Shown here: positions 1 to 64,000 of the stretch, one piece after another
Layout: each line of letters begins with the position of its first letter
Numbering within the stretch: the stretch's first letter is position 1
Source of the DNA: an uncultured delta proteobacterium
GTDB lineage: Bacteria > Myxococcota_A > Polyangia > Polyangiales > B10-G4
NCBI GenBank assembly: GCA_963727445.1
Contig: CAVSGI010000020.1
Coordinates: forward strand, 672,001-736,000
DNA length: 64,000 nt
Direction of reading: 5' to 3'
Translations under genes and position numbers: made by a program
Notes under the pieces: model-generated
Seen by the model: only the letters and a program-made list of their open reading frames with translations
Databases searched by the model: none
What the model was told of the DNA's origin: nothing

Positions 1-1
1 C

Positions 2-301
2 GCCGACGTCGTCGCGAAGCGCTCGGGCACGACCCGCGTTCGCGTCGAGGCGGTGATGCCCGAGTGGATGTCGGTGAACGAGCTCGTGGTCTTCGTCGAC
101 GGCGAGCGCGTCCTCGAGACCGAGCTCGAGACGCATGCGCCACCGCGCTCGCCGGCTTCCGCCGCGCGTCGCGCGAGCTCCCGCTCCTGCCGCCAGGGCC
201 GGCCGCCGCGCTCCTCGGGATGCGCGTCGTGCATCGTGCAGCTAGGCCTCCCTACGGTCTTCATTGGGCAACGCGGTGAACGGCAGATCACGCGAATGTG
301 A
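2..301 (+). CDS. 5'-truncated ORF (C-terminal end of a larger protein, possibly CehA/McbA-type metallohydrolase); 3' end may be frameshifted
   Basis: Open from the window edge; 'VRVEAVMPEWMSVNELVVFVDGERV' has GC3-rich codons; coding signal degrades after about 140. Confidence 0.4.
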   Translation, partial: ADVVAKRSGTTRVRVEAVMPEWMSVNELVVFVDGERVLETELETHAPPRSPASAARRASSRSCRQGRPPRSSGCASCIVQLGLPTVFIGQRGERQITRM

Positions 302-410
302 AGGTTTGGGCTCGAGGGGGGAAGGTCACCACGCCGACCCGTTTCGTTTCCCGGCTTTTCACCGAGCGGAAACCAGGAAGAAACGAGAGGCCCCTAGAGT
401 CGTCTCCATC

Positions 411-551
411 ATGTTCTTGCGTGCACTGTCGCTTCCCGTCGATCTGGCACATTACTCCGTCGGCTCGGTGGTCGTGCTCACCCAGCTCCTGGCCATCGGA
501 TGGGCGTCGGCGCGTGAGCTCGAGCGGAAGCGTCACCACGAGGTTCGATAG
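411..551 (+). CDS. possible small membrane peptide (46 aa)
   Basis: ATG 411, hydrophobic 'VGSVVVLTQLLAIGW' then basic tail; TAGAGT at 395-400 upstream. Confidence 0.25.
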   Translation: MFLRALSLPVDLAHYSVGSVVVLTQLLAIGWASARELERKRHHEVR

Positions 552-1138
552 CGAACCACGCCCGCCGTTTCGTCGATCTCGACGACATCGACGGCCGAGC
601 TCTCGCCTCCGCCGCCGACGTGGAGCGCCGCGAGCTGGCAGCCCTGAAGCCCCTCCACGTACGTGATGAACCGGTAGGTCTCCGCCGGAAAACCCCTGAG
701 GACCACGTCGAGGGTGCGTCGCTCCTCCCAGCCCTCCTCGTCGGTCCGTGGATGGAGGGTGCCGAGCCGCTGGGTGAGAAGGGCGTAGACCCGGGATCCT
801 TGTTTCAGCAGGGCGCCGGGCCCGCCGCTGAAGAGATCCAGAGTCATCCGCGTGAAGCCGCGCAGGATGGGTCGGGCGAAAGCGGCATCCATGACGCGGG
901 TCCATATCCGCACGCTCTCCTCGGGGCCGAGGACGTTCCGCACCGCCTCGGAGAGGTCCATGTGGGCCTCCATCGAGACGTAGGCGATGGGAAGCGCGGC
1001 GTCGATTTCGGACAGGTGGGCTGGCTGAACCCGATCGAGGATCTTGCGCGGCTCGTCGCCGCCGCGGACCGCGTCCAAGAGGGCCTTGGCCAGGACGCCG
1101 CGGATCCGGGCCGTCGTCGGGGGGATGCTTGCGGTCAC
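533..1138 (-). CDS. myxobacterial hypothetical protein (DUF2378/TIGR02265-like, HNOB/V4R-like fold)
   Basis: 'ARIRGVLAKALLDAV...LPIAYVSMEAH...VVRYRTSW' pattern with terminal W; start approximate (GTG 1138). Confidence 0.6.
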   Translation of the reverse strand: MTASIPPTTARIRGVLAKALLDAVRGGDEPRKILDRVQPAHLSEIDAALPIAYVSMEAHMDLSEAVRNVLGPEESVRIWTRVMDAAFARPILRGFTRMTLDLFSGGPGALLKQGSRVYALLTQRLGTLHPRTDEEGWEERRTLDVVLRGFPAETYRFITYVEGLQGCQLAALHVGGGGESSAVDVVEIDETAGVVRYRTSW

Positions 1139-1218
1139 GGGTCCTGGGGCAGTGTGGGCGTATCGCCCGGCCACGGCAACGGGCTGGCCGTCCCGTCGTC
1201 GGGGACTATGTCAGGCCC

Positions 1219-3330
1219 ATGAAGAGTGAGGAAATCGTCCGCGCGCTCGGGGGCGGCAAGCCGGTGGTCGTGATGGGAGTGCCGTCCGCGCGGGTTCCCG
1301 GACACCGAATCATCGTGAGCGCCGACGCCGCGGACGCCACGCTCGGTCCTCTGGAAGAGGCGCGCATGGACGCCGCCGTGGCGCTCGGCGAGGACACCCG
1401 AAGCGAGCTCGCCATGCGGATCGCCATGAGCGAGCGCCGGCGTATTCTCGGTCCTCATTGGGAGGCCCACGCCGCCGCGGCCTTCGTCGACACCATGAAC
1501 CGTCTTCGCGAGGTCGACCCCGAGGCCGTTCTGCAGCTCGACCACGCCGAGGCGCTCGACGAAGCGACTGTGGAGACGCTGGCGGAGGTCTTCGCGCGCG
1601 AGGGATGGCTGAAGCTGCCCTTCGTCCTGTGCTTCGACGAGCCGCTTTCGCCCGCCGCCTCCACGCTTCTCACCCGGCTCGAGGCCGCGGGCGCTCCACG
1701 CGTCAGGGTCCAGAAGAGCACGCGCCCGCCCACCGAGCCCTTCGACGTCTCCCGCCTCGACGCCGACTCCCGGCGCATTCTGCGGACGACCGTCGTCCTC
1801 GGGCCGCGCTTCGCGGCCTCTGACGTCGCGGCGCTCCTCGGTGTGACGCCTCTGTGGGTGGCGGAGCATCTGCAGCGCGCTGCCGACCAGGGCGCGCCCC
1901 TCGCCGACCACGGAGACGGTCGCTTCGAGGTGCCGATGGGTCTTGTCGAAGCGCTGGGGGAGCGGATGCTTCCATCGCTGGTGACGCTCCTTCATCGGCA
2001 GCGCGCCGAGCTCTTGAGCCGGGGCCACGCGCCTCAGCCGCCAAAGGACCCGAAGCGCGTCTCCGTGATGCCCGAAGCATCGCGCCCCCGTTACGACGAC
2101 GTCTTCGAGGGGAGCGAGGCGAAGGAGGCGAAGGCCGCCGAGGCGATCCCCGAGCCCGAACGCGCGGTGCCGCGCCCCGAGGCGCCGAGGCCCTCGCGGC
2201 GTGAGGGGGCGGATCGGGTGCGCGCGGCGCGCCACTTCGAAAAGGCGGGGCAGCGCGTCCACGCGATCGAGCAGCTGCGCGCGGGCGCGGAGGACGCGGC
2301 GATCCACGGGGACCCGCGGCGAGGCCTCGCGCTCCTCGAGCGCGCCGAGCGCATGGTGATCGAGATGCCGAAGGGTGCGCAGCGCGAGACGCTTCACGCA
2401 CAGATCGCGCTGTCGATCGGCGAGATCCTGTGGCGCGGCGCGGTCCTCGGCCCGCCCTTCACCCTCGACGCCGCCCTCGAGGCCGTCGAGGCGGCTGCCC
2501 GGCATCTGCCCGACGATCCCGACCCCGAGCTCAGCTCCGACATCGCGCGCATGCGCGCCGGGGTGCTCTACGACCGTGGGGACGTGCACTCCCTCGACGC
2601 TGCGATCGCTTCGCTCAGCGAGGCGGTGCGCGCGCTGTCCTCTGCTGGCCGGCCGCGCGAGGCCGCCGAGCTGCTCAACGATCAGGCGGCCGTCTACCTG
2701 CGGGCGGGCGATCCTGTGCGTGCCTTCCACCTCCTCTCGCGCTCGCAGGAGGTGTTCGAGAAGATCCGCGCGACGGATCCGAACGATCTCACCGCTGCCA
2801 TCGAGCTCGCCGAGACCGACCATCTGCTGGCGAAGCTGCCGCTGCATGCCCCGCTGCGCCCGGGCAAGGAGCAGGACGCCTACGGCTCCGCGCTCGACCA
2901 TGCGATCGCCGCCGAGCGCGTGTTCCGCAAGATCGAGGACGTGCATGCCCTGGGGCGCGTGTGGGAGACCATGGGACGGCTCGAGACCCTGCGAGGTCGC
3001 GGCGAGCAGGCGACGGCTCATCTCGAGCGCGCCTTCGACTTGCAGCGGCGCACGGGCGACGTGGTCGGCCTCGCGCGCACCACGGCCGCGCTCTCGGACG
3101 CCTGCTTCGAGACCGAGCGCGCCGAAGACGCTCTGGGCCTGCTCGCGGACTCGATCGAGCTCAACGCGCGCAAGGGCTCCGCGATCGGCCTGGCCTACAA
3201 CCGCCTCGCCGTCGCCGCCGCCCAGAAGCGCCTGGGCGACGGCAAGCTCGAAGCGGCGGTGGCGTCGGTCGCCGGCCTGCTCGGGGAGGCCGAGGAGATG
3301 GTGGGCCGGGTGCCGGTCCCCGGCACCTGA
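1219..3330 (+). CDS. TPR-repeat protein with degenerate NTPase-like/winged-helix N-terminal half
   Basis: 'VLQLDHAEALDEATVETL' Walker-B-like segment, 'VLGPRF..DVAALLG' helix region, C-terminal TPR-like repeats ('AAELLNDQAAVYLRAGDPVRA', 'LGRVWETMGRLE'). Confidence 0.75.
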   Translation: MKSEEIVRALGGGKPVVVMGVPSARVPGHRIIVSADAADATLGPLEEARMDAAVALGEDTRSELAMRIAMSERRRILGPHWEAHAAAAFVDTMNRLREVDPEAVLQLDHAEALDEATVETLAEVFAREGWLKLPFVLCFDEPLSPAASTLLTRLEAAGAPRVRVQKSTRPPTEPFDVSRLDADSRRILRTTVVLGPRFAASDVAALLGVTPLWVAEHLQRAADQGAPLADHGDGRFEVPMGLVEALGERMLPSLVTLLHRQRAELLSRGHAPQPPKDPKRVSVMPEASRPRYDDVFEGSEAKEAKAAEAIPEPERAVPRPEAPRPSRREGADRVRAARHFEKAGQRVHAIEQLRAGAEDAAIHGDPRRGLALLERAERMVIEMPKGAQRETLHAQIALSIGEILWRGAVLGPPFTLDAALEAVEAAARHLPDDPDPELSSDIARMRAGVLYDRGDVHSLDAAIASLSEAVRALSSAGRPREAAELLNDQAAVYLRAGDPVRAFHLLSRSQEVFEKIRATDPNDLTAAIELAETDHLLAKLPLHAPLRPGKEQDAYGSALDHAIAAERVFRKIEDVHALGRVWETMGRLETLRGRGEQATAHLERAFDLQRRTGDVVGLARTTAALSDACFETERAEDALGLLADSIELNARKGSAIGLAYNRLAVAAAQKRLGDGKLEAAVASVAGLLGEAEEMVGRVPVPGT

Positions 3331-3331
3331 G

Positions 3332-3775
3332 TCACTTCGCGACGCCCTCGAGCTCGGCCCGCGTCGGCGCACCGCAGGCGAGCCATTCGCCGAGGAGCGT
3401 GCGCTCCGCGGCGCCCGGTCCGCCGGCGGGCGGCATGGTGCGGTTCTGATCGCCGGCGCGCATCCAGACGCGCTCGAGGTGGGCCTTCACCGCGTCGTCG
3501 GAGTTGAAGTCGATCCCCATCGGCGCACCGAGGCGATGCTCCTGCGGCAGATCCGCCGAGTGACAGCCGGTGCACCAGTCGCGCATGAAGGGGTCACCGA
3601 AGTTCTCCCAGGTGAGGAAGCTGTCCTCGGGGCACGGCCGATCGGTGAGCGAGGCGTAGGCCCCGTCGTCGGGTGGGCCTGCCGGGCCGATGCCGGCATC
3701 GGCGACGCAGGCCGAGGCCAGCGCGGCGAGCCCGAGGGTCGCCAGCCAGAGGAGCGGCTCACGCGCGGAAGCCAT
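3332..3775 (-). CDS. c-type cytochrome lipoprotein
   Basis: Lipobox LASAC, CxxCH 'WCTGCH', distal 'TMPP'. Confidence 0.85.
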   Translation of the reverse strand: MASAREPLLWLATLGLAALASACVADAGIGPAGPPDDGAYASLTDRPCPEDSFLTWENFGDPFMRDWCTGCHSADLPQEHRLGAPMGIDFNSDDAVKAHLERVWMRAGDQNRTMPPAGGPGAAERTLLGEWLACGAPTRAELEGVAK

Positions 3776-5027
3776 CGAAGACCTCCACGCCGGGCAGATA
3801 GGAAGCCGGGTCGACCCCGACGCTCGACAGGATCCCCGCGACGAGGTTGGCGGATTGGAGCTGGTTGCCGGTCGGCAGGGGCTCGCCCGTCGACAGGTCC
3901 ACCGAGAGGGCACCCAGCTCGTCGTCGGTGCCCCCGTAGACGCCGCTCGAGACGCCTGCGCCCATGACCATGCAGCTGGTGACAGGCCAGTGGTCTTTGC
4001 CGTTCTGTCCGTTCAGCCGCGGGGTACGTCCCATCTCGGAGAGCACCACCACCATGGTGGAGTCGAGGAGATCCGCGTTCGTCAGCTCTCGCATGAGGTT
4101 GTCGAGGGAGGCGAAGAGCCCGTCCTGGAAGCCGACCTGCGGTGTGTTGTCGGCGTGGGTGTCCCACTGATACGCGCTCTGGATCAGCGCCGTGTGCGAG
4201 AGGTCCTCGCTCAAGGCGCGGATCGCGAGCGGGATCTGCACGTCGAGGCTCAGCGTGTAGTTGCGGTCGCCGATGCTCGCGCCGTCGCGGACGAAGCGCG
4301 CCAGCTGATCGGAGCGCGTGAGGGAATCGACGAAGTCGTCGATGCGTCGCGCGTTCGCGCCGCGCTGGCCTCGGGTGGCGCGGAGCCGCTCGGCCGTCGC
4401 GTCCAGGTACGCCGCGACCAGCGCCTGTTCGCCGTCTTCGACGCGCAGGCCCGGGCTCGGCCGGATGCTGCCGGGCGCGAAATAGGCGGCGTTCGGGTCG
4501 ATGAGGGCGGACAGCTGATTGGTGGTGCCGGTGCGACCCGTGATGGCGGCGTATTGTCCGCTTCGGGCCTGGTCGCCGAGGGCGAGGTAGGGCACCGGCA
4601 TGTCGCGCCCGAGCTCGAAGGCGGCGATGGCGCCCATGTCCGGCGTGGACTCCGACGGGCTGCCGGTCATCATCCGCTTGATGCAGTCGGTGTGCACGAA
4701 GGAGCGCACCTGCACCCCGTTGATGATCGCGGTCTGGTCGGCCCAGCGCATGAAGAAGGCGTCGACGTTGGGGCGCGTGTCGGGGTTGGACCACCAGGTC
4801 AGGGCGCCGGTCGAGTTGTAGTCACCATCGGCGACGTCGACGAGCGGCAGGCTCGGCTTGGGGTCGAGGGTGACCGTGGTGTCCCAGCCGCCGTAGTTGA
4901 GCACCATGAGCAGGTTCTTCACCGAGCCCGGCCCTTCGGCGCGCGCCTTCGGCATGACCGAGGGCAGGGCGGCACAGGCGGCGGCCGCCAGGCCTCCACG
5001 AATGATGTTGCGTCGTGAGATCTTCAT
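3759..5027 (-). CDS. DUF1501 family protein, Tat-exported
   Basis: 'SRRNII' twin-arginine signal; 'GGWDT','WDTH','SEMGRTP..N...GKDHW' motifs; SD GAGGAG upstream. Confidence 0.9.
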   Translation of the reverse strand: MKISRRNIIRGGLAAAACAALPSVMPKARAEGPGSVKNLLMVLNYGGWDTTVTLDPKPSLPLVDVADGDYNSTGALTWWSNPDTRPNVDAFFMRWADQTAIINGVQVRSFVHTDCIKRMMTGSPSESTPDMGAIAAFELGRDMPVPYLALGDQARSGQYAAITGRTGTTNQLSALIDPNAAYFAPGSIRPSPGLRVEDGEQALVAAYLDATAERLRATRGQRGANARRIDDFVDSLTRSDQLARFVRDGASIGDRNYTLSLDVQIPLAIRALSEDLSHTALIQSAYQWDTHADNTPQVGFQDGLFASLDNLMRELTNADLLDSTMVVVLSEMGRTPRLNGQNGKDHWPVTSCMVMGAGVSSGVYGGTDDELGALSVDLSTGEPLPTGNQLQSANLVAGILSSVGVDPASYLPGVEVFDGFRA

Positions 5028-5038
5028 CGTGGTTCTCC

Positions 5039-6727
5039 TCAGTAGTAGGCGATGCGAATGTCTTGGAGCATGGCGAAGAGCGTGACCTTCCATGCGCGCA
5101 CGGGGTCGTCGCTGGTGGCCAGCGCGCCGGAGAAGACCGCCCACGCGGCGTCGACGTCCTCCGCCAACTCCTCGTGGTCGACGCCGTAGAAGCGGAGCGC
5201 CAGGTCGGCGAGTTGCGCGCGTATCTCGGTCTCGTCGCTGGTCTCGGGCTCCACCGAACGAAGCAGCCACCGACGCGTGGGGTCGGTCTCCGCGAAGTCG
5301 GCATCGACCGCGTACGGCGCGGCCTGAGCGGCGAGCCCGCGAAGCACCAACGAGGCGGTGGCTGTCATGGTGTAGGCCGGGCGCGTGACGTTCTGGCCGT
5401 CGGTGCCGCCCGCGAGCACGTCGAAGCCGAAGAAGGAGTCGGTCATCAGGTCGATGTCGCCGATGTTGCCCCCGCCCAGATCTGCGTTGAGACGGGTGCG
5501 CCAGCGATATCCGGTGAGATCTTCGACCAGGCGCGCGAGCTGCTCGGGGCGGGTCTTCATGATGCCGTGCAGCGCGTCTGCGCCGTCCTCGACCGTCGCG
5601 TGAGAGACGCGGAACTCGTCCGAGAGGACGACCGCGCGCGCCAGGGCCTTCGCGCTCTGAGCGTTCACCAGGAAGACGTCGTTGAGGCGAGAGACCACGT
5701 CGAGGGGAACCTGCTCACTCGGTACCTGGGCCAGATACGAGTAGAAGCGCCGCGCTGTGCAGGTGGAGAAGCGGGGGTCGGAGGCGATGAGCACCCCGAG
5801 GTCGCGGACGTTCAGGGAGGGCTCGCCGAAGAAAGCGGTGTCCGCGTAGTTGCTGAACGACGCATAGGGATTGACCGCGAACTCGAAGGGATACGACTCG
5901 ATCTGAGCCGGAACGTAGATCGGGTAGTAATCGGCGAAGTGCGCTGCCAGCGGGTCGAGGGTCTGATGACAGCTGACGCACGCCGGGTTGTTCTCGATGG
6001 CGTTGGCGACCGCGTCGTCGTCGGAGAGGTCGATGCTGGTGTCGATCTCGACCTCTCGCGACAGGAAGTCGTAGCAGAGGAAGGAACGCGCCACGAAGGC
6101 CGCCCGGCCGCGGCTCTTGTTCGAGAAGGTGCTGGAGTGTCGCGTGAAGAGGTAGCTGTCGGCGAGGACGCCCGCGTGGGGCCGTCCGTCGGAGAAGTGG
6201 GTCTCTATCCATTCGCCCGATTCGGTGTCCCCGTCGTAGGGGATCCCGAAGATGGTGGCGACGATCGGATCGACGTAGGTGTAATCACCGGTGACGATCT
6301 CGTGGTACGGCCGGTCGTTCATCACCACGTGCTCGGCGTAACGTCCGGGAGCCTCCACCACCGACAGATTGATCTGCTGCACGTCCATGCCCTCGAGTGG
6401 GCCCGTGGCGGGAAAGCCCGCTGGGAAGACGGCGGCGTCGACGTTGGCGAGGAGCTGCGCGGAGTGCATCTCGCGTACGGTCAGTCCGAACTCGTCGCTG
6501 TCGAGGTAGTAGTCGACGATGGCGGGCAGCACGTCCGGGTCGGCATTCACGGCTTCGAGCTCGTCGAGCGACGGCCGGATCCCGCGGAGGGCCATGGAGG
6601 CGCGGACCAGATGCTGGGCCGGCGTGAGGTAAGCGACGCCGTCGTCCGCCGTGGGTGAGGGGTCGCCCGTGCTGGCGCACGCCGCGGCGAGGAAGAGCGG
6701 CACGAGGGAAACGACGAAGCGACTCAC
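5039..6727 (-). CDS. heme-c-motif lipoprotein (DUF1549/DUF1588/DUF1585-like), DUF1501 partner
   Basis: Lipobox LAAAC; 'RASMALRGIRPS'; 'CVSCHQTLDPLA'. Confidence 0.8.
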   Translation of the reverse strand: MSRFVVSLVPLFLAAACASTGDPSPTADDGVAYLTPAQHLVRASMALRGIRPSLDELEAVNADPDVLPAIVDYYLDSDEFGLTVREMHSAQLLANVDAAVFPAGFPATGPLEGMDVQQINLSVVEAPGRYAEHVVMNDRPYHEIVTGDYTYVDPIVATIFGIPYDGDTESGEWIETHFSDGRPHAGVLADSYLFTRHSSTFSNKSRGRAAFVARSFLCYDFLSREVEIDTSIDLSDDDAVANAIENNPACVSCHQTLDPLAAHFADYYPIYVPAQIESYPFEFAVNPYASFSNYADTAFFGEPSLNVRDLGVLIASDPRFSTCTARRFYSYLAQVPSEQVPLDVVSRLNDVFLVNAQSAKALARAVVLSDEFRVSHATVEDGADALHGIMKTRPEQLARLVEDLTGYRWRTRLNADLGGGNIGDIDLMTDSFFGFDVLAGGTDGQNVTRPAYTMTATASLVLRGLAAQAAPYAVDADFAETDPTRRWLLRSVEPETSDETEIRAQLADLALRFYGVDHEELAEDVDAAWAVFSGALATSDDPVRAWKVTLFAMLQDIRIAYY

Positions 6728-7437
6728 GATGCACCTCCATCCACGCCAGCGTCGCTGGTGCCCACGTCCGGCGCGGGCGCTTCTGCGTCACCCATGCTGG
6801 CGTCGTCCATGCCGCCGTCGCCGGCTGGCGCATCCGCCTCGGTGTAACACTCGCCGATGTCGCCCGCGGTCACGTCGAAGCATTCGGGTGCGAGCGTGGT
6901 GCCGCACATGAACATCGCGCCGAGCTCGTCCGCGCACTGGTCTTGGATGCAGCTGTCGCCGCCACCGCCGGGACAGTGATCGACGATGCAGCAGTAGAAT
7001 GCAGCGACCTCGGTGTCGCAGCCGTCGCGGTCGAGGCAGGCGATGAGCTGGGAGAAGATGCAGTCGTTGCAGCCGACCGTGCCGCCGCCCTCGGTCGTGT
7101 AGCGCGGCGTCTCGTCCGAGGCCCAGCAGTCGTTGCGGCAGCTATCGCCGTCCGAGCCTTCCGGGCAGCTCTCGACGCAGTCGCGCGTGGCTGCGGTGCA
7201 ACGGGGCAGCGCCTCCCCCGGCAGCGGCATGGCCTCGTAGCAGACGCGATCCGATGCGCTCGCGCTGCCGTCTTCGCCGTAGCTCGCATCGGGTCGCGGC
7301 GGGATCCCCGCATCGGCTGGCATCCACGCCGCAGGCTCCCCGCCCACGTCGTCGGTCCCGTTTTCACACCCGGCGAGAGGGAGCGAGAGCAACCCCGCCA
7401 CCCCCCACATCGCCAAGAACGTCTTGCCCATTTCCAT
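6724..7437 (-). CDS. Cys-rich lipoprotein
   Basis: Lipobox LAGC; repeated CxxxC/CC spacing; acidic 'DAG' tail; SD GAGGAG upstream. Confidence 0.75.
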   Translation of the reverse strand: MEMGKTFLAMWGVAGLLSLPLAGCENGTDDVGGEPAAWMPADAGIPPRPDASYGEDGSASASDRVCYEAMPLPGEALPRCTAATRDCVESCPEGSDGDSCRNDCWASDETPRYTTEGGGTVGCNDCIFSQLIACLDRDGCDTEVAAFYCCIVDHCPGGGGDSCIQDQCADELGAMFMCGTTLAPECFDVTAGDIGECYTEADAPAGDGGMDDASMGDAEAPAPDVGTSDAGVDGGAS

Positions 7438-7478
7438 CCTCTCCTCTTCACCGCCTCGCGGCGTGTGTGAGCAGGTGG

Positions 7479-7493
7479 GCAAGATGCGGACCA
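7479..7493 (-). promoter_or_regulatory. sigma54 -24/-12 promoter
   Basis: Minus strand TGGTCCGCATCTTGC = GG-N10-GC with TT before GC, about 40 nt upstream of ATG 7437 and just downstream of a sigma54 activator gene. Confidence 0.7.
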
Positions 7494-7573
7494 TCCCGAA
7501 ATCGTTGATCAAACGATGCGGGCGATTGGTCTTCTGAGGCGGCGCTGCCTCACCCAGCCGAGGGGCCGCGCAC

Positions 7574-8917
7574 TCAGTCGAGCTTCTTCAGCATGCGCTT
7601 GTAGTGCATGCGTTCCATCCCGGCGGCGCGGGCGGCGCGGCTGATGTTGCCGCCATGGCGTTCGAGCTGCCCTTCGAGGTACGCGCGATCGAAGCGCGAG
7701 AGGAGCTCGGCCTTCTGCTCGCCATAGGGGCGCTCGAGATCCACGTCCCAACCCGCGGTGCCGACGGCGTTGGCGGGACCGGACTCCACCTCGAGATCGC
7801 GCGCGCCGAGCGCCAGGGAGCGCTCGATCACGTTGCGAAGCTCGCGGACGTTGCCGGGCCAGGGATGCGTCTCGAGGCGCTTCCAGTTCTCGCCGGTGAT
7901 CGAGGCGAGGACGCGGTCCGCCTCGGCGACGTCGTCGACGCGGCGGCGAACGAAGTGCTCGACGAGCATGCGGATGTCCTCGCGGCGCTCGCGCAGCGGA
8001 GGGACACGCACGCGGATCACGGCCAGGCGGTAGTAGAGATCTTCTCGAAAGACGCCGCGGTTCACCGCCTCGGCGAGATCGCGATTGGTGGCGGCGACGA
8101 TCCGCGCGTCGAAGGAGACGGCGTCCGTTCCTCCCACGCGGCGGAAGGTTCGGTCCTCGAGGAGGCGGAGGAGCTTCGGCTGGAGCTCGATGGGGAGCTC
8201 GCCAATCTCGTCGAGGAAGAGCGTCCCGCCATCGGCGGCCTCGCACTGCCCGACGCGCCGCTCGGTGGCGCCGGTGAAGGCGCCCTTTTCGTGACCGAAG
8301 AGTAGGCTCTCGAGGAGGTTGGCCGGCACCGCGCCGCAGTCCACCACCACGAAGGGGCCCTGCGCACGCTTGCTGCTGCGATGGACGGCCCGTGTGAGCA
8401 CCTCTTTTCCGGTGCCCGATTCGCCCTCGAAGAGGAGCGTCGCGTCGCTCTGGGCGGCCTTGTCGAGGAGGGCGAAGAGCTCGCGCATGGCCAGCGACTT
8501 CCCCACTGCGCCCGCGAAGGAGCTGTGCTCCGAGCGGGGGACGCGGGACTCGGCGTCGGTCGGCGTGAACAGGAAGGTGGTGTCTCCCGCGCGGATGGTC
8601 GAGCCCAGCCGAAGGTAGATGTCCTGGGCGCGGTAGCCGTCGACCCAGGTTCCGTTGCGGCTGCCCAGGTCGCGGAGCCGAAAGCCGTGAGCGTCGAGGA
8701 CGATCTCGAAGTGCAGGCGGCTCACCAGCTCGTCGCTGATCACCAGGTCCGCGCCCGGGCGCGAGCCCACGCGCACCACCTCTGCCGCAAAGGGATAGGG
8801 CTGGGGGCTTCCGCGGCCGGTCGTGACCTCGAGCAGGAAGCCGCGGATCGCTCGCGACTCCGGGACGCCGTCCTGCACGAAGGTGCGCGTCGCCCACGTA
8901 GTCTCGGCTCCCTTCAT
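7574..8917 (-). CDS. FHA-domain sigma54-dependent enhancer-binding protein
   Basis: FHA '[13 protein letters not shown]'; Walker [15 protein letters not shown]; 'LFLDEIGEL'; WPGNVREL; Fis HTH. Confidence 0.97.
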
Positions 8918-10617
8918 CGCATCCCTCCACCCAGCGTGAGGCTCACCCTCTCGACCTCGCCCGCACCGACGTTCACCGTCGTCCGGGCTTCGAGCTCGGC
9001 CGCCGGGTTTTGCACGACGATCTGGTGACGTCCAGCTCGCACCGGGTGCCCGCGGAGCGTCGTTCGGCCGACGCGCTCCCCGTCGATGAAGACCCATCCC
9101 CACGGATCGCTCGCAACCCAGAGGGTTCCGTTCGCGGCGGCGCTCATCGTGGCGGCGCGTCGTCGTCGCATCGACGCGGGCGTGGCTGTCCGTGGTTGGG
9201 TGGGCGGCGCGGCTTCGGCCACCCCTTCGCCCTCGGCGTGTGGCGCCATGTCGACGGCTTTGGTCGTCTCGGCCTCTGCTTGGACCAGCACCGGGGTGAC
9301 CGGCGCCTGCTCCGCTACCCGTGCATCCACCGGCCGCGCGGCGTCGGCAGAGTCCGTCGCGGAAGTGGCTGCGATGACCACCGCCGCGACCACAGCCGCC
9401 GCGACGAAGATCGCGGCGACGAGGGCGGGGCGGCGCTTCGACCGCGGCGCCTGCTCCGCAACGATGGCGTCTGGGGCGTCCAAGGCGACAGGCGCCGCGG
9501 CCTCGGCTGTCACGGTGGGTGTTTCCGGCTCGGGCGCGGAGGCGCCGGTCACGAAGACGCTCACCGGCTCGTCGCTCGATACGCGGCGAAGCTCGGCGCC
9601 CAGGCGCAGGTCGAAGTCTTCCACCGGTGGCTTGTCAGCGAAGGTGGTCAGTCGCGTGTGGGAACGCGCTTCGGGTGTGTCTGGAGCGCCCTTCGGGGAC
9701 TCGCCCCCGAACTCTTCCTCGAGCTCTTGGATCAGGTCGGCGATGTCGGTGGTCGACAGGAGCCATCCGTTCCTCATCGCGAACGCTTCGAGGTCCTGAC
9801 GCATCACCGCGGCGCTCTCGTAGCGCTGCCCGGGCGCGGCCGACATGGCGCGGTCCACGATTCGTTCGAGCTCCGGGTCGACGTCGGGGCGGATCGCCGA
9901 GAGCTTCGCGCGCCGTCCGGCGAGGACGTCCGGGACCAGGGCGAGCTGATCGGGGCCGTCGAAGGGCCGCTTGCCGCCGAGGATCTCGAAGAGCACGACG
10001 CCCGCCGCATACACGTCCGCGCGCGCGTCCACCTGCTCGCCCCGGAGCTGCTCCGGTGCCATGTAGGCGATCTTGCCCTTGATGGTCCCCGCCATCGACT
10101 CGCCCGCCGCGAGCTCGCTCTTCGCGATACCGAAGTCGGTGAGCTTCACCTCGCCCTCGCGCGAGACCAATACGTTGCCCGGCGAGATGTCGCGGTGGAC
10201 GAGCCCGAGAGGGTTGCCTTCGTCATCCCGCCGGCGGTGTGCGTAATCGAGGCCCTTGAGCGCCTCCACCAGCGCCGTCACCGCGAGCCGTGGCGGCAAT
10301 GGACCGCCGCGGATCCGCTTGTGCGCCCGCGAGAGCTGACCCAGCGTCGGCCCATCGACGTACTCCATCGCGATGAACCAGCGCTCGTCCACCCGCCCGA
10401 CGTCGAAGGCATGGACCACGTTGGCGTGGGAGAGGGTCATCGCGAGGCGGGCCTCGTCGACGAACATGGTCACGAAATCTCCGCGGGCCGCCAGCTCTCC
10501 GCGCACGAGCTTCAGCGCTACCTTCTTGGTTGCGCCGCCCTCACCGACGAGACGGGCGCGATAGACCTCTCCCATCCCTCCCGAGGCGAGATGCTCGTCG
10601 ATGCGATAGCGCGCCAA
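8914..10617 (-). CDS. membrane Ser/Thr protein kinase with C-terminal PEGA domain
   Basis: [25 protein letters not shown] motifs; TM '[18 protein letters not shown]'; '[11 protein letters not shown]'; ATGA overlap with the EBP gene. Confidence 0.96.
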
Positions 10618-10635
10618 AGCGCGCGGATCATACCG

Positions 10636-11775
10636 TCACTCGACCGATGACGCTCGCAGGACGGGCTGCGGGTCCTGGCTCAGCGCGATCCCGATGGCCG
10701 CGGCCGCGCCGCCCAGCACCACCACGCCGACGACGGTCCAGAGCCAGGGCGAAGCGAGGATCGAGCTGCCTTCTTCGGCGGCCGGGGCTTCGGGCGTGGT
10801 CTCGGCGGGCAGCCCGGTGACGAGCGCCCGAACGCTCCCCTCGCCTGGAGCCACCGACCCGGCGCTCACGGCGCCATCCGAGAGACGTAGCGCGAGGGCG
10901 GCGCCCGTGCTCTGCACGCGGATCACCACGTTCGTGGCGTAGCGATCGGCGAGCAGCTCGCGTGCGCTCTCGGGAAGCGCGGCCAGGGCGGCGTCGTCAG
11001 TGTGCAGGATCTGGCGCGACAGGGCGGTCTCGCCCGCCAGGGGCAGATCGACGTCGAGGGGCGCGTTTCCGCCGGACGCGATCTGGACCGTGAGGTTTCG
11101 GGGGGCCCGGCCGAACGCCTGGAAGGAGAGATAGTGCTGACCCGGCGCGGCGTGGAGCGTGATGGGAGAAGGTCCGGCAGCTTCGCCGTCGATGAAGACG
11201 GTCGCGCCCGCCGGCTCGGTGGTCACCGCCAGCGCCGCCGGCGCTTCGGCGCGCGCCTCGGTCGCGACCTCCTGGTAGAGGGCGACGATGTCGGGCGGAA
11301 ACTCGATATCGGAGAGCGCCGCGTTCGGGTCGAGGAGCGCGGCGGCGGTGAGGGCGCTCCGCGCGCGATCCTCGCGCCCGAGGTTCGACTCGAACAGGCC
11401 GCGGTAACAGAGCGCCTGGTGCAGCGCGTTCCAGTCCGCGGGCTCTGACGCTTCTGATTCGAGGAGCACCTGTGCTTCGCCGATCTCGGCGAGCGCTTCG
11501 GCGTTTTCGAACCGCACGGCGTGTGCGCGGGCCTCTTCGAAGAGGGGCGCGACGCGCGCGGCGGCGGTCTCGGCAGGGGCGATCTCGCTCACCCGCCCCG
11601 CGCTCTCGGCGAGCGCCAGTCTTTCGACCGTTTCCGACTGAGCGAGGATCACCGCCTCGGCGGGATCGACCGCTCGCGCCGTCGGGGTCGTGGCCGCCGG
11701 TGTCGTCGCGGCGCCGCAAGCGGTGAGCGAGAGAGCGAAGCCGATCCACGTGGCGAGGTGCGAGGGCCTGCTCAC
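10636..11775 (-). CDS. PEGA-domain lipoprotein with TPR-like helix and C-terminal TM anchor
   Basis: Lipobox LTAC; 'VTTEPAGATVFIDG..GPSP'; 'SPWLWTVVGVVVLGGAAAAIG'; GTGA overlap with the upstream gene. Confidence 0.85.
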   Translation of the reverse strand: MSRPSHLATWIGFALSLTACGAATTPAATTPTARAVDPAEAVILAQSETVERLALAESAGRVSEIAPAETAAARVAPLFEEARAHAVRFENAEALAEIGEAQVLLESEASEPADWNALHQALCYRGLFESNLGREDRARSALTAAALLDPNAALSDIEFPPDIVALYQEVATEARAEAPAALAVTTEPAGATVFIDGEAAGPSPITLHAAPGQHYLSFQAFGRAPRNLTVQIASGGNAPLDVDLPLAGETALSRQILHTDDAALAALPESARELLADRYATNVVIRVQSTGAALALRLSDGAVSAGSVAPGEGSVRALVTGLPAETTPEAPAAEEGSSILASPWLWTVVGVVVLGGAAAAIGIALSQDPQPVLRASSVE

Positions 11776-13322
11776 GGCAACACCACATCCGAAAAGTAGA
11801 GGCCAGCGTAGGGCACCGCGTCCACCGTCATGTCCGCGAGGTTCAGCCGACTGCCGCCGACCACGAGCACGGTTCCGTCGACGAGCAACGTCGCGCTGTG
11901 GAACACGAGCGGCGGGGCTCCGTGCATCGGGACCGTTCGCGTGCTGACGACCTCGCAGGTGCATCCGCGGACCTGAAGAAGCGTACCGTCGTCCCGGGCG
12001 GTGGACCCGTTCTGACCGCCCACGAGCAGGAGATCGATCTCCCCCGCCCCGTCGTTGACCAACACGGTCTGATGGTCGCGCCGCGGCTGGGGAAGAGCGC
12101 CTACACGCCTCAGCTGCAACATGGAGGGGTCGGTGCTCAGCGGTGTGCAGAAGATGCCGTCGAGGGTCGTGTCGGGGTCGGTGCTGGGGTCGGGACGCAC
12201 GCCTCCGCCCGTCACGTAGATGGCGCCGGTTGTGACCGATCCGCTCTCCACACACGGCACGACGCCGCCGGTCATGGCGACCCACCCAGGTCCCGGGTCG
12301 CTCGCCGCTTCGACGGGGATCGGGATGGAGCAGGGCGCACCCGCTGCCCCGCAGCCCGGCGTCAGCAGCGCCACCGGATCTGCGCCGTACCCATCGCCGC
12401 CGATGGAGAGCGTTGCCGTTCCGAGCGGGATCAGCTGTGGGCTGGCGCGCGTCGCTCCGGGGAGGGCTGCGTCGTCCACCACGCGCCCCAGCGTCTCGTC
12501 CAGGGTGGTGAGGGTGGGCCCGGCGCGCTGGCCGCCGTGGACGGCGACGTTTCCGTTCTCGATCCTGGCGGCGCTCGGGCGGCAGCGGGGAGAGGGGAGC
12601 GTGGGGAGATCGCTGCGCGGCGTGGGCCAGACCACCTCCATCGTGTCGAAGCAACTCCCGTCGGGGATGGAGGTGCCTCCGATGGCCGCGACTTCGCCGC
12701 CGTCGAGGGCGAGCGCGGCTGGGAACACGCGCGGGGCGTCGAGCGCGCCAACCACCGCAAACGCACCGGTGCGCATGTCGTATCGCTCCACTGTCGTCAC
12801 ACCGTCTCGCCAGAAGGTCGGCGCCGACGGGTCGAGGCGAGCCGCGCCGCCCAGCACCAGCGCGCCCTCGGCGACGGGGGCTGCGCCGTGCGTCAGGCGC
12901 GGCGAAAGCGGGGGCCGGCGCGTTGGCTGTATCTCGTCGACGCACCCGACCGAGATCACCACCTGGTCGCCTTGGAGGCTGTGCACGAAGGGAAGGCTTC
13001 GGCCGGCCACGCGATCGGCGGAGACACACCCGGAGCGAGCGCCGAACACCACGGCCGCGGCGAAGGTGTGGCCCTCGGGAAGAAGGTCGAAGTCGGGAAA
13101 CGAGACGCCTTCGAGGAGGTCGCCCGCCTGGCCGCTCCACGACATCGAGATCGATTCGTCGCCCGTCATCGCCGGGTCGCCGAGGTCGACGAAGAGGATA
13201 TCTGCCGTCGTGAAGTCGCGGCTGGGATCGAGGGCGTCGTCGTGGACGAGGGCGAGCTCGAGCTCCGGACCGCCGGCACACCCGAGCATCCCCAGCACCA
13301 CAGCGATGATCGCAGGCGGCAT
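11772..13322 (-). CDS. kelch-repeat (beta-propeller) lipoprotein
   Basis: Lipobox MLGC; repeated 'PR..H/P.A...G..LV.GG' kelch motifs. Confidence 0.8.
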   Translation of the reverse strand: MPPAIIAVVLGMLGCAGGPELELALVHDDALDPSRDFTTADILFVDLGDPAMTGDESISMSWSGQAGDLLEGVSFPDFDLLPEGHTFAAAVVFGARSGCVSADRVAGRSLPFVHSLQGDQVVISVGCVDEIQPTRRPPLSPRLTHGAAPVAEGALVLGGAARLDPSAPTFWRDGVTTVERYDMRTGAFAVVGALDAPRVFPAALALDGGEVAAIGGTSIPDGSCFDTMEVVWPTPRSDLPTLPSPRCRPSAARIENGNVAVHGGQRAGPTLTTLDETLGRVVDDAALPGATRASPQLIPLGTATLSIGGDGYGADPVALLTPGCGAAGAPCSIPIPVEAASDPGPGWVAMTGGVVPCVESGSVTTGAIYVTGGGVRPDPSTDPDTTLDGIFCTPLSTDPSMLQLRRVGALPQPRRDHQTVLVNDGAGEIDLLLVGGQNGSTARDDGTLLQVRGCTCEVVSTRTVPMHGAPPLVFHSATLLVDGTVLVVGGSRLNLADMTVDAVPYAGLYFSDVVLP

Positions 13323-13362
13323 CGAGCGGAAGATACACGAGGAAGCGTGGTAATCTCACGGC

Positions 13363-14787
13363 TTGCACTGGCGTGTGGGCATGGCGTTGCTGGTGGCCGC
13401 CGCGGCTTGTGGGGGTGGCGACGGCCAGCTCATCCTCGACCTCCGAACCGACCTCCGTGCCGGCTCGGACTTCATCGACATCCGGACGCGTGTTTTCCTC
13501 GGGGACGAGACCACGGTCGAGCGTGAGGTCGTCACCCCCGCGCCTGCAGCGCGTGACCTCTCCACGGGCTTTCGCGTCGCGGAGATCGGAGGCCTCGAGG
13601 CGGGGCCCACGCGGGTGGAGATCGCGCTCCTCGACGGGGCGAGCGCGGTCGTGGCGGATCGCACCATCCGCGTCGAAGTCTCGGGGGCGACGGCGATCAG
13701 CGTCTCGGTCTCTCGGACCTGCACCGGCGTGGTCTGCCCGGGCGCCTCGGATGCGCCGGAGGCGACGGAGTGCCTCGGGGGACGGTGCGTGACACCGATG
13801 TGCGCCGAGGGGGACGCGACGGCCTGCGAGGTGCCGGAGCTCTCCCTCGCCGAGCTCTTGCGCCAGTCCGTCGAGGCGAGCTGCGAGGCGGCGTCCGCAT
13901 GTCTCGGAGCGGCTTTCGATTTCGCCTTTCGTGGAGACGACTGCGCGTCGTACCTCGAGCCGCGTGTCGGGGGCGCCGTCGTCGACGTCTTGCAGCATTC
14001 GCTGGTCGAGGGGCGCGTCAACTACCACCCGGAGGCGGCCTTCGGGTGTTTGAACGCGCTCCGCACGAGCTGTCGTGGTTACGGGCTGACCAAGCAATTC
14101 CTCGAGTGTGTCGACGCGATCGAAGGAACGGTCGAGCTGGGCGGCGACTGTCTCACCGAGTTCGACTGCGCGGGGGTGGAGAGCTATTGCCGTTATGACT
14201 CTTGCCCCGGCCGATGCGAGCCCCGTGGGGCGGTGGGGGACAGCTGCACCATCGGCGAAGAGTGCGGGATCGATCTCCACTGCACCGACGGCGCGTGCGC
14301 GGAGGTCGTCGCCGAGGGAGAGCCTTGCGTGGAGGGAACGCAGGCGTGTGCCTACGACAGCATCTGCGTCGCGCGCCCGCCCGGCGCCGGAGCGACGTGC
14401 GTGAAGAACGCGGAGTTCTTCGCTGCCGGGGATGGCGAGGCGTGTGGGCCCGCGGCGGGTGAATACTGCGGAGACGGGCTGAGCTGCGACGTGATGTCCG
14501 CGACGTGCACTCCAAAAGCCACGAGCGGTGGGGCGTGCACCAACGCGTTTCCGGATCCGTGTCCGACGGCGGAGTACTGTGACTCGACCACGCTCACTTG
14601 CACGGCGCTCCCGCTCGCGGGCGAAGTCTGCGCCATGGTCGACGGAGTCCCGCGCTGCGGGGCGGGCCATCAGTGCGACTCCGGGACGTGCGTCCGCCTT
14701 CTCGACGTCGGGGAGACGTGCACGTCGAGCTTGGAGTGCACGACGACGCTCTGCATCCTCGGCCGCTGCGCCAGCAGCTGCGAGTGA
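13363..14787 (+). CDS. large Cys-rich lipoprotein
   Basis: Lipobox AAAC; many 'G..C....C..G..C...C' repeats; TGnTAATCT 6 nt upstream of the TTG. Confidence 0.85.
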   Translation: MHWRVGMALLVAAAACGGGDGQLILDLRTDLRAGSDFIDIRTRVFLGDETTVEREVVTPAPAARDLSTGFRVAEIGGLEAGPTRVEIALLDGASAVVADRTIRVEVSGATAISVSVSRTCTGVVCPGASDAPEATECLGGRCVTPMCAEGDATACEVPELSLAELLRQSVEASCEAASACLGAAFDFAFRGDDCASYLEPRVGGAVVDVLQHSLVEGRVNYHPEAAFGCLNALRTSCRGYGLTKQFLECVDAIEGTVELGGDCLTEFDCAGVESYCRYDSCPGRCEPRGAVGDSCTIGEECGIDLHCTDGACAEVVAEGEPCVEGTQACAYDSICVARPPGAGATCVKNAEFFAAGDGEACGPAAGEYCGDGLSCDVMSATCTPKATSGGACTNAFPDPCPTAEYCDSTTLTCTALPLAGEVCAMVDGVPRCGAGHQCDSGTCVRLLDVGETCTSSLECTTTLCILGRCASSCE

Positions 14788-15051
14788 TCAGTCGCCCGTC
14801 TTGCAGGCACGCGACTCGAAGAAGTCGACCTGCACCGGCTCCGTTCCCCGGAAGGTGACCACCCAGGTTCGGTAGACCTCGCCCTTTTCGAGGTCCGCCT
14901 TGCGGCGCGCGTCGATGTAGACGAGCCGTTGTTCCGGATGCTCGACCACGTATGCATCTCCCACACCCTCCCGAACGACGTCGGCGTCTGGGTGCACCTG
15001 GGCGATCAACGATAGCGCCGCTTCGAGCTCGGCGGGCGAGGGGCTGTGCAT
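14788..15051 (-). CDS. small hypothetical protein
   Basis: 87 aa ORF with GC3 bias, follows the upstream gene after a 6-nt gap. Confidence 0.55.
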   Translation of the reverse strand: MHSPSPAELEAALSLIAQVHPDADVVREGVGDAYVVEHPEQRLVYIDARRKADLEKGEVYRTWVVTFRGTEPVQVDFFESRACKTGD

Positions 15052-15057
15052 GGGCCG

Positions 15058-16689
15058 TCAGGGGGCGGCGGCGCACGCCTGTTCGAAGATGTACTCGCCG
15101 TCGGCGACGTTGCGGTAGACGGTGCCGGCGGGGCAGGCGTCCTCGGAGAGGGCGATGGCCATGCACTTGTCGATGCAGAGGTTTCCGCTGGGGGAGCCGC
15201 AGTCGGTGTGCGTAGTGCAATCGCGGCCGATGGCGTCCACATTGGCGAAGGGGTGGAGGTGGTCGTTTTCGTCGATGCCGGTGACGCCATAGAAGACCTT
15301 CGCCTCCTGGTTGGCGTCGTTGAAGTTGAGGCTGCTGATCAGGGCGTAGTAGCTCGGGGCGACGAGCTCGCCGTCGATGTAGCGGTCGTTTCCATACCCG
15401 GTAAAGACCTCACCGGTGCCGATCAGCTGCATCAGGAGCTCGGGCCCGCCCTGACCGACGGAGAAATTGACGGTGGTGATCACGTCGAGGTTGCCGACGT
15501 TCTTGTCGGGATGGGCATAGAGCATGTCGGCGTACTGAGAGTAGGTCTGGCAGCCCGCGGCGATGACAAGTTGCTGCTTGTCGGTGAAAGGCGCGGTGGC
15601 GAACTCGTCCTGGCCGACCTGGGCCTCGCCCGCGGCGTCGAGGTAGAAGCCGTAGTAGGGGCCGGCATGACCGTTGTAGAAGAAGACGTCGCGGGTCGTG
15701 ATCTCGGAGAGGGCCAGGTCGTGCTGGCGCACGCGGTCGTCGGTGAACATCTCGCTGTGGAAGATGCGCACCTCCACGCGCACGTCGCGTCCGCCGACCT
15801 GGATGGTGCGGGTGAGGGGGCCGCTGTCGGGGGTGAGGCGGGCGAAGCGATCGAGCGCGTCCGTCGTCGCCTCGTCGGGCATCGCCAGAACGGCCCCAAC
15901 CTTGTCCTTCACCACCATGTTCGGTGTGTCGCCGTAGGTCACCGAGTCGAGGTCGAAGCCAAGGTTCGCGAGATAGTAGAAGAAGATGAAGCCCTCGATG
16001 AGGTCGGTGCGCTCGTCGTTGTAGTCGTGCCCCTGGAAGAGGGTGATGTCGTAGAGCCCGTCGCCGACGAAGTAGTCGTACGCCGGGTAGGCGTCGGCGA
16101 TCTGCGGGAGGGCGCGGATGGACAGGCTGAGTGTCTCTGTCTCACCCGTGTAGGTGGCGGGATCGAAGCCCCGAATCGCGCTCAGCTCGTCGCCGTCGCT
16201 GATGGTGGCGTCCTTGGGCATGACCAGGTCGAAGGTGTCGCCCCCGAGCATGTCGACGAGGGTGGGCGGTCCCGCGACATCGACGGTGAAGGAGACGGTG
16301 ACGCCCGCAGTCGGGTCGCCGGAGACGACCAGGTCGTCGAAGGAGCGATTGCGCACCATCGCATCGAAGCCGCCGTAGTTGGGGTTGTCGAAGTACTCGT
16401 CGAGCTTGTCCGTGACGAAGGTCGTCAGGTAGACGCCGATGGCGGAGAGCCGTCGATCGATCACCTCGGCCCGCTTCGTCTCATCCGCCCAATCCGCATC
16501 CGAGATGGTCACCGGCGTGGTGCCCGTGACCTCGAACTCGTAGGCCACGTCGCTGTAGAAATCGTCGGCCTTGCCGGGGTCGACCAGCGTCAGGCCGCCG
16601 CCTGGACCGCCGCCGTCGCCCCCGACGCCGCAACCGAGAGCACCGATGACCGCGAGAGGCAGCACGAAGGGCACGAGACGAGATCGCAT
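15058..16689 (-). CDS. GKADD-motif lipoprotein with putative clan-CD (His-Cys) protease-like domain
   Basis: Lipobox ALGC; 'GKADD'; 'FFYNGHAG' and 'VIAAGCQT'; Cys-rich C-terminus. Confidence 0.75.
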   Translation of the reverse strand: MRSRLVPFVLPLAVIGALGCGVGGDGGGPGGGLTLVDPGKADDFYSDVAYEFEVTGTTPVTISDADWADETKRAEVIDRRLSAIGVYLTTFVTDKLDEYFDNPNYGGFDAMVRNRSFDDLVVSGDPTAGVTVSFTVDVAGPPTLVDMLGGDTFDLVMPKDATISDGDELSAIRGFDPATYTGETETLSLSIRALPQIADAYPAYDYFVGDGLYDITLFQGHDYNDERTDLIEGFIFFYYLANLGFDLDSVTYGDTPNMVVKDKVGAVLAMPDEATTDALDRFARLTPDSGPLTRTIQVGGRDVRVEVRIFHSEMFTDDRVRQHDLALSEITTRDVFFYNGHAGPYYGFYLDAAGEAQVGQDEFATAPFTDKQQLVIAAGCQTYSQYADMLYAHPDKNVGNLDVITTVNFSVGQGGPELLMQLIGTGEVFTGYGNDRYIDGELVAPSYYALISSLNFNDANQEAKVFYGVTGIDENDHLHPFANVDAIGRDCTTHTDCGSPSGNLCIDKCMAIALSEDACPAGTVYRNVADGEYIFEQACAAAP

Positions 16690-16793
16690 GACGAGATGAT
16701 ACAGAAGAGAGAGCAGAGGTGGTCCATCGGTCGGCGCCCCGGCTCGCATGACAAGCGCGCGATCGGTCCTATCTGAGGGGGCGTCGCGCTCCG

Positions 16794-18002
<1,209 letters not shown>

Positions 18003-18700
18003 GGGGGGAGTCGCGACGAGCACCTCGGTGCAGATGCCGAGGGTGCAGATCACCTCGTGGTGCAGGACGTGCCAGCTCTCGGCGAAAGAGACGAGGTCGA
18101 GGGGGCGGCAGCCGCCGACCAGCTTCGGATTCAGCGCGTGAATCGCCGACCAGGCGCGGCACAGGGCGCGCGAGGGAGCGTTCGTGCCGTGGGTCAGGCT
18201 GGCGAGGCAGAGCCGGCCACCGGGACGGAGCACCCGCCGGGCCTCATCGAAGACCTCGCGTATGTCCGCCTCGCTCAACAGATCGAGGACATAGGTGCAG
18301 ACAAAGCGATCCTGGCTGCCGTCGTCGAGGTCCAGAGAGAGCGAGCCGTCGCTCTTTCGCACCGCCGCCCGGTTCGACCATCGCGCGACCCTGCGCTGCG
18401 CCAGGTCGACCATGGTGCTGCTGATGTCGAGGCCGATGTAGGTCGCTCTCTGGGGTAGCTCCTCGTCGAGGAGGCGCTCCGCCAGGCGCCCGGTCCCGCA
18501 GCCCAGCTCCACCACCGCGTGAGCCGAGCCGAATTCCGCGTGCCTCAGGAGCGCGTCGATGGCGGGGTCTTCGTAGATGCTCTGGAGATCCTGCTTCCGC
18601 CCGAAGCGGTCGTAGAAATCCTTCGCCTGATCGTGAGAGAGAACGCGGGCCATGCCTCGGCTATAAGCCCCGACGACCCCCTGGCAATAGGGGCTTCGGC

Positions 18701-19108
18701 TCAGCCGCGCGATTGGATGAGCTTCCAGCCATTGCCGGAGGGGTCGCGGAAGCTCGCATCCACGGCGCCGTAGCGTTCGACCGGCTCCTGGGTGAACTCG
18801 ACCCCCGCGGCGCTCATCCGATCATAGGCGGCGCGGCAATCGTCGACGACGAGGACCAGCGGCGGCATCGCGCCTTTCGCCACCATCTCGCGGAGGGTGC
18901 GCGCCGTCTCCGCATCGACCATCGGCGACTCCGGGACGAAGAGACCGAGCTGGAAGGATGGCTGGTCGGGGTGTTGCACCGTGAGCCAGCGGTAGTCGCC
19001 GTTCTTCACGTCGGTGTGCACCCCGAACCCGAGCTTCTCCACGTAGAACTGGAGAGCTTCCTCCTGATCGCGCACGTACAGACCCACTACATCGACACCC
19101 TGGCTCAT
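18701..19108 (-). CDS. VOC (glyoxalase/bleomycin resistance) family protein
   Basis: 'VRDQEEALQFYVEKLGF', 'FRDPSGN'. Confidence 0.95.
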   Translation of the reverse strand: MSQGVDVVGLYVRDQEEALQFYVEKLGFGVHTDVKNGDYRWLTVQHPDQPSFQLGLFVPESPMVDAETARTLREMVAKGAMPPLVLVVDDCRAAYDRMSAAGVEFTQEPVERYGAVDASFRDPSGNGWKLIQSRG

Positions 19109-19575
19109 GGGACCTCGCTTTCTTCGGATCCGTTCTTATCGCCGGTGACGCGCCGTCGCTTCTCCGAAACTGCGATCCTGAGGTCGGGCCTGTTGGCGGC
19201 GCTGAGAAAGCAGGGTGGCACTTCGTCGAGCGCGTGATTCGCGGCCTTCTCGCGCGCCCGAAGCTCGCTCGGGCTCTCGCCGAGCACGTCGCGAAATGTG
19301 CGGCCGAAGGTGCCGACGCTCTTCCAGCCCGTCTCGAGGGCGATCTCGGTGATCGACAACTCCGTGTCGCGAAGCAGTGCCTTCGCACGCTCCAGGCGCC
19401 GGCTGAGCAGGTACCGATGAGGAGGCACGCCGAAGGCCTGCTTGAACGCGCGCGCGAAATGGGCTTCGGAGCAGCCGCTCACCCGCGCCAGCCGGCGGAC
19501 TGGCCACTCCTCGTGCGAGGCGGCGTCCATCCGGTCTTTTGCGCGCAATAGACGCCGCAGCAGCTCGGGATCCAC
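19105..19575 (-). CDS. short AraC-family regulator
   Basis: 'SEAHFARAFKQAFGVPPHRYL..RRLERAKALL..SITEIA'. Confidence 0.95.
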   Translation of the reverse strand: MDPELLRRLLRAKDRMDAASHEEWPVRRLARVSGCSEAHFARAFKQAFGVPPHRYLLSRRLERAKALLRDTELSITEIALETGWKSVGTFGRTFRDVLGESPSELRAREKAANHALDEVPPCFLSAANRPDLRIAVSEKRRRVTGDKNGSEESEVP

Positions 19576-19660
19576 GGGAAGAGAGGATTGGCGGGCGCCG
19601 CCGGGCAGTCAACCGAGGACGGCGCTCGCCTCCGTGAAATCCGGAACTAGTGAATTCGGC

Positions 19661-20284
19661 ATGGCCAATCCACACAAGAAGACCGTGATCACCGTGCTGT
19701 CGACCCTGGTCGTGGCGTTCGCGCTCGCAGTGCTCGGGGCGCTCGCGGTCGACTACTCGGGCGTGGTCGACGTCGCAGCGACGAACCGGGCTTCCGGCGT
19801 GCTCGGGTGGTTTCTCGAGTCGACGCGGGATCACTCGATCGAGGCACGGGCGAGCCACATTCGCGTGCCGGAGCTGGGCGGCGCCCACGTCCTCGAAGTC
19901 GGCGCCGACCACTACCATCAGATGTGCGTCGGCTGTCACGGGGCGCCAGGAGTGGAAGTGAGTGATGCGTCTCGCGGCATGGAGCCGCGGCCGCCCGATC
20001 TCGACGAAGGGCCCGAGATGTCGCGCGAGGAGGCGGCGGAGACGTTCTGGATCGTCAAGAACGGGATTCAGATGACCGGCATGCCCGCGTTCGGAGAGAC
20101 CCATGACGACGACGAGCTATGGGCGATCGTCGCCTTCGTCGCGAAGCTTCGCGAGATGAGCCCCGACGATTACGACGCGGCTACCACGAGCGAAGGGGAG
20201 GAGGACGAGACGCACCACGCATCGCTCCTGCCCTCGGAAGCTTCGGCGGCGCCGGCGGTTGACGTCAACGCACACGGCGAGTAG
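19661..20284 (+). CDS. membrane-anchored monoheme cytochrome c
   Basis: N-terminal TM; 'CVGCHGAPG'; 'FWIVKNGIQMTGMPAF'. Confidence 0.92.
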   Translation: MANPHKKTVITVLSTLVVAFALAVLGALAVDYSGVVDVAATNRASGVLGWFLESTRDHSIEARASHIRVPELGGAHVLEVGADHYHQMCVGCHGAPGVEVSDASRGMEPRPPDLDEGPEMSREEAAETFWIVKNGIQMTGMPAFGETHDDDELWAIVAFVAKLREMSPDDYDAATTSEGEEDETHHASLLPSEASAAPAVDVNAHGE

Positions 20285-20296
20285 CTGGGCAGGAGA

Positions 20297-21319
20297 ATGG
20301 ACGTGCCCGCTATCGAGCTCATCTACGACGACGACTGCCCGAACGTGGCGGAGGCGCGCGACAACCTCCGGCAGGCGCTCGCATCCCTCGAGATGTCGCC
20401 GCACTGGCAGGAATGGTCGCGCGACGACGACGCGAGCCCTCCACACGTTCGCCGGTATGGCTCGCCGACGATCCTGGTCGAGGAGCGCGACGTGGCTTGG
20501 GGGGACGCGCCGGCCGGTGGCTCTTGCTGTCGTCTCTACGCTCAGTCCGATGGGAGCATGCGGGGCGCGCCCAGTGTGGACACGATCACCGCCGCGCTCG
20601 CGCGCGTCACGGCGACGATGGAATCCAGGCGCTCTTTCCTTGTGGGCGCAGGCGCGAGCACCGCGCTCCTCTTCTCCGGATGCGGGGGCCAGTCCGGCAG
20701 CGCGCCGCCCGCGCAGTCGCCCGCGGGCGGCCGTGGCGAAGGGGAGGTCTCGGTCAACGAAGACCTCATGCGCGAGCACGGCGTGCTGCGCCGCCTCCTT
20801 CTGATCTACGAGGCGTCGCGAGCGCTCTTGGCCATGGACGCGGGGTTTCAGGCGGCGCCCCTCTACCGCGCGGCGGGCCTCGTGCAGCGGTTCATCGAGC
20901 AGTACCACGAGAAGCTCGAAGAGGATCATCTCTTCCCGCGCTTCGAGCGCGCGGGGCGACTCGTCGCGCTGGTCACGACCCTGCGCGAGCAGCATCTCGC
21001 CGGACGCCGCGTCACCGAGGCGATCCTCGAACAGACCGGGCAGGGCGAAGCGTCAGCGGACGCCGAGGGCCTGACCCGGGCGATCGACTCTTTCCTTCGG
21101 ATGTACCGGCCGCACGCCGCGCGCGAGGACACGGTCCTCTTTCCGGCCCTACGAGAGATCGTCAGCGCGTCGGAGCTCGTCGAGCTCGGCGAGCAATTCG
21201 AGGAGATCGAGCATCAGCGCTTCGGCGAGCGCGGCTTCGAGAGCGTCGTGGAAGAGGTCGCCGAGATCGAACGCGACCTCGGGATCCACGACCTCGCCCA
21301 GTTCACGCCGCGACAGTGA
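20297..21319 (+). CDS. fusion of thioredoxin-like Cys domain and Tat-lipoprotein hemerythrin-domain protein
   Basis: 'DCPNV...YGSPTILV...SCCRLY', then internal 'MESRRSFL...LFSGC' at 20618, then 'LMREHG..YHEKLEE..EQH..HAAREDTVLFP'. Confidence 0.8.
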   Translation: MDVPAIELIYDDDCPNVAEARDNLRQALASLEMSPHWQEWSRDDDASPPHVRRYGSPTILVEERDVAWGDAPAGGSCCRLYAQSDGSMRGAPSVDTITAALARVTATMESRRSFLVGAGASTALLFSGCGGQSGSAPPAQSPAGGRGEGEVSVNEDLMREHGVLRRLLLIYEASRALLAMDAGFQAAPLYRAAGLVQRFIEQYHEKLEEDHLFPRFERAGRLVALVTTLREQHLAGRRVTEAILEQTGQGEASADAEGLTRAIDSFLRMYRPHAAREDTVLFPALREIVSASELVELGEQFEEIEHQRFGERGFESVVEEVAEIERDLGIHDLAQFTPRQ

Positions 21320-21400
21320 GTTGCCAGCAGCGATCCGTCGCCGAGAACGTCCGCCCCTACCTCTCAGGACCGGTCCAGCGCGAGGTCGGTCCGATCCTCT

Positions 21401-24400
21401 TCAGCCACGAGAACTGATCGCTGCTCCGCCCCAGCGGCTCAAGAGGGCGGGGACGACGATCATGTTCAGGAGCGTCGAGCTCGACAGGCCCGTGACGATG
21501 ACCAGGGCCATGGGCGCCTGGATCTCCGCGCCCGGCTCTCCGAGGGCGAGCGCTAGGGGCAAAAGGCCCAGCGCGGCCGTGACCGCCGTCATGAGGATAG
21601 GAGCGAGGCGCTCGCGGGCCGCGACGACCACCGCCTCTTCGCGCGCGACGCCGCCCCCTTCGAGGTCGCCCGTCCGCGTCGCGAGGAGGATCCCGTTGCG
21701 CGTCGCGATGCCGAACAGTGTGATGAACCCGATGGTGGTCGCGATGGACATCACCCCACCGGCGAGGTAGACGCCCGCGACGCCGCCCGCGAGCGCGAGG
21801 GGCAGGTTGGAAAGGACGATCGCGGTGCGCCGCGCGCTCCTGAGGGTCGCACCCACGATCAGGCCGATCCCCAGGATCACCAACAGGCCGAGCAGGAGCA
21901 GGCGCTCTGTCGCCTCCTCTTCCTGCTCGAACTGGCCGGCGTACTCGACGTGCACGCCCTCGGGCAGGTCCACCTGTGACTCGACGGCCGCTCGTACGTC
22001 TGCTGCGACGCTGCGCAGGTCGCGCCCCACCACGTTTGCCGTCACCACGACCCGCCGGCGCACGTTCTCGCGCATGATGTAGTTGGGCGCGCGATCGGGC
22101 CAGATCTCGGCGATGGCCCCGAGCGGCACCGACGCACCCGAGGGCGTGGGCACGCGAACCTCGCGCAGACGGTCCCGGCTGTCGCGCACAGCGTCGTCGT
22201 AGCGGACGATGATGTCGGTCGACATGCTGTCCTCGAAGACGCGCCCCACGTCGCGCCCCCACAGAGCCAGCCCCACGGCGCTGGCGCCTTCGCCGCGGGA
22301 GAGCTCGTGCTGGGCGGCCGCGGTGGGGTCGATGTCGACGACGAGCTGCGGCGTGTCGATCATCGGCTCGACCTGCACGTCGACGAGCCCTTCGATCCCC
22401 ACGATCGCGTCGTGCACCTGCTGGGCGATCCGCCGCCCCGCGTCGAGGTCCTCGCCGACCACGCGCACCGTCAGGGCCGCGCGCTGTCCGGAGAGCATGT
22501 GATCGATGCGGTGGGAGATGGGCTGGCCGAAAGTGAAGTTGGCGCCGGGAACGACCGAGAGTCGGTCGCGCAGGTCCGACAGGAGCTCTTCTCGGTCGCG
22601 CTCGTCGTCGGGGTCGAGGAGGATGTCCATCTCGCTCGCCTCCGGGCCCTGCACGTGCTCGTTGCGCTCCGCCCGGCCGGTGCGCCGCGTCGTGGAGACG
22701 ACCGCGGGGTCGGCGAGGAGCGCCTCCTCGGCGAGGGTCCCGAGGGCGTCGCTCTCGTCGAGAGACGTGCCCGGCAGAACGACCATCGCCAGGTTGATGC
22801 TCCCCTCGTTGAACTCCGGCAGGAACGATCGACCCGTCCCAGCGAGCGCGGCGACGCCGACGACGACGAAGAAGAGCGCGCCCCCGGCGACCAGGCGCGG
22901 AGAGCGGACCGAGAACTGCAGCGCGGGCTCGTAAGCGCGGTGCAGCCATCGCTGCAGCGGCGGTTCCTCGGACGCGGCCCCCGCCTTCCCCCGCGGCAGA
23001 AGCCAGGATGCGAGCACCGGCGTCACCGTGATGGCCACCAGGAGCGACGCCAGGATGGCGACCAGATAGGAGAGCGCGAGCGGACGGAGAAGGCGCCCCT
23101 CGATCCCGGTGAGGAAGAGCAGCGGCGTGAAGACCAGAAGCAGGATGGCGGTCGCGCTGACGATCGACGAACGGATCTCGCGCGACGCCGACAGCACGGT
23201 GTCGAGGACCGCCGGGCGCTCGCCCTCGGGTAGCCGCGCGCGCTCTCGCAGCCGGCGTGCGATGTTCTCGACATCGATGATCGCGTCGTCCACCAGCTCG
23301 CCGATCGCGATCGCGAGCCCGCCGAGCGTCATCGTGTCGAGGCTCATGCCCATGGCGTCGAGCGCGAGGGTGGCGCTCAACATGGAGAGCGGCAGCGCGA
23401 GGACGCTGATCACAGTCGCGCCGGGGTGCCAGAGGAAGAGCAACAGGACGACCGCCACGAGGAACGCGCCGTCGCGCAGGACGTCGAGGAGGTTGTCGAC
23501 GGCGGTCTCGATGAAGCCCGACTGGCGGAAGAGATCGCGGTCTAGGCGAACGCCGCGGGCGGTGAGCGCTGGCTCGAGCGCGTCGAGGGCCTCGTCGACG
23601 AGCGCCGTGGTCCTCAGAGTGTCGGCCGACGGTTGCCGCACCACGCTGAGCACGACCGCGGGCTTCGCGTCGTAGCTCCCCGTTCCCCGACGCACCGCCG
23701 GACCCACCCGAACGTCGGCGACGTCGCGCACCAGCACCGGAACCCCCCCGCGTGACGACACGCGGATCGCACCGATCTCGTCCACCGTCGACGCGCGCCC
23801 GAGGACGCGCACCACCGACTCCTGCCCGGCTTCGACGACGTAGCCGCCGGGCGCGTTCGCGCTGCCCGCCTCGATCGCGTCGGCGACCTCGGTCCCGGTG
23901 AGATCGAAGCGTGTCAGCCTCTCCGGATCGAGGATGACCTGGTATTGGCGCTCCTCACCGCCGAGGGCCACCACCTGCGAGACGCCCTGCACGGCGAGGA
24001 TCCGCCGGCGCACGTCCCGCTCGGCGATGCGGCGCAGCTCCATCGGGTCGAGCTCGTCGCTGGTGAGCGCGACGAAGGCGATCTCGCCCATCACCGACGA
24101 GGGCGGCGCGAGGACGGGCGCGTCCGCCTCCGGCGGGAGCCTGGTGGCGATCTCCTGAAGGCGCTCCATGACGCGCTGCCGCGCGAGCGGGCCTGGGGTG
24201 TCCCAGTCGAACTCGACCCACACGATCGAGATCCCCGCCGCGGACGCAGAGCGCACGCGCCGGGTGCCGGCGACGCCGTTCACGGCGCTCTCGAGGGGGA
24301 AGGTGACGAGCTGCTCCACTTCGGTCGGCGCGAGGCCCGTCGCTTCGGTCACGATGGTCACGCGCGGCGCACTCAGATCCGGAAAGACGTCCACGCGCAT

Positions 24401-24499
24401 CTGCCCGAGGCGATAGGTACCGAGCACGGTCAGGAGCACGGCCGCCGCCATCACGAAGACGCGGTGTCGGAGCGAGGCGCGCAGGATCCGATCGATCAT
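21401..24499 (-). CDS. czcA: CusA/CzcA heavy-metal RND permease
   Basis: 'VDVFPDL','GELVDDAIIDVENI','FLPEFNEG','RLAPILMTA'; 1032 aa. Confidence 0.93.
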   Translation of the reverse strand: MIDRILRASLRHRVFVMAAAVLLTVLGTYRLGQMRVDVFPDLSAPRVTIVTEATGLAPTEVEQLVTFPLESAVNGVAGTRRVRSASAAGISIVWVEFDWDTPGPLARQRVMERLQEIATRLPPEADAPVLAPPSSVMGEIAFVALTSDELDPMELRRIAERDVRRRILAVQGVSQVVALGGEERQYQVILDPERLTRFDLTGTEVADAIEAGSANAPGGYVVEAGQESVVRVLGRASTVDEIGAIRVSSRGGVPVLVRDVADVRVGPAVRRGTGSYDAKPAVVLSVVRQPSADTLRTTALVDEALDALEPALTARGVRLDRDLFRQSGFIETAVDNLLDVLRDGAFLVAVVLLLFLWHPGATVISVLALPLSMLSATLALDAMGMSLDTMTLGGLAIAIGELVDDAIIDVENIARRLRERARLPEGERPAVLDTVLSASREIRSSIVSATAILLLVFTPLLFLTGIEGRLLRPLALSYLVAILASLLVAITVTPVLASWLLPRGKAGAASEEPPLQRWLHRAYEPALQFSVRSPRLVAGGALFFVVVGVAALAGTGRSFLPEFNEGSINLAMVVLPGTSLDESDALGTLAEEALLADPAVVSTTRRTGRAERNEHVQGPEASEMDILLDPDDERDREELLSDLRDRLSVVPGANFTFGQPISHRIDHMLSGQRAALTVRVVGEDLDAGRRIAQQVHDAIVGIEGLVDVQVEPMIDTPQLVVDIDPTAAAQHELSRGEGASAVGLALWGRDVGRVFEDSMSTDIIVRYDDAVRDSRDRLREVRVPTPSGASVPLGAIAEIWPDRAPNYIMRENVRRRVVVTANVVGRDLRSVAADVRAAVESQVDLPEGVHVEYAGQFEQEEEATERLLLLGLLVILGIGLIVGATLRSARRTAIVLSNLPLALAGGVAGVYLAGGVMSIATTIGFITLFGIATRNGILLATRTGDLEGGGVAREEAVVVAARERLAPILMTAVTAALGLLPLALALGEPGAEIQAPMALVIVTGLSSSTLLNMIVVPALLSRWGGAAISSRG

Positions 24500-24511
24500 C
24501 GGCGACCGTCC

Positions 24512-26092
24512 TCAGTGCACGTGCCCATGACCGACCGCTCCGCTGCTGCCGGCGAGTCGGACCAGATGTGCGCCGCGGGTGACGATGCGCTCGCCCTCTT
24601 CGACCCCCGACGTGACGGCGACGCGGTCCCCTTCGCTCGGGCCCAGGCGCACGACGCGCTCCTCGAAGGACTCTCCCTCCGCCTGTACGTAGACCACGCT
24701 CCGCCCCTCGACGTCGAGCACCGCGGAGCGTGGGACTGTCACCGCTTCGACCGCCTCGCCGACCGGGATGAGCACGCGTAGCGCGGCGCCGACGCGGAGC
24801 GACTCGTCTGGCTCGCCGAGCGCGTAGACGACGCGGACGGTGCGGCTCGTCGGATCCACCGTGCGACTGGCGTGGACCAGGGTGTCGTGCGCTTCGGAGC
24901 CGTCGCCTTCGAGCGCGATCGGGTGCCATCGATCCTCGCCCACCAGTTGAAACGAGGCGTTGGCGTCGCGAACGAAGCGCCCCGCCCAGCTCTCGGGGAC
25001 CTCCGCGCTGACCCACAGCGTGTTCGGGTCGACCACGCGGAAGAGGAGCTCGTTCGCGTCCACCGCCTCTCCCGGCGAGACCTCCACGGCGTCGACGATC
25101 CCCGCGATGGGCGCCGTGATGCGCCACGAGCCCCGGCCGCGACCGCTCTCGGCAGACGCGTACATCGACTGCGCGCGGCGCGCGGCCGACAGGCTCGCCT
25201 CGGCCACCTGAAGCTGGCGCCGCGCTTCGGCGAGACGCCGCTCCGGGATGGCCTGGTCCGCCACCATGCGCTCCGCGCGCTCGACCTCGGTGCGGCCCGC
25301 CTCGACCTGCGCCTGCGCTTCGACCACGGCCAGGTCCGCCCTCGCCGCGTCTTCGGGTGCGCCCGGCGTCGGCGCGATCGTCGCCAACAGCGCGCCGGCT
25401 TGCACGGCCTGGCCGGGAAGGGGGAAGCCGCTGCGCCCGGCCATCACCCGTCCTCCGACCGGCGCGTGGACGTGCGCGACGCCACCGGGAGGGGTCGTGA
25501 GCTCGCCGCTGACCCCGACGCTGGGGCGCACGGTTCCCCGCGCGGCGAAGGCGGTGTCGAAAGACACGCGCCACTGTTGCTCCTTCAGGAACGACACCGC
25601 GCCTCCGCCCCGCTCGTCCGCGGGATTGGCGGCGTCGGCCGCTTCCTGGCTCGGATACACCTCGACCGCGAAGGGGCCGATGGTGCCCTCGCCGCCGTCG
25701 ATGATCGTGAGCGTGCCCTGATAGGTGCCGGGCGCGGTGGCGGTGAACGTCGGCCGATAGATGCCGGGACGGAGCATCGGCGCCTCGGCGGTGAGCTCCG
25801 CGGGTCCCGTCAACGCGAGTCGCACCCGCGCGTCCTCGAGCGCTCGGAAGCCGTCCAGGACCGTGAGGTGTGCGAGGAAGGGCACCTCCTGACCGACGAC
25901 CGCCGGTGGATGCTCGGCGTAGAGCTCGAGCTCGTCGGTCCACTCGGTGATGCCGATCGCGGCGGGGCCGTGGTCGTGGCCGCCGTGCGAGTGGTGATCG
26001 TCCTCGTGATCGTGGCCCTCTCCGTCCCCCGCGTGGCTGTGGCAGCCCGCGGCGAAGACGACGCTCGCGAAACAGAGAACGGCGTACTTCAC
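24512..26092 (-). CDS. RND periplasmic adaptor lipoprotein with His-rich N- and C-termini
   Basis: Lipobox AAGC; 'HDHEDDHHSHGGHDH'; 'ITAPIAG'; ends GHGHVH; GTG start overlaps the TolC stop. Confidence 0.92.
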   Translation of the reverse strand: MKYAVLCFASVVFAAGCHSHAGDGEGHDHEDDHHSHGGHDHGPAAIGITEWTDELELYAEHPPAVVGQEVPFLAHLTVLDGFRALEDARVRLALTGPAELTAEAPMLRPGIYRPTFTATAPGTYQGTLTIIDGGEGTIGPFAVEVYPSQEAADAANPADERGGGAVSFLKEQQWRVSFDTAFAARGTVRPSVGVSGELTTPPGGVAHVHAPVGGRVMAGRSGFPLPGQAVQAGALLATIAPTPGAPEDAARADLAVVEAQAQVEAGRTEVERAERMVADQAIPERRLAEARRQLQVAEASLSAARRAQSMYASAESGRGRGSWRITAPIAGIVDAVEVSPGEAVDANELLFRVVDPNTLWVSAEVPESWAGRFVRDANASFQLVGEDRWHPIALEGDGSEAHDTLVHASRTVDPTSRTVRVVYALGEPDESLRVGAALRVLIPVGEAVEAVTVPRSAVLDVEGRSVVYVQAEGESFEERVVRLGPSEGDRVAVTSGVEEGERIVTRGAHLVRLAGSSGAVGHGHVH

Positions 26093-27339
26093 AAGGCCCC
26101 CACGGCTTGCCGGAGCGCGACGTCCGCCAGACGAACGGCGAGGTCCAGCTTCAGCTTGCGCTCGGCGACCTGGAGCGCGGCGCGGCGCGCGTCGAGGAGC
26201 TCCACCAGGCTGCGCTCGCCGCCGCTGTATCCGGTGCGGGCCGCGCGCACCAGAACCTCGCTGTCCGCGTGGGTCGCGCCGGCAAAACGCTCGCGCTCGG
26301 CGAGGGCGGCCTCGAGTCGCGCGCGCGCCGCGGAGATGTCGGCACGCATCGCGGCGCGGAAGGCCTGGCCGTAGGTTTCGAGAGAGGAGAGCGCGGCTTC
26401 CGATTCGGCCCGCTCGCCCTGGCCGCGGTCGAAGAAGGGCAGGTCGAGCGAGAGGCCGACATCGTAGCCGTGGCCCTCCTGGGCGCCGCCCTGGTGGTTG
26501 TAGCCGCCGAAGATCTCGAACTGCGGGATCCAGGCGGTGCTCGAGGCGTTGCGCGCACGCTGCGCCAGGTCGAGCCGGGTCTCGAGGGAGCGCAACAGGG
26601 GGTGGTTCTGCCGGGCCCGCGCCAGCAGCGCATCGACAGGCGGGGGTGGCGCGACCTCGAAGTCGCCGCGCACCTGCCGCGACCCGTCCGCTTCGCCGAG
26701 CAGCGCGGCGAGCTGTTCCAGGGTGATCGCCAGCTCCGACGAGGCTTGCGCGAGCTGACTTCGTCCGAGCTCCGCCTCGAGCGCGAGGCGCGCGCGCTCG
26801 TACCCCGACGCTTCGCCCGCCGCCTGGCGACTGGCGAGCACCCGAGACACCTCGTCGAGCACGTCCTGCCCCGCGCGAAGGAGCGTCAGCCGGCGTTCGA
26901 GCGCCAGCGCCGAGTAGAAGAGCCCGAGCGCCTGCGCCGCGAGCCCGAGCGTCAGGTCCGTGGCGCTGGCGCTCGCGTCCTCGGCGTCGAGCTCGGCGAG
27001 CAGTCGCTGTGCGGAACGCCGACCGGAGAGATTGAGCGGCACGTGCGCACGAGCGACGTCCTGGCTCTGCGCGTTCGGCGCGAAGGACTCCTGTCGCTCC
27101 CAATCGACGAAGGGGTTCGGGGCCAGGCCCACGCCCTCGACGCGCGCCCGCGCGCGCCGCGCCGCCCCCTCGGCCACGAGGGCGAGGGGGGCGCGCTCTC
27201 GCGCGTGCTCCACGACGCGCGCCTCGGTCCATGGCGTCGGCTGGGCGTGCGCCGTCGCACCGGCGCAGAAGAAGAGGGCCCCAGCGACGAAGAAGATCCG
27301 ATTCGGTATCGGAGTTAATCTGAGAGGGATGTTCATCAC
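26089..27339 (-). CDS. TolC/CzcC outer membrane factor
   Basis: Signal peptide; 'LPFFDRGQG'; 'GYSGGERSLVELLDARR'. Confidence 0.92.
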   Translation of the reverse strand: MMNIPLRLTPIPNRIFFVAGALFFCAGATAHAQPTPWTEARVVEHARERAPLALVAEGAARRARARVEGVGLAPNPFVDWERQESFAPNAQSQDVARAHVPLNLSGRRSAQRLLAELDAEDASASATDLTLGLAAQALGLFYSALALERRLTLLRAGQDVLDEVSRVLASRQAAGEASGYERARLALEAELGRSQLAQASSELAITLEQLAALLGEADGSRQVRGDFEVAPPPPVDALLARARQNHPLLRSLETRLDLAQRARNASSTAWIPQFEIFGGYNHQGGAQEGHGYDVGLSLDLPFFDRGQGERAESEAALSSLETYGQAFRAAMRADISAARARLEAALAERERFAGATHADSEVLVRAARTGYSGGERSLVELLDARRAALQVAERKLKLDLAVRLADVALRQAVGAL

Positions 27340-27357
27340 CGCCGGTCGCGTGAGGCG

Positions 27358-28308
27358 TCAGGAGAAGAAGAGACCGAAGAGGGTCTCCACCGCGTGGTGG
27401 AGGGAGAGCGCGCCGAGGCCGAGCGCGGTCGCGAGGAGCGCCGCCGAAAAGAGCAATCCGCCGATCGAGGGGCCGGGGCGACACGGCGCTGGATCGAGGA
27501 GGCGCTGCACGCGAAGGGCAAAGGGCCCCGAATGGAAACCGACGCCTGCCTCGCGGATGCCGTGGTTCCAGCGCATCCATTCGACGAGGGTCTCGGCGAC
27601 CTCCAGGCGGCAGCCAACGGCCTCGGCGGCTCGATCGTCGGCGCCGAGCTCCTGGGCTTCGCGCAGTCGGTCGAGGAGCGCGGTGCCGAGCAGCGGTAGA
27701 TGGAACGCCGTGAGCAGCTCCGCGCTCCACCGCAGGAGTGGATCGCGATCGGCCGCGTGCGCGCGTTCGTGCTCGAGCACCACGCGCCACCGGGCGCCGC
27801 CGGCGAGGACCGCTTCGCTGATCACGACGGCCGGGCGGGCGAGGCCGACGGTGAAGGCGAGGGGGGCATCGCCGGGCAGGACCCAGAGGTCGCCTTCGCG
27901 GCGCGCAGCGCTCAGCACCCGCCGCAGGGCGAGCGCGCCGCGCAAGGCGCGCGATAGGGCGCGCCCGAGGCGGTGCACCATGTACACGCAGGCGACCGCG
28001 GCGAAGGTGCCGACGACCACGTTCGGCATCGGGGCCCCGTGCACGAAGCAGAGATGAAGGTGCCCCGGGTGATGGATGCAGTGGTCGGAGAGGCCGAGCC
28101 ACTGATGCGGGAACGCGACGCCGGCGACCACGAGGGCTCCGACGAAGGGCGGCGCCGCGAGGGCGGCGAGCATCAGCCGGGACTCTGCGTCCGGCTCGAG
28201 CGTCCCGAGGCGCGCGCGGGCGAAGCGGACGACGGCCGCGACGAGCAGCGACGTCCCGAGGGCGGCGGCCGCGAAGAGCGCGACCAGATGGATGGCGAGG
28301 CCCATCAT
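27358..28308 (-). CDS. M56 (BlaR1-like) membrane metallopeptidase without a penicillin-binding domain
   Basis: 'AFTVGLARPAVVIS','HERAH..RDPL','QELGADDRA'; His/Cys loop 'DHCIHHPGHLHLCFVH'. Confidence 0.9.
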   Translation of the reverse strand: MMGLAIHLVALFAAAALGTSLLVAAVVRFARARLGTLEPDAESRLMLAALAAPPFVGALVVAGVAFPHQWLGLSDHCIHHPGHLHLCFVHGAPMPNVVVGTFAAVACVYMVHRLGRALSRALRGALALRRVLSAARREGDLWVLPGDAPLAFTVGLARPAVVISEAVLAGGARWRVVLEHERAHAADRDPLLRWSAELLTAFHLPLLGTALLDRLREAQELGADDRAAEAVGCRLEVAETLVEWMRWNHGIREAGVGFHSGPFALRVQRLLDPAPCRPGPSIGGLLFSAALLATALGLGALSLHHAVETLFGLFFS

Positions 28309-28700
28309 CGCTTCTTCCGTTTCCGCTCGGCGATCAAGGCGGAGAGCTGATCGAGCGAGCGCTGATCGGCCTCGGCGATGACGTCGACGAACGCGGTCAG
28401 CACGCCGAGATCGGCGAGGGCCTGGGCGCCCCCGACGGCGTCGACCATGCGCCGTGCGTGGAACGCTTCGCGCTCGATCGCAGGACGATAGCGATAGGCG
28501 TGCGACACCTTCACGCGCTTCACCAAGCCCTTGCGGTGCAGCCGCTCGAGGGCCGAGCCGACCGTGTTGACGCTGTTGCTCCGCGCGCGTCCGACCACCG
28601 CGTGGGTCTCGGTGACGTCCGCTTCGCCGACCGACCACAGGTGGTCGAGCACCTCGAGCTCGAGCTCACCGAGCGGCGGCAGAGGGGCGTCGAGCGACAT
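28305..28700 (-). CDS. BlaI/MecI/CopY family repressor
   Basis: 'LGELELEVLDHLW','NTVGSALERLHRKGLVKR..HAYRYRP'. Confidence 0.93.
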   Translation of the reverse strand: MSLDAPLPPLGELELEVLDHLWSVGEADVTETHAVVGRARSNSVNTVGSALERLHRKGLVKRVKVSHAYRYRPAIEREAFHARRMVDAVGGAQALADLGVLTAFVDVIAEADQRSLDQLSALIAERKRKKR

Positions 28701-28800
28701 GGAGACAACGATGCCAATCGAGTCTCCGATGGTCAATCGGATTTAGCGCTGGAAAAGGGCGGCCGTTGCTCGCAGCGGTCGGCTCTGTCAGGGTCGCGCC

Positions 28801-29193
28801 ATGGCGAAAGTGACCGGGATCGGGGGCGTATTCTTCAAGTCGAAGTCGGATCGGAAGGAGCTCGCCGCGTGGTACGCGCGCCACCTGGGTCTCGCGCTCG
28901 AGCCCTGGGGTGGGGCGCTCTTGAAGTGGCCGAAGGACCCGGCGGGCGACGGCGGCGTCACGGTCTGGCACGTCGCCGACCACGACAGCGATTGGTTCAG
29001 CCCGAGCGAATCGCGCTTCATGATCAACTATCGCGTCGACGATCTCGAGGCGCTGCTCACGCAGCTGCGCGAAGGTGGCGTGGAGATCGTCAAAGGGCCG
29101 GAGTCCCACGACAACGGTCATTTCGCCTGGATCCTCGATCCGGATGGCAACAAGCTCGAGCTGTGGCAGCCCATCGCCAGCGACGAGAAGTGA
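28801..29193 (+). CDS. VOC family protein
   Basis: 'VTGIGGVFFK','FMINYRVDDL','DPDGNKLELW'. Confidence 0.95.
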   Translation: MAKVTGIGGVFFKSKSDRKELAAWYARHLGLALEPWGGALLKWPKDPAGDGGVTVWHVADHDSDWFSPSESRFMINYRVDDLEALLTQLREGGVEIVKGPESHDNGHFAWILDPDGNKLELWQPIASDEK

Positions 29194-30155
29194 CCGCGCG
29201 GCCCTGGTGCTGGCTTCTGCTCGTCGTCACGCTCAGCGGCGCTTGCGGGGACGGTCGCACCGTCGCGGACGCGGCACCCGCCGACGGAAGCCGCCCGGAC
29301 GCAACACCTGACGGCGCTTCACCACGGGACGCCGGTAGCATCGACACCCTCGTCGTCGGCGAGTGGAACCTGAACTGGTTCGGAAGCGGTGACTACGGCC
29401 CCTTCGACCTCGATCTGCAACAGCAGAACGTCACCACCGTGCTCGAGCGTAATCCGGCACCCCTCTGGGCTCTCGAGGAGGTCGTCGATGCGCGGCGCCT
29501 GGCGGCGGTGGCGGCGGACATCGGCGGCTATCAGTACGTCCTCGCCCAGGACACCTCGGTCGACAACCACCGCGATTTCCGGGGCACGCAGATGACGGGC
29601 ATCCTCTACGACCCGGCGGTCATCACCCTGCGCTCGGCGAAGATCGTGCTCGGCTCGGATTACTACAATTTCGCCGAGCGTCCGCCCCTCGAGGTGGCCC
29701 TGGACGTTCGAATGACCACCGGCACGGTGCCGCTCACCATCCTCGTCCTCCACATGAAGGCCTACGATGACGCCAGCTCCTACGATCGCCGCGCGTCGGC
29801 CGCCATGGAGCTCAAGACCTACCTCGACACGAACCATCCTGGGGACCGGGTGCTCGTGGCCGGCGACTTCAACGACGACCTCGACACCTCGCTGCGTTCC
29901 GGTAGCCCTTCTCCCTACGCCTCGTTCGTTTCCGATGCCGCCGACTACGTCTTCCCGACCCTTCTCTTCACCGAGATGCACTTCGGAACGCAGGTCGATT
30001 CGCGTGGCGATCCCATCGACCACCAGATGGTCACCGACGAGCTCGCACCGACCGTCGTCGACGGCTCCCCCGCCGTGATCCGCCCGTCGATCGGGAGCTA
30101 CTCCGACACCACGAGCGACCACTACCCGATCCAGGTGACGTACGCGCTCCGCTGA
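29190..30155 (+). CDS. endonuclease/exonuclease/phosphatase lipoprotein
   Basis: Lipobox LSGAC; 'WNLNWF','LEEV','AGDFND','IDH','SDHYP'; GTGA overlap. Confidence 0.9.
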   Translation: MTARPWCWLLLVVTLSGACGDGRTVADAAPADGSRPDATPDGASPRDAGSIDTLVVGEWNLNWFGSGDYGPFDLDLQQQNVTTVLERNPAPLWALEEVVDARRLAAVAADIGGYQYVLAQDTSVDNHRDFRGTQMTGILYDPAVITLRSAKIVLGSDYYNFAERPPLEVALDVRMTTGTVPLTILVLHMKAYDDASSYDRRASAAMELKTYLDTNHPGDRVLVAGDFNDDLDTSLRSGSPSPYASFVSDAADYVFPTLLFTEMHFGTQVDSRGDPIDHQMVTDELAPTVVDGSPAVIRPSIGSYSDTTSDHYPIQVTYALR

Positions 30156-30160
30156 GTCAC

Positions 30161-30772
30161 TCAGCTCTTCATCCACAAGCGAAGCATGTGGGGCATCTCG
30201 CGGTCGACGCGGATCTGCGCGTAAGCCGTGGGCATCCGGCCGCCGAAGCCGTTGTACCCGATGACGTACGTTCCCACGCGCGCCTTCTCGAGGAAGCTCT
30301 GAACGAAAGCGACGTCTCGTCGATGGCGCTCGTCGCTCAACTCGACGTCATCGCCGAGTCGCTGCTCTGGTAGGAAGCGGTTTTCGCCGAAAGGGTTGTA
30401 GAGGTAATAGGCATCCGCCTCGGGCAGCGCGCACTGTCCCAGCGTTCCCTGAAGGAAGTGGACGCGATCCGCGACGTCGAAGCGCTGGGCGAGGTCGCGC
30501 GCGGCCGCGACGAAGTGTGGTCGATGCTCGATGCCCACGAACGAGCACTGGCTGGCGAGCGCGGTGGCGACGCAGAACTTCCCCGCCCCGGAGCCGATGT
30601 CGACCACCGTCCTGACGCCGAGCTCGTCGAGCCACCCGGCGACGCGCAGCGCGACCACGAGCGGCGTCCAGTGCTGGTTGGAGACGAGCCTCGACGGGTC
30701 GGACAGGAAGCGATCGAAATCGCGATCGAGGGGACATTTCCCCAGGCGAAGCATCTGGGCGATTTCGTCCAC
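30161..30772 (-). CDS. SAM-dependent methyltransferase
   Basis: 'HWTP','VVDIGSGAGKF','GIEHR','YLYNPF'. Confidence 0.88.
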   Translation of the reverse strand: MDEIAQMLRLGKCPLDRDFDRFLSDPSRLVSNQHWTPLVVALRVAGWLDELGVRTVVDIGSGAGKFCVATALASQCSFVGIEHRPHFVAAARDLAQRFDVADRVHFLQGTLGQCALPEADAYYLYNPFGENRFLPEQRLGDDVELSDERHRRDVAFVQSFLEKARVGTYVIGYNGFGGRMPTAYAQIRVDREMPHMLRLWMKS

Positions 30773-30792
30773 GGGATTAGATCATATGGGCG

Positions 30793-31902
30793 ATGAGTGA
30801 AGCGGCAACACCAGGCCTGATGACCCGTCTGTCCTTCCTGGACCGTTATCTGACCGTCTGGATCTTCGCCGCCATGGCGGCCGGCGTCGGTCTCGGGTTC
30901 GCGGCCCCCGGCGTCGTGGATGCCCTCGACGCCATGAGCGTCGGCACGACGAGCATCCCCATCGCCATCGGCCTCATCCTGATGATGTACCCGCCGCTGG
31001 CCAAGGTTCGCTACGAGGAGCTCGGGCGGGTCTTTCGCAACAAGCGGGTGCTCGCGCTCTCGCTCGTCCAGAACTGGCTGATCGGGCCCGTGCTGATGTT
31101 CGGTCTCGCCGTCCTCTTCTTGCGAGACGAGCCCGAGTACATGCTGGGGCTCATCCTCATCGGTCTCGCCCGCTGCATCGCCATGGTCATCGTGTGGAAC
31201 GACCTGGCCAGAGGCGACCGCGAGTACTGCGCGGGCCTGGTGGCGATGAACTCCATCTTCCAGGTGCTCTTCTTCTCGGTCTACGCGTACTTCTTCGCCA
31301 CGCTCCTGCCGAGCTGGCTCGGCCTCGAAGGCGCGGTGGTGAACATCACCATCGGCGAGATCGCCAAGACCGTAGCCATCTATCTCGGGATCCCCTTCGC
31401 GGCCGGCTTCCTCACCCGCCGGCTGCTCGTGCGTGCGAAGGGTCGCGAGTGGTACGAGACGAAGTTCGCGTCGCGCATCGGCCCGATCACCCTGGTCTCG
31501 CTGCTCTTCACCATCGTCGTCATGTTCTCGCTCAAGGGCGAGGCCATCGTCCAGCTGCCCCTCGACGTGCTGCGCATCGCCGTGCCGCTGCTCATCTACT
31601 TCGTCGTGATGTTCCTGATCACGTTCTTCATGAGCAAGCGCGTCGGCGCGAGCTACGAAGAGGCGGCGACGCTCTCGTTCACGGCAGCCTCGAACAACTT
31701 CGAGCTCGCCATCGCCGTCGCCATCGCGAGCTTCGGCATCCACAGCGGTGCCGCGTTCGCCGCGGTCATCGGCCCCCTGGTCGAAGTCCCCGCCCTCATC
31801 GGGCTCGTTCACGTGGCTCTGTGGCTCGGCAGGAAGTATTTCCCCGAGGCCAAGCTCGATGCTGGCGAGGCGTCCGGCGGGCCCCACCACGAAGCCGCAT
31901 GA
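30793..31902 (+). CDS. acr3: ACR3 arsenite efflux transporter
   Basis: 'LSFLDRYL','MMYPPLAKV','[13 protein letters not shown]','[12 protein letters not shown]','GPLVEVP'. Confidence 0.97.
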
Positions 31903-33046
31903 AGACCCTGGACACAGCGCTGGTCGTGGTCCGCGAGCAGCTCGCGGAGGCGAAGGCGGCTCGAAAGCGCCACGCCTGCGGCTGTCTTCACTCCACCGTC
32001 GGTGCCCTCGCCGCGACCTCCATCGCAGCCGATATCGGCGCGGCGCTCGAGGCCGCGCGGCAGGTGTTCGCGCCCAAGAGGTACGACTGCCTCGGTTGCG
32101 CGTGTGCTTCCCCGCGATCGCCGCGAACGCGTTCGCAGAGGCGCGTCCGAGCGAGGCGGGCGATCCCGATCTCTGCCCGACCGAGGGCCCCGAGGTGCGC
32201 GAAGGATGGCCGGCGCTCGCCGGGGACTACCGCGTGGTGCGCTACCAGGCCCCTGTCGCGGTCTGCGCGCTCAACAGCGGGGCCGTGGCGACCGCGCTGG
32301 CGGAGCGCGCGCCCGAGGGGCTGTCGATCGTCGGAACGATGCACACGGAGAACCTCGGCATCGAGCGCGTGATCAGGAACGTGCTCGACGATCCCCACAT
32401 CCGTTTCCTCGTCGTCTGCGGCGAAGACACGCAGAAGGCCGTCGGGCATCTCCCCGGTCAGTCCATTTCGCGCTCGGCGCGAACGGGATCGACGAAGGCA
32501 TGCGGATCGTCGGTGCGCAGGGGAAGCGGCCCGTGCTCAAGAACGTCGCGCGCGAGGACGTCGAGGCGTTCCGCGCGCGCGTGACGCTGGTCGACGCCAT
32601 CGGCGTCACGGAGCTCGAGCGCCTCCTGGAGATCGTCGGTGACTGTGCGGCGCGCGATCCCGGACCCGCCCCGGCGCACGCGACCTCTTCCAGCGTCGCG
32701 CACGTCGAGACGCGCGCGCCCTCGCGCCTCGTGCGTGACCCGGCGGGCTTCCTGGTCGTGTACCCCGATACGCGGCGGGAGCGACTCGTCGTCGAGCACT
32801 ACACGAACGCCGGCGTCCTCGACGTGGTGCTCGCGGGGCGTGCGCCTGCCGATCTCTACGCCGAGATTCATCGCTCGCGGGCTCTTGTCGCGCCTCGACC
32901 ACGCGGCATATCTGGGACGCGAGCTCGCCCGCGCGGAGAGCTCGCTCGAAACCGGTGAGCCCTTCGTCCAGGACCGCGCGGCGGGCGAAGAGGACCCGTC
33001 GCACGCCGCGGATGAAGGTGCGCCCCCGTGCGGGTGTGGCACCTAG
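31899..33046 (+). CDS. Cys-rich N-domain + MtrA-like corrinoid-binding domain + DUF4346; three frameshifts (about 32100, 32467, 32867)
   Basis: Stitched reading: HACGC..YDCLGC/VCFP..LCP; '[52 protein letters not shown]'; 'DPAGF..VEHY../[17 protein letters not shown]'; ends PCGCGT; ATGA overlap with acr3. Confidence 0.8.
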
Positions 33047-33237
33047 TGTGCCGAGTGAGATGAAACGAGGCTGGCAGACATCACGGCGCTCGCCAGCACT
33101 TTCGTCGCCCTCGTCGGGCGGCGCGAGCGGTACGGGGACGCGTGCGCGTCGAGCATCGACGTCAGGCCACGGGCGCCGGCGTGGTGACCCGCGAGCCCCT
33201 CGGTGACGTCTCGGGGCTCGCGCCTCAGGCTGGTGGG

Positions 33238-33949
33238 ATGTCGTCGGCGCTGGGGCTCCTCTGCGTTCTCTCGCTGACCGCGTGTGCGACCACCTCCTCG
33301 GCGACCCGTCGCGAGCCGCAGGCCCCTGCCGCCGCTGCCGATCCCGATGCCGATGCCATTCCGAGCGCCGACGACCTCTGCCCTGACCATCCGGAGGACC
33401 GGGACGGCTTCGAAGATGCGGACGGCTGCCCCGATTTCGACAACGACCGGGACCGCATCGTGGACGCCGAGGACGTGTGTCCGAACGACGCGGAGACCTA
33501 CAACGGGACCGACGACGACGACGGCTGCCCGGACCACACCGCGGTTCAGGTTCGAGGCGAGCCGCCCATCGTCGAGCGGATCTACTTCCGGGCGGAGTCC
33601 GCCGAGATCCCTGCCACGAGCGAGCCCATCCTCGACTACGTTGCCGCCGCCCTCGACGCCGACCCCGACATCACGACGGTCGCGATCGTCGGCCATGCCA
33701 GCGCCGACGAGCACCCGCCGGCGACCCTCGGACGAAAGCGCGCGCGGGCCGTGCTCGACGCGCTCGTCGCCCGCGGCGTCGCCGAAGCGCGGCTCACGGT
33801 CCTGAACGCGGCCGCCCCGCGACCCCATGGGCAATCCGGCGACCCCCGAAGGCCGAGCGCGCAACCGACGCGCGACCTTCCACATCCTGCGACGCCACGG
33901 GCAGGAGGTGAGTCGCTGGGACGGCACGCGCGTCGTGCCAGCGGAGTAG
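33238..33949 (+). CDS. OmpA-family lipoprotein with thrombospondin type-3 (Ca-binding) repeats; frameshift about 33825
   Basis: Lipobox LTAC; 'DLCPDHPEDRDGFEDADGCPD'; 'IVGHAS..LGRKRARAV'; 'EGRARNRRATF' continues in the shifted frame. Confidence 0.8.
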
Positions 33950-34329
33950 TGCATCGGTGCGCATGTCCGATGCGCTCGGTGTTCGACTCGTCGAGGATTT
34001 GCGCCGCTGCCGAGGCGTCGCGGGCGCTGTGCTCCGGCGGTGGGCGCGCACCGATGAGTCGCGCCCCGTCGTTGATGCACAGCGTCTGGCCGTCGGAGGA
34101 AAAGACACCTCGAGCGTGGTGTTCCCTTCGAGGGCCGAAAGGTAAACCATGGCAGGCGAACCGAAGCGCCACAGCGGGGAGGCCGCGTCGTCCGGTCCTA
34201 TGAGCCGGGGAGAGCTGGGCGTTCTGCTACGCCGATGAAGACGTGCTCGAAGAGCTCCCCGCGCTATCGGGCGAGGCTGCGCCGAGGCACTTCGGGCCTC
34301 GCTGACGCGCATTCCGCGGCTCAGACGCG

Positions 34330-34505
34330 TCGCGGCCTGGAGACGATGCCGACGCCGGCCCGGCGTGCCCACGCTCTCCGAGCGTCGCCTCCACAGCGCG
34401 CCAATCGTGGACCGCCTCGGCCACGAGCTCCTGCATCGCACTCGTCGCATCCGCTTCGGCGCGCGCATCACGGCACTTCTCGATGAACCGCTCGAGATAA
34501 ACCCC
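34330..34505 (-). pseudogene. N-terminal remnant, possibly of a cupin/cysteine-dioxygenase-like gene
   Basis: 'YLERFIEKCRDA..AMQELVAEAVHD..VEATLGE' then degenerates. Confidence 0.3.
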
Positions 34506-34579
34506 ACGAACCGAGGGGTAACACGCCGTCTCGCGGGCGGACCTGGGGTGCCCTTTTGGGGACTGAGGCCCGAGCGATT

Positions 34580-35182
34580 CCACGGGAAGTCGCCGCCGCT
34601 CGCACCTGATCCGGAAGACCGCGAGGACGAGTCCCGTGAGTGCACCGAAGTCACGTCCCGAGGTGGATGGCCCATACGGCGCCAATCTCACTGGGATCGC
34701 GACTTGCCGCCGCATCGATTGAGAGGCCGTGGACCCACGGATCGGGCCTCAGCAGGGCGGCCACGCCGAGTACGCTCGCGAGGAAGGGGGATGCGAGAAG
34801 CGGCCACAGAAGATGGAGAGCAAGGCGCGAATAGGGGAGTTGTGGCATGCGTCTGGAAGGGTTGTTGGCCACGAGCAGCACCAGGCCCACGACGAGCCCT
34901 GCGGTCCAGCCCGCCATCAACGCGAGCTTCGCTACCTGCGGAAAAAAGGAAGCGGCCCGCACACCCTTGATGACGCGAAAGTAGTCGTGGCTGAAGGAGT
35001 ACGTCGCCGCGTGGTGAAGCAGTCCGTAGACGCTCGCCGCACCGGTGACGCCGAAGAGAAAGGCGTACTCCTTCAGTCGCCTGGGGTTCCGCGGGTTCCG
35101 GATCGGATCGATGGCACCCAGCAGCCCCGAAGACCGAGAGGCCGAACGCGACGCGAAGCGGAAAAGTCGGGTCGTCCACCAC
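34580..35182 (-). pseudogene. membrane protein gene with at least two frameshifts
   Basis: 'FPLRVAFGLSVFG/LLGAID..LKEYAFLF..GWTAGLVVGLVLLVANNP..WAIHLGT/FGALTGLVLAVF' spread over three frames. Confidence 0.5.
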
Positions 35183-35402
35183 GGGGCCAGTCGCCAGCGC
35201 GATGCCACAGTCGTGGCCCAGCTCGCTTGCCTCGAATGGAAAGCGCTCGGGCTCGATCGCGTCTGTTCCGGGATGGACAGAGTGACGCGGCGGCGCGGTC
35301 GTGTTCGCCAGATTGGCGGGGTGACGAACGTCGCGTGTAGCGCTCGGTCATTTCTGCAAATAAACGATACAAACAAATGCAATTGATCGCTTGAGCCGGG
35401 TG

Positions 35403-35418
35403 CTGAACGTGTCATCAG
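35403..35418. promoter_or_regulatory. possible LexA-type operator (CTGA-N8-TCAG)
   Basis: CTGAACGTGTCATCAG, 6 nt before ATG 35425; partial match to the Myxococcus LexA box (GTTCAG half on the minus strand). Confidence 0.35.
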
Positions 35419-35424
35419 TGGAGA

Positions 35425-36556
35425 ATGACGGAATTCCCCAGCGAGCCCGCGTCATCTGATCGTCCACGAGCAGCTTCTCGGGATGGCGAAAGCCCAGTCC
35501 GAGCTGGACCACGCGCAGCTCGAATGGATCGTGGAAGGAGAGGCGCTCGCGCTTCATCGGCGATTCGGATACGCATCCTATCGGGAATATTTAGGGCGAT
35601 TGTTCGGGTGGTCTCCACACACTGCCGAGGAGCGTCTGCGGACCGCCAAGAACCTCGTGGAGCTGCCCCTGCTGCGCGAGGCCCCCTCGGCGATGGCGGC
35701 GCTGAAAGAGGCCAAGCGCCTGGCGACCAAGGAGGTCGGACACAGCCTCAGTGACGACGAGCTGGTGGAGCTCCTCTGTCGGCGTTTCACCGGCGGGCCG
35801 AACGATGAAGGAAGGAGCCCCTATCAGGTCGTCATCCACCGATGCCCCGAATGCCAGGTCGTCACCCAGCAAGCGGGGCCGGAGGAGATCGTTCTCGACG
35901 ACGCGGCGGCGGCTCGTGCCCACTACAACGCGCAAATCGTCGACCTACGTCACACCGATGCCGTTCGCTCCCACGTGGGAGGTGACCGGGCGCGGGATCG
36001 CTCCCACGTGGGAGGTGGCGCGGCAGAGGATCGCTCCCACGTGGGAGCGGAACCCACTCGCTCCCGTGCGCTTCAGACCATCCCACCCGCGGTCCGACGG
36101 AAGGTGTTGGCGCGCCATCGCGGAAAGTGCGCGGCGCCCGGCTGCGAGTGCAGCGTTTACCTCGAGCTACACCACCTGGACCTCGTGTCCGAGGGCGGCA
36201 CGCACGACCCGGAGCGGCTCCTTCCGCTCTGCTTCTCCCATCACCGGGCGTTTCACGAGGGCCGGCTGCTCATCGGGGGGAGGGCGAGCTCCGGTTTCTC
36301 CTTCCGACACGCCGATGGCGCTCCCTATGGAGGTTGCCCATCACCGAGAGCACAGGACGCGTTCAGCGCCGTCCATCGCGCGCTGGTGAAGATGGGCTTC
36401 AGGGATCGCGAAGCCCGCGCCGTGTTGGAACGGTGTCGCGAGACGACGAGTGACGAGACCGTGGAAGGCCTGCTGCGAACGGCGCTCTCTCGGATGGAGG
36501 TTCCCGGTGTTTGCGAAGCGGAGGTGATGTATCTGCCGGTTCGGGGGACGGGGTAG
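35425..36556 (+). CDS. HNH endonuclease with DUF222-like N-terminus and RuvA-C-like tail; likely frameshift near the 5' end (intact frame from 35483)
   Basis: 'IPPAVRRKVLARHRGKCAAPGC..LELHH..GGTHDPERLLPLCFSHHRAFHEG'; 'ALVKMGFRDREARAVLE'. Confidence 0.85.
35968..36049. repeat. three copies of the 14-bp palindrome CTCCCACGTGGGAG at 33-bp period inside the HNH gene
   Basis: Copies at 35968, 36001, 36034; the third extends to 18 bp CGCTCCCACGTGGGAGCG; encodes RSHVG repeats. Confidence 0.95.
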
Positions 36557-36658
36557 GCTCGCAGGGCCCGAGAACGAGGAGCTCCGAATGCTGGTCGTAT
36601 TTGTCGCGAAAGTCAGGGGGCGTCTAGCGCATGCGATTGTGAGTCCTAGACTCGCCGC

Positions 36659-37217
36659 ATGGGACTTTTGACCTTCAGCATCAACGTCACCCTGGACGGC
36701 TGCGTCGACCACCAGGAGGGAATCGCCGACGACGAGACGCACGCCTTCTTCACCCGCCTCATGGATGAGAGCGGGGCGATGCTGTGGGGGCGGGTCACCT
36801 ACGAGATGATGGAGAGCTACTGGCCGGCGGTCGCCCGCGGCGACGCGGAGGCGCCACCCGCGATGCGCGAGTGGGCGGTCAAGCTCGAGGCGAAGCCGAA
36901 GTACGTGGTGTCGTCGACGCGCGAGGAATTCCCGTGGACCAACACTCACCACATTGCCGGCGATCTGCGCGAGGGCGTGCAGAAGCTCAAGGACGCGACC
37001 CCGGCCGGCGTCCTCCTCGGAAGCGGCAAGCTCGCGACCGAGCTCGACCGACTCGATCTGATCGACGAGTACAGCTTCCTCGTCCATCCCCGGATCGTCG
37101 GCCACGGCCCGACGCTCTACCAGGGCGGGCTGCCCAGCACGCGGACAGCTCGAGCTGCTCTCGGCGAAGCCGCTTCAGAACGGCGCGGTCGCCATGCACT
37201 ACCGGCGCGCGCGGTGA
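36659..37217 (+). CDS. dihydrofolate reductase/RibD C-terminal family protein; frameshift about 37145
   Basis: 'NVTLDG','LWGRVTYEMM','PKYVVS','LIDEY..VHP..GHGPTL', then 'LELLSAKPLQNGAVAMHY' in the shifted frame. Confidence 0.85.
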
Positions 37218-37228
37218 GTCCGCAGTCG

Positions 37229-37699
37229 CTACTTGCCCCAGAAATCGGCGATCGCGCGCTCGATGCGCTTCCGTTCGAACTCGAACTCGGGATCTTCGAC
37301 GAGGAGGGAGAGGAACTCGCAGACGGCGTGGCGCTGTGCCGCGGATAGCAGCCCGTACTGCTTCATCCGGTACTCGTCGAGGTCGATGAGTGGAAAGACG
37401 ACGCAGTGAAAGATCGTCCCCTCGAGCTCGGCGACTAGATATGCGGGGAGGTGGAAGCGCATGCCCTCGGCGTCGAAGAAGCTCAGGCTGCTGCTGCAGC
37501 GCTCGAGGTCCTTCGCGGGGATCGCGGACCAACGGTCCTTCTCGTCCGCTTCTCGGTACGCCTCGACCGTTTCTCTCGTCTCGTAGTCGTCGAGCCCCTG
37601 CGCCTGTCGAAGCCCGATCCCATCGCCCAGGCGAACATCAGCAAACGCCGATCGGACGAGCTCCACCACCCGCTCTCGCTCCGCATCCATCTCAGTCAT
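37229..37699 (-). CDS. hypothetical protein (DUF6714-like)
   Basis: 'SAFADVRLGDGIGL..LDDY','LSFFDAEGMRFHLPAY'. Confidence 0.7.
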   Translation of the reverse strand: MTEMDAERERVVELVRSAFADVRLGDGIGLRQAQGLDDYETRETVEAYREADEKDRWSAIPAKDLERCSSSLSFFDAEGMRFHLPAYLVAELEGTIFHCVVFPLIDLDEYRMKQYGLLSAAQRHAVCEFLSLLVEDPEFEFERKRIERAIADFWGK

Positions 37700-37785
37700 C
37701 GGATTCGTGGCAAACGACTTCGATGTCGTGCCCGTCCGGGCCAACCACGAAGGCCGCATAGTATCTGCCGCTGTAGTTGCGCGAC
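37692..37785 (-). pseudogene. C-terminal remnant of a VOC-family gene
   Basis: Reads 'NYSGRYYAAFVVGPDGHDIEVVCHESDD*' with no N-terminal part before the tRNA terminator. Confidence 0.65.
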
Positions 37786-37815
37786 GACTTGGTCAAACAC
37801 GATGCCCAAGACGCG

Positions 37816-37853
37816 AAGACGGCGCCTCATGCTCTTGCGTGGGCGCCGCCTCT
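37816..37853 (-). terminator. hairpin downstream of the tRNA
   Basis: Imperfect inverted repeat GACGGCGCCTCATGC / GCGTGGGCGCCGCC. Confidence 0.55.
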
Positions 37854-37929
37854 TGGCTCCGGATGCTGGACTCGAACCAGCGACAAATCGGTTAACAGCC
37901 GATCGCTCTACCAACTGAGCTAATCCGGA
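37854..37929 (-). tRNA. tRNA-Asn(GTT)
   Basis: 76 nt TCCGGATTAGCTCAGTTGGTAGAGCGATCGGCT-GTT-AACCGATTTGTCGCTGGTTCGAGTCCAGCATCCGGAGCCA; encoded CCA. Confidence 0.98.
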
Positions 37930-38065
37930 AAATGGACTGCGGAAGTTAGCCTTGGATGGCGGGATGTCAAGGATGGGACAGGGGGGCGAAACCAGCGGGA
38001 ATTTCGGGGTGCTTGGCGCGCGCGAGGCGCGGCGCGCTGGCCCGGCGACGGGGGGGCGGTCGCGA

Positions 38066-38335
38066 CTCGGAGGGTTGGGGGCGACGATGGGGGTTGTGAC
38101 CGCATGGCGGTCACAAGTCGGAGGGTTGGGGGCGACGATGGGAGTTGTGACCGCATGGCGGTCACAAGTCGGAGGGTTGGGGGCGACGATGGGAGTTGTG
38201 ACCGCATGGCGGTCACAAGTCGGGGGTTGGGGGCGACGATGGGGGTTGTGACCGCATGGCGGTCGTAAGTCGGGGGGTTGGGGGCGACGCTGGGAGTTGT
38301 GACCGCATGGGGGTCAATGGGAGATGTGACCGCCT
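38066..38335. repeat. tandem array, about 5 x 51 bp, each unit with a hairpin TTGTGACCGC-ATG-GCGGTCACAA plus a G-rich constant linker
   Basis: Palindrome starts at 38094, 38145, 38196, 38246, 38297; linker GTCGGAGGGTTGGGGGCGACGATGGGAG nearly invariant; decays at both ends. Confidence 0.95.
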
Positions 38336-38441
38336 GCGCTGGGGCTGACGCTTCGGGGGGCCGAGAGCCCCCGCGGAGTGGCGCCTCGAGTAGCCTCTCA
38401 GGCGTCGAAATCATGCGCGTTTCGGCCCGCTGCTTGGAGGC

Positions 38442-39983
38442 ATGGACCTTGTAACGTCGGCCCATGTGGCCTCCCACCTCCCCACCTCCCTGACCCTGCT
38501 GCTCCTGCTGCTTCTGGCCGGCTGCGGGATTGATGAGGGCCGCGACAGCGCGGTGGTGCGGGACGAAGGGCCGGACCTCCTCTACCGCGACTTCATCGAC
38601 GGCAAGATGGACGGGGCGGGTCATCCCATCGGCGCGACCGTCTTCGAAGGCGAGAGCGATTGCGCGCCCGGCACCGGATGGCCGGCGCAGGACCACCTCG
38701 AGCTCGACAGCCGCCTCGATGACCCCGGCCGCGCCTGTGAAGGCGAGACGCCCGAGCTCGGTCGCGGCCCCTACGTCGTGAACCTTCGCGCGGCGCTCAC
38801 GACCGCTTGCGACGACGGCGAGTGCGGGCCGCTCCTCGAGGCTCGCGCGATTGGCGCCTCGGGCGAGGTGCTGGGAAGCGCCTCCTTCGAGAGCGCGGAC
38901 TTCGAGGAGGCGCTCTCGTATCAGAACCTGCCGCTCCAGTTCCGCCTGCAGCAGCCCCAAACGGTGCGCATCGAAGTCGACTTCGACGGCTCCGGCGCCG
39001 TGATGCTCGACTACGTCGAGGTCTTCCGCCAGGGGCGCCAGCTGGTGCTCTCACCGCCCTCGGGCGTGCTCGAGCCGGGCAGCGATCTCCGCATCGAAAT
39101 CGTCGACCCGCCCGACAACCACGCGCTCCAGGTGCGCTGCGACGACGTCCCGCTCGACGACACCTTCTCGGCGATGCTCGCCGACGGAAGCGCGCGCGAG
39201 GAGCTCACCGACTTCCGCCGCATCCTGACGGTGCCCACCGATCAGCTCCTCGCCGCGTGCGCCGAGGCGACGCAGGTCGTGGTGGAGCTGCGCGCCGGCA
39301 CCTATACGGCCGCGACCAGCGAGCTCCGCTATACCTCCGAGCCCACGCCCTGCGCCTACGAGGGCGACGGCGAGACGAAGGTGCTGATCACGGGCTTCGT
39401 TCCGTTCCCGGCCGGCGCCGATCAAGCGAACAGCTCGATGGAGGGCGTGCTCGCCTTCGACCCGCTCTCGGTGCCCGAAGCCAGCGTCATGAAGATGATC
39501 ATCCCGGTGGAGTTCATGTCCGCGCCCGGCCTCGTCGAGGACGCCATCGCCCGCTGCGCGCCGGACGTGGTGGTGGGCTTCGGTCAGGGGCGCAATCGCG
39601 TCGACCTCGAGCGCACGGGCTACAACCGCCGCGACACCTCCGACGTCGCCGGCGGCTTCCCCGACAACCGCGGCCTGGTCGTCGAGCCCGCCCCCATCCG
39701 CGACGACGGCCCCGACGTCTTCTCGAGCGAGCTGCCCATCGACGAGATTGAGGCCGACCTGGTCGCGGCCGGCATCAGCGTCGGCCAGAGCGACGATCCG
39801 GGACGCTACGTCTGTAACGATCACCTCTACACCGTCGGCACGGGCACCGACGCCGAGCACCTGACCACCGGCTTCGTCCACATGCCCTACATGCGCTACG
39901 TCGACGCGCAGAGCCGCCAAGAGCTCGCGACCGTCGTCGAGACGGTGGTGCGCCGCACCGCCGAAGCACACGTCAGCCGCTGA
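38442..39983 (+). CDS. lipoprotein with C-terminal pyroglutamyl-peptidase I (C15) domain
   Basis: Lipobox LAGC; 'VLITGFVPF','DLERTGYN','GRYVCN','GFVHMP'; start may be GTG 38466. Confidence 0.88.
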   Translation: MDLVTSAHVASHLPTSLTLLLLLLLAGCGIDEGRDSAVVRDEGPDLLYRDFIDGKMDGAGHPIGATVFEGESDCAPGTGWPAQDHLELDSRLDDPGRACEGETPELGRGPYVVNLRAALTTACDDGECGPLLEARAIGASGEVLGSASFESADFEEALSYQNLPLQFRLQQPQTVRIEVDFDGSGAVMLDYVEVFRQGRQLVLSPPSGVLEPGSDLRIEIVDPPDNHALQVRCDDVPLDDTFSAMLADGSAREELTDFRRILTVPTDQLLAACAEATQVVVELRAGTYTAATSELRYTSEPTPCAYEGDGETKVLITGFVPFPAGADQANSSMEGVLAFDPLSVPEASVMKMIIPVEFMSAPGLVEDAIARCAPDVVVGFGQGRNRVDLERTGYNRRDTSDVAGGFPDNRGLVVEPAPIRDDGPDVFSSELPIDEIEADLVAAGISVGQSDDPGRYVCNDHLYTVGTGTDAEHLTTGFVHMPYMRYVDAQSRQELATVVETVVRRTAEAHVSR

Positions 39984-39984
39984 C

Positions 39985-40983
39985 TCACACGAAGGCCGCG
40001 ACGCGCTCGAGGACGAAATACATCGAAGCGGCGCCCATCACGTAGACCGCGAAGAGCCGCGCGCGGGCGACGTCCGGCGCGCGGAGCGCCCGCGCGGACA
40101 CGAGCGTGAGCAGCAGCACCGCGCCGACGAAGAGGAGCTGGCCGACCTCCACGCCGACGTTGAAGGCGAAGAGCGCGGTCAGCGCGTCGTCGCGCGGCAG
40201 GCCGACGTCGGCGAGGGCGCCCGCGAAGCCGAGGCCGTGGACCAGGCCGAAGCCGCCCGCGACCACGCCCGGGTAGCGCCGGGTCAGCGTGGGGGGCGCG
40301 CCGCTCATGGTGAGCTCCACGGCCAAGAGCAGGATCGACAGCGCGATGATCGCCTCGGCGGCGCCCGTCGCGATGGGGACGAAGCCGAGGGTCGCGAGGC
40401 CGAGGGTCGCCGAGTGGCCGACGGTGAAAGAGGTGATGGTCAGGATCAGGGCGCGCCGCCGATGGCGCAGGAGCAGCAACAGCCCGAGGACGAAGAGCAG
40501 GTGGTCGATCCCCGTCAGGATGTGCTCGACGCCGAGGGCGGCGTACGCCGCGAAGACCGAGCCCCCGAGGCGCGCGCCGTCTTCGAGGCGCACGGTCGGG
40601 GTGGCGCTGTCGAGGATGGCGAGCTCGGTCTCGCCGTTTTCGTGGACGACGCGGAGCGACATGGAGAGGTCGGGGCCGATGCCGCTCGCGCCGAGCTCGC
40701 CGACCAGCGGAGAGGGGCAGTGCGCGACGAAGCGCCGGTCGAAGCCGCGGGTGCCTTCCTCCCATGTGGGCGGAGACGTCTCCTCGCATCCTTCGGGGAG
40801 CACGGCCTCCACCGCCTCGGCCCGCTCGCGGCTGCCGCTCACGCGCAAGAGCACGTCCCAGTCGCCGTCCGCGCGCGCCTCGAGTTGCAGCACCCCGAAG
40901 CCCACGGGATGCGCTGACGCGAGGGAAGGCAGGGCGAGCCACGCGAGGGCGAAGGCCGCGGCGAACCCGCGAACACGACTCAT
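39985..40983 (-). CDS. HupE/UreJ family protein
   Basis: 'GVEHILTGIDHLLF','SFTVGHSATL','FGLVHGLGFA','FNVGVEVGQ'. Confidence 0.93.
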   Translation of the reverse strand: MSRVRGFAAAFALAWLALPSLASAHPVGFGVLQLEARADGDWDVLLRVSGSRERAEAVEAVLPEGCEETSPPTWEEGTRGFDRRFVAHCPSPLVGELGASGIGPDLSMSLRVVHENGETELAILDSATPTVRLEDGARLGGSVFAAYAALGVEHILTGIDHLLFVLGLLLLLRHRRRALILTITSFTVGHSATLGLATLGFVPIATGAAEAIIALSILLLAVELTMSGAPPTLTRRYPGVVAGGFGLVHGLGFAGALADVGLPRDDALTALFAFNVGVEVGQLLFVGAVLLLTLVSARALRAPDVARARLFAVYVMGAASMYFVLERVAAFV

Positions 40984-41837
40984 CGCTCGTCTCCCTCGAC
41001 GGAATACTCCGCGACGATCTCCGCGATCGCGGCGTCGGCCGCCTCGCCGCGCGCCTGCTCCAGCCATCCGCGAAGGGCCACCTCGCGCACCTCCGACAGC
41101 GGGCGCATGCGCGCTGCCTCCCGCGCCGTCACTCGCACTGCGGAAAGACCGTAGCTGTTCTCGAAGGGGCCGGCCCACTCGCCTTCGGGGGCGGCGGTCA
41201 CGTCGGCCGCGAAGTCGACGCCCATCCGCGCGGCGATCTGTGCTTCGGTGGAGAGCGCGAAGGTGCGGCCCGCGATGAAGGGATTGCCGAGCGTCGCGCC
41301 GCTTTCAGGATCCGCCGCGAGCGCCGCCATCACGGCCGCGGCGTCGGCGGAGAGCGCATCGCCGTGCGCGTCACGGCTCAAAAAGACGTGCTCGAAGGCG
41401 ACCCGGGCAGGCGCGCGAAACTCGTCCGCGTGCGCCTCGATGAACGCGCGCAGCTCGTCGTCGCTCGGCTCGGGGACCTCGGCCGCGCCCTGCAGCACGA
41501 ACTCCATCTTCTGCACGAGCCGCCGGCGCACGATGGTGTCGCCGCGATCGAGCCCCAGCCGCAGCGCTTCACGATAGAGCGCTTCGTCCCGAACATAGCG
41601 GTCGACGAGCGCATCGAGCGCCTCGCCTTCGACGCGCTCGCCGAGGCGGCGGTACTGATCGGCCGCGAGGGCCTCGCGGAGGTGCTCCGTGACGACGATG
41701 GGCGCGCGGGTCTCTCCCTCGGGCGCGGGCCGGAGCACGCGCTGCCCCACGAAGAGGAGGACGCCGAGGACCACGAAGTGCAGGAGCGGCTCGCGGAGGA
41801 GCGAGCGGCGCGCGGGCGTCGGGTCGGCGTCGGCCAT
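40980..41837 (-). CDS. PpiC-type peptidyl-prolyl isomerase
   Basis: 'LREPLLHF','LYREALRLGLDRGDTIVRRRLVQKM','WAGPFENSYG'. Confidence 0.9.
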   Translation of the reverse strand: MADADPTPARRSLLREPLLHFVVLGVLLFVGQRVLRPAPEGETRAPIVVTEHLREALAADQYRRLGERVEGEALDALVDRYVRDEALYREALRLGLDRGDTIVRRRLVQKMEFVLQGAAEVPEPSDDELRAFIEAHADEFRAPARVAFEHVFLSRDAHGDALSADAAAVMAALAADPESGATLGNPFIAGRTFALSTEAQIAARMGVDFAADVTAAPEGEWAGPFENSYGLSAVRVTAREAARMRPLSEVREVALRGWLEQARGEAADAAIAEIVAEYSVEGDER

Positions 41838-41864
41838 GGACGCCCGGAGCTTAGCGAACTTGCC

Positions 41865-42506
41865 TCAGAGCTCGAAGCGACCGCCGAAGCGAAGGAGGAT
41901 GGCCCCGGACCAGCGCGCGGGGGCGACGTCGTCGGATACGGCCCACAGGCCCCGGCCGCGCAGGACGATGCCGGCGAAGAGGCCCTCCTGCCGGGATTCG
42001 AAGACGTGGTCGATGGCGAGGCTGGCCACGCCGCCGAAGACGAAGGAGTCGTGCGCGTCGTAGCCGTCGCCGATGGCCGCCTCTTCCGGCGGGCAGTCGT
42101 TGGGGCAGCGCGAGTCGTAGGAGGCGTCGCTCATGCCGACGGTGGGGCCGACGTCGAGGGTGAGGACCTCCGAGTCGAGGAAGGAGAAGCGCTTTTCGAG
42201 CGTCGGCGAGAACGAGAAATTGAAGAAGCCCGGGCTGCCTTCGCCCTTGATGTCGAAGGCCCAGCCGAAGCCCAGACCGAGGCCCCAACCGTCCGGATTG
42301 GTGAAGCTCAGGCCGAGGGAGGTCGCGACGCCCGCGCGGCTGTCGATGCCGGTGGGTCCGCCGGGCGCGCCGCCGATGCGTGCGCCGTACGCAACGTCGA
42401 GACCCATGAACCAATCGTCCTGGGCGGCGGCGTGACCGGGTGCGACCACCACGGCGAGGACGATCAGGGCGAGGGCGGCGAGCACCTTTTCGGCGTGGTG
42501 CATCAT
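41865..42506 (-). CDS. putative outer-membrane beta-barrel protein
   Basis: Signal peptide ending AAA-Q; amphipathic strands; C-terminal 'FGGRFEL'. Confidence 0.7.
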   Translation of the reverse strand: MMHHAEKVLAALALIVLAVVVAPGHAAAQDDWFMGLDVAYGARIGGAPGGPTGIDSRAGVATSLGLSFTNPDGWGLGLGFGWAFDIKGEGSPGFFNFSFSPTLEKRFSFLDSEVLTLDVGPTVGMSDASYDSRCPNDCPPEEAAIGDGYDAHDSFVFGGVASLAIDHVFESRQEGLFAGIVLRGRGLWAVSDDVAPARWSGAILLRFGGRFEL

Positions 42507-43438
42507 CGGACGAATGCTCCGAGGCTCAGGGTCACGAGACCTTCGATCCCCTCGTCGTCGACGCGCTCGATGGCGCCGGCGCTGAGGCGGATCTCGGCGC
42601 CCGCGGAGGAGGAGAAGTAGAGACGCACCGGCATGTTCCAGCGCGCGTAGAAACCGGGGGAGGCGTCCTGGCGGAAGCTCGCGCCCATCTCGGGTAGCAG
42701 CAGCGACAAGAGCGTCGGCACGCCCCACGCCGTCCCCTCGACGCGGTTTTCGAGCTCGAGGGCGGCGCCCACGAGGGCCACGTCGCCCGTGCCCTGCTGG
42801 GAGAGGTTCGTGAGGTAGTCGCCGCGAACGACGAGGCGATTGCGATCGCCGAAGAAGAACGTCTCCCAGAGCTTCGTGCTGCTCGAGCCGTAGCGATCCT
42901 CGCCGCGCGCGAAGAGCGACATGCCGATGGAGCCGGTCGCCCCGACCAGGGCGCCCCCGCCGCCTCCCAGCGTGCCGGCGCTACCGAGGACGGAGACGTG
43001 AAAGAAGAGCCCTTCGCTGTCGTCGCCGTCGTCATCCCGCTCGGGGTGCGCGCCGAAGTAGCCCGAGAGCGCCTGGAGCTCGGGGTCGTAGCGCATCGCT
43101 TCGACCTCTTCCTCGAAGCCGTCTCTCGTGGTGGGCCAGCTTGAGACGTCGCCGATGTCGGCGTCGAGCTCCATCCGATAGCCGTAGCCCGGGCACGCCG
43201 GCGGCTGGCAGACCTCGCGCGTGGCGACGGCGGCGCAGCGCATGCCCGAACAGACGGAGACCGCGACCTGGTCGGGCTGCCAGGCCACGTCGTCTTCGAG
43301 GAGCACCGCGGGTCGGTCGTGGTCGAGCGCCATCGATCGCGCGCGGCGCGGGTGCGGCGCTTGCGCCGCCGCCGTGCTCACCCACAAGACGAAGAGCATC
43401 GAGAGCCCCGAAGCCATCCCCAAGCGATCCACGGCCAT
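42503..43438 (-). CDS. exported protein, probable beta-barrel with small Cys N-domain
   Basis: Signal peptide; beta-strand pattern; ATGA overlap with the next gene. Confidence 0.65.
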   Translation of the reverse strand: MAVDRLGMASGLSMLFVLWVSTAAAQAPHPRRARSMALDHDRPAVLLEDDVAWQPDQVAVSVCSGMRCAAVATREVCQPPACPGYGYRMELDADIGDVSSWPTTRDGFEEEVEAMRYDPELQALSGYFGAHPERDDDGDDSEGLFFHVSVLGSAGTLGGGGGALVGATGSIGMSLFARGEDRYGSSSTKLWETFFFGDRNRLVVRGDYLTNLSQQGTGDVALVGAALELENRVEGTAWGVPTLLSLLLPEMGASFRQDASPGFYARWNMPVRLYFSSSAGAEIRLSAGAIERVDDEGIEGLVTLSLGAFVR

Positions 43439-43527
43439 GAGAGACGGCCCACCTCCGCCAAGGTTCTGGCGGCCGCGCAGATTTTCGTATCTCGCCGAAA
43501 ACGGAGCGAACCTCTACCCTTTTGCCC

Positions 43528-44061
43528 ATGCGCATCCAGAGCGAATCGGTCGTCACCCATCCGCGCGAGGCCGTCTACGGCGCGTATCGGGATCGCCTCC
43601 CGGAGATCGCGGAGTACATCCCCGACGTGAAAGAGATCCGTGCCGAGTCCCGTGAGGAAAAGGACGGCGAGCTCCACATCCACAACGTGTGGGTCGGTGA
43701 CCGGGAGATCCCCACCTTCGCGCGCGCGTTCCTCAAGCCCGAGATGCTCGAGTGGGACGACTACGCCCGCTGGTCCGACGAGGACAGCGCCGTGCGCTGG
43801 GAGCTCAAGCTCCGCGTCTTCCGGGACAGCATGACCTGCAGCGGCATCAACACCTTCGTCACCCACCGAGAGGACGCGACCAAGGTCGTGATCGACGGCG
43901 ATCTCGACATCGACCTGAAATCGATCCCTGGCGTCCCCAAGATGCTGGCGAAAGGGCTCAAGCCGCGGGTGGAGAAGTTCATCATTTCGCTGATCACCCC
44001 GAATCTGGAGCAGATGAACGTCAGCCTGCAGCGTTACCTCGACGATCACGCGAAGTCGTGA
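43528..44061 (+). CDS. START/SRPBCC-like (DUF2505-like) protein
   Basis: '[16 protein letters not shown]','LEWDDYARW', C-terminal helix. Confidence 0.75.
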
Positions 44062-44078
44062 TGCGGTAGACTTCCCGC

Positions 44079-44744
44079 GTGGAGGAGGTGCTCAGATTTC
44101 TCGAGCTCTGCGCGGCCGAGCTCGACGCGGTCGACGCGAAGCTCGAGATCGGGGGCGAGGACCCCGACGATCCGCACTTCGTGTGGCACCTGACCGAGGA
44201 CGGTTTTCGGCTCGTGGTTCGCTTCGACGATCCGCCGCCGGACCCGGAGGCGGCGCGAGACAAGCTCGCGCGCTTCGCAGCCACCTTCGACGAGATCCCG
44301 CGCGAGGCCCGGCTTCGGCTGCCGCGGGCGGCCGTCCCCTCGGTGCGCGAGCAGCTCCACGAGCTCCTCGCCGCGCTCAAGGCGCGCGCGGGTGCGGAGC
44401 GGGCGGTGGTGATCGACGATTCGAGCCCCGTGATCTTCGGCGACTCCGAAGAGACACCGGCGGACGTCTCCGCGGACGCCGCTGCGCGCCTCGACGCGGC
44501 CATGGAGGCCGTACAGGCGCACGGTCCCGAGCGCCGCTGCATCCGCGACGGCGACCCGCCGCACCTGAGCCGACCCTTCGCCGCCACCTACCGGGTGGTG
44601 CTCGTGTTCAAGGCGCCCTTTTCCGAGATCCGCGCCGACGGGCACCTCGTCCGGGCGCTGCCCGTCATCGAGAAGAAGACCCTGGCCCTGCCACCCCTCG
44701 ACCCGAAGGGCGGGGCCAAGGTGAGGCTCCTTCGCCCGAGCTGA
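44079..44744 (+). CDS. myxobacterial hypothetical protein
   Basis: GC3-biased ORF ending '[17 protein letters not shown]'; TAGACT 6 nt upstream. Confidence 0.7.
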
Positions 44745-44767
44745 GCTTCGTGCTACCAAGCCTCGCC

Positions 44768-46171
<1,404 letters not shown>

Positions 46172-46176
46172 GCGCG

Positions 46177-46995
46177 ATGCCGCGTCTCGAAGTCGATGGC
46201 CAGACGATCGACTACGCGGACCAGGCGGGCCAGGACCCTGCGCTCGTCCTGATCCACAGCTCGGGCCTGAACAACCGGCAGTGGGGTGCGCTGCGCCTGG
46301 GCTTCGCGGGGGACAACCGCATCCTCGCGCCGAACCTCCTCGGTTACGGAGCGACCGGGCCGTGGCCCGGCGCGGCGCCCTTCACCATGGACGACGACGT
46401 CGCGGTGGTGCGTGCGGTGGTGGAGCTCGCCGAGACGCCGGTGGTGCTGGTCGGCCACAGCTACGGCGGCTACCTCGCGATGCGCGTGGGGCTGGCGCTC
46501 CCCGAGCGCGTTCGCGCCATCGTCGTGCACGAGCCCGTCATCTGGGGCGTGCTGCACGACGTTGGAGACGACGAGGTCATCGCCGAGATCGAGCGCGCCA
46601 ACGCGGACGGGCTCTTCCTGTCGGAGGAGCTGGGCGGCAAGGAGCAGTGGTGGCGTCGCTTCGTCGAGATCTGGGGCGGCGAAGGCGCGTGGGACGCGCT
46701 GCCGGTCGAACGTCGAAAGGCGTTTCTCGCCGTGGGGCCGAAGGTGTTTCGCGAGGTGCGCGAGCTCTTCCTCGATCGCACGCCGATCCGAACCTGGGCC
46801 GGGCTCAGCATGCCCTTGACGATCAGCGTCGGCGCCGGGACCCAGCCGCTGGAGGTCGACGCGTGCCGTGCGGTGAGCGATGCGCTCCCGGGCGCGCGCC
46901 TGCTCGACGTTCCAGGTGGTCACATGGCGCCGCTCACCGCTCCGGCTCCATTCTGCCGGCTTCTCGAGGACGCGATCGCGCGAGTAGAGACGTAG
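46177..46995 (+). CDS. alpha/beta hydrolase
   Basis: 'LVGHSYGG','GGHMAPL'. Confidence 0.92.
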   Translation: MPRLEVDGQTIDYADQAGQDPALVLIHSSGLNNRQWGALRLGFAGDNRILAPNLLGYGATGPWPGAAPFTMDDDVAVVRAVVELAETPVVLVGHSYGGYLAMRVGLALPERVRAIVVHEPVIWGVLHDVGDDEVIAEIERANADGLFLSEELGGKEQWWRRFVEIWGGEGAWDALPVERRKAFLAVGPKVFREVRELFLDRTPIRTWAGLSMPLTISVGAGTQPLEVDACRAVSDALPGARLLDVPGGHMAPLTAPAPFCRLLEDAIARVET

Positions 46996-47013
46996 CGGAG
47001 TAGGATCGCCGCC

Positions 47014-48480
47014 ATGGAGCGCGAGAGGTGGCTCGAGGCCGGATGGACGCGCGTGGTCACCGTCGTGGTCTCGCTCCTCGTCGTCTGGTCCGGCGAATTC
47101 CTCGTCGCGCTGGTCGGCGGAGGGCGGCTCACGAAGATCGACTTCGTCGTCGGGATCGCGGCGGCGGTCGTGTCGCTGGCGATGCTGGCCGCAGTATCGG
47201 GGCGGAAGCTCTCGCGCCGTCACTGGGTCGTCGTCGGCTTCACTTACATGCTCTCGCTGATGCTCTTGGCGGCCATCGGTCGCTACGACGTCACGCCCGT
47301 CGTCGGTCGGGGATGGGCTCCCGTCACCATCCTCATCGTCGTCTTCCCGGTGATGTTTCCAGCCACGCCCTGGACCGCGGCGCTCTTCGGCCTGTCGAGC
47401 CTCGTGGTGGACGTGATCGTCGCCCGGCTGTCGCAGCAGCTGCCGGGGGATCTCTCGATCCTCATCGGGCGCTACCACGGATTTCTTCTGGGGACGCTGC
47501 TCTCGGTGGCGCTCGCCTACATCGTTCACCGCCTGGGGCAGACCGAGCTCGAAGCCAAGAGCCTCGGTAGCTACACGCTCGTCGAGAAGCTGGGTGAAGG
47601 CGGAATGGGCGAGGTGTGGCGCGCCAGGCACGCGTTCCTCAAGCGGGGTGCCGCCGTCAAGCTCATCAGCCCCAAGCGCATTCGGGACTCGCATTCGCGT
47701 GAGGCCTATCGCCAGCGCTTCGAGCGCGAGGTGCAGTCCATCTCGCGGCTCCGCTCTCCCTACACGGTGGAGATCTTCGACTACGGCCAGCGGGAGGACG
47801 GTGTCCTTTGGTACGCGATGGAGCTCGTCGACGGGGTCGACCTGGTGGAGCTCACGTTTCGCAATCGGCCGCTGCCGGTCGAGCGCGCGATCTTCATCCT
47901 GCAGCAGGTCTGCTACTCGCTCCAGGAGGCGCACGAGCACGGGCTCGTCCATCGGGACGTCAAACCCAACAACGTGATGGTCGGCCGCATGGGGGTCGAG
48001 TACGACTTCGTGAAGGTGCTCGACTTCGGTCTGGTCAAGACGCAGCGCGAAGAGGACCTCACGGTCACCCACCAGGGGGCGACTCCCGGGACGCCTGGCT
48101 TCATGGCGCCTGAACAGATCCTGACGCCCACCCGGGTCGACGCGCGCGCCGACGTGTACGGCGTCGGCTGCCTCGCATACTTCATGGTGACCGGGCGTCT
48201 CGTCTTCGAAGCCGACGATTGGGAGCGGGTGAAGTCGATGCACGTGCACGAGCCGGTGTCGCCGCCATCGTCGCGCACCGAGTTCGACGTGCCTGCCGAG
48301 ATGGACGCGCTGATCCTCAAGTGCCTCGCGAAGGCGCCCGACCACCGCTACCAGACCATCGCCGAGGTGGCGCAGGCGCTCGGCGAAGTGCCCACCGAGG
48401 AGTCGTGGACGCGCCAGCGCGCCCGCTCCGCCTGGGAGGCCCACCCCTTCAAGAGCGGGGATTGGACCCAGACCGACTGA
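47014..48480 (+). CDS. Ser/Thr kinase with N-terminal multi-TM sensor
   Basis: About 6 TM segments; GEGGMGEVW, AVK, HRDVKPNN, DFG, GTPGFMAPE. Confidence 0.96.
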   Translation: MERERWLEAGWTRVVTVVVSLLVVWSGEFLVALVGGGRLTKIDFVVGIAAAVVSLAMLAAVSGRKLSRRHWVVVGFTYMLSLMLLAAIGRYDVTPVVGRGWAPVTILIVVFPVMFPATPWTAALFGLSSLVVDVIVARLSQQLPGDLSILIGRYHGFLLGTLLSVALAYIVHRLGQTELEAKSLGSYTLVEKLGEGGMGEVWRARHAFLKRGAAVKLISPKRIRDSHSREAYRQRFEREVQSISRLRSPYTVEIFDYGQREDGVLWYAMELVDGVDLVELTFRNRPLPVERAIFILQQVCYSLQEAHEHGLVHRDVKPNNVMVGRMGVEYDFVKVLDFGLVKTQREEDLTVTHQGATPGTPGFMAPEQILTPTRVDARADVYGVGCLAYFMVTGRLVFEADDWERVKSMHVHEPVSPPSSRTEFDVPAEMDALILKCLAKAPDHRYQTIAEVAQALGEVPTEESWTRQRARSAWEAHPFKSGDWTQTD

Positions 48481-48592
48481 CCCGAGCACGCGCGACGCGA
48501 CGCGTCAAAAGCTCAAACTTCTCGCGGACTCACATCTCGCCTTGACCCACGGCGACAACCCACGTATTTGGTCCTACCAGTTGGTAGGACCA

Positions 48593-49660
48593 ATGGGAAT
48601 TCGAGGGTTCATCGCGACGCTCCTGCTCGTCGCCATCGGCTGCGCGGCCGATGAGCCGCCGCCCGGCATCGACGAAAAGGGCCCGTTCAACGTCGGCTAC
48701 CGCCGCTTCGAGATCGACTACGAGCCGGCCGGGCAGGGGATCACCCGCACCATCCCCATCAACATCTGGTACCCGACCAACGACAGCGAGGGGATGCGCG
48801 TCACCTACGCAGGTCTCTTCATCGACGACGAGTCCTGGATGGACGCGAGCCTCGCGCCGCCCGTCGATCCTTCCGGCTATCCGGTGCACGTCTATTCGCA
48901 CGGCCATCGCGGCTTCGGTGGGACGAGCGCCACGCTCATGCGTCACTTCGCCTCCCACGGGTGGGTCGCGGTCGCGCCCGACCACATCGGCAACACCTTC
49001 GGCGACTTCATCGATCCACGGCCGACCAACATCTACTTCCTCCGCTCGATGGACATCAGCGCCGCCCTCGACGCGGTGGAGAATCTTCCCTCCGACGATC
49101 CCCTCGCCGGCAAGCTCCGCACCGAGCGCGTGCTGATGAGCGGGCACAGCTTCGGCACCGAGACCACCTGGGCCTCGGCAGGTGCGACCTACGACGTCGC
49201 GCGCATTCGCGAGCGCTGTGACGCCGGGGAGATTGAGTGCACCGACGTCGAGCTCGCCGCCTTCGAGGCGGGCGTGCGCGATCCGCGCGTGGTCGCCGCC
49301 ATCGGGATGGCGGGCTCGATCAAGAAGGACTGGTGCGGGGACGACGGATGGATGTCGGTGGACATCCCGTTCTTTTCGATGAGCGGCAGCCTCGACCCGG
49401 TCGGCGCGGACGAGCAGTTCGCCATGGTCTCGGGGATGGACTTCACCTGGATCGACATCGAGGGCGGCTGTCATCAGACCTTCGCCCTCGGCGGCTGCGA
49501 CGACCTCTCCGACGAGCTGGGCTTTCCCATCGTGAACGAGTACGCCCTGGCTTTCGGCCTGCACCACGTCCTCGGCGACGAGACCCCGGACGTGATGAGC
49601 GCGCTCGACGGAAGCCGCGAGGTCTCTCCCCTGGTCACCTTCATGAGAAAGGAGCCGTGA
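48593..49660 (+). CDS. lipoprotein alpha/beta hydrolase (PAF-AH/chlorophyllase-like)
   Basis: Lipobox AIGC; 'YSHG','FASHGWVAVAPDH','GHSFG'. Confidence 0.88.
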   Translation: MGIRGFIATLLLVAIGCAADEPPPGIDEKGPFNVGYRRFEIDYEPAGQGITRTIPINIWYPTNDSEGMRVTYAGLFIDDESWMDASLAPPVDPSGYPVHVYSHGHRGFGGTSATLMRHFASHGWVAVAPDHIGNTFGDFIDPRPTNIYFLRSMDISAALDAVENLPSDDPLAGKLRTERVLMSGHSFGTETTWASAGATYDVARIRERCDAGEIECTDVELAAFEAGVRDPRVVAAIGMAGSIKKDWCGDDGWMSVDIPFFSMSGSLDPVGADEQFAMVSGMDFTWIDIEGGCHQTFALGGCDDLSDELGFPIVNEYALAFGLHHVLGDETPDVMSALDGSREVSPLVTFMRKEP

Positions 49661-49664
49661 GGCG

Positions 49665-51305
49665 ATGAAACGACTCCTCTACACGGCGCTGCTCCTGTTC
49701 CTCGGCGCCTGCGCCAACGAGAGCGGGGGGCCGGCGGGCGCACCGCCGGAGAACGACGAGACGCCCCCGCTGCCCGCGGCTCCCGCGGTGGACGCCGCCA
49801 TGGCCAACGTGCCGCGGCTGACCGGCGCGCAATACGAAAACGTGATCCACGACGTCTTCGGCGAGGACATCGTCGCTCCCTCGGCGCTCGAGCCGGACGT
49901 TCGCACCGAGGGGCTCGTGGCCATCGGCGCGGCGCAGACCTCGATCAGCCCGCGCGGCGTCGAGCAGTACGAGAGCGCCGCCTTCGCCGTCGCCGAGCAG
50001 GTCTTCGCGGAGGATCGCGCGGCGGGGGTCACCGGGTGCACGCCCTCCGGCAGCCGTGACGACGCCTGCGCCGAAGCCTTTCTTCGCGAGACGGGTCAGA
50101 GGCTCTGGCGCCGCCCTCTCACCGATGAAGAGGCCGCGGAGGTCGTGAGCGTGGCGGGAGCGGCCGCCGACGTGCTCGGCGATTTCTACGAAGGTCTCAG
50201 CTTCGGTCTCGCCGCGCTCCTCGAGTCGCCCTACTTCGTGTTCCGCGTCGAGCTCGGCGAGCCCGACGGCGGTGACCTCGCCTACACGGACTACGAGATG
50301 GCGTCGCGCCTGTCGTTCTTCCTCTGGAACACGACGCCCGACGACGCGCTCCTCGACGCGGCCGCGGCGGGACGGCTCACCGAGGACGAGACGCTCCTCG
50401 CCGAGGTGGACCGCATGCTCGCCGACGACAAGGCGCGGCAGGGTCTGCGCGCCTTCATCACCGACATCTGGGAGCTCGACCGACTCGACGATCTGGTCAA
50501 GGACCCGACCATCTTCACCCAGGCGAGCCCCGAGCTCGGACCCTACGCGCGCGAGGAGACGCTCCGCGTCGTCGAGCATCTGGCCTTCGAGGAGGACGCG
50601 GACTTCCGCCGCATCTTCACCCTCGACTACACCTTCGCGAACCCCAAGCTCGCCGCGCTCTACATGGTCCCCGCCGCGGAGCCCGAGGGCTTCCACCAGG
50701 TGATCTTCCCTCCCGAGAGCCCCCGCCGGGGTCTGCTCGGTCACGCGAGCTTCCTCGCCCTCAACGCCCACGCGACCTCTTCGTCGGCGACGCTTCGCGG
50801 CAAGTTCGTGCGGGTCACCCTGTTGTGCGAAGAGATCCTGCCGCCCCCGGTGAACGTGGACACGTCCCTGCCCGAGCCCAGCGGCGAGACGCTCACCCTG
50901 CGCGAGCGCGTTCAGGAGCACCTGACCGACCCCTTCTGCGCTGGCTGCCATCGTCCCCTCGACACCATCGGCCTGGGCCTCGAGCAGTTCGACGGCATCG
51001 GGCGATTCCGGACCTCCGATCACGGCGGGCTCATCGATCCGAGCGGCGAGCTCGACGGGCAATACTTCGCCGACGCCATCGAGCTCGGGCAGCGCCTCGC
51101 GGACGACCCGCGGGTGCCCACCTGCCTCGCCGAGAACATGTACCGCTACGCCACACGGCGCGCGATCACCGACGGCGAAGCCGACAACCTCGCCTGGGTG
51201 AACGACTACTTCTCGGAGGCCGGCTACCGCATCGAGGCGCTGATGCGCGCCATCGTGATGAGCCCCGGTTTCCGCCGTGCCACGCCCCCCGCGGAGGTGG
51301 AGTGA
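49665..51305 (+). CDS. DUF1587/1595/1592/1588/1585 lipoprotein
   Basis: 'RLT..QYEN','SPYFVFRVE','ASRLSFFLW..PD','CAGCH..D..G','FDGIGRFR'. Confidence 0.93.
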   Translation: MKRLLYTALLLFLGACANESGGPAGAPPENDETPPLPAAPAVDAAMANVPRLTGAQYENVIHDVFGEDIVAPSALEPDVRTEGLVAIGAAQTSISPRGVEQYESAAFAVAEQVFAEDRAAGVTGCTPSGSRDDACAEAFLRETGQRLWRRPLTDEEAAEVVSVAGAAADVLGDFYEGLSFGLAALLESPYFVFRVELGEPDGGDLAYTDYEMASRLSFFLWNTTPDDALLDAAAAGRLTEDETLLAEVDRMLADDKARQGLRAFITDIWELDRLDDLVKDPTIFTQASPELGPYAREETLRVVEHLAFEEDADFRRIFTLDYTFANPKLAALYMVPAAEPEGFHQVIFPPESPRRGLLGHASFLALNAHATSSSATLRGKFVRVTLLCEEILPPPVNVDTSLPEPSGETLTLRERVQEHLTDPFCAGCHRPLDTIGLGLEQFDGIGRFRTSDHGGLIDPSGELDGQYFADAIELGQRLADDPRVPTCLAENMYRYATRRAITDGEADNLAWVNDYFSEAGYRIEALMRAIVMSPGFRRATPPAEVE

Positions 51306-52645
51306 TGACCCTCATCAAGAAGAAGCCGACGCTTCATCGGCGCACGATGCTCCGCGGCATGGTGGGCGGCTCCGCGGTCGCGGTGGGCCTGCCGCTGCTG
51401 AACATCTTTCTGAACGACCACGGCACTGCCATGGCCGACGGTGACGGGCTGCCCCGTCGCTTCGGGCTCTGGTACTGGGGCAACGGGGTGATCCCGCGGC
51501 GCTGGGTTCCGGATGGCGAAGGCCAGGGCTGGGAGCCCTCGGAGGAGCTCGAGCCGTTGCGCGCGCTTCGCGACAAGATCACGGTCGTCAGCGGCATGGG
51601 TGTCCTCGTGCCCAACGACATCGCGCACAAGTCGGGGCCGGCGGGGCTGTTGACCGGACGACCGGGCGTGCGCCGCGGAGACACGAGCCGCTTCGACGGA
51701 CCGACCCTGGACCAGGTGATCGCCGAGGCGGTCGGTGGTGAGACGCGCTTCCGTTCGCTCGAGGTCGGCATACAGCGCAGCGACGACGCGCTGTCCTTCA
51801 GCGGCGTCGACCAGCCCAACCCGCCGGAGCACTCGCCCCGCGGGCTCTACGAACGCATCTTCGGCACCGGCTTCCGCGTTCCTGGCGAGGACGGCATCGT
51901 CGATCCGCGCCTGGGTCTTCGCCGCAGCGTCCTCGACGTCGTCGGCGATCACGCCACGCGCCTGTCGTCGCGCCTCGGCGCCGAGGATCGGGCGCGCCTC
52001 GACCAGCATTTCACCGGCATCCGCGAGCTCGAGACCCGCATCCAGCGCCTCGAAGAGGACCCGCCGATGCTCGCCGCCTGCGCGCACCCCGACGAGCCCC
52101 TGGCCGACTATCCGGACATCGAGGGCCGCCCGCAGATGGACGAGATCAACGCCGTGATGAGCCAGCTCACCGCGATGGCCCTCGCCTGCGACCAGACGCG
52201 CGTCTTCAGCGTCCAGTACTCGCGCTCGCTGAACAACATCCTCTTCGGCGACGCGACCTCGGGCCATCACCAGCTCACCCACGACGAGCCGGGCGAGCAG
52301 CCGCAGGTGCATCAGATCGTGATCCAGATCGTGCGCAGCTACGGCGCGCTCCTCTCGGCGCTCGACGCGATCCCGGAAGGGAGCGGCACGCTCCTCGATC
52401 ACACGGTGGTGATGGGCACGACCGACACCTCCCTCGGCAAGTCGCACTCCATCAAGAACTACCCGATCCTCCTCGGCGGATCGCTCGGCGGCTATCTGAA
52501 GACCGGCTTCCACTACAAGAGCCGGACCGACGAGAACGCGAGCAAGGTGGTGCTGACGCTGCTCCAGGGCATGGGGCTCTTCCTCGAGGACTGGGGCGCC
52601 GAAGGCGGCTACGTCTCGAGCGGTCTCGGAGCGATCGAGTCATGA
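51305..52645 (+). CDS. DUF1552 family protein (Tat)
   Basis: 'HRRTMLRG..VGLPLL','RRSVLD','ALACDQTRV','HHQLTH'. Confidence 0.92.
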   Translation: MTLIKKKPTLHRRTMLRGMVGGSAVAVGLPLLNIFLNDHGTAMADGDGLPRRFGLWYWGNGVIPRRWVPDGEGQGWEPSEELEPLRALRDKITVVSGMGVLVPNDIAHKSGPAGLLTGRPGVRRGDTSRFDGPTLDQVIAEAVGGETRFRSLEVGIQRSDDALSFSGVDQPNPPEHSPRGLYERIFGTGFRVPGEDGIVDPRLGLRRSVLDVVGDHATRLSSRLGAEDRARLDQHFTGIRELETRIQRLEEDPPMLAACAHPDEPLADYPDIEGRPQMDEINAVMSQLTAMALACDQTRVFSVQYSRSLNNILFGDATSGHHQLTHDEPGEQPQVHQIVIQIVRSYGALLSALDAIPEGSGTLLDHTVVMGTTDTSLGKSHSIKNYPILLGGSLGGYLKTGFHYKSRTDENASKVVLTLLQGMGLFLEDWGAEGGYVSSGLGAIES

Positions 52646-53515
52646 GGGCGCTCTTCACCCTCGCGCTCGCCCTGTTCGTGGGCAGCTTCGTCGCCGGCTG
52701 TCAGGGCGGTGAGGTCTATTCCCCGGACGAGAGCAGCCCCAGCCGATGCGAAGGGGATGTGCGCTACTTCGTGGTGCGCGAGCTGACCTTCGAGGTCGAA
52801 GAGGAGCCGGGGATCTCTGCGGGCATGAACCTCGACGGCATCACCAGTGACGACACCGACCCCCGCGGCTGCCGCAAGAACGACTACACGAGCCCCCATG
52901 GACAGGAGGGCATCGACAACCAGCTTGGTTTCCTGGTGCCCCTCGTCGAGCAGACGCTGGGCAACGTCATCACCGGCACGGTGCAGTCGTCAATCAACGA
53001 GGGCTCGCTCCTCGTGGTGATCGGCCTGACCGGCCTCGACGGCGGGCCCCAGGACGACTGCGTGGGGCTGAGCGTGGAGCGCGGCGGCGGCACGCCCCTC
53101 ATCGGCACCGACGGGTACATCGAGCCCTGGCAGACCTTCGAGCTCCAGGGCGAGGGAGGGCGCAACTACGCGCCCGACGTCCAGATGTCGGAGGACATCC
53201 TCTTGTCCGGCCCCTTCCAGTTCCAACTCGACCTGACCATTCAGGGCAACGACTTCCACTTCGAGATGAAGAACAGCTGGGCGCGGCTGGACATGAACGC
53301 CGACGGCGACGTGATCAGCGGCGAGATCGCCGGCGGCATCGACGTCCCGGCGCTCTCCAACACGCTCATGAACGTCGAGGCGGGGGACTTCGCGACGCTG
53401 GTCGTTCCGCTGCTGCGCTCCGAGGCGGACCTGGCGCCCAACGAAGACGGGCGCTGCCAGCAGAATCTCCACGGCCTTCCGCTTCACCGCGGTCCCGGGG
53501 TTCGTCTTTCGATGA
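52642..53515 (+). CDS. lipoprotein; one-base insertion at about 53464 fuses it artificially to the next gene
   Basis: Lipobox VAGC; 'GMNLDG','GIDNQLG'; corrected end 'QQISTAFRFTAVPGFVFR*' with ATGA overlap at 53512-53515. Confidence 0.75.
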
Positions 53516-54270
53516 CCCCGCCGCCGGACGGTAGCGCGCCGGCCGGGGAGGTCGTGCGCCCGGTCCCCGACTCGGTGCTGGAGCACATCCTGGCCCGCAT
53601 CCTGGACGGGACCTACGGCAGTGGCGCCCGCTTGCCGGCGGAGCGCCAATGGACCGACCAGCTCGGCGCCAGCCGGGTCTCGGTGCGCGGCGCGCTCTCG
53701 CGTCTCGCCGAGTGGGGGGTGATCGACATCCGGCGCGGCAGCGGTGCGGTGGTGCGGCCGCGCGCCGAGTGGCGCCTCGACGTGCTGCCGGCGTACCTGC
53801 GTCACGGCGCGACGGCGGACGGGATCTTCGCCGTGGGGCAGGCCATGATGGATCTCCTCGAGGTGCGTCGCCTCCTGCTCGTGCACATGGTGGGCAAGGT
53901 CGCCGAGCGCATCGGTCCCGGGACGCTGGACGCGGCGCGCGTGGCGCTGAAGCGTGCGGCCGATGCGCGGGACGATCCGGCGCGCTTCGCCGAGCTCGAC
54001 GTCGACATGATTCGCACGGTGCTCGACTCCTGTGGGATGACCGCGCCGCTCTGGGTCCTCAACGTGTTTTCCGACGCGTACCTGCGCGCGACGCGCGAGG
54101 TGCCGCCTTCGGTGGTCGCGCCTCCGAACTACCTCGAGGCCTATACGGAGGTCTTCGACCTTCTCGAAGCAGGCAAGACGGACGAAGCGCGCAAGAAGCT
54201 CGGCGACTACCTCGAGGCCCTCGACGTCATCATCATGAGCGCCGCGGCGGCGATGGCCGCGTCTCTCTGA
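53512..54270 (+). CDS. GntR/FadR family regulator
   Basis: 'ILDGTY..GARLPAER....LGASRVSVRGALSRL..G....RRGSGA'. Confidence 0.92.
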   Translation: MTPPPDGSAPAGEVVRPVPDSVLEHILARILDGTYGSGARLPAERQWTDQLGASRVSVRGALSRLAEWGVIDIRRGSGAVVRPRAEWRLDVLPAYLRHGATADGIFAVGQAMMDLLEVRRLLLVHMVGKVAERIGPGTLDAARVALKRAADARDDPARFAELDVDMIRTVLDSCGMTAPLWVLNVFSDAYLRATREVPPSVVAPPNYLEAYTEVFDLLEAGKTDEARKKLGDYLEALDVIIMSAAAAMAASL

Positions 54271-54305
54271 ACGCTCGCCGCCCGAAGTCGAAGGAAAGCG
54301 CCCCG

Positions 54306-54320
54306 TGGCCAGGCCCTTGC
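54306..54320 (+). promoter_or_regulatory. possible sigma54 promoter
   Basis: TGGCCAGGCCCTTGC = GG-N10-GC, 60 nt upstream of the cyclophilin ATG. Confidence 0.35.
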
Positions 54321-54380
54321 CCCATCCTCGTCGAGCCATGGTAGAAGGGCGGTCCCATTTCGACCAAGGAGAACCGCTCG

Positions 54381-54899
54381 ATGGCCAACCCGACCGCGAC
54401 CTTCGACACGAGCGCCGGCACGTTCAAGGCAGAGATCTATCTCGACAAGATGCCGATCACCGCGAAGAACTTCCTCGATCTCGCCAAGAGCGGGTTCTAC
54501 GACGGACTGCACTTCCACCGCGTGATCAACAACTTCATGCTGCAGTTCGGCTGCCCGCACTCGAAGGATCCGAAGAGCTCGCGCGCCGGGACCGGCGGCC
54601 CTCCTCACGGCACGATCCAGGACGAGCATCCGGCGGACTTCAAGATGTCCAACGAGCCGATGACCATGTCGATGGCGAACACCGGCCGGCCCAACAGCGG
54701 CGGCTCGCAGTTCTTCATCAACACCAAGCACAACGACTACCTCGACTGGTTCTCACCGGGCCCGTCCAAGCATCCCGTCTTCGGCAAGGTGATCGAAGGC
54801 GAGGACGTGATCCGCAACATCGAGTCGACCCCCACCGATGCCCGGGACAACCCCGTGACGCCGGTGCAGGTCCGCCACATCACGGTCGACGGCTACTGA
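54381..54899 (+). CDS. cyclophilin-type peptidyl-prolyl isomerase
   Basis: '[17 protein letters not shown]','[16 protein letters not shown]','HPVFGKV'. Confidence 0.97.
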
Positions 54900-55726
54900 C
54901 CCCGAGCAGAGCGGCGAGGGCCGGTAGCGCCTCGCCGCTCCTGGCCTCGAGCCGGACGTCGGCGAGCTCTTCGCCGCGCGCGGAGCCGAGGTTCACGATG
55001 GCGACTGGCACGCCGCGCTCGTGGGCGCGGCGAAGGAACCGATAGCCCGAGAAGACGGCGAGGCTCGAGCCGACGATGAGGAGCGCCTCGGCGTCGTCGA
55101 AGAGTCGCCAGGCCTCGTCGACGACTTCGCGCCGGCAGTTCTCGCCGAAGAAGACGACGTCGGGCTTGAGCACGCCGCCGCAGAATCTCGCAGCCGGCGA
55201 CTCTGAAGGAGCGCAGGCGCTCGCCTTCGAGCTCGGCGTCTCCGTCGGGGGCGAGCTCGGCGTGGATCTTCGCCCAGCCCGGATTGAGGCCGGAGAGGCG
55301 CGCCTGGAGCGCGGCGCGTGGGCTCACGGCGTCGCAGCCGAGGCAGCGGACGCGCTCGAGGGCGCCGTGGAGCTCGACCACGTGATCGCTGCCGGCGCGG
55401 TGATGGAGCCTGTCGACGTTCTGGGTGATCACCCCGTTGATGCTTCCGCCGCGCTCGAGCGCCGCGAGGGCGTGATGGCCGGCGTTGGGCTCGGCGCCGG
55501 AAAAGCGTCCCCATCCGACGAGGGCGCGCGCCCAGTATCGCTGTCGCGCTTCGGCGCTCTTCACGAAGGCGCGGTATTGGACGGGATTGCGCGCGCGGCG
55601 GCGCGTCTCGGGGCCGCGGTAGTCGGGGATGCCGCTCTCGGTGCTCACGCCCGCGCCGGTGAGGACGACGAAGCGCTTGCCAGCGAGGAGCGAAGCGACG
55701 GGGCCGATGTCGGGGGGCGACTGCAC
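54880..55726 (-). CDS. cobB: NAD-dependent deacylase (sirtuin, class II-like); frameshift at about 55185
   Basis: '[15 protein letters not shown]','TQNVDRLH','ELHG','[22 protein letters not shown]','GSSL.V.SG'. Confidence 0.92.
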
Positions 55727-55778
55727 GCGGACACTCGTTAATTGGGCTCGGCGGGCGCGGCGTCAACGGCCGTGCGCT

Positions 55779-56906
55779 TCAGAGGTCCCGGACGGCGAGG
55801 AGCGCCTGGCGCGTCAGCTCTCCGATGCGCGCCGTGCGCGCGCGATGCCAGCGGGTCGAGACGGCGACCAGGTAGCGGCGCCCGGTCGTGAGGTCCGTGA
55901 CGAGGCCGTGATCGAGGGCGTCGTCGCCGGGGACGGTGCCGGTCTTGTTGAGCACGTCCACCGGGCCGAGGGCGGCCTCGGCACCGGCGGCGATGCGCGA
56001 ATGCGACGCGCGGAGCGCCTCGTGCACCACCTCGACGTCCTCGTCGGAGATCGCGAAGCGTTCTTCTTCGGGGAGCTCGTGATGGAGGGTGATGCGGCGC
56101 ATCACGCTGAGCAGATCGTACAGGGTCGTGCAATTGCCCGCTTCGGGACAGATGGGGTAGAGGTGCGGCGCGTCGCGCGCGGGGATGTTGCCGTCACGCC
56201 GACCCTCGTGAAAGTGGATCTCGGGCGAGTGGCGCAGGGCCAGATCTTCGACGCCATCGGGGCGGGTGTATCGCCGCTGCATGAAGGTGTGACGCAGGCC
56301 CCAGCGGGGGAGGATGTTCTCGTTGAGGTTCTGCATGCCGGCGATCAGCACCGTCCTGTTGTAGGCGGTGTTGTTGCTGATGCGGATGGCGCGGTCGATG
56401 ATCTGCGACGCGGGGCCGTGGTAGGGGCCGTCGAGGTCTTCGAAGCTCAGCGTGGCGCGACTGTCGACCCCGCGGGCGTTCAGCACCTCGAGCGCAGCCA
56501 CAGCGGTGATCACCTTGACGGTCGAGGCCGGCCAGTACCGATCCTGCGAAGGAACGACGCCGGTTTCGCCGAGGCTGTACCAGTCGAACTGGGTGGGCGC
56601 GTCGTCCATCTCGCGGCCGATCAGCACGAAGGACTCCGCGGGCGGTTCGTAGCCCGCGGCTTCGAAGGCTGCGGCGAGGGTCTCGGTGTCGAAGGTGGAG
56701 GCCGCCGCCGCGGGGATGGGCGGCGGGGGAATGCTCATCCACTCCGACGCGCCCTCTTCGTCTGCGGAGATGGGGGTGTCGGGGAGGGTGGCCGCGGGGG
56801 GCGCCGCCGCGTGGCCGTGGCCCTCGGTCGCCGCACCCCAGGCCGACCAGGCGAAGCCGGCGAAGAGAGCGAGCGCTTTGAAGGTGTCGAGACGGACCAC
56901 CGCCAT
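55779..56906 (-). CDS. exported serine hydrolase, class A beta-lactamase-like fold
   Basis: 'PASTVK' (SxxK), 'SNN', 'KTG'. Confidence 0.85.
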   Translation of the reverse strand: MAVVRLDTFKALALFAGFAWSAWGAATEGHGHAAAPPAATLPDTPISADEEGASEWMSIPPPPIPAAAASTFDTETLAAAFEAAGYEPPAESFVLIGREMDDAPTQFDWYSLGETGVVPSQDRYWPASTVKVITAVAALEVLNARGVDSRATLSFEDLDGPYHGPASQIIDRAIRISNNTAYNRTVLIAGMQNLNENILPRWGLRHTFMQRRYTRPDGVEDLALRHSPEIHFHEGRRDGNIPARDAPHLYPICPEAGNCTTLYDLLSVMRRITLHHELPEEERFAISDEDVEVVHEALRASHSRIAAGAEAALGPVDVLNKTGTVPGDDALDHGLVTDLTTGRRYLVAVSTRWHRARTARIGELTRQALLAVRDL

Positions 56907-56951
56907 GGAATTTAGCCAACATTTGGCCGCGCGCCGTAGATTCCCGCAGGA

Positions 56952-57984
56952 CTAACGTACAAAAGCCCGAAGGGTGCGGGCTTCGAGGGCGCTTCGACGC
57001 TGGCGAACGGCATCCGCCAGGCCGAGCTGGGAGGCGGCGCGCACCTGGTTGTGGGTGCTCCGGGTGGCGAAGCGCGCGGGGTCCCAACCGAAATAGCTCT
57101 CGTTCAGCGCGTCGGCGCAGAAGCGCGCGGCGAGCTCGAGGGAGATGGTCTCGAAGCCGGGCACCAGGCTCGCGACCTCGCTTTCGGTGACGAACTCTCT
57201 GGCCGTCTCGGCGTAGCCACGAATGGCGGCATCGAAGATCGTCTCGTCGACCTCGCCGGGGGACTCTTCGCCCGCGGGGTTGCACCAGCTGCGCAGCGCG
57301 TCGCCGAGCTCGATGGCGAGAGTGCTCTTCGCCATCGTATCGAGGTCGACGAGGGCGACGGCATCGCTCAGGTCGTCGGTGAAGAGCACGTTCGAGAATC
57401 TTGAGATCGCCGTGGATGATGCGCAGGGGCAGCTCTCCGATCGCCGGCAGCGCCTCTGCGTGCGCGAGGATGCGCTCGGCGATCGGCGCGACGCGGGCGC
57501 GCTCGGGGTGGTTCGGATGCTCGCGCAGGGCGCGCTCGAGGGTAGCCAGATGCTTCGGCGTGTCGTGCGCGCCTGGCCGCGCGAAGTGAAAGGTGTGTTC
57601 GAAGTCGAGCAGGGCCTGGTGAAAGCGGCCGACCAGGCGTGCTGCGGCGCCGGCGACGGCCGGGGCGCCCACCTTCTCGACGGTGCGGCCCTCGACCCAG
57701 CTCAGCACGCGATGCACCGCGCCGTCCGCGTCCACCCAGGCGCGGCCGTCTCGGGTGCGCACCAGCCGCGGTGTGACCAGCCCGCGTTCGGCGAGTCGGT
57801 CGGTGATGGCCTCGATGTCGAGGTTCACCTCGCCCGTGAAGATGGGGTGCAGGCGTTGGAGGACGTAGCGCCCATCCTGGGCCTCGATCGAAAACGTTCG
57901 GTTGATCAGCCCGATGGCGACGGGTGTTACGTTTGCGTCCTCGAAGCCGTACGCCGCGAGGACCGCGCTCGGGATGTCTTCCAA
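56952..57984 (-). CDS. APH/choline-kinase-fold phosphotransferase; frameshift at about 57398
   Basis: 'GLINRTF','YVLQRL','IHGDLK-I-SNVLF','LVDLDT','LGDALRSWCN'; start approximate. Confidence 0.85.
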
Positions 57985-58014
57985 GGGGCGTGAGGCTAGC
58001 AGATGGGAGACGGG

Positions 58015-59659
58015 ATGACGTTGAGTCAGGTGAGGACGAAGAAGAAGGTGCCGGTCGCGCGGTGGAGCGATCTCGAAGACCGCCAGCCCACCTACGCCCT
58101 CGTCGCCGACGTCGACCTGGTGGTGGTGCGGTGGGACGACGAGGTCTCGGTGTTCTATGGCCGCTGCCTCCATCGCGGTGCGCTCATGGCTGACGGGCAC
58201 GTCGAAGGGAAGAACCTCATCTGCGGCGTGCACGGGTGGGACTACCGGATGGACTCGGGCGTCAGCGAATACAACAACGCCGAGGCGCTGCGGAAGTTCA
58301 GCACCTGGATCGATCGGAAGCTCGACCAGGTGATGGTCGACGAGGAGGAGGTGCGCGCCTTCGGCGATGAACACCCCCAGCCCTTCGATCGCGCTGCCTA
58401 TCAGGGCCTCTACGCGGACACCGGAAGCACGCCCGCCGAGCCGCATACCCATCACATCCATCAGCTGGCGAAGGAGGGCCTGTCGAAGGTCGGTCACCAC
58501 GGTCCGGTCTCGGCGATGGGGGTGTCGCGCACCGAGCTGCCGAGCTGGGATGGGCTTCAGAATCCTCACGGCGCAGCTCTCGCGCAAGCCGCTCTTGGAC
58601 GACGACGAGGTGGGCACGGAGCTCGTCATCGGCCCGAACGCCAACAAGCCCCTGACGATGAAGATCCCGCTCTTCGTGAGCGACATGAGCTACGGCGCCC
58701 TCAGCGAGGAGGCGAAGGTGGCGCTGGCGATGGGTGCCGAGCTCGCCGGCACGGGCATCTGTTCCGGCGAGGGCGGGATGTTGCCCGAGGAGCAGGCGGC
58801 GAACAGCCGCTACCTCTACGAGCTGGCGTCGGCGAAGTTCGGCTTCTCCCTCGACAAGGTTCAGAAGTGCCAGGCCTTTCACTTCAAGGCCGGGCAGGGC
58901 GCCAAGACCGGGACCGGCGGACACCTGCCCGGCGAGAAGGTGAGCGAGAAGATCGCCGCGGTCCGCGAGGTGCTCGTGGGACAGCCCGCCATCAGCCCCG
59001 CGCGTTTCGTCGATCTCGACACGCCGAACGACTTCCGCCGCGTCGCGGACCAGGTGCGGGAGGTGACGGGCGGCGTCCCCATCGGGTTCAAGATGAGCGC
59101 CCAGCACATCGAAGCGGACATCGACTTCGCGCTCGACGTCGGCTGTGACTACATCATCCTCGACGGCCGCGGGGGCGCGACCGGGGCGGCGCCGAACATC
59201 TTCAAGAACAACATCAGCGTGCCCACCATGCCGGCCCTCGCGCGCGCTCGGCATCACCTCGACGCACGCAAGGCCTCCGGGGTGACGTTGATCGTGACGG
59301 GTGGCCTCCGCACGGAGAGCGACTTCGTCAAAGCGATGGCGCTCGGGGCCGATGGCGTCGCCATCGCCAACAGCGCGCTTCAGGCGATCGGCTGCCTGGG
59401 GATGCGCGCCTGCCACACCAACAACTGCCCCGTCGGCATCGCCAGCCAGAAGCCGCACCTGAGGGCGAGGCTCGACATCGAGCGCTCGGCGAAACAGCTG
59501 GCGCGCTATCTGACGGCGACGGTAGAGCTGATGCAGGTGCTCGCGAGGGCGTGTGGCCACGCTCATCTGAGCAAGCTCGCGCCGGACGACCTCACCACGT
59601 GGGATCGCAATCTCGCCTATCTGACCGGCGTCCGATACGCCGGGGTGGTGCCGCTGTGA
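58015..59659 (+). CDS. Rieske [2Fe-2S] + FMN glutamate-synthase-like protein; frameshift at about 58561
   Basis: 'CLHRG..CGVHGW'; 'SDMSYGALSEEAK','SGEGG','GQGAKTGTGGHL','DGRGGATGA','CLGMRACHTNNCPVG'. Confidence 0.9.
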
Positions 59660-59803
59660 GCGCGCCACTGTCGCCCGAGCCGCTCGAGTGGATGAGCTGC
59701 GGGATGGAGATGAAGGGGAGCAGGGCGCGCAGATCGCCGCGTTCCTGGTCTCGGCTCTGGACGCGGCGCGGGGCCTTCTGATCTGAGGTAGCATCGCGCC
59801 TTC

Positions 59804-61504
59804 ATGTTCGAGCGCGACGAAGACGGGGACGAAGTGTTGCAGATCACGGCGCGTGGTCGCGACGTCTTGAACGACAGCCTGATCAACCGGGGGACTGCCT
59901 TTACCCACGCGGAGCGCGACGCGCTCGAGATCACCGGACTGTTGCCGACCGCGGTGAGCACCATCGAGCTCCAGGTGCGCCGGGCGCACGCGTCCATCTG
60001 CCGGAAGGAGGATCGCCTCGAGCGCTACATCGGTCTCGAGGCTCTCGCCGGACGGAACGCGGTGCTCTACTACCGCACGGTCCTCGACCACGTGGAGGAG
60101 TTCCTCCCGGTGGTCTACACCCCCACCGTCGGCGAAGCCTGCCAGCGCTTCAGTCAGATCTTTCGGCGCGGCCGCGGCGTGTGGATCACCCCCGAGCATC
60201 GCGGACGCATCAAGGACGTCCTCGACAATCACAAGACCACCGAAGGCATCCGCCTCATCTGCGTGACGGATAACGAGCGCATCCTCGGCCTCGGTGACCA
60301 GGGCGCGGGCGGCATGGGCATCCCGGTCGGCAAGCTCAGCCTCTACGTCGTCGGCGCGGGCTTTCACCCGGCGTCGACGCTCCCCGTCAGCCTGGACGTG
60401 GGCACCGACAACCAGGAGCTCCTCGACGATCCGCTCTACGTCGGCTACCGGCACGCGCGTCTTCGGGGCGTGGAGTACGCGTCTCTCGTCGAGGAGTTCG
60501 TCGAAGCGGTGCGAGACGTCTTTCCGAAGGCGCTCCTGCAGTGGGAGGACTTCAAGAAGAAGAACGCCTTCGACAACCTCGACAAGTACGTGGACCGCTT
60601 GCTCTCTTTCAATGACGACATCCAGGGCACGGCGGGGGTCGCGCTCGCCGGGATCGTCGCCGCGGCGCGGATCACGGGGATCCCGCTCTCCGATCAGCGC
60701 GTGGTCATCGCCGGTGCGGGCGCGGCCGGCATCGGGATCGGGCGGCTGATCCGTGCAGAGATGGGGCGGGCAGGGCTGACGGGGGACGACCTCGTCTCCC
60801 GGGTGGGCCTCCTCGACAGCCGCGGCTTCCTGACCGACGGGCGCGAGTATCGCGACGCCTACAAGAAGGAGATGGCATGGCCCGCGGCGCTCGCGGAGTC
60901 CTTTGGTCTGCCGAGCGATGGCTCGGTGGAGCTCGCGCAGGCGGTCGATGCGCTTCGCCCGACGGTGCTCATCGGCACCACCGGCCTGCCGGGGACCTTC
61001 GGCGAGGAGGCCCTGCGCAACATGGCCAAGCACACCGCGCGGCCGGTGGTCTTCCCCTACTCGAATCCCACCGCGAATGCGGAGGCGACGCCGGAGCAGA
61101 TCCTCGAATGGACTGGCGGCAAGGCCATCGTCGCCAGCGGCAGCCCTTTCGCGCCGGTCGAATACGAAGGGCGAACCATCCACATCGGACAGGGCAACAA
61201 CGTCTACATCTTCCCGGGCGTGGGCCTGGGCGCCGTGATCAGCGGCGCGAAGAAGGTCACCAACGAGATGTTCGCGGTTGCCGCGGAGACCCTCGCTTCG
61301 ATGGTGAGCCAAGAGGATCTGGACCGCGGGGCGGTGTACCCCGGCTTGACCAAGCTACGCGCGATCAGCCGCGAGATCGCCATCGCCGTGGGCATGGAAG
61401 CGATCGAAGAAGGCGACGCCCCCACACGTTCGCGCGAAGAGCTGGCGAAGGCCATCGACGACGCCATGTGGTACCCGCGGTACGCGAAGCTCGACTTCGG
61501 GTGA
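59804..61504 (+). CDS. maeA: NAD-dependent malic enzyme
   Basis: 'YTPTVGEAC','TDNERILGLGD','QWEDF','FNDDIQGT','GAGAAG','GQGNNVYIFPG'. Confidence 0.96.
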   Translation: MFERDEDGDEVLQITARGRDVLNDSLINRGTAFTHAERDALEITGLLPTAVSTIELQVRRAHASICRKEDRLERYIGLEALAGRNAVLYYRTVLDHVEEFLPVVYTPTVGEACQRFSQIFRRGRGVWITPEHRGRIKDVLDNHKTTEGIRLICVTDNERILGLGDQGAGGMGIPVGKLSLYVVGAGFHPASTLPVSLDVGTDNQELLDDPLYVGYRHARLRGVEYASLVEEFVEAVRDVFPKALLQWEDFKKKNAFDNLDKYVDRLLSFNDDIQGTAGVALAGIVAAARITGIPLSDQRVVIAGAGAAGIGIGRLIRAEMGRAGLTGDDLVSRVGLLDSRGFLTDGREYRDAYKKEMAWPAALAESFGLPSDGSVELAQAVDALRPTVLIGTTGLPGTFGEEALRNMAKHTARPVVFPYSNPTANAEATPEQILEWTGGKAIVASGSPFAPVEYEGRTIHIGQGNNVYIFPGVGLGAVISGAKKVTNEMFAVAAETLASMVSQEDLDRGAVYPGLTKLRAISREIAIAVGMEAIEEGDAPTRSREELAKAIDDAMWYPRYAKLDFG

Positions 61505-61614
61505 GGCTTTCCGACCCGGACCAAAGTCCGACATCGACCTACACCGCTTCCCCTCCTTCTACTTCGGAGCCGCATGTGATTCACTGACCATCCGGCCGGC
61601 AGCCGCAACACCAC

Positions 61615-63339
61615 ATGAGTTCGGGCCCACCAAGTAGCACTCCGGGAAGCCATCTCAGCCTCGTCCCAGAAGAACCGGGGGCGAGAGTTGGCGAGATTTC
61701 GACTCGGGTCCTGTGGTGCTCAGCCAAGTATGTCGAGGACCATTTTGGAGTGGAGGCGCTCGAGGAATTGAGTGCCGACGCAGGCATCGATTCCAAGGCC
61801 ATCGACGATGGATCGACGTGGATTCGGATGGAGCAGGCGAGTCACTTCCTCGCTGGCGTACGCGAGTTGGTGGGGAACGACAACGCGTTCAGGCAGTCAT
61901 GCGTTCATCGGGCGAAGGACGCATTTGGTCCGCTTCGCTTCGTTCTCCCCGCCACCACTCCGCGCACCATCATGAAGATGGCAGCTAAGACCATGCGGTT
62001 GGTGACGACCGTTGGCTCTGTGGAGATCATCGACGAGCATCGCAATGGGATCCGGACGAAGTACACGAGCACCGTCCCCGAGCACGAGACCCGTCTGATG
62101 TGCATGTCGAGGATGGCCACCTCGGCGTCAATCCCCACCTGGTTCGGGCTTCCAACGGCCACGGTCAAGGAACACTCCTGCATTGCTCGCGGGGACGAGG
62201 CATGTGTCTACGACTACAGCTTCTACACCCGTGGGCGGTGGCTGCCGCCCGTTGTCGGCGCGCTCGTAGGCCTCGCGATGGCGTATGCACTGGTCCTCGT
62301 CGGTCTCGTGCTTCCCGCCTTGTGGGTGTGTCTTCCTCTGATGTTTGCGCTCGTCGGCGCGGTGTACGAGGCCCGGTTCACGTACACCACTAATCTCTCT
62401 CACGGTGAGCAGATTCAGGCGGCGCTACGCGAAACCGCCGAGAACGAGGCCGATGCGCGACGCGAGCTGCTTGCTCTTCATCAGCGCCAGCGCGAGTGGG
62501 CTCGGATGATGGAGCAGCAGGTTCGGGAGCGAACATCCACGCTTCAGCAGGTGCTCGATACGGTGCGGAAATTGAGTGAGGAACGCGGCACTCACATACG
62601 AAGCGTGTCTCACGATCTTCGCAATCCATTGTCGATTCTGCGCGCCAATCACGAATTCTTCGCGGAGCTGCCCGTCTCGGGGGAGCTCGAAGAGGCCGCG
62701 GCCGAGGCGATCAAGGATGGCAAAGAGGCGGTAGAGCGAATGGAGCAGATGATCATTGCGCTCATCGACTCGCTCGCCCACGAGTCGAACATGGTCAGGG
62801 TCACTCCTTCTCGGTTAGACATTGCGCCGCTCGTCAATCGCCTCCGCACTCGGGCGCGTGCGTTGGTGTTCGGTCGCGATATCAGGGTCAGTGCCTTCAA
62901 GACGCGGGAGGCTCCCCTATTCATCGAAACGGATCGGCTCATCTTCGAGCGCGTCATCGACAATCTGTTGACCAACGCCGCGAAGTACACGGATCAGGGC
63001 AGCATCGTCATCGAGTTCGATGGGAGTCCCGGTTTCTTGACCATCAAGGTGTCCGACACCGGGCGTGGGATCTCCTCGGAGCGGATCCCGAAGATATTCC
63101 GAGCCCGATCTGTCAGGGACGGAGATGACACCAGGAGCTTGGGGATAGGCCTGTCCGTGGTCACCGCCTTGATGGCCCAGGTGGGAGGGCGAATCGAGGT
63201 GATGTCCAAGCCCGGAAGCGGTACGACCTTCTGGGTGCACTTTCCCGAAGTCCTGCCGCCGGAAGCGGTCGGCGACGACCGGCGCGATCCAAATGACCGG
63301 TTGCGAGACGTGGTGACGATACGTAGCCTCTCTGGCTGA
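61615..63339 (+). CDS. sensor histidine kinase with N-terminal HNOB/V4R-like domain and 2 TM
   Basis: 'EHSCIARGDEACVYD' V4R-like; H-box 'SHDLRNPL'; 'NLLTNAAKYT','DTGRGI','GIGLSVV','GTTF'. Confidence 0.93.
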   Translation: MSSGPPSSTPGSHLSLVPEEPGARVGEISTRVLWCSAKYVEDHFGVEALEELSADAGIDSKAIDDGSTWIRMEQASHFLAGVRELVGNDNAFRQSCVHRAKDAFGPLRFVLPATTPRTIMKMAAKTMRLVTTVGSVEIIDEHRNGIRTKYTSTVPEHETRLMCMSRMATSASIPTWFGLPTATVKEHSCIARGDEACVYDYSFYTRGRWLPPVVGALVGLAMAYALVLVGLVLPALWVCLPLMFALVGAVYEARFTYTTNLSHGEQIQAALRETAENEADARRELLALHQRQREWARMMEQQVRERTSTLQQVLDTVRKLSEERGTHIRSVSHDLRNPLSILRANHEFFAELPVSGELEEAAAEAIKDGKEAVERMEQMIIALIDSLAHESNMVRVTPSRLDIAPLVNRLRTRARALVFGRDIRVSAFKTREAPLFIETDRLIFERVIDNLLTNAAKYTDQGSIVIEFDGSPGFLTIKVSDTGRGISSERIPKIFRARSVRDGDDTRSLGIGLSVVTALMAQVGGRIEVMSKPGSGTTFWVHFPEVLPPEAVGDDRRDPNDRLRDVVTIRSLSG

Positions 63340-63367
63340 CAATTCGAGTTGGGGGGAAGGCCAATTC

Positions 63368-64000
63368 ATGACCACACCCTCAACCGACGAGTTGCGCGTC
63401 GTAGACGTATTTCTCCGTTACCTGATCGCGGAAGGCGCCCGCGTTATTTTCGGCGTTCCCGGCGGCCTGCTTCATCCGTTCTTCGAGGCGGTCGAAGCGG
63501 ATGATCATCTGCGCCTCGTCGTGTCCAAGCACGAGCAGGGCGCGGCATTCATGGCCGACGGATATGCCCGGCTCAGTGGCAAGCTCGCCGTTTGCGCGGG
63601 TACGTCGGGTCCGGGCGCGACGAATCTGCTCACCGGCGTTGCCTGCGCGTTCTCGGATGGCGTTCCCATGTTGGTCGTCACGGGACAAGCATCGAGCGTT
63701 TCCCAGGGCCGAGGGGCCGCGCAGGAGACCTACCGGGAGGACATCGATATCGTCGAGATGTTTCGTCCGGTGACCAAGTACTCCACGATGGTCACGTCCG
63801 CTGGCAACCTCAGTCACCATCTGCGGCGCGCACTGCGACTCGCTCTGACCGGTCGTCCCGGGCCGGTGCACCTCAATGTTCCCGTGGACCTGTGGGGCCT
63901 GTCCCTCTCCGAGGAGTGGTTCGACCCGCAAACGTATCGCCCTTTGTCTCATTCGTTCGATCGCCGCGCGGTGGGAGAAGCGGCGAGTCTTCTGCTGAAG
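63368..64000 (+). CDS. ThDP-binding enzyme (acetolactate synthase-like), 3'-truncated by the window
   Basis: Translated by hand: 'IFGVPGG','KHEQGAAFMADGYAR','TSGPGATN','GRPGPVHLNVPVD'. Confidence 0.93.
   Translation, partial: MTTPSTDELRVVDVFLRYLIAEGARVIFGVPGGLLHPFFEAVEADDHLRLVVSKHEQGAAFMADGYARLSGKLAVCAGTSGPGATNLLTGVACAFSDGVPMLVVTGQASSVSQGRGAAQETYREDIDIVEMFRPVTKYSTMVTSAGNLSHHLRRALRLALTGRPGPVHLNVPVDLWGLSLSEEWFDPQTYRPLSHSFDRRAVGEAASLLLK

Follow-up and report, generated by a model that had tools for sequence, protein, structure and literature searches.

A six-cysteine protein with an MtrA-type cobalamin domain, encoded behind acr3, is probably a general toxic-metal-handling enzyme

The acr3 locus and the state of the downstream gene

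The window, by which we mean the whole 64,000-nucleotide stretch of DNA analysed here, carries on its + strand an arsenite efflux transporter gene, acr3 (30793..31902). Its 369-amino-acid product (Pfam SBF) matches TIGR00832 over residues 13–342 with 462.4 bits (cut-off 282.8), identifying a full-length Acr3, and the single tblastn match in the genome makes this the only acr3 found there. The acr3 stop codon overlaps the start of the next gene in an ATGA (31899..31902, + strand), as the first-pass annotation had reported, and a contig of another run (X1) bridges the overlap without a gap over 31810–32059, with 6 other letters in 250. Pfam and homolog alignments show that this next gene (31899..33046, + strand), met here in four reading pieces, encodes a six-cysteine domain, an MtrA domain and a DUF4346 domain in the order seen in the family (NF002128-like); we call it the Cys6–MtrA–DUF4346 gene.

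Neither arsR nor arsC lies beside acr3 in this genome, no repressor gene precedes acr3, and a promoter scan detected a single weak site, on the minus strand, and none that would serve acr3. Twenty bases from the acr3 start, a divergent gene (30161..30772, − strand) encodes a SAM-dependent methyltransferase (Pfam Methyltransf_31, E = 7.6e-7). It was rejected as an ArsM because no ArsM family is among its NCBIfam matches, and it stands beside no homolog of the Cys6–MtrA–DUF4346 gene; an ArsM-like gene is present elsewhere in the genome. A heavy-metal efflux cluster (21401..28736, − strand; TIGR00914 and Pfam) comprises a CusA/CzcA pump (TIGR00914, 726 bits against a cut-off of 701), a membrane-fusion protein, an outer-membrane channel, an M48/M56-like protein and a BlaI-type repressor. 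A reference set search of this 85.6% complete genome gave no match to merA, merB or merC. The earlier statement that no other mtr genes are present holds for MtrA and MtrH in the same 85.6% complete genome: MtrA has a single match, at this locus, and MtrH was not found.

Intact relatives of the protein are about 380 amino acids long, and the four pieces are 52–70% identical to the intact Anaeromyxobacter oryzae protein (nearest homologs about 64%). The first-pass annotation had stitched the gene across three frameshifts, and frame changes were indeed located near 32100, 32470 and 32862–32867. DNA alignment with 11 homologs showed this copy to be one base short at 32095..32105, one base short at 32460..32475 and one base too long at 32855..32870 (all + strand). 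Near-identical X1 short-read contigs (1 other letter in about 250; X1 depth 2.4–2.9) have one more base at the first break and one base fewer at the third; for the second, the X1 contig aligned to the 250 places of 32311–32560 has 251 letters and a single gap somewhere in that interval.

One explanation, which is a separate question from the function of the family, is that this copy is a decaying passenger: a stray, non-working gene behind acr3 in a metal-resistance island, with its repressor and partners lost. Three breaks in 1.15 kb compare with 0.14 expected from the assembly mean of 0.12 per kb. Three otherwise invariant columns are altered in this copy, one of them a core cysteine, and none of 103 homologs departs at three. 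The usual partners (a repressor, and periplasmic and membrane cysteine proteins) are absent from the locus, the repressor, thioredoxin-like, CcdA, OB-fold and GCCGSP references are unmatched in the 85.6% complete genome, and the stretch from acr3 through the gene is unmatched in a same-genus genome. Against decay, a gap of one base in the X1 contigs falls over every break and agrees in direction with the homologs, every predicted cobalamin contact is kept, and errors cluster in this assembly, since metH on the same contig is split into nine pieces by eight frame changes and 13 of 96 orthologs in this genome are broken. We consider it likely that all three frame breaks are assembly errors, and rather unlikely that the copy is decaying.

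Domains of the protein and their known relatives

The motifs quoted in the first-pass annotation (a Cys cluster, MtrA-like and DUF4346-like stretches and a CGC tail) are all present. The N-terminal domain (31899..32190, + strand) is helical in a model of the intact homolog's domain (pLDDT 91.5). Its family core consists of six cysteines (CxxCxC plus CxGCxxC), kept without exception by 41 of 41 distant homologs. The domain as read here contains R-H-A-C-G-C (31968–31985), C-L-G-C (32088–32099) and cysteines at 32105 and 32174 (+ strand). Five of the six core positions are Cys in this copy and the first is Arg (codon 31968–31970), which may be a base error in the assembly. What had been read as 'HACGC' is the family motif KCxxCGC with Arg for its first Cys, a residue present in 69 of 69 and 103 of 103 aligned homologs; the 'LCP' cysteine that had been counted in the cluster is, like the tail cysteines, variable among the 41 distant homologs and lies outside the core. 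Foldseek gave no match for the domain at E 0.001, and the best fold comparison reached Z 5.6, against helical proteins that are unrelated; the lack of a clear match is not proof of a new fold. Because the domain has no fold match, its ligand may be the substrate, zinc or an Fe–S cluster.

The central domain (32190..32680, + strand) is predicted to bind cobalamin in the manner of MtrA. Pieces 2 and 3 match Pfam MtrA above cut-off (E = 1.7e-21 and 1.4e-11), the family profile aligns to 5LAA with E = 1.5e-45, and the model of the intact homolog superposes on 5laa_B (Z 23.4, rmsd 1.8, 153 residues). The His of the GH motif (32447–32449, + strand), previously proposed as the cobalt ligand, aligns with that of MtrA. 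Mapping of the MtrA contact residues (PMC4915002, accessible part) showed that the predicted cobalamin contacts His, Glu, Thr, Asn, Gly and Asn are kept in this copy and in 102–103 of 103 homologs, and that the contact set including Asp/Tyr is kept in this copy and in 93–103 of 103 homologs per site; this conservation argues for a real MtrA-type cobalamin domain. The third domain (32735..32980, + strand), with the invariant-column motifs DxxG, EH and DHAAYLGRE, matches PterinBD-DUF4346 (PF14251) in piece 4 (E = 4.2e-10) and, under the cut-off, in piece 3 (E = 0.0015). The protein ends in Cys-Gly-Cys (33029..33037, + strand) on a flexible tail (pLDDT <50 in the model); among 134 complete homologs, 102 have at least two tail cysteines. 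The protein matched neither an ArsM nor an ArsI family in Pfam or NCBIfam, and among methyltransferase families the pieces and the intact homolog P0001 match only MtrA-derived models.

MtrA and its cytoplasmic homologues from methanogens (PF04208; 5LAA, 5L8X, 8Q3V, 9QTQ) share the fold, the cobalt His and the cobalamin contacts. In contrast to MtrA, the protein studied here lacks a membrane anchor (there is no C-terminal helix in the model), carries the extra six-Cys domain and DUF4346, and belongs to bacterial metal-resistance operons; it scores 140 bits against TIGR01111 (Mtr complex subunit MtrA), below the 249-bit cut-off. Bacterial MtrA homologues that keep the His have been described, and the accessible part of that source gives them no function (PMC4915002). 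The three-domain family is already catalogued, because the NCBIfam model NF002128 (PRK00964.1-6, 'tetrahydromethanopterin S-methyltransferase subunit A') spans the whole protein, aligning residues 9–382 with positions 9–388 of 390. That model is named after one domain and has no metal-handling function attached, and the intact homolog scores 503.8 against its cut-off of 568. We found no description of the family in the literature searched, which lay largely outside subscription papers and supplements.

Distribution and operon context of the family

Gene context was analysed in 162 related loci, namely the best 80 of 187 and the best 80 of 557 from two scans plus 2, of which 63 are shorter than 5 kb. 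The family is widespread and mostly intact. It is also rare and patchy: the phylum sample yielded the gene in 2 of 400 other genomes, only one of 60 relatives has an MtrA match, and 6 of 72,556 plasmid records match, one over most of the length. The cobalamin contacts and DUF4346 motifs are strictly conserved down to 33% identity, and cultured carriers include Anaeromyxobacter oryzae, Dechloromonas hortensis and Methylomonas methanica. Cobalamin is in use, given the MetH activation domain in 47 of 50 carrier genomes searched and metH in this genome. A TGA replaces one of the six Cys codons in two of the 162 best-scoring loci (L172 and L181), which would fit selenocysteine and a reactive thiol. 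Many members have nine or more Cys and a variable Cys tail, and the MtrA–DUF4346 pair is reused with other partners, for example thymidylate synthase (P0233).

The usual module consists of a CadC-type repressor, the Cys6–MtrA–DUF4346 gene, a periplasmic Cys protein and a membrane Cys protein. The repressor is of the ArsR/SmtB kind: 94 of the 162 best-scoring loci have an ArsR-family gene no more than 1.6 kb upstream, and in 63 it is CadC-like; for one such repressor, the best solved relatives are Lmo1102 and S. aureus CadC. CadC-type repressors respond to Cd, Pb and Zn. Binding of Cd, Pb and Bi by the CadC Cys site is described in the accessible part of a preprint (bioRxiv 10.64898/2026.09.30.755606). 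The partners are either a membrane-anchored thioredoxin-like protein and CcdA (one or both near 73 of the 162 loci, with both canonical Cys of CcdA kept) or an OB-fold protein and a membrane protein with a Cys–Cys pair, GCCGSP (one or both near 30), the latter matching only unnamed clusters. Both partner kinds also occur fused to the protein (P0124, P0129; P0128, P0130, P0132, P0150; P0126, P0135, P0162, P0164, P0171).

These loci do not support a conserved partnership with Acr3, nor arsenic as the main setting of the family. Among the 162 best-scoring loci, acr3 lies near two and directly abuts the gene in none; any ars gene lies near 13, any mer gene near 23, and any mer or metal-efflux/MerR gene near 53. 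On the same strand and within 600 bases, a mer-type transporter was found in 14 loci and an ars gene in six; merged at 75% identity, mer and ars each account for 5 of 82 groups, and 25 groups have cation-efflux genes nearby. As a control, 20 stretches, each 20 kb long, from a genome of the same genus gave no hit to any of the marker genes. Association with ars clusters is therefore present and recurrent (about five branches, 5 of 82 groups) and confined to a minority of loci, and the acr3 link of the Cys6–MtrA–DUF4346 gene is local to this window, not family-wide.

Proposed role and competing explanations

Because the relatives sit mostly in cadmium/lead/mercury-type operons and only sometimes in arsenic ones, the protein probably serves as an enzyme for toxic metals in general, not as an arsenic-only methylase. 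We tentatively favour the more specific reading that it is the cobalamin-dependent part, on the cytoplasmic side, of a module that detoxifies soft metal(loid)s without being specific to a single element, and that it was recruited here to arsenite efflux; with equal reserve, its conserved motifs suggest a cobalamin- and thiol-based enzyme that may methylate or reduce soft metal(loid)s. In such a module, the membrane partners would bind a thiophilic ion or keep thiols reduced, the Cys tail and six-Cys site would hold the ion beside cobalamin, methyl-cobalamin or cob(I)alamin chemistry would methylate or reduce it to a volatile or exportable form, and DUF4346 would reload the cobalt from a pterin/folate-type carrier. 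Recruitment to Cd/Pb-type, mercury and arsenic operons would follow because this chemistry works on several elements. In this genome, where the gene is attached to acr3 and the usual partners are missing, the substrate would likely be As(III) or Sb(III).

This layout recalls the mer relay (MerP, MerT/MerC, MerA), with the same succession of periplasmic Cys protein, membrane Cys-pair protein and cytoplasmic enzyme with a Cys tail, and some mer operons are reported to be under ArsR-type control. It differs in having a cobalamin protein, in place of a flavin disulfide reductase, as its final enzyme, CcdA or an unnamed family as membrane partner, and a CadC-like repressor. Several points weigh against the general metal-handling reading. 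Its functional evidence consists of gene context and motif conservation, a candidate methyl donor is lacking (a search of 5 genomes detected MtrH in none), pterin binding by DUF4346 derives from a Pfam name, and CcdA may supply only reducing power, not metal. The dominant repressors are CadC-type, and we know of no enzymatic conversion of Cd, Pb or Zn.

Of the alternatives, protection or repair of a cofactor under metal stress, in which the protein shields or re-reduces cobalamin, or rescues pterin/folate, and itself converts no metal, fares best and is still unlikely. It accounts for Cd/Pb-type repressor control together with the CcdA–thioredoxin reducing pair, for the lack of MtrH and for the reuse of the MtrA–DUF4346 pair beside thymidylate synthase, and nearly all carriers use B12-dependent MetH. 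It leaves unexplained the MerC-type importers placed between repressor and gene in many loci, the likeness of the variable Cys tail to the tails with which MerA and HgcB hand over metal, and the rarity of the gene although MetH is common.

Slightly less probable is the dedicated arsenic enzyme of the first-pass annotation, which would methylate As(III), or demethylate MAs(III) to As(III), for export by Acr3. The MtrA-type cobalamin domain, the Cys-rich, metal-resistance-linked family and its recurrent recruitment to ars operons stood from that proposal, whereas the conserved Acr3 link and the primacy of arsenic did not. Beyond the ATGA coupling spanned by the X1 contig, it draws on a full arsR–acr3–arsC–gene–arsR–arsP operon (L135), an arsC 16 bases upstream of another homolog (L127), an ArsR domain fused to a third (P0176), arsenic-adjacent copies in about five separate places of the tree against about two for MerC-type neighbours, and the presence of arsM in 9 of 16 carriers among the Gammaproteobacteria, compared with 27 of 150 further members of that class. 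It is opposed by the scarcity of acr3 and other ars genes near the gene and by the three nearest tree neighbours of this copy, which have no same-strand ars gene within 600 bases (two keep thioredoxin/CcdA). Fetched loci from four related genomes, in which acr3 is not followed by the gene, the single MtrA match among 60 relatives, the CadC-like character of the dominant repressor and the ArsM-like gene already present elsewhere in the genome also speak against it. Operons of the ArsM/ArsI plus Acr3 type share the Acr3 pump, and several homologs do lie in ars operons, but the protein matches neither enzyme family and arsR and arsC are missing beside acr3. The accompanying premise that arsenic methylation is not corrinoid-based was too strong: the accessible parts of two publications describe methylation of arsenic and several metal(loid)s by MtaA/methylcobalamin of methanogens as a side reaction (PMC6205960, PMC13262295). 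That route is unregulated and uses coenzyme M, whereas here a cobalamin protein stands under a metal-sensing repressor in its own operon.

A mercury-specific enzyme on the MtrA fold, either an HgcAB-like methylase or a MerB-independent demethylase fed by MerC-type importers, is improbable. A MerC/MerF-type gene lies directly upstream in 14 of the 162 best-scoring loci and merA, merB, merT and merP lie near others, but 13 of the 14 MerC-type cases fall within one marine proteobacterial clade. Likewise, merA is above cut-off in 17 of 50 carrier genomes and 33 of 50 show none, and this genome is unmatched by the merA, merB and merC references. By class, with groups assigned from record titles and kin not independent, merA occurs among Gammaproteobacteria in 10 of the 16 carriers and 27 of the 150 other genomes, and in 5 of 18 Acidobacteriota carriers against 6 of 120 controls from one order, for which the arsM figures are 17 of 18 and 91 of 120. 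Genome-level co-occurrence was set aside as a discriminator since it does not separate arsenic from mercury, and the richness of carriers in merA and arsM may only reflect metal-rich habitats. In HgcAB, a corrinoid domain works with a Cys-rich partner whose flexible C-terminal Cys pair is proposed to hand over the metal, a likeness that extends to the Cys tails of HgcB and MerA; HgcA has a CFeSP-type domain, a Cys ligand and five membrane helices, and HgcB two CxxCxxCxxxCP motifs (PMC7305189, accessible part). Here, in contrast, the fold is that of MtrA, the cobalt ligand is His in place of the Cys that HgcA needs for full activity, there is no membrane part, the cysteines follow CxxCxC/CxGCxxC, and Pfam and NCBIfam gave no match to HgcA or HgcB. 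Very improbable, finally, is a passive sink in which the Cys clusters sequester ions like a metallothionein on an MtrA scaffold; the nine or more Cys of many members and their variable tail would suit it, but a sink does not need cobalamin contacts and DUF4346 motifs conserved down to 33% identity.

Building on the general metal-handling reading, the family could represent, besides ArsM/ArsI and HgcAB/MerB and independently of both, a third regulated biological route of metal(loid) alkyl transfer: a cobalamin enzyme found in aerobic and microaerophilic bacteria and acting on arsenic, mercury and related elements by methylation, demethylation or reduction, one variant of which would have selenocysteine in the active site, newly wired here to arsenite efflux. 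We regard this larger claim as doubtful. In soils, rice paddies and waters, the genes that methylate or demethylate arsenic and mercury serve as markers, and a differently folded cobalamin enzyme controlled by a metal-sensing repressor would, if confirmed, be an unseen extra route. The window taken by itself is of less value, since its association with acr3 is a local one and its copy is possibly damaged. Such an enzyme would also give a function to the bacterial MtrA homologues and to DUF4346, which are now mislabelled in databases as a methanogenesis subunit.

The acr3–family gene pair and its surroundings

In the window, the gene for a full Acr3 transporter (acr3, 30793–31902) overlaps as ATGA the start of the Cys6-MtrA-DUF4346 gene (31899–33046), which lies in four reading pieces. 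Pfam matches MtrA to the second and third of these and PterinBD-DUF4346 to the third and fourth, so the overlap and the domain reading of the first-pass annotation were both right. Each domain has a single match in the source genome (9.47 Mb, 27 contigs, completeness 85.6%), and both are this gene. The claim that no other mtr genes are present stood as far as this sole MtrA match and a search for MtrH, which was not found in the source genome or in four cultured carriers. A divergent SAM methyltransferase begins 20 bases ahead of acr3, and hence acr3 has no repressor gene ahead of it.

An RND efflux cluster of CusA/CzcA type (21401–28736, minus strand), which also encodes a BlaI-type repressor and a membrane protein resembling M48/M56, lies 2–9 kb from acr3 and is partly common to a same-genus genome. 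Adjoining it, 3′ of a cytochrome c gene, a short N-terminal part with a CPN motif and a CC pair is joined to a hemerythrin domain (20297–21319, plus strand). An ArsP_1-family permease (16794–18002, plus strand; E = 1.5e-57) is 13 kb off acr3 and has no ars neighbours. On the far side, tRNA-Asn (37854–37929, minus strand) and a tandem repeat next to it, seen in the ORF list (about 37950–38250, unit ~60 bases), may mark an island edge. Other contigs of the source genome carry arsC-like and ArsM-like genes; merA, merB, merC and the partner genes gave no match in this 85.6% complete assembly.

Frame breaks in the source copy

DNA alignment with 11 homologs restored the reading frame by adding one base near 32100 and 32470 and removing one near 32862. 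In a short-read run (X1; depth 2.4–2.9, organism possibly another strain), three contigs of ~250 bases cover the three break sites, each with one differing letter and one gap. The gaps at 32100 and 32867 run in the direction that the homologs require; in the third contig, 251 letters cover 250 places. Frame switches occur in 13 of 96 orthologs compared with the same-genus genome (0.12 per kb), and metH on the same contig (G000:C20:571936-575471) is a badly assembled patch, split into 9 pieces by 8 frame changes that all go one way; errors are therefore common and clustered in this assembly. Compared with 103 homologs, the source copy deviates at three otherwise invariant columns (the first Cys, here Arg, a Pro and an Asn), which counts against an intact gene, as 92 of these homologs have no deviation at invariant columns, eight have one, three have two and none has three. 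We consider assembly error the probable cause of the frameshifts flagged by the first-pass annotation, but the copy itself may be damaged.

Family conservation and gene neighbourhoods

A scan of genome contigs yielded 187 relatives, the best 80 of which come from Acidobacteriota, Pseudomonadota, Myxococcota, Chloroflexota and others. The protein is complete with its Cys motif at 69 of these 80 loci, incomplete at 8 and without the motif in frame at 3. The gene picked out by the first-pass annotation is real and unusual. Its distribution is patchy, with one of 60 relatives carrying it and two of 400 genomes in a phylum sample; a protein search gave 2727 matches among 8000 candidates, plain MtrA-domain proteins counted in. 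An NCBIfam model covers the whole protein under the MtrA name, and no published description of the family was found in the literature searched. In 41 homologs that share 33–56% identity, there is little or no variation at the six Cys, in the T-E-N-x-G and DUF4346 motifs, or at the cobalt His. The A. oryzae protein, as modelled (pLDDT 85.3, pTM 0.69), superimposes on cobalamin-bound MtrA (Z 23.4, rmsd 1.8, 153 residues), and the contact residues named in part of the MtrA structure paper (PMC4915002) are retained, giving a predicted cobalamin site. The six-Cys domain is a confident helical bundle (pLDDT 91.5), for which structure comparison found no clear fold match. At two of 162 loci (L172 and L181), the first Cys of CxGCxxC is replaced by an in-frame TGA, which likely encodes selenocysteine.

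MtrA-DUF4346 pairs also occur without the six-Cys domain, on small Planococcus plasmids (NZ_MN657150, NZ_CP013660, NZ_MN657143) and joined to thymidylate synthase (P0233), an ICMT/PEMT-type membrane methyltransferase (P0227) or a PCP_red domain (P0245). Dechloromonas sp. ARDL1 has two identical operon copies far apart (L054, L058), suggestive of recent movement.

Neighbourhoods were counted by comparison with annotated reference proteins at 162 loci (best 80 of 187 genome loci, best 80 of 557 metagenome loci and two from the phylum sample), 63 of them under 5 kb. Thioredoxin-like and/or CcdA genes are close to 73 loci, and OB-fold and/or GCCGSP membrane genes to 30. The latter operon type (L122:7251-8206, L158:5109-5977) has a periplasmic CcmE-like OB-fold protein with a Cys pair and a GCCGSP membrane protein, neither with a Pfam family. 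Gene fusions join the family protein to both partner sets and, in one case, to an ArsR domain. Within 1.6 kb upstream, 94 of 162 loci carry an ArsR-family motif (CadC-like in 63), upstream DNA being too short in 36. The nearest solved structures to one such repressor are Lmo1102 and S. aureus CadC, with a Cys site that takes up Cd, Pb and Bi according to part of a preprint (bioRxiv 10.64898/2026.09.30.755606). Between repressor and family gene, three loci have an SMR transporter pair (L050:3880-4601, L065:864-1583, L078:5057-5777), which could export a cationic product, in the slot held elsewhere by MerC; ten have a V4R-domain (MsvR-like) gene (for example, L008:5044-5577) with a repressor of a second type.

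Of the 162 loci, 23 have a mer gene nearby and 53 have at least one gene of the mer, MerR-family or cation-efflux kinds; no marker genes were found in 20 control stretches, each of 20 kb, of the same-genus genome. Any ars gene is near at least 13 loci, a lower bound because the reference set lacks ArsB, ArsD, ArsH and ArsI, and acr3 is near two. Among same-strand genes within 600 bases, mer-type cases (14 loci) outnumber ars-type cases (6), but grouping at 75% identity leaves 5 of each among 82 groups, and at 65% it leaves 2 versus 4 of 33. A tree of 147 rows, built after leaving out 16 that were short or broken (ars-type L139 among them), places 13 of 14 mer-type cases in one marine clade, and the ars-type cases and the source copy at about five places. 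L135 is a complete ars operon including acr3; the ars-type label is weak for L151 (LMWP domain fused to HemC) and L165 (ArsM-like protein below cut-off). The source copy clusters (support 89) with two copies retaining thioredoxin/CcdA partners. The test of ars enrichment set at first reading gives a mixed outcome, with ars genes recurrent but near a minority of loci. The Acr3 coupling is a local recruitment, one among several to arsenic operons, but not the arrangement that defines the family.

Predicted function

Among 50 carrier genomes (from 50 of 80 loci, picked by length and distinct records; unpublished G444 included here and in the Acidobacteriota comparison), 17 have merA, 11 merB, 29 arsM and 47 the MetH activation domain. 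In gammaproteobacterial carriers, merA and arsM are each ~3 times as frequent as in the class sample (unpublished G646 and G748 included); in Acidobacteriota, merA is raised against an order sample (unpublished G497, G508, G510, G514, G518 and G524 included) in which arsM is already common. Co-occurrence does not single out one element.

The module resembles the mer relay in its periplasmic Cys, membrane Cys pair and cytoplasmic enzyme with a Cys tail, but its end enzyme would carry cobalamin. As in HgcAB, described in part of PMC7305189, a corrinoid domain is combined with a Cys-rich domain and a Cys tail. The first-pass annotation held that corrinoid-based arsenic methylation is not known; this premise is corrected by passages of PMC6205960 and PMC13262295, which describe a side reaction in which cobalamin chemistry methylates arsenic and other metal(loid)s. 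Because of this layout and chemistry, we tentatively favour, over four rivals, a broad soft-metal(loid) enzyme predicted to act by methyl transfer or reduction. A role in cofactor repair is unlikely, and an enzyme dedicated to arsenic, despite the repeated ars-type cases, slightly more so. A mercury-specific enzyme, with its mer-type cases nearly all in one clade, is improbable, and a mere metal sink very improbable. As the side reaction described reaches several metal(loid)s, one such broad enzyme could serve several regulons.
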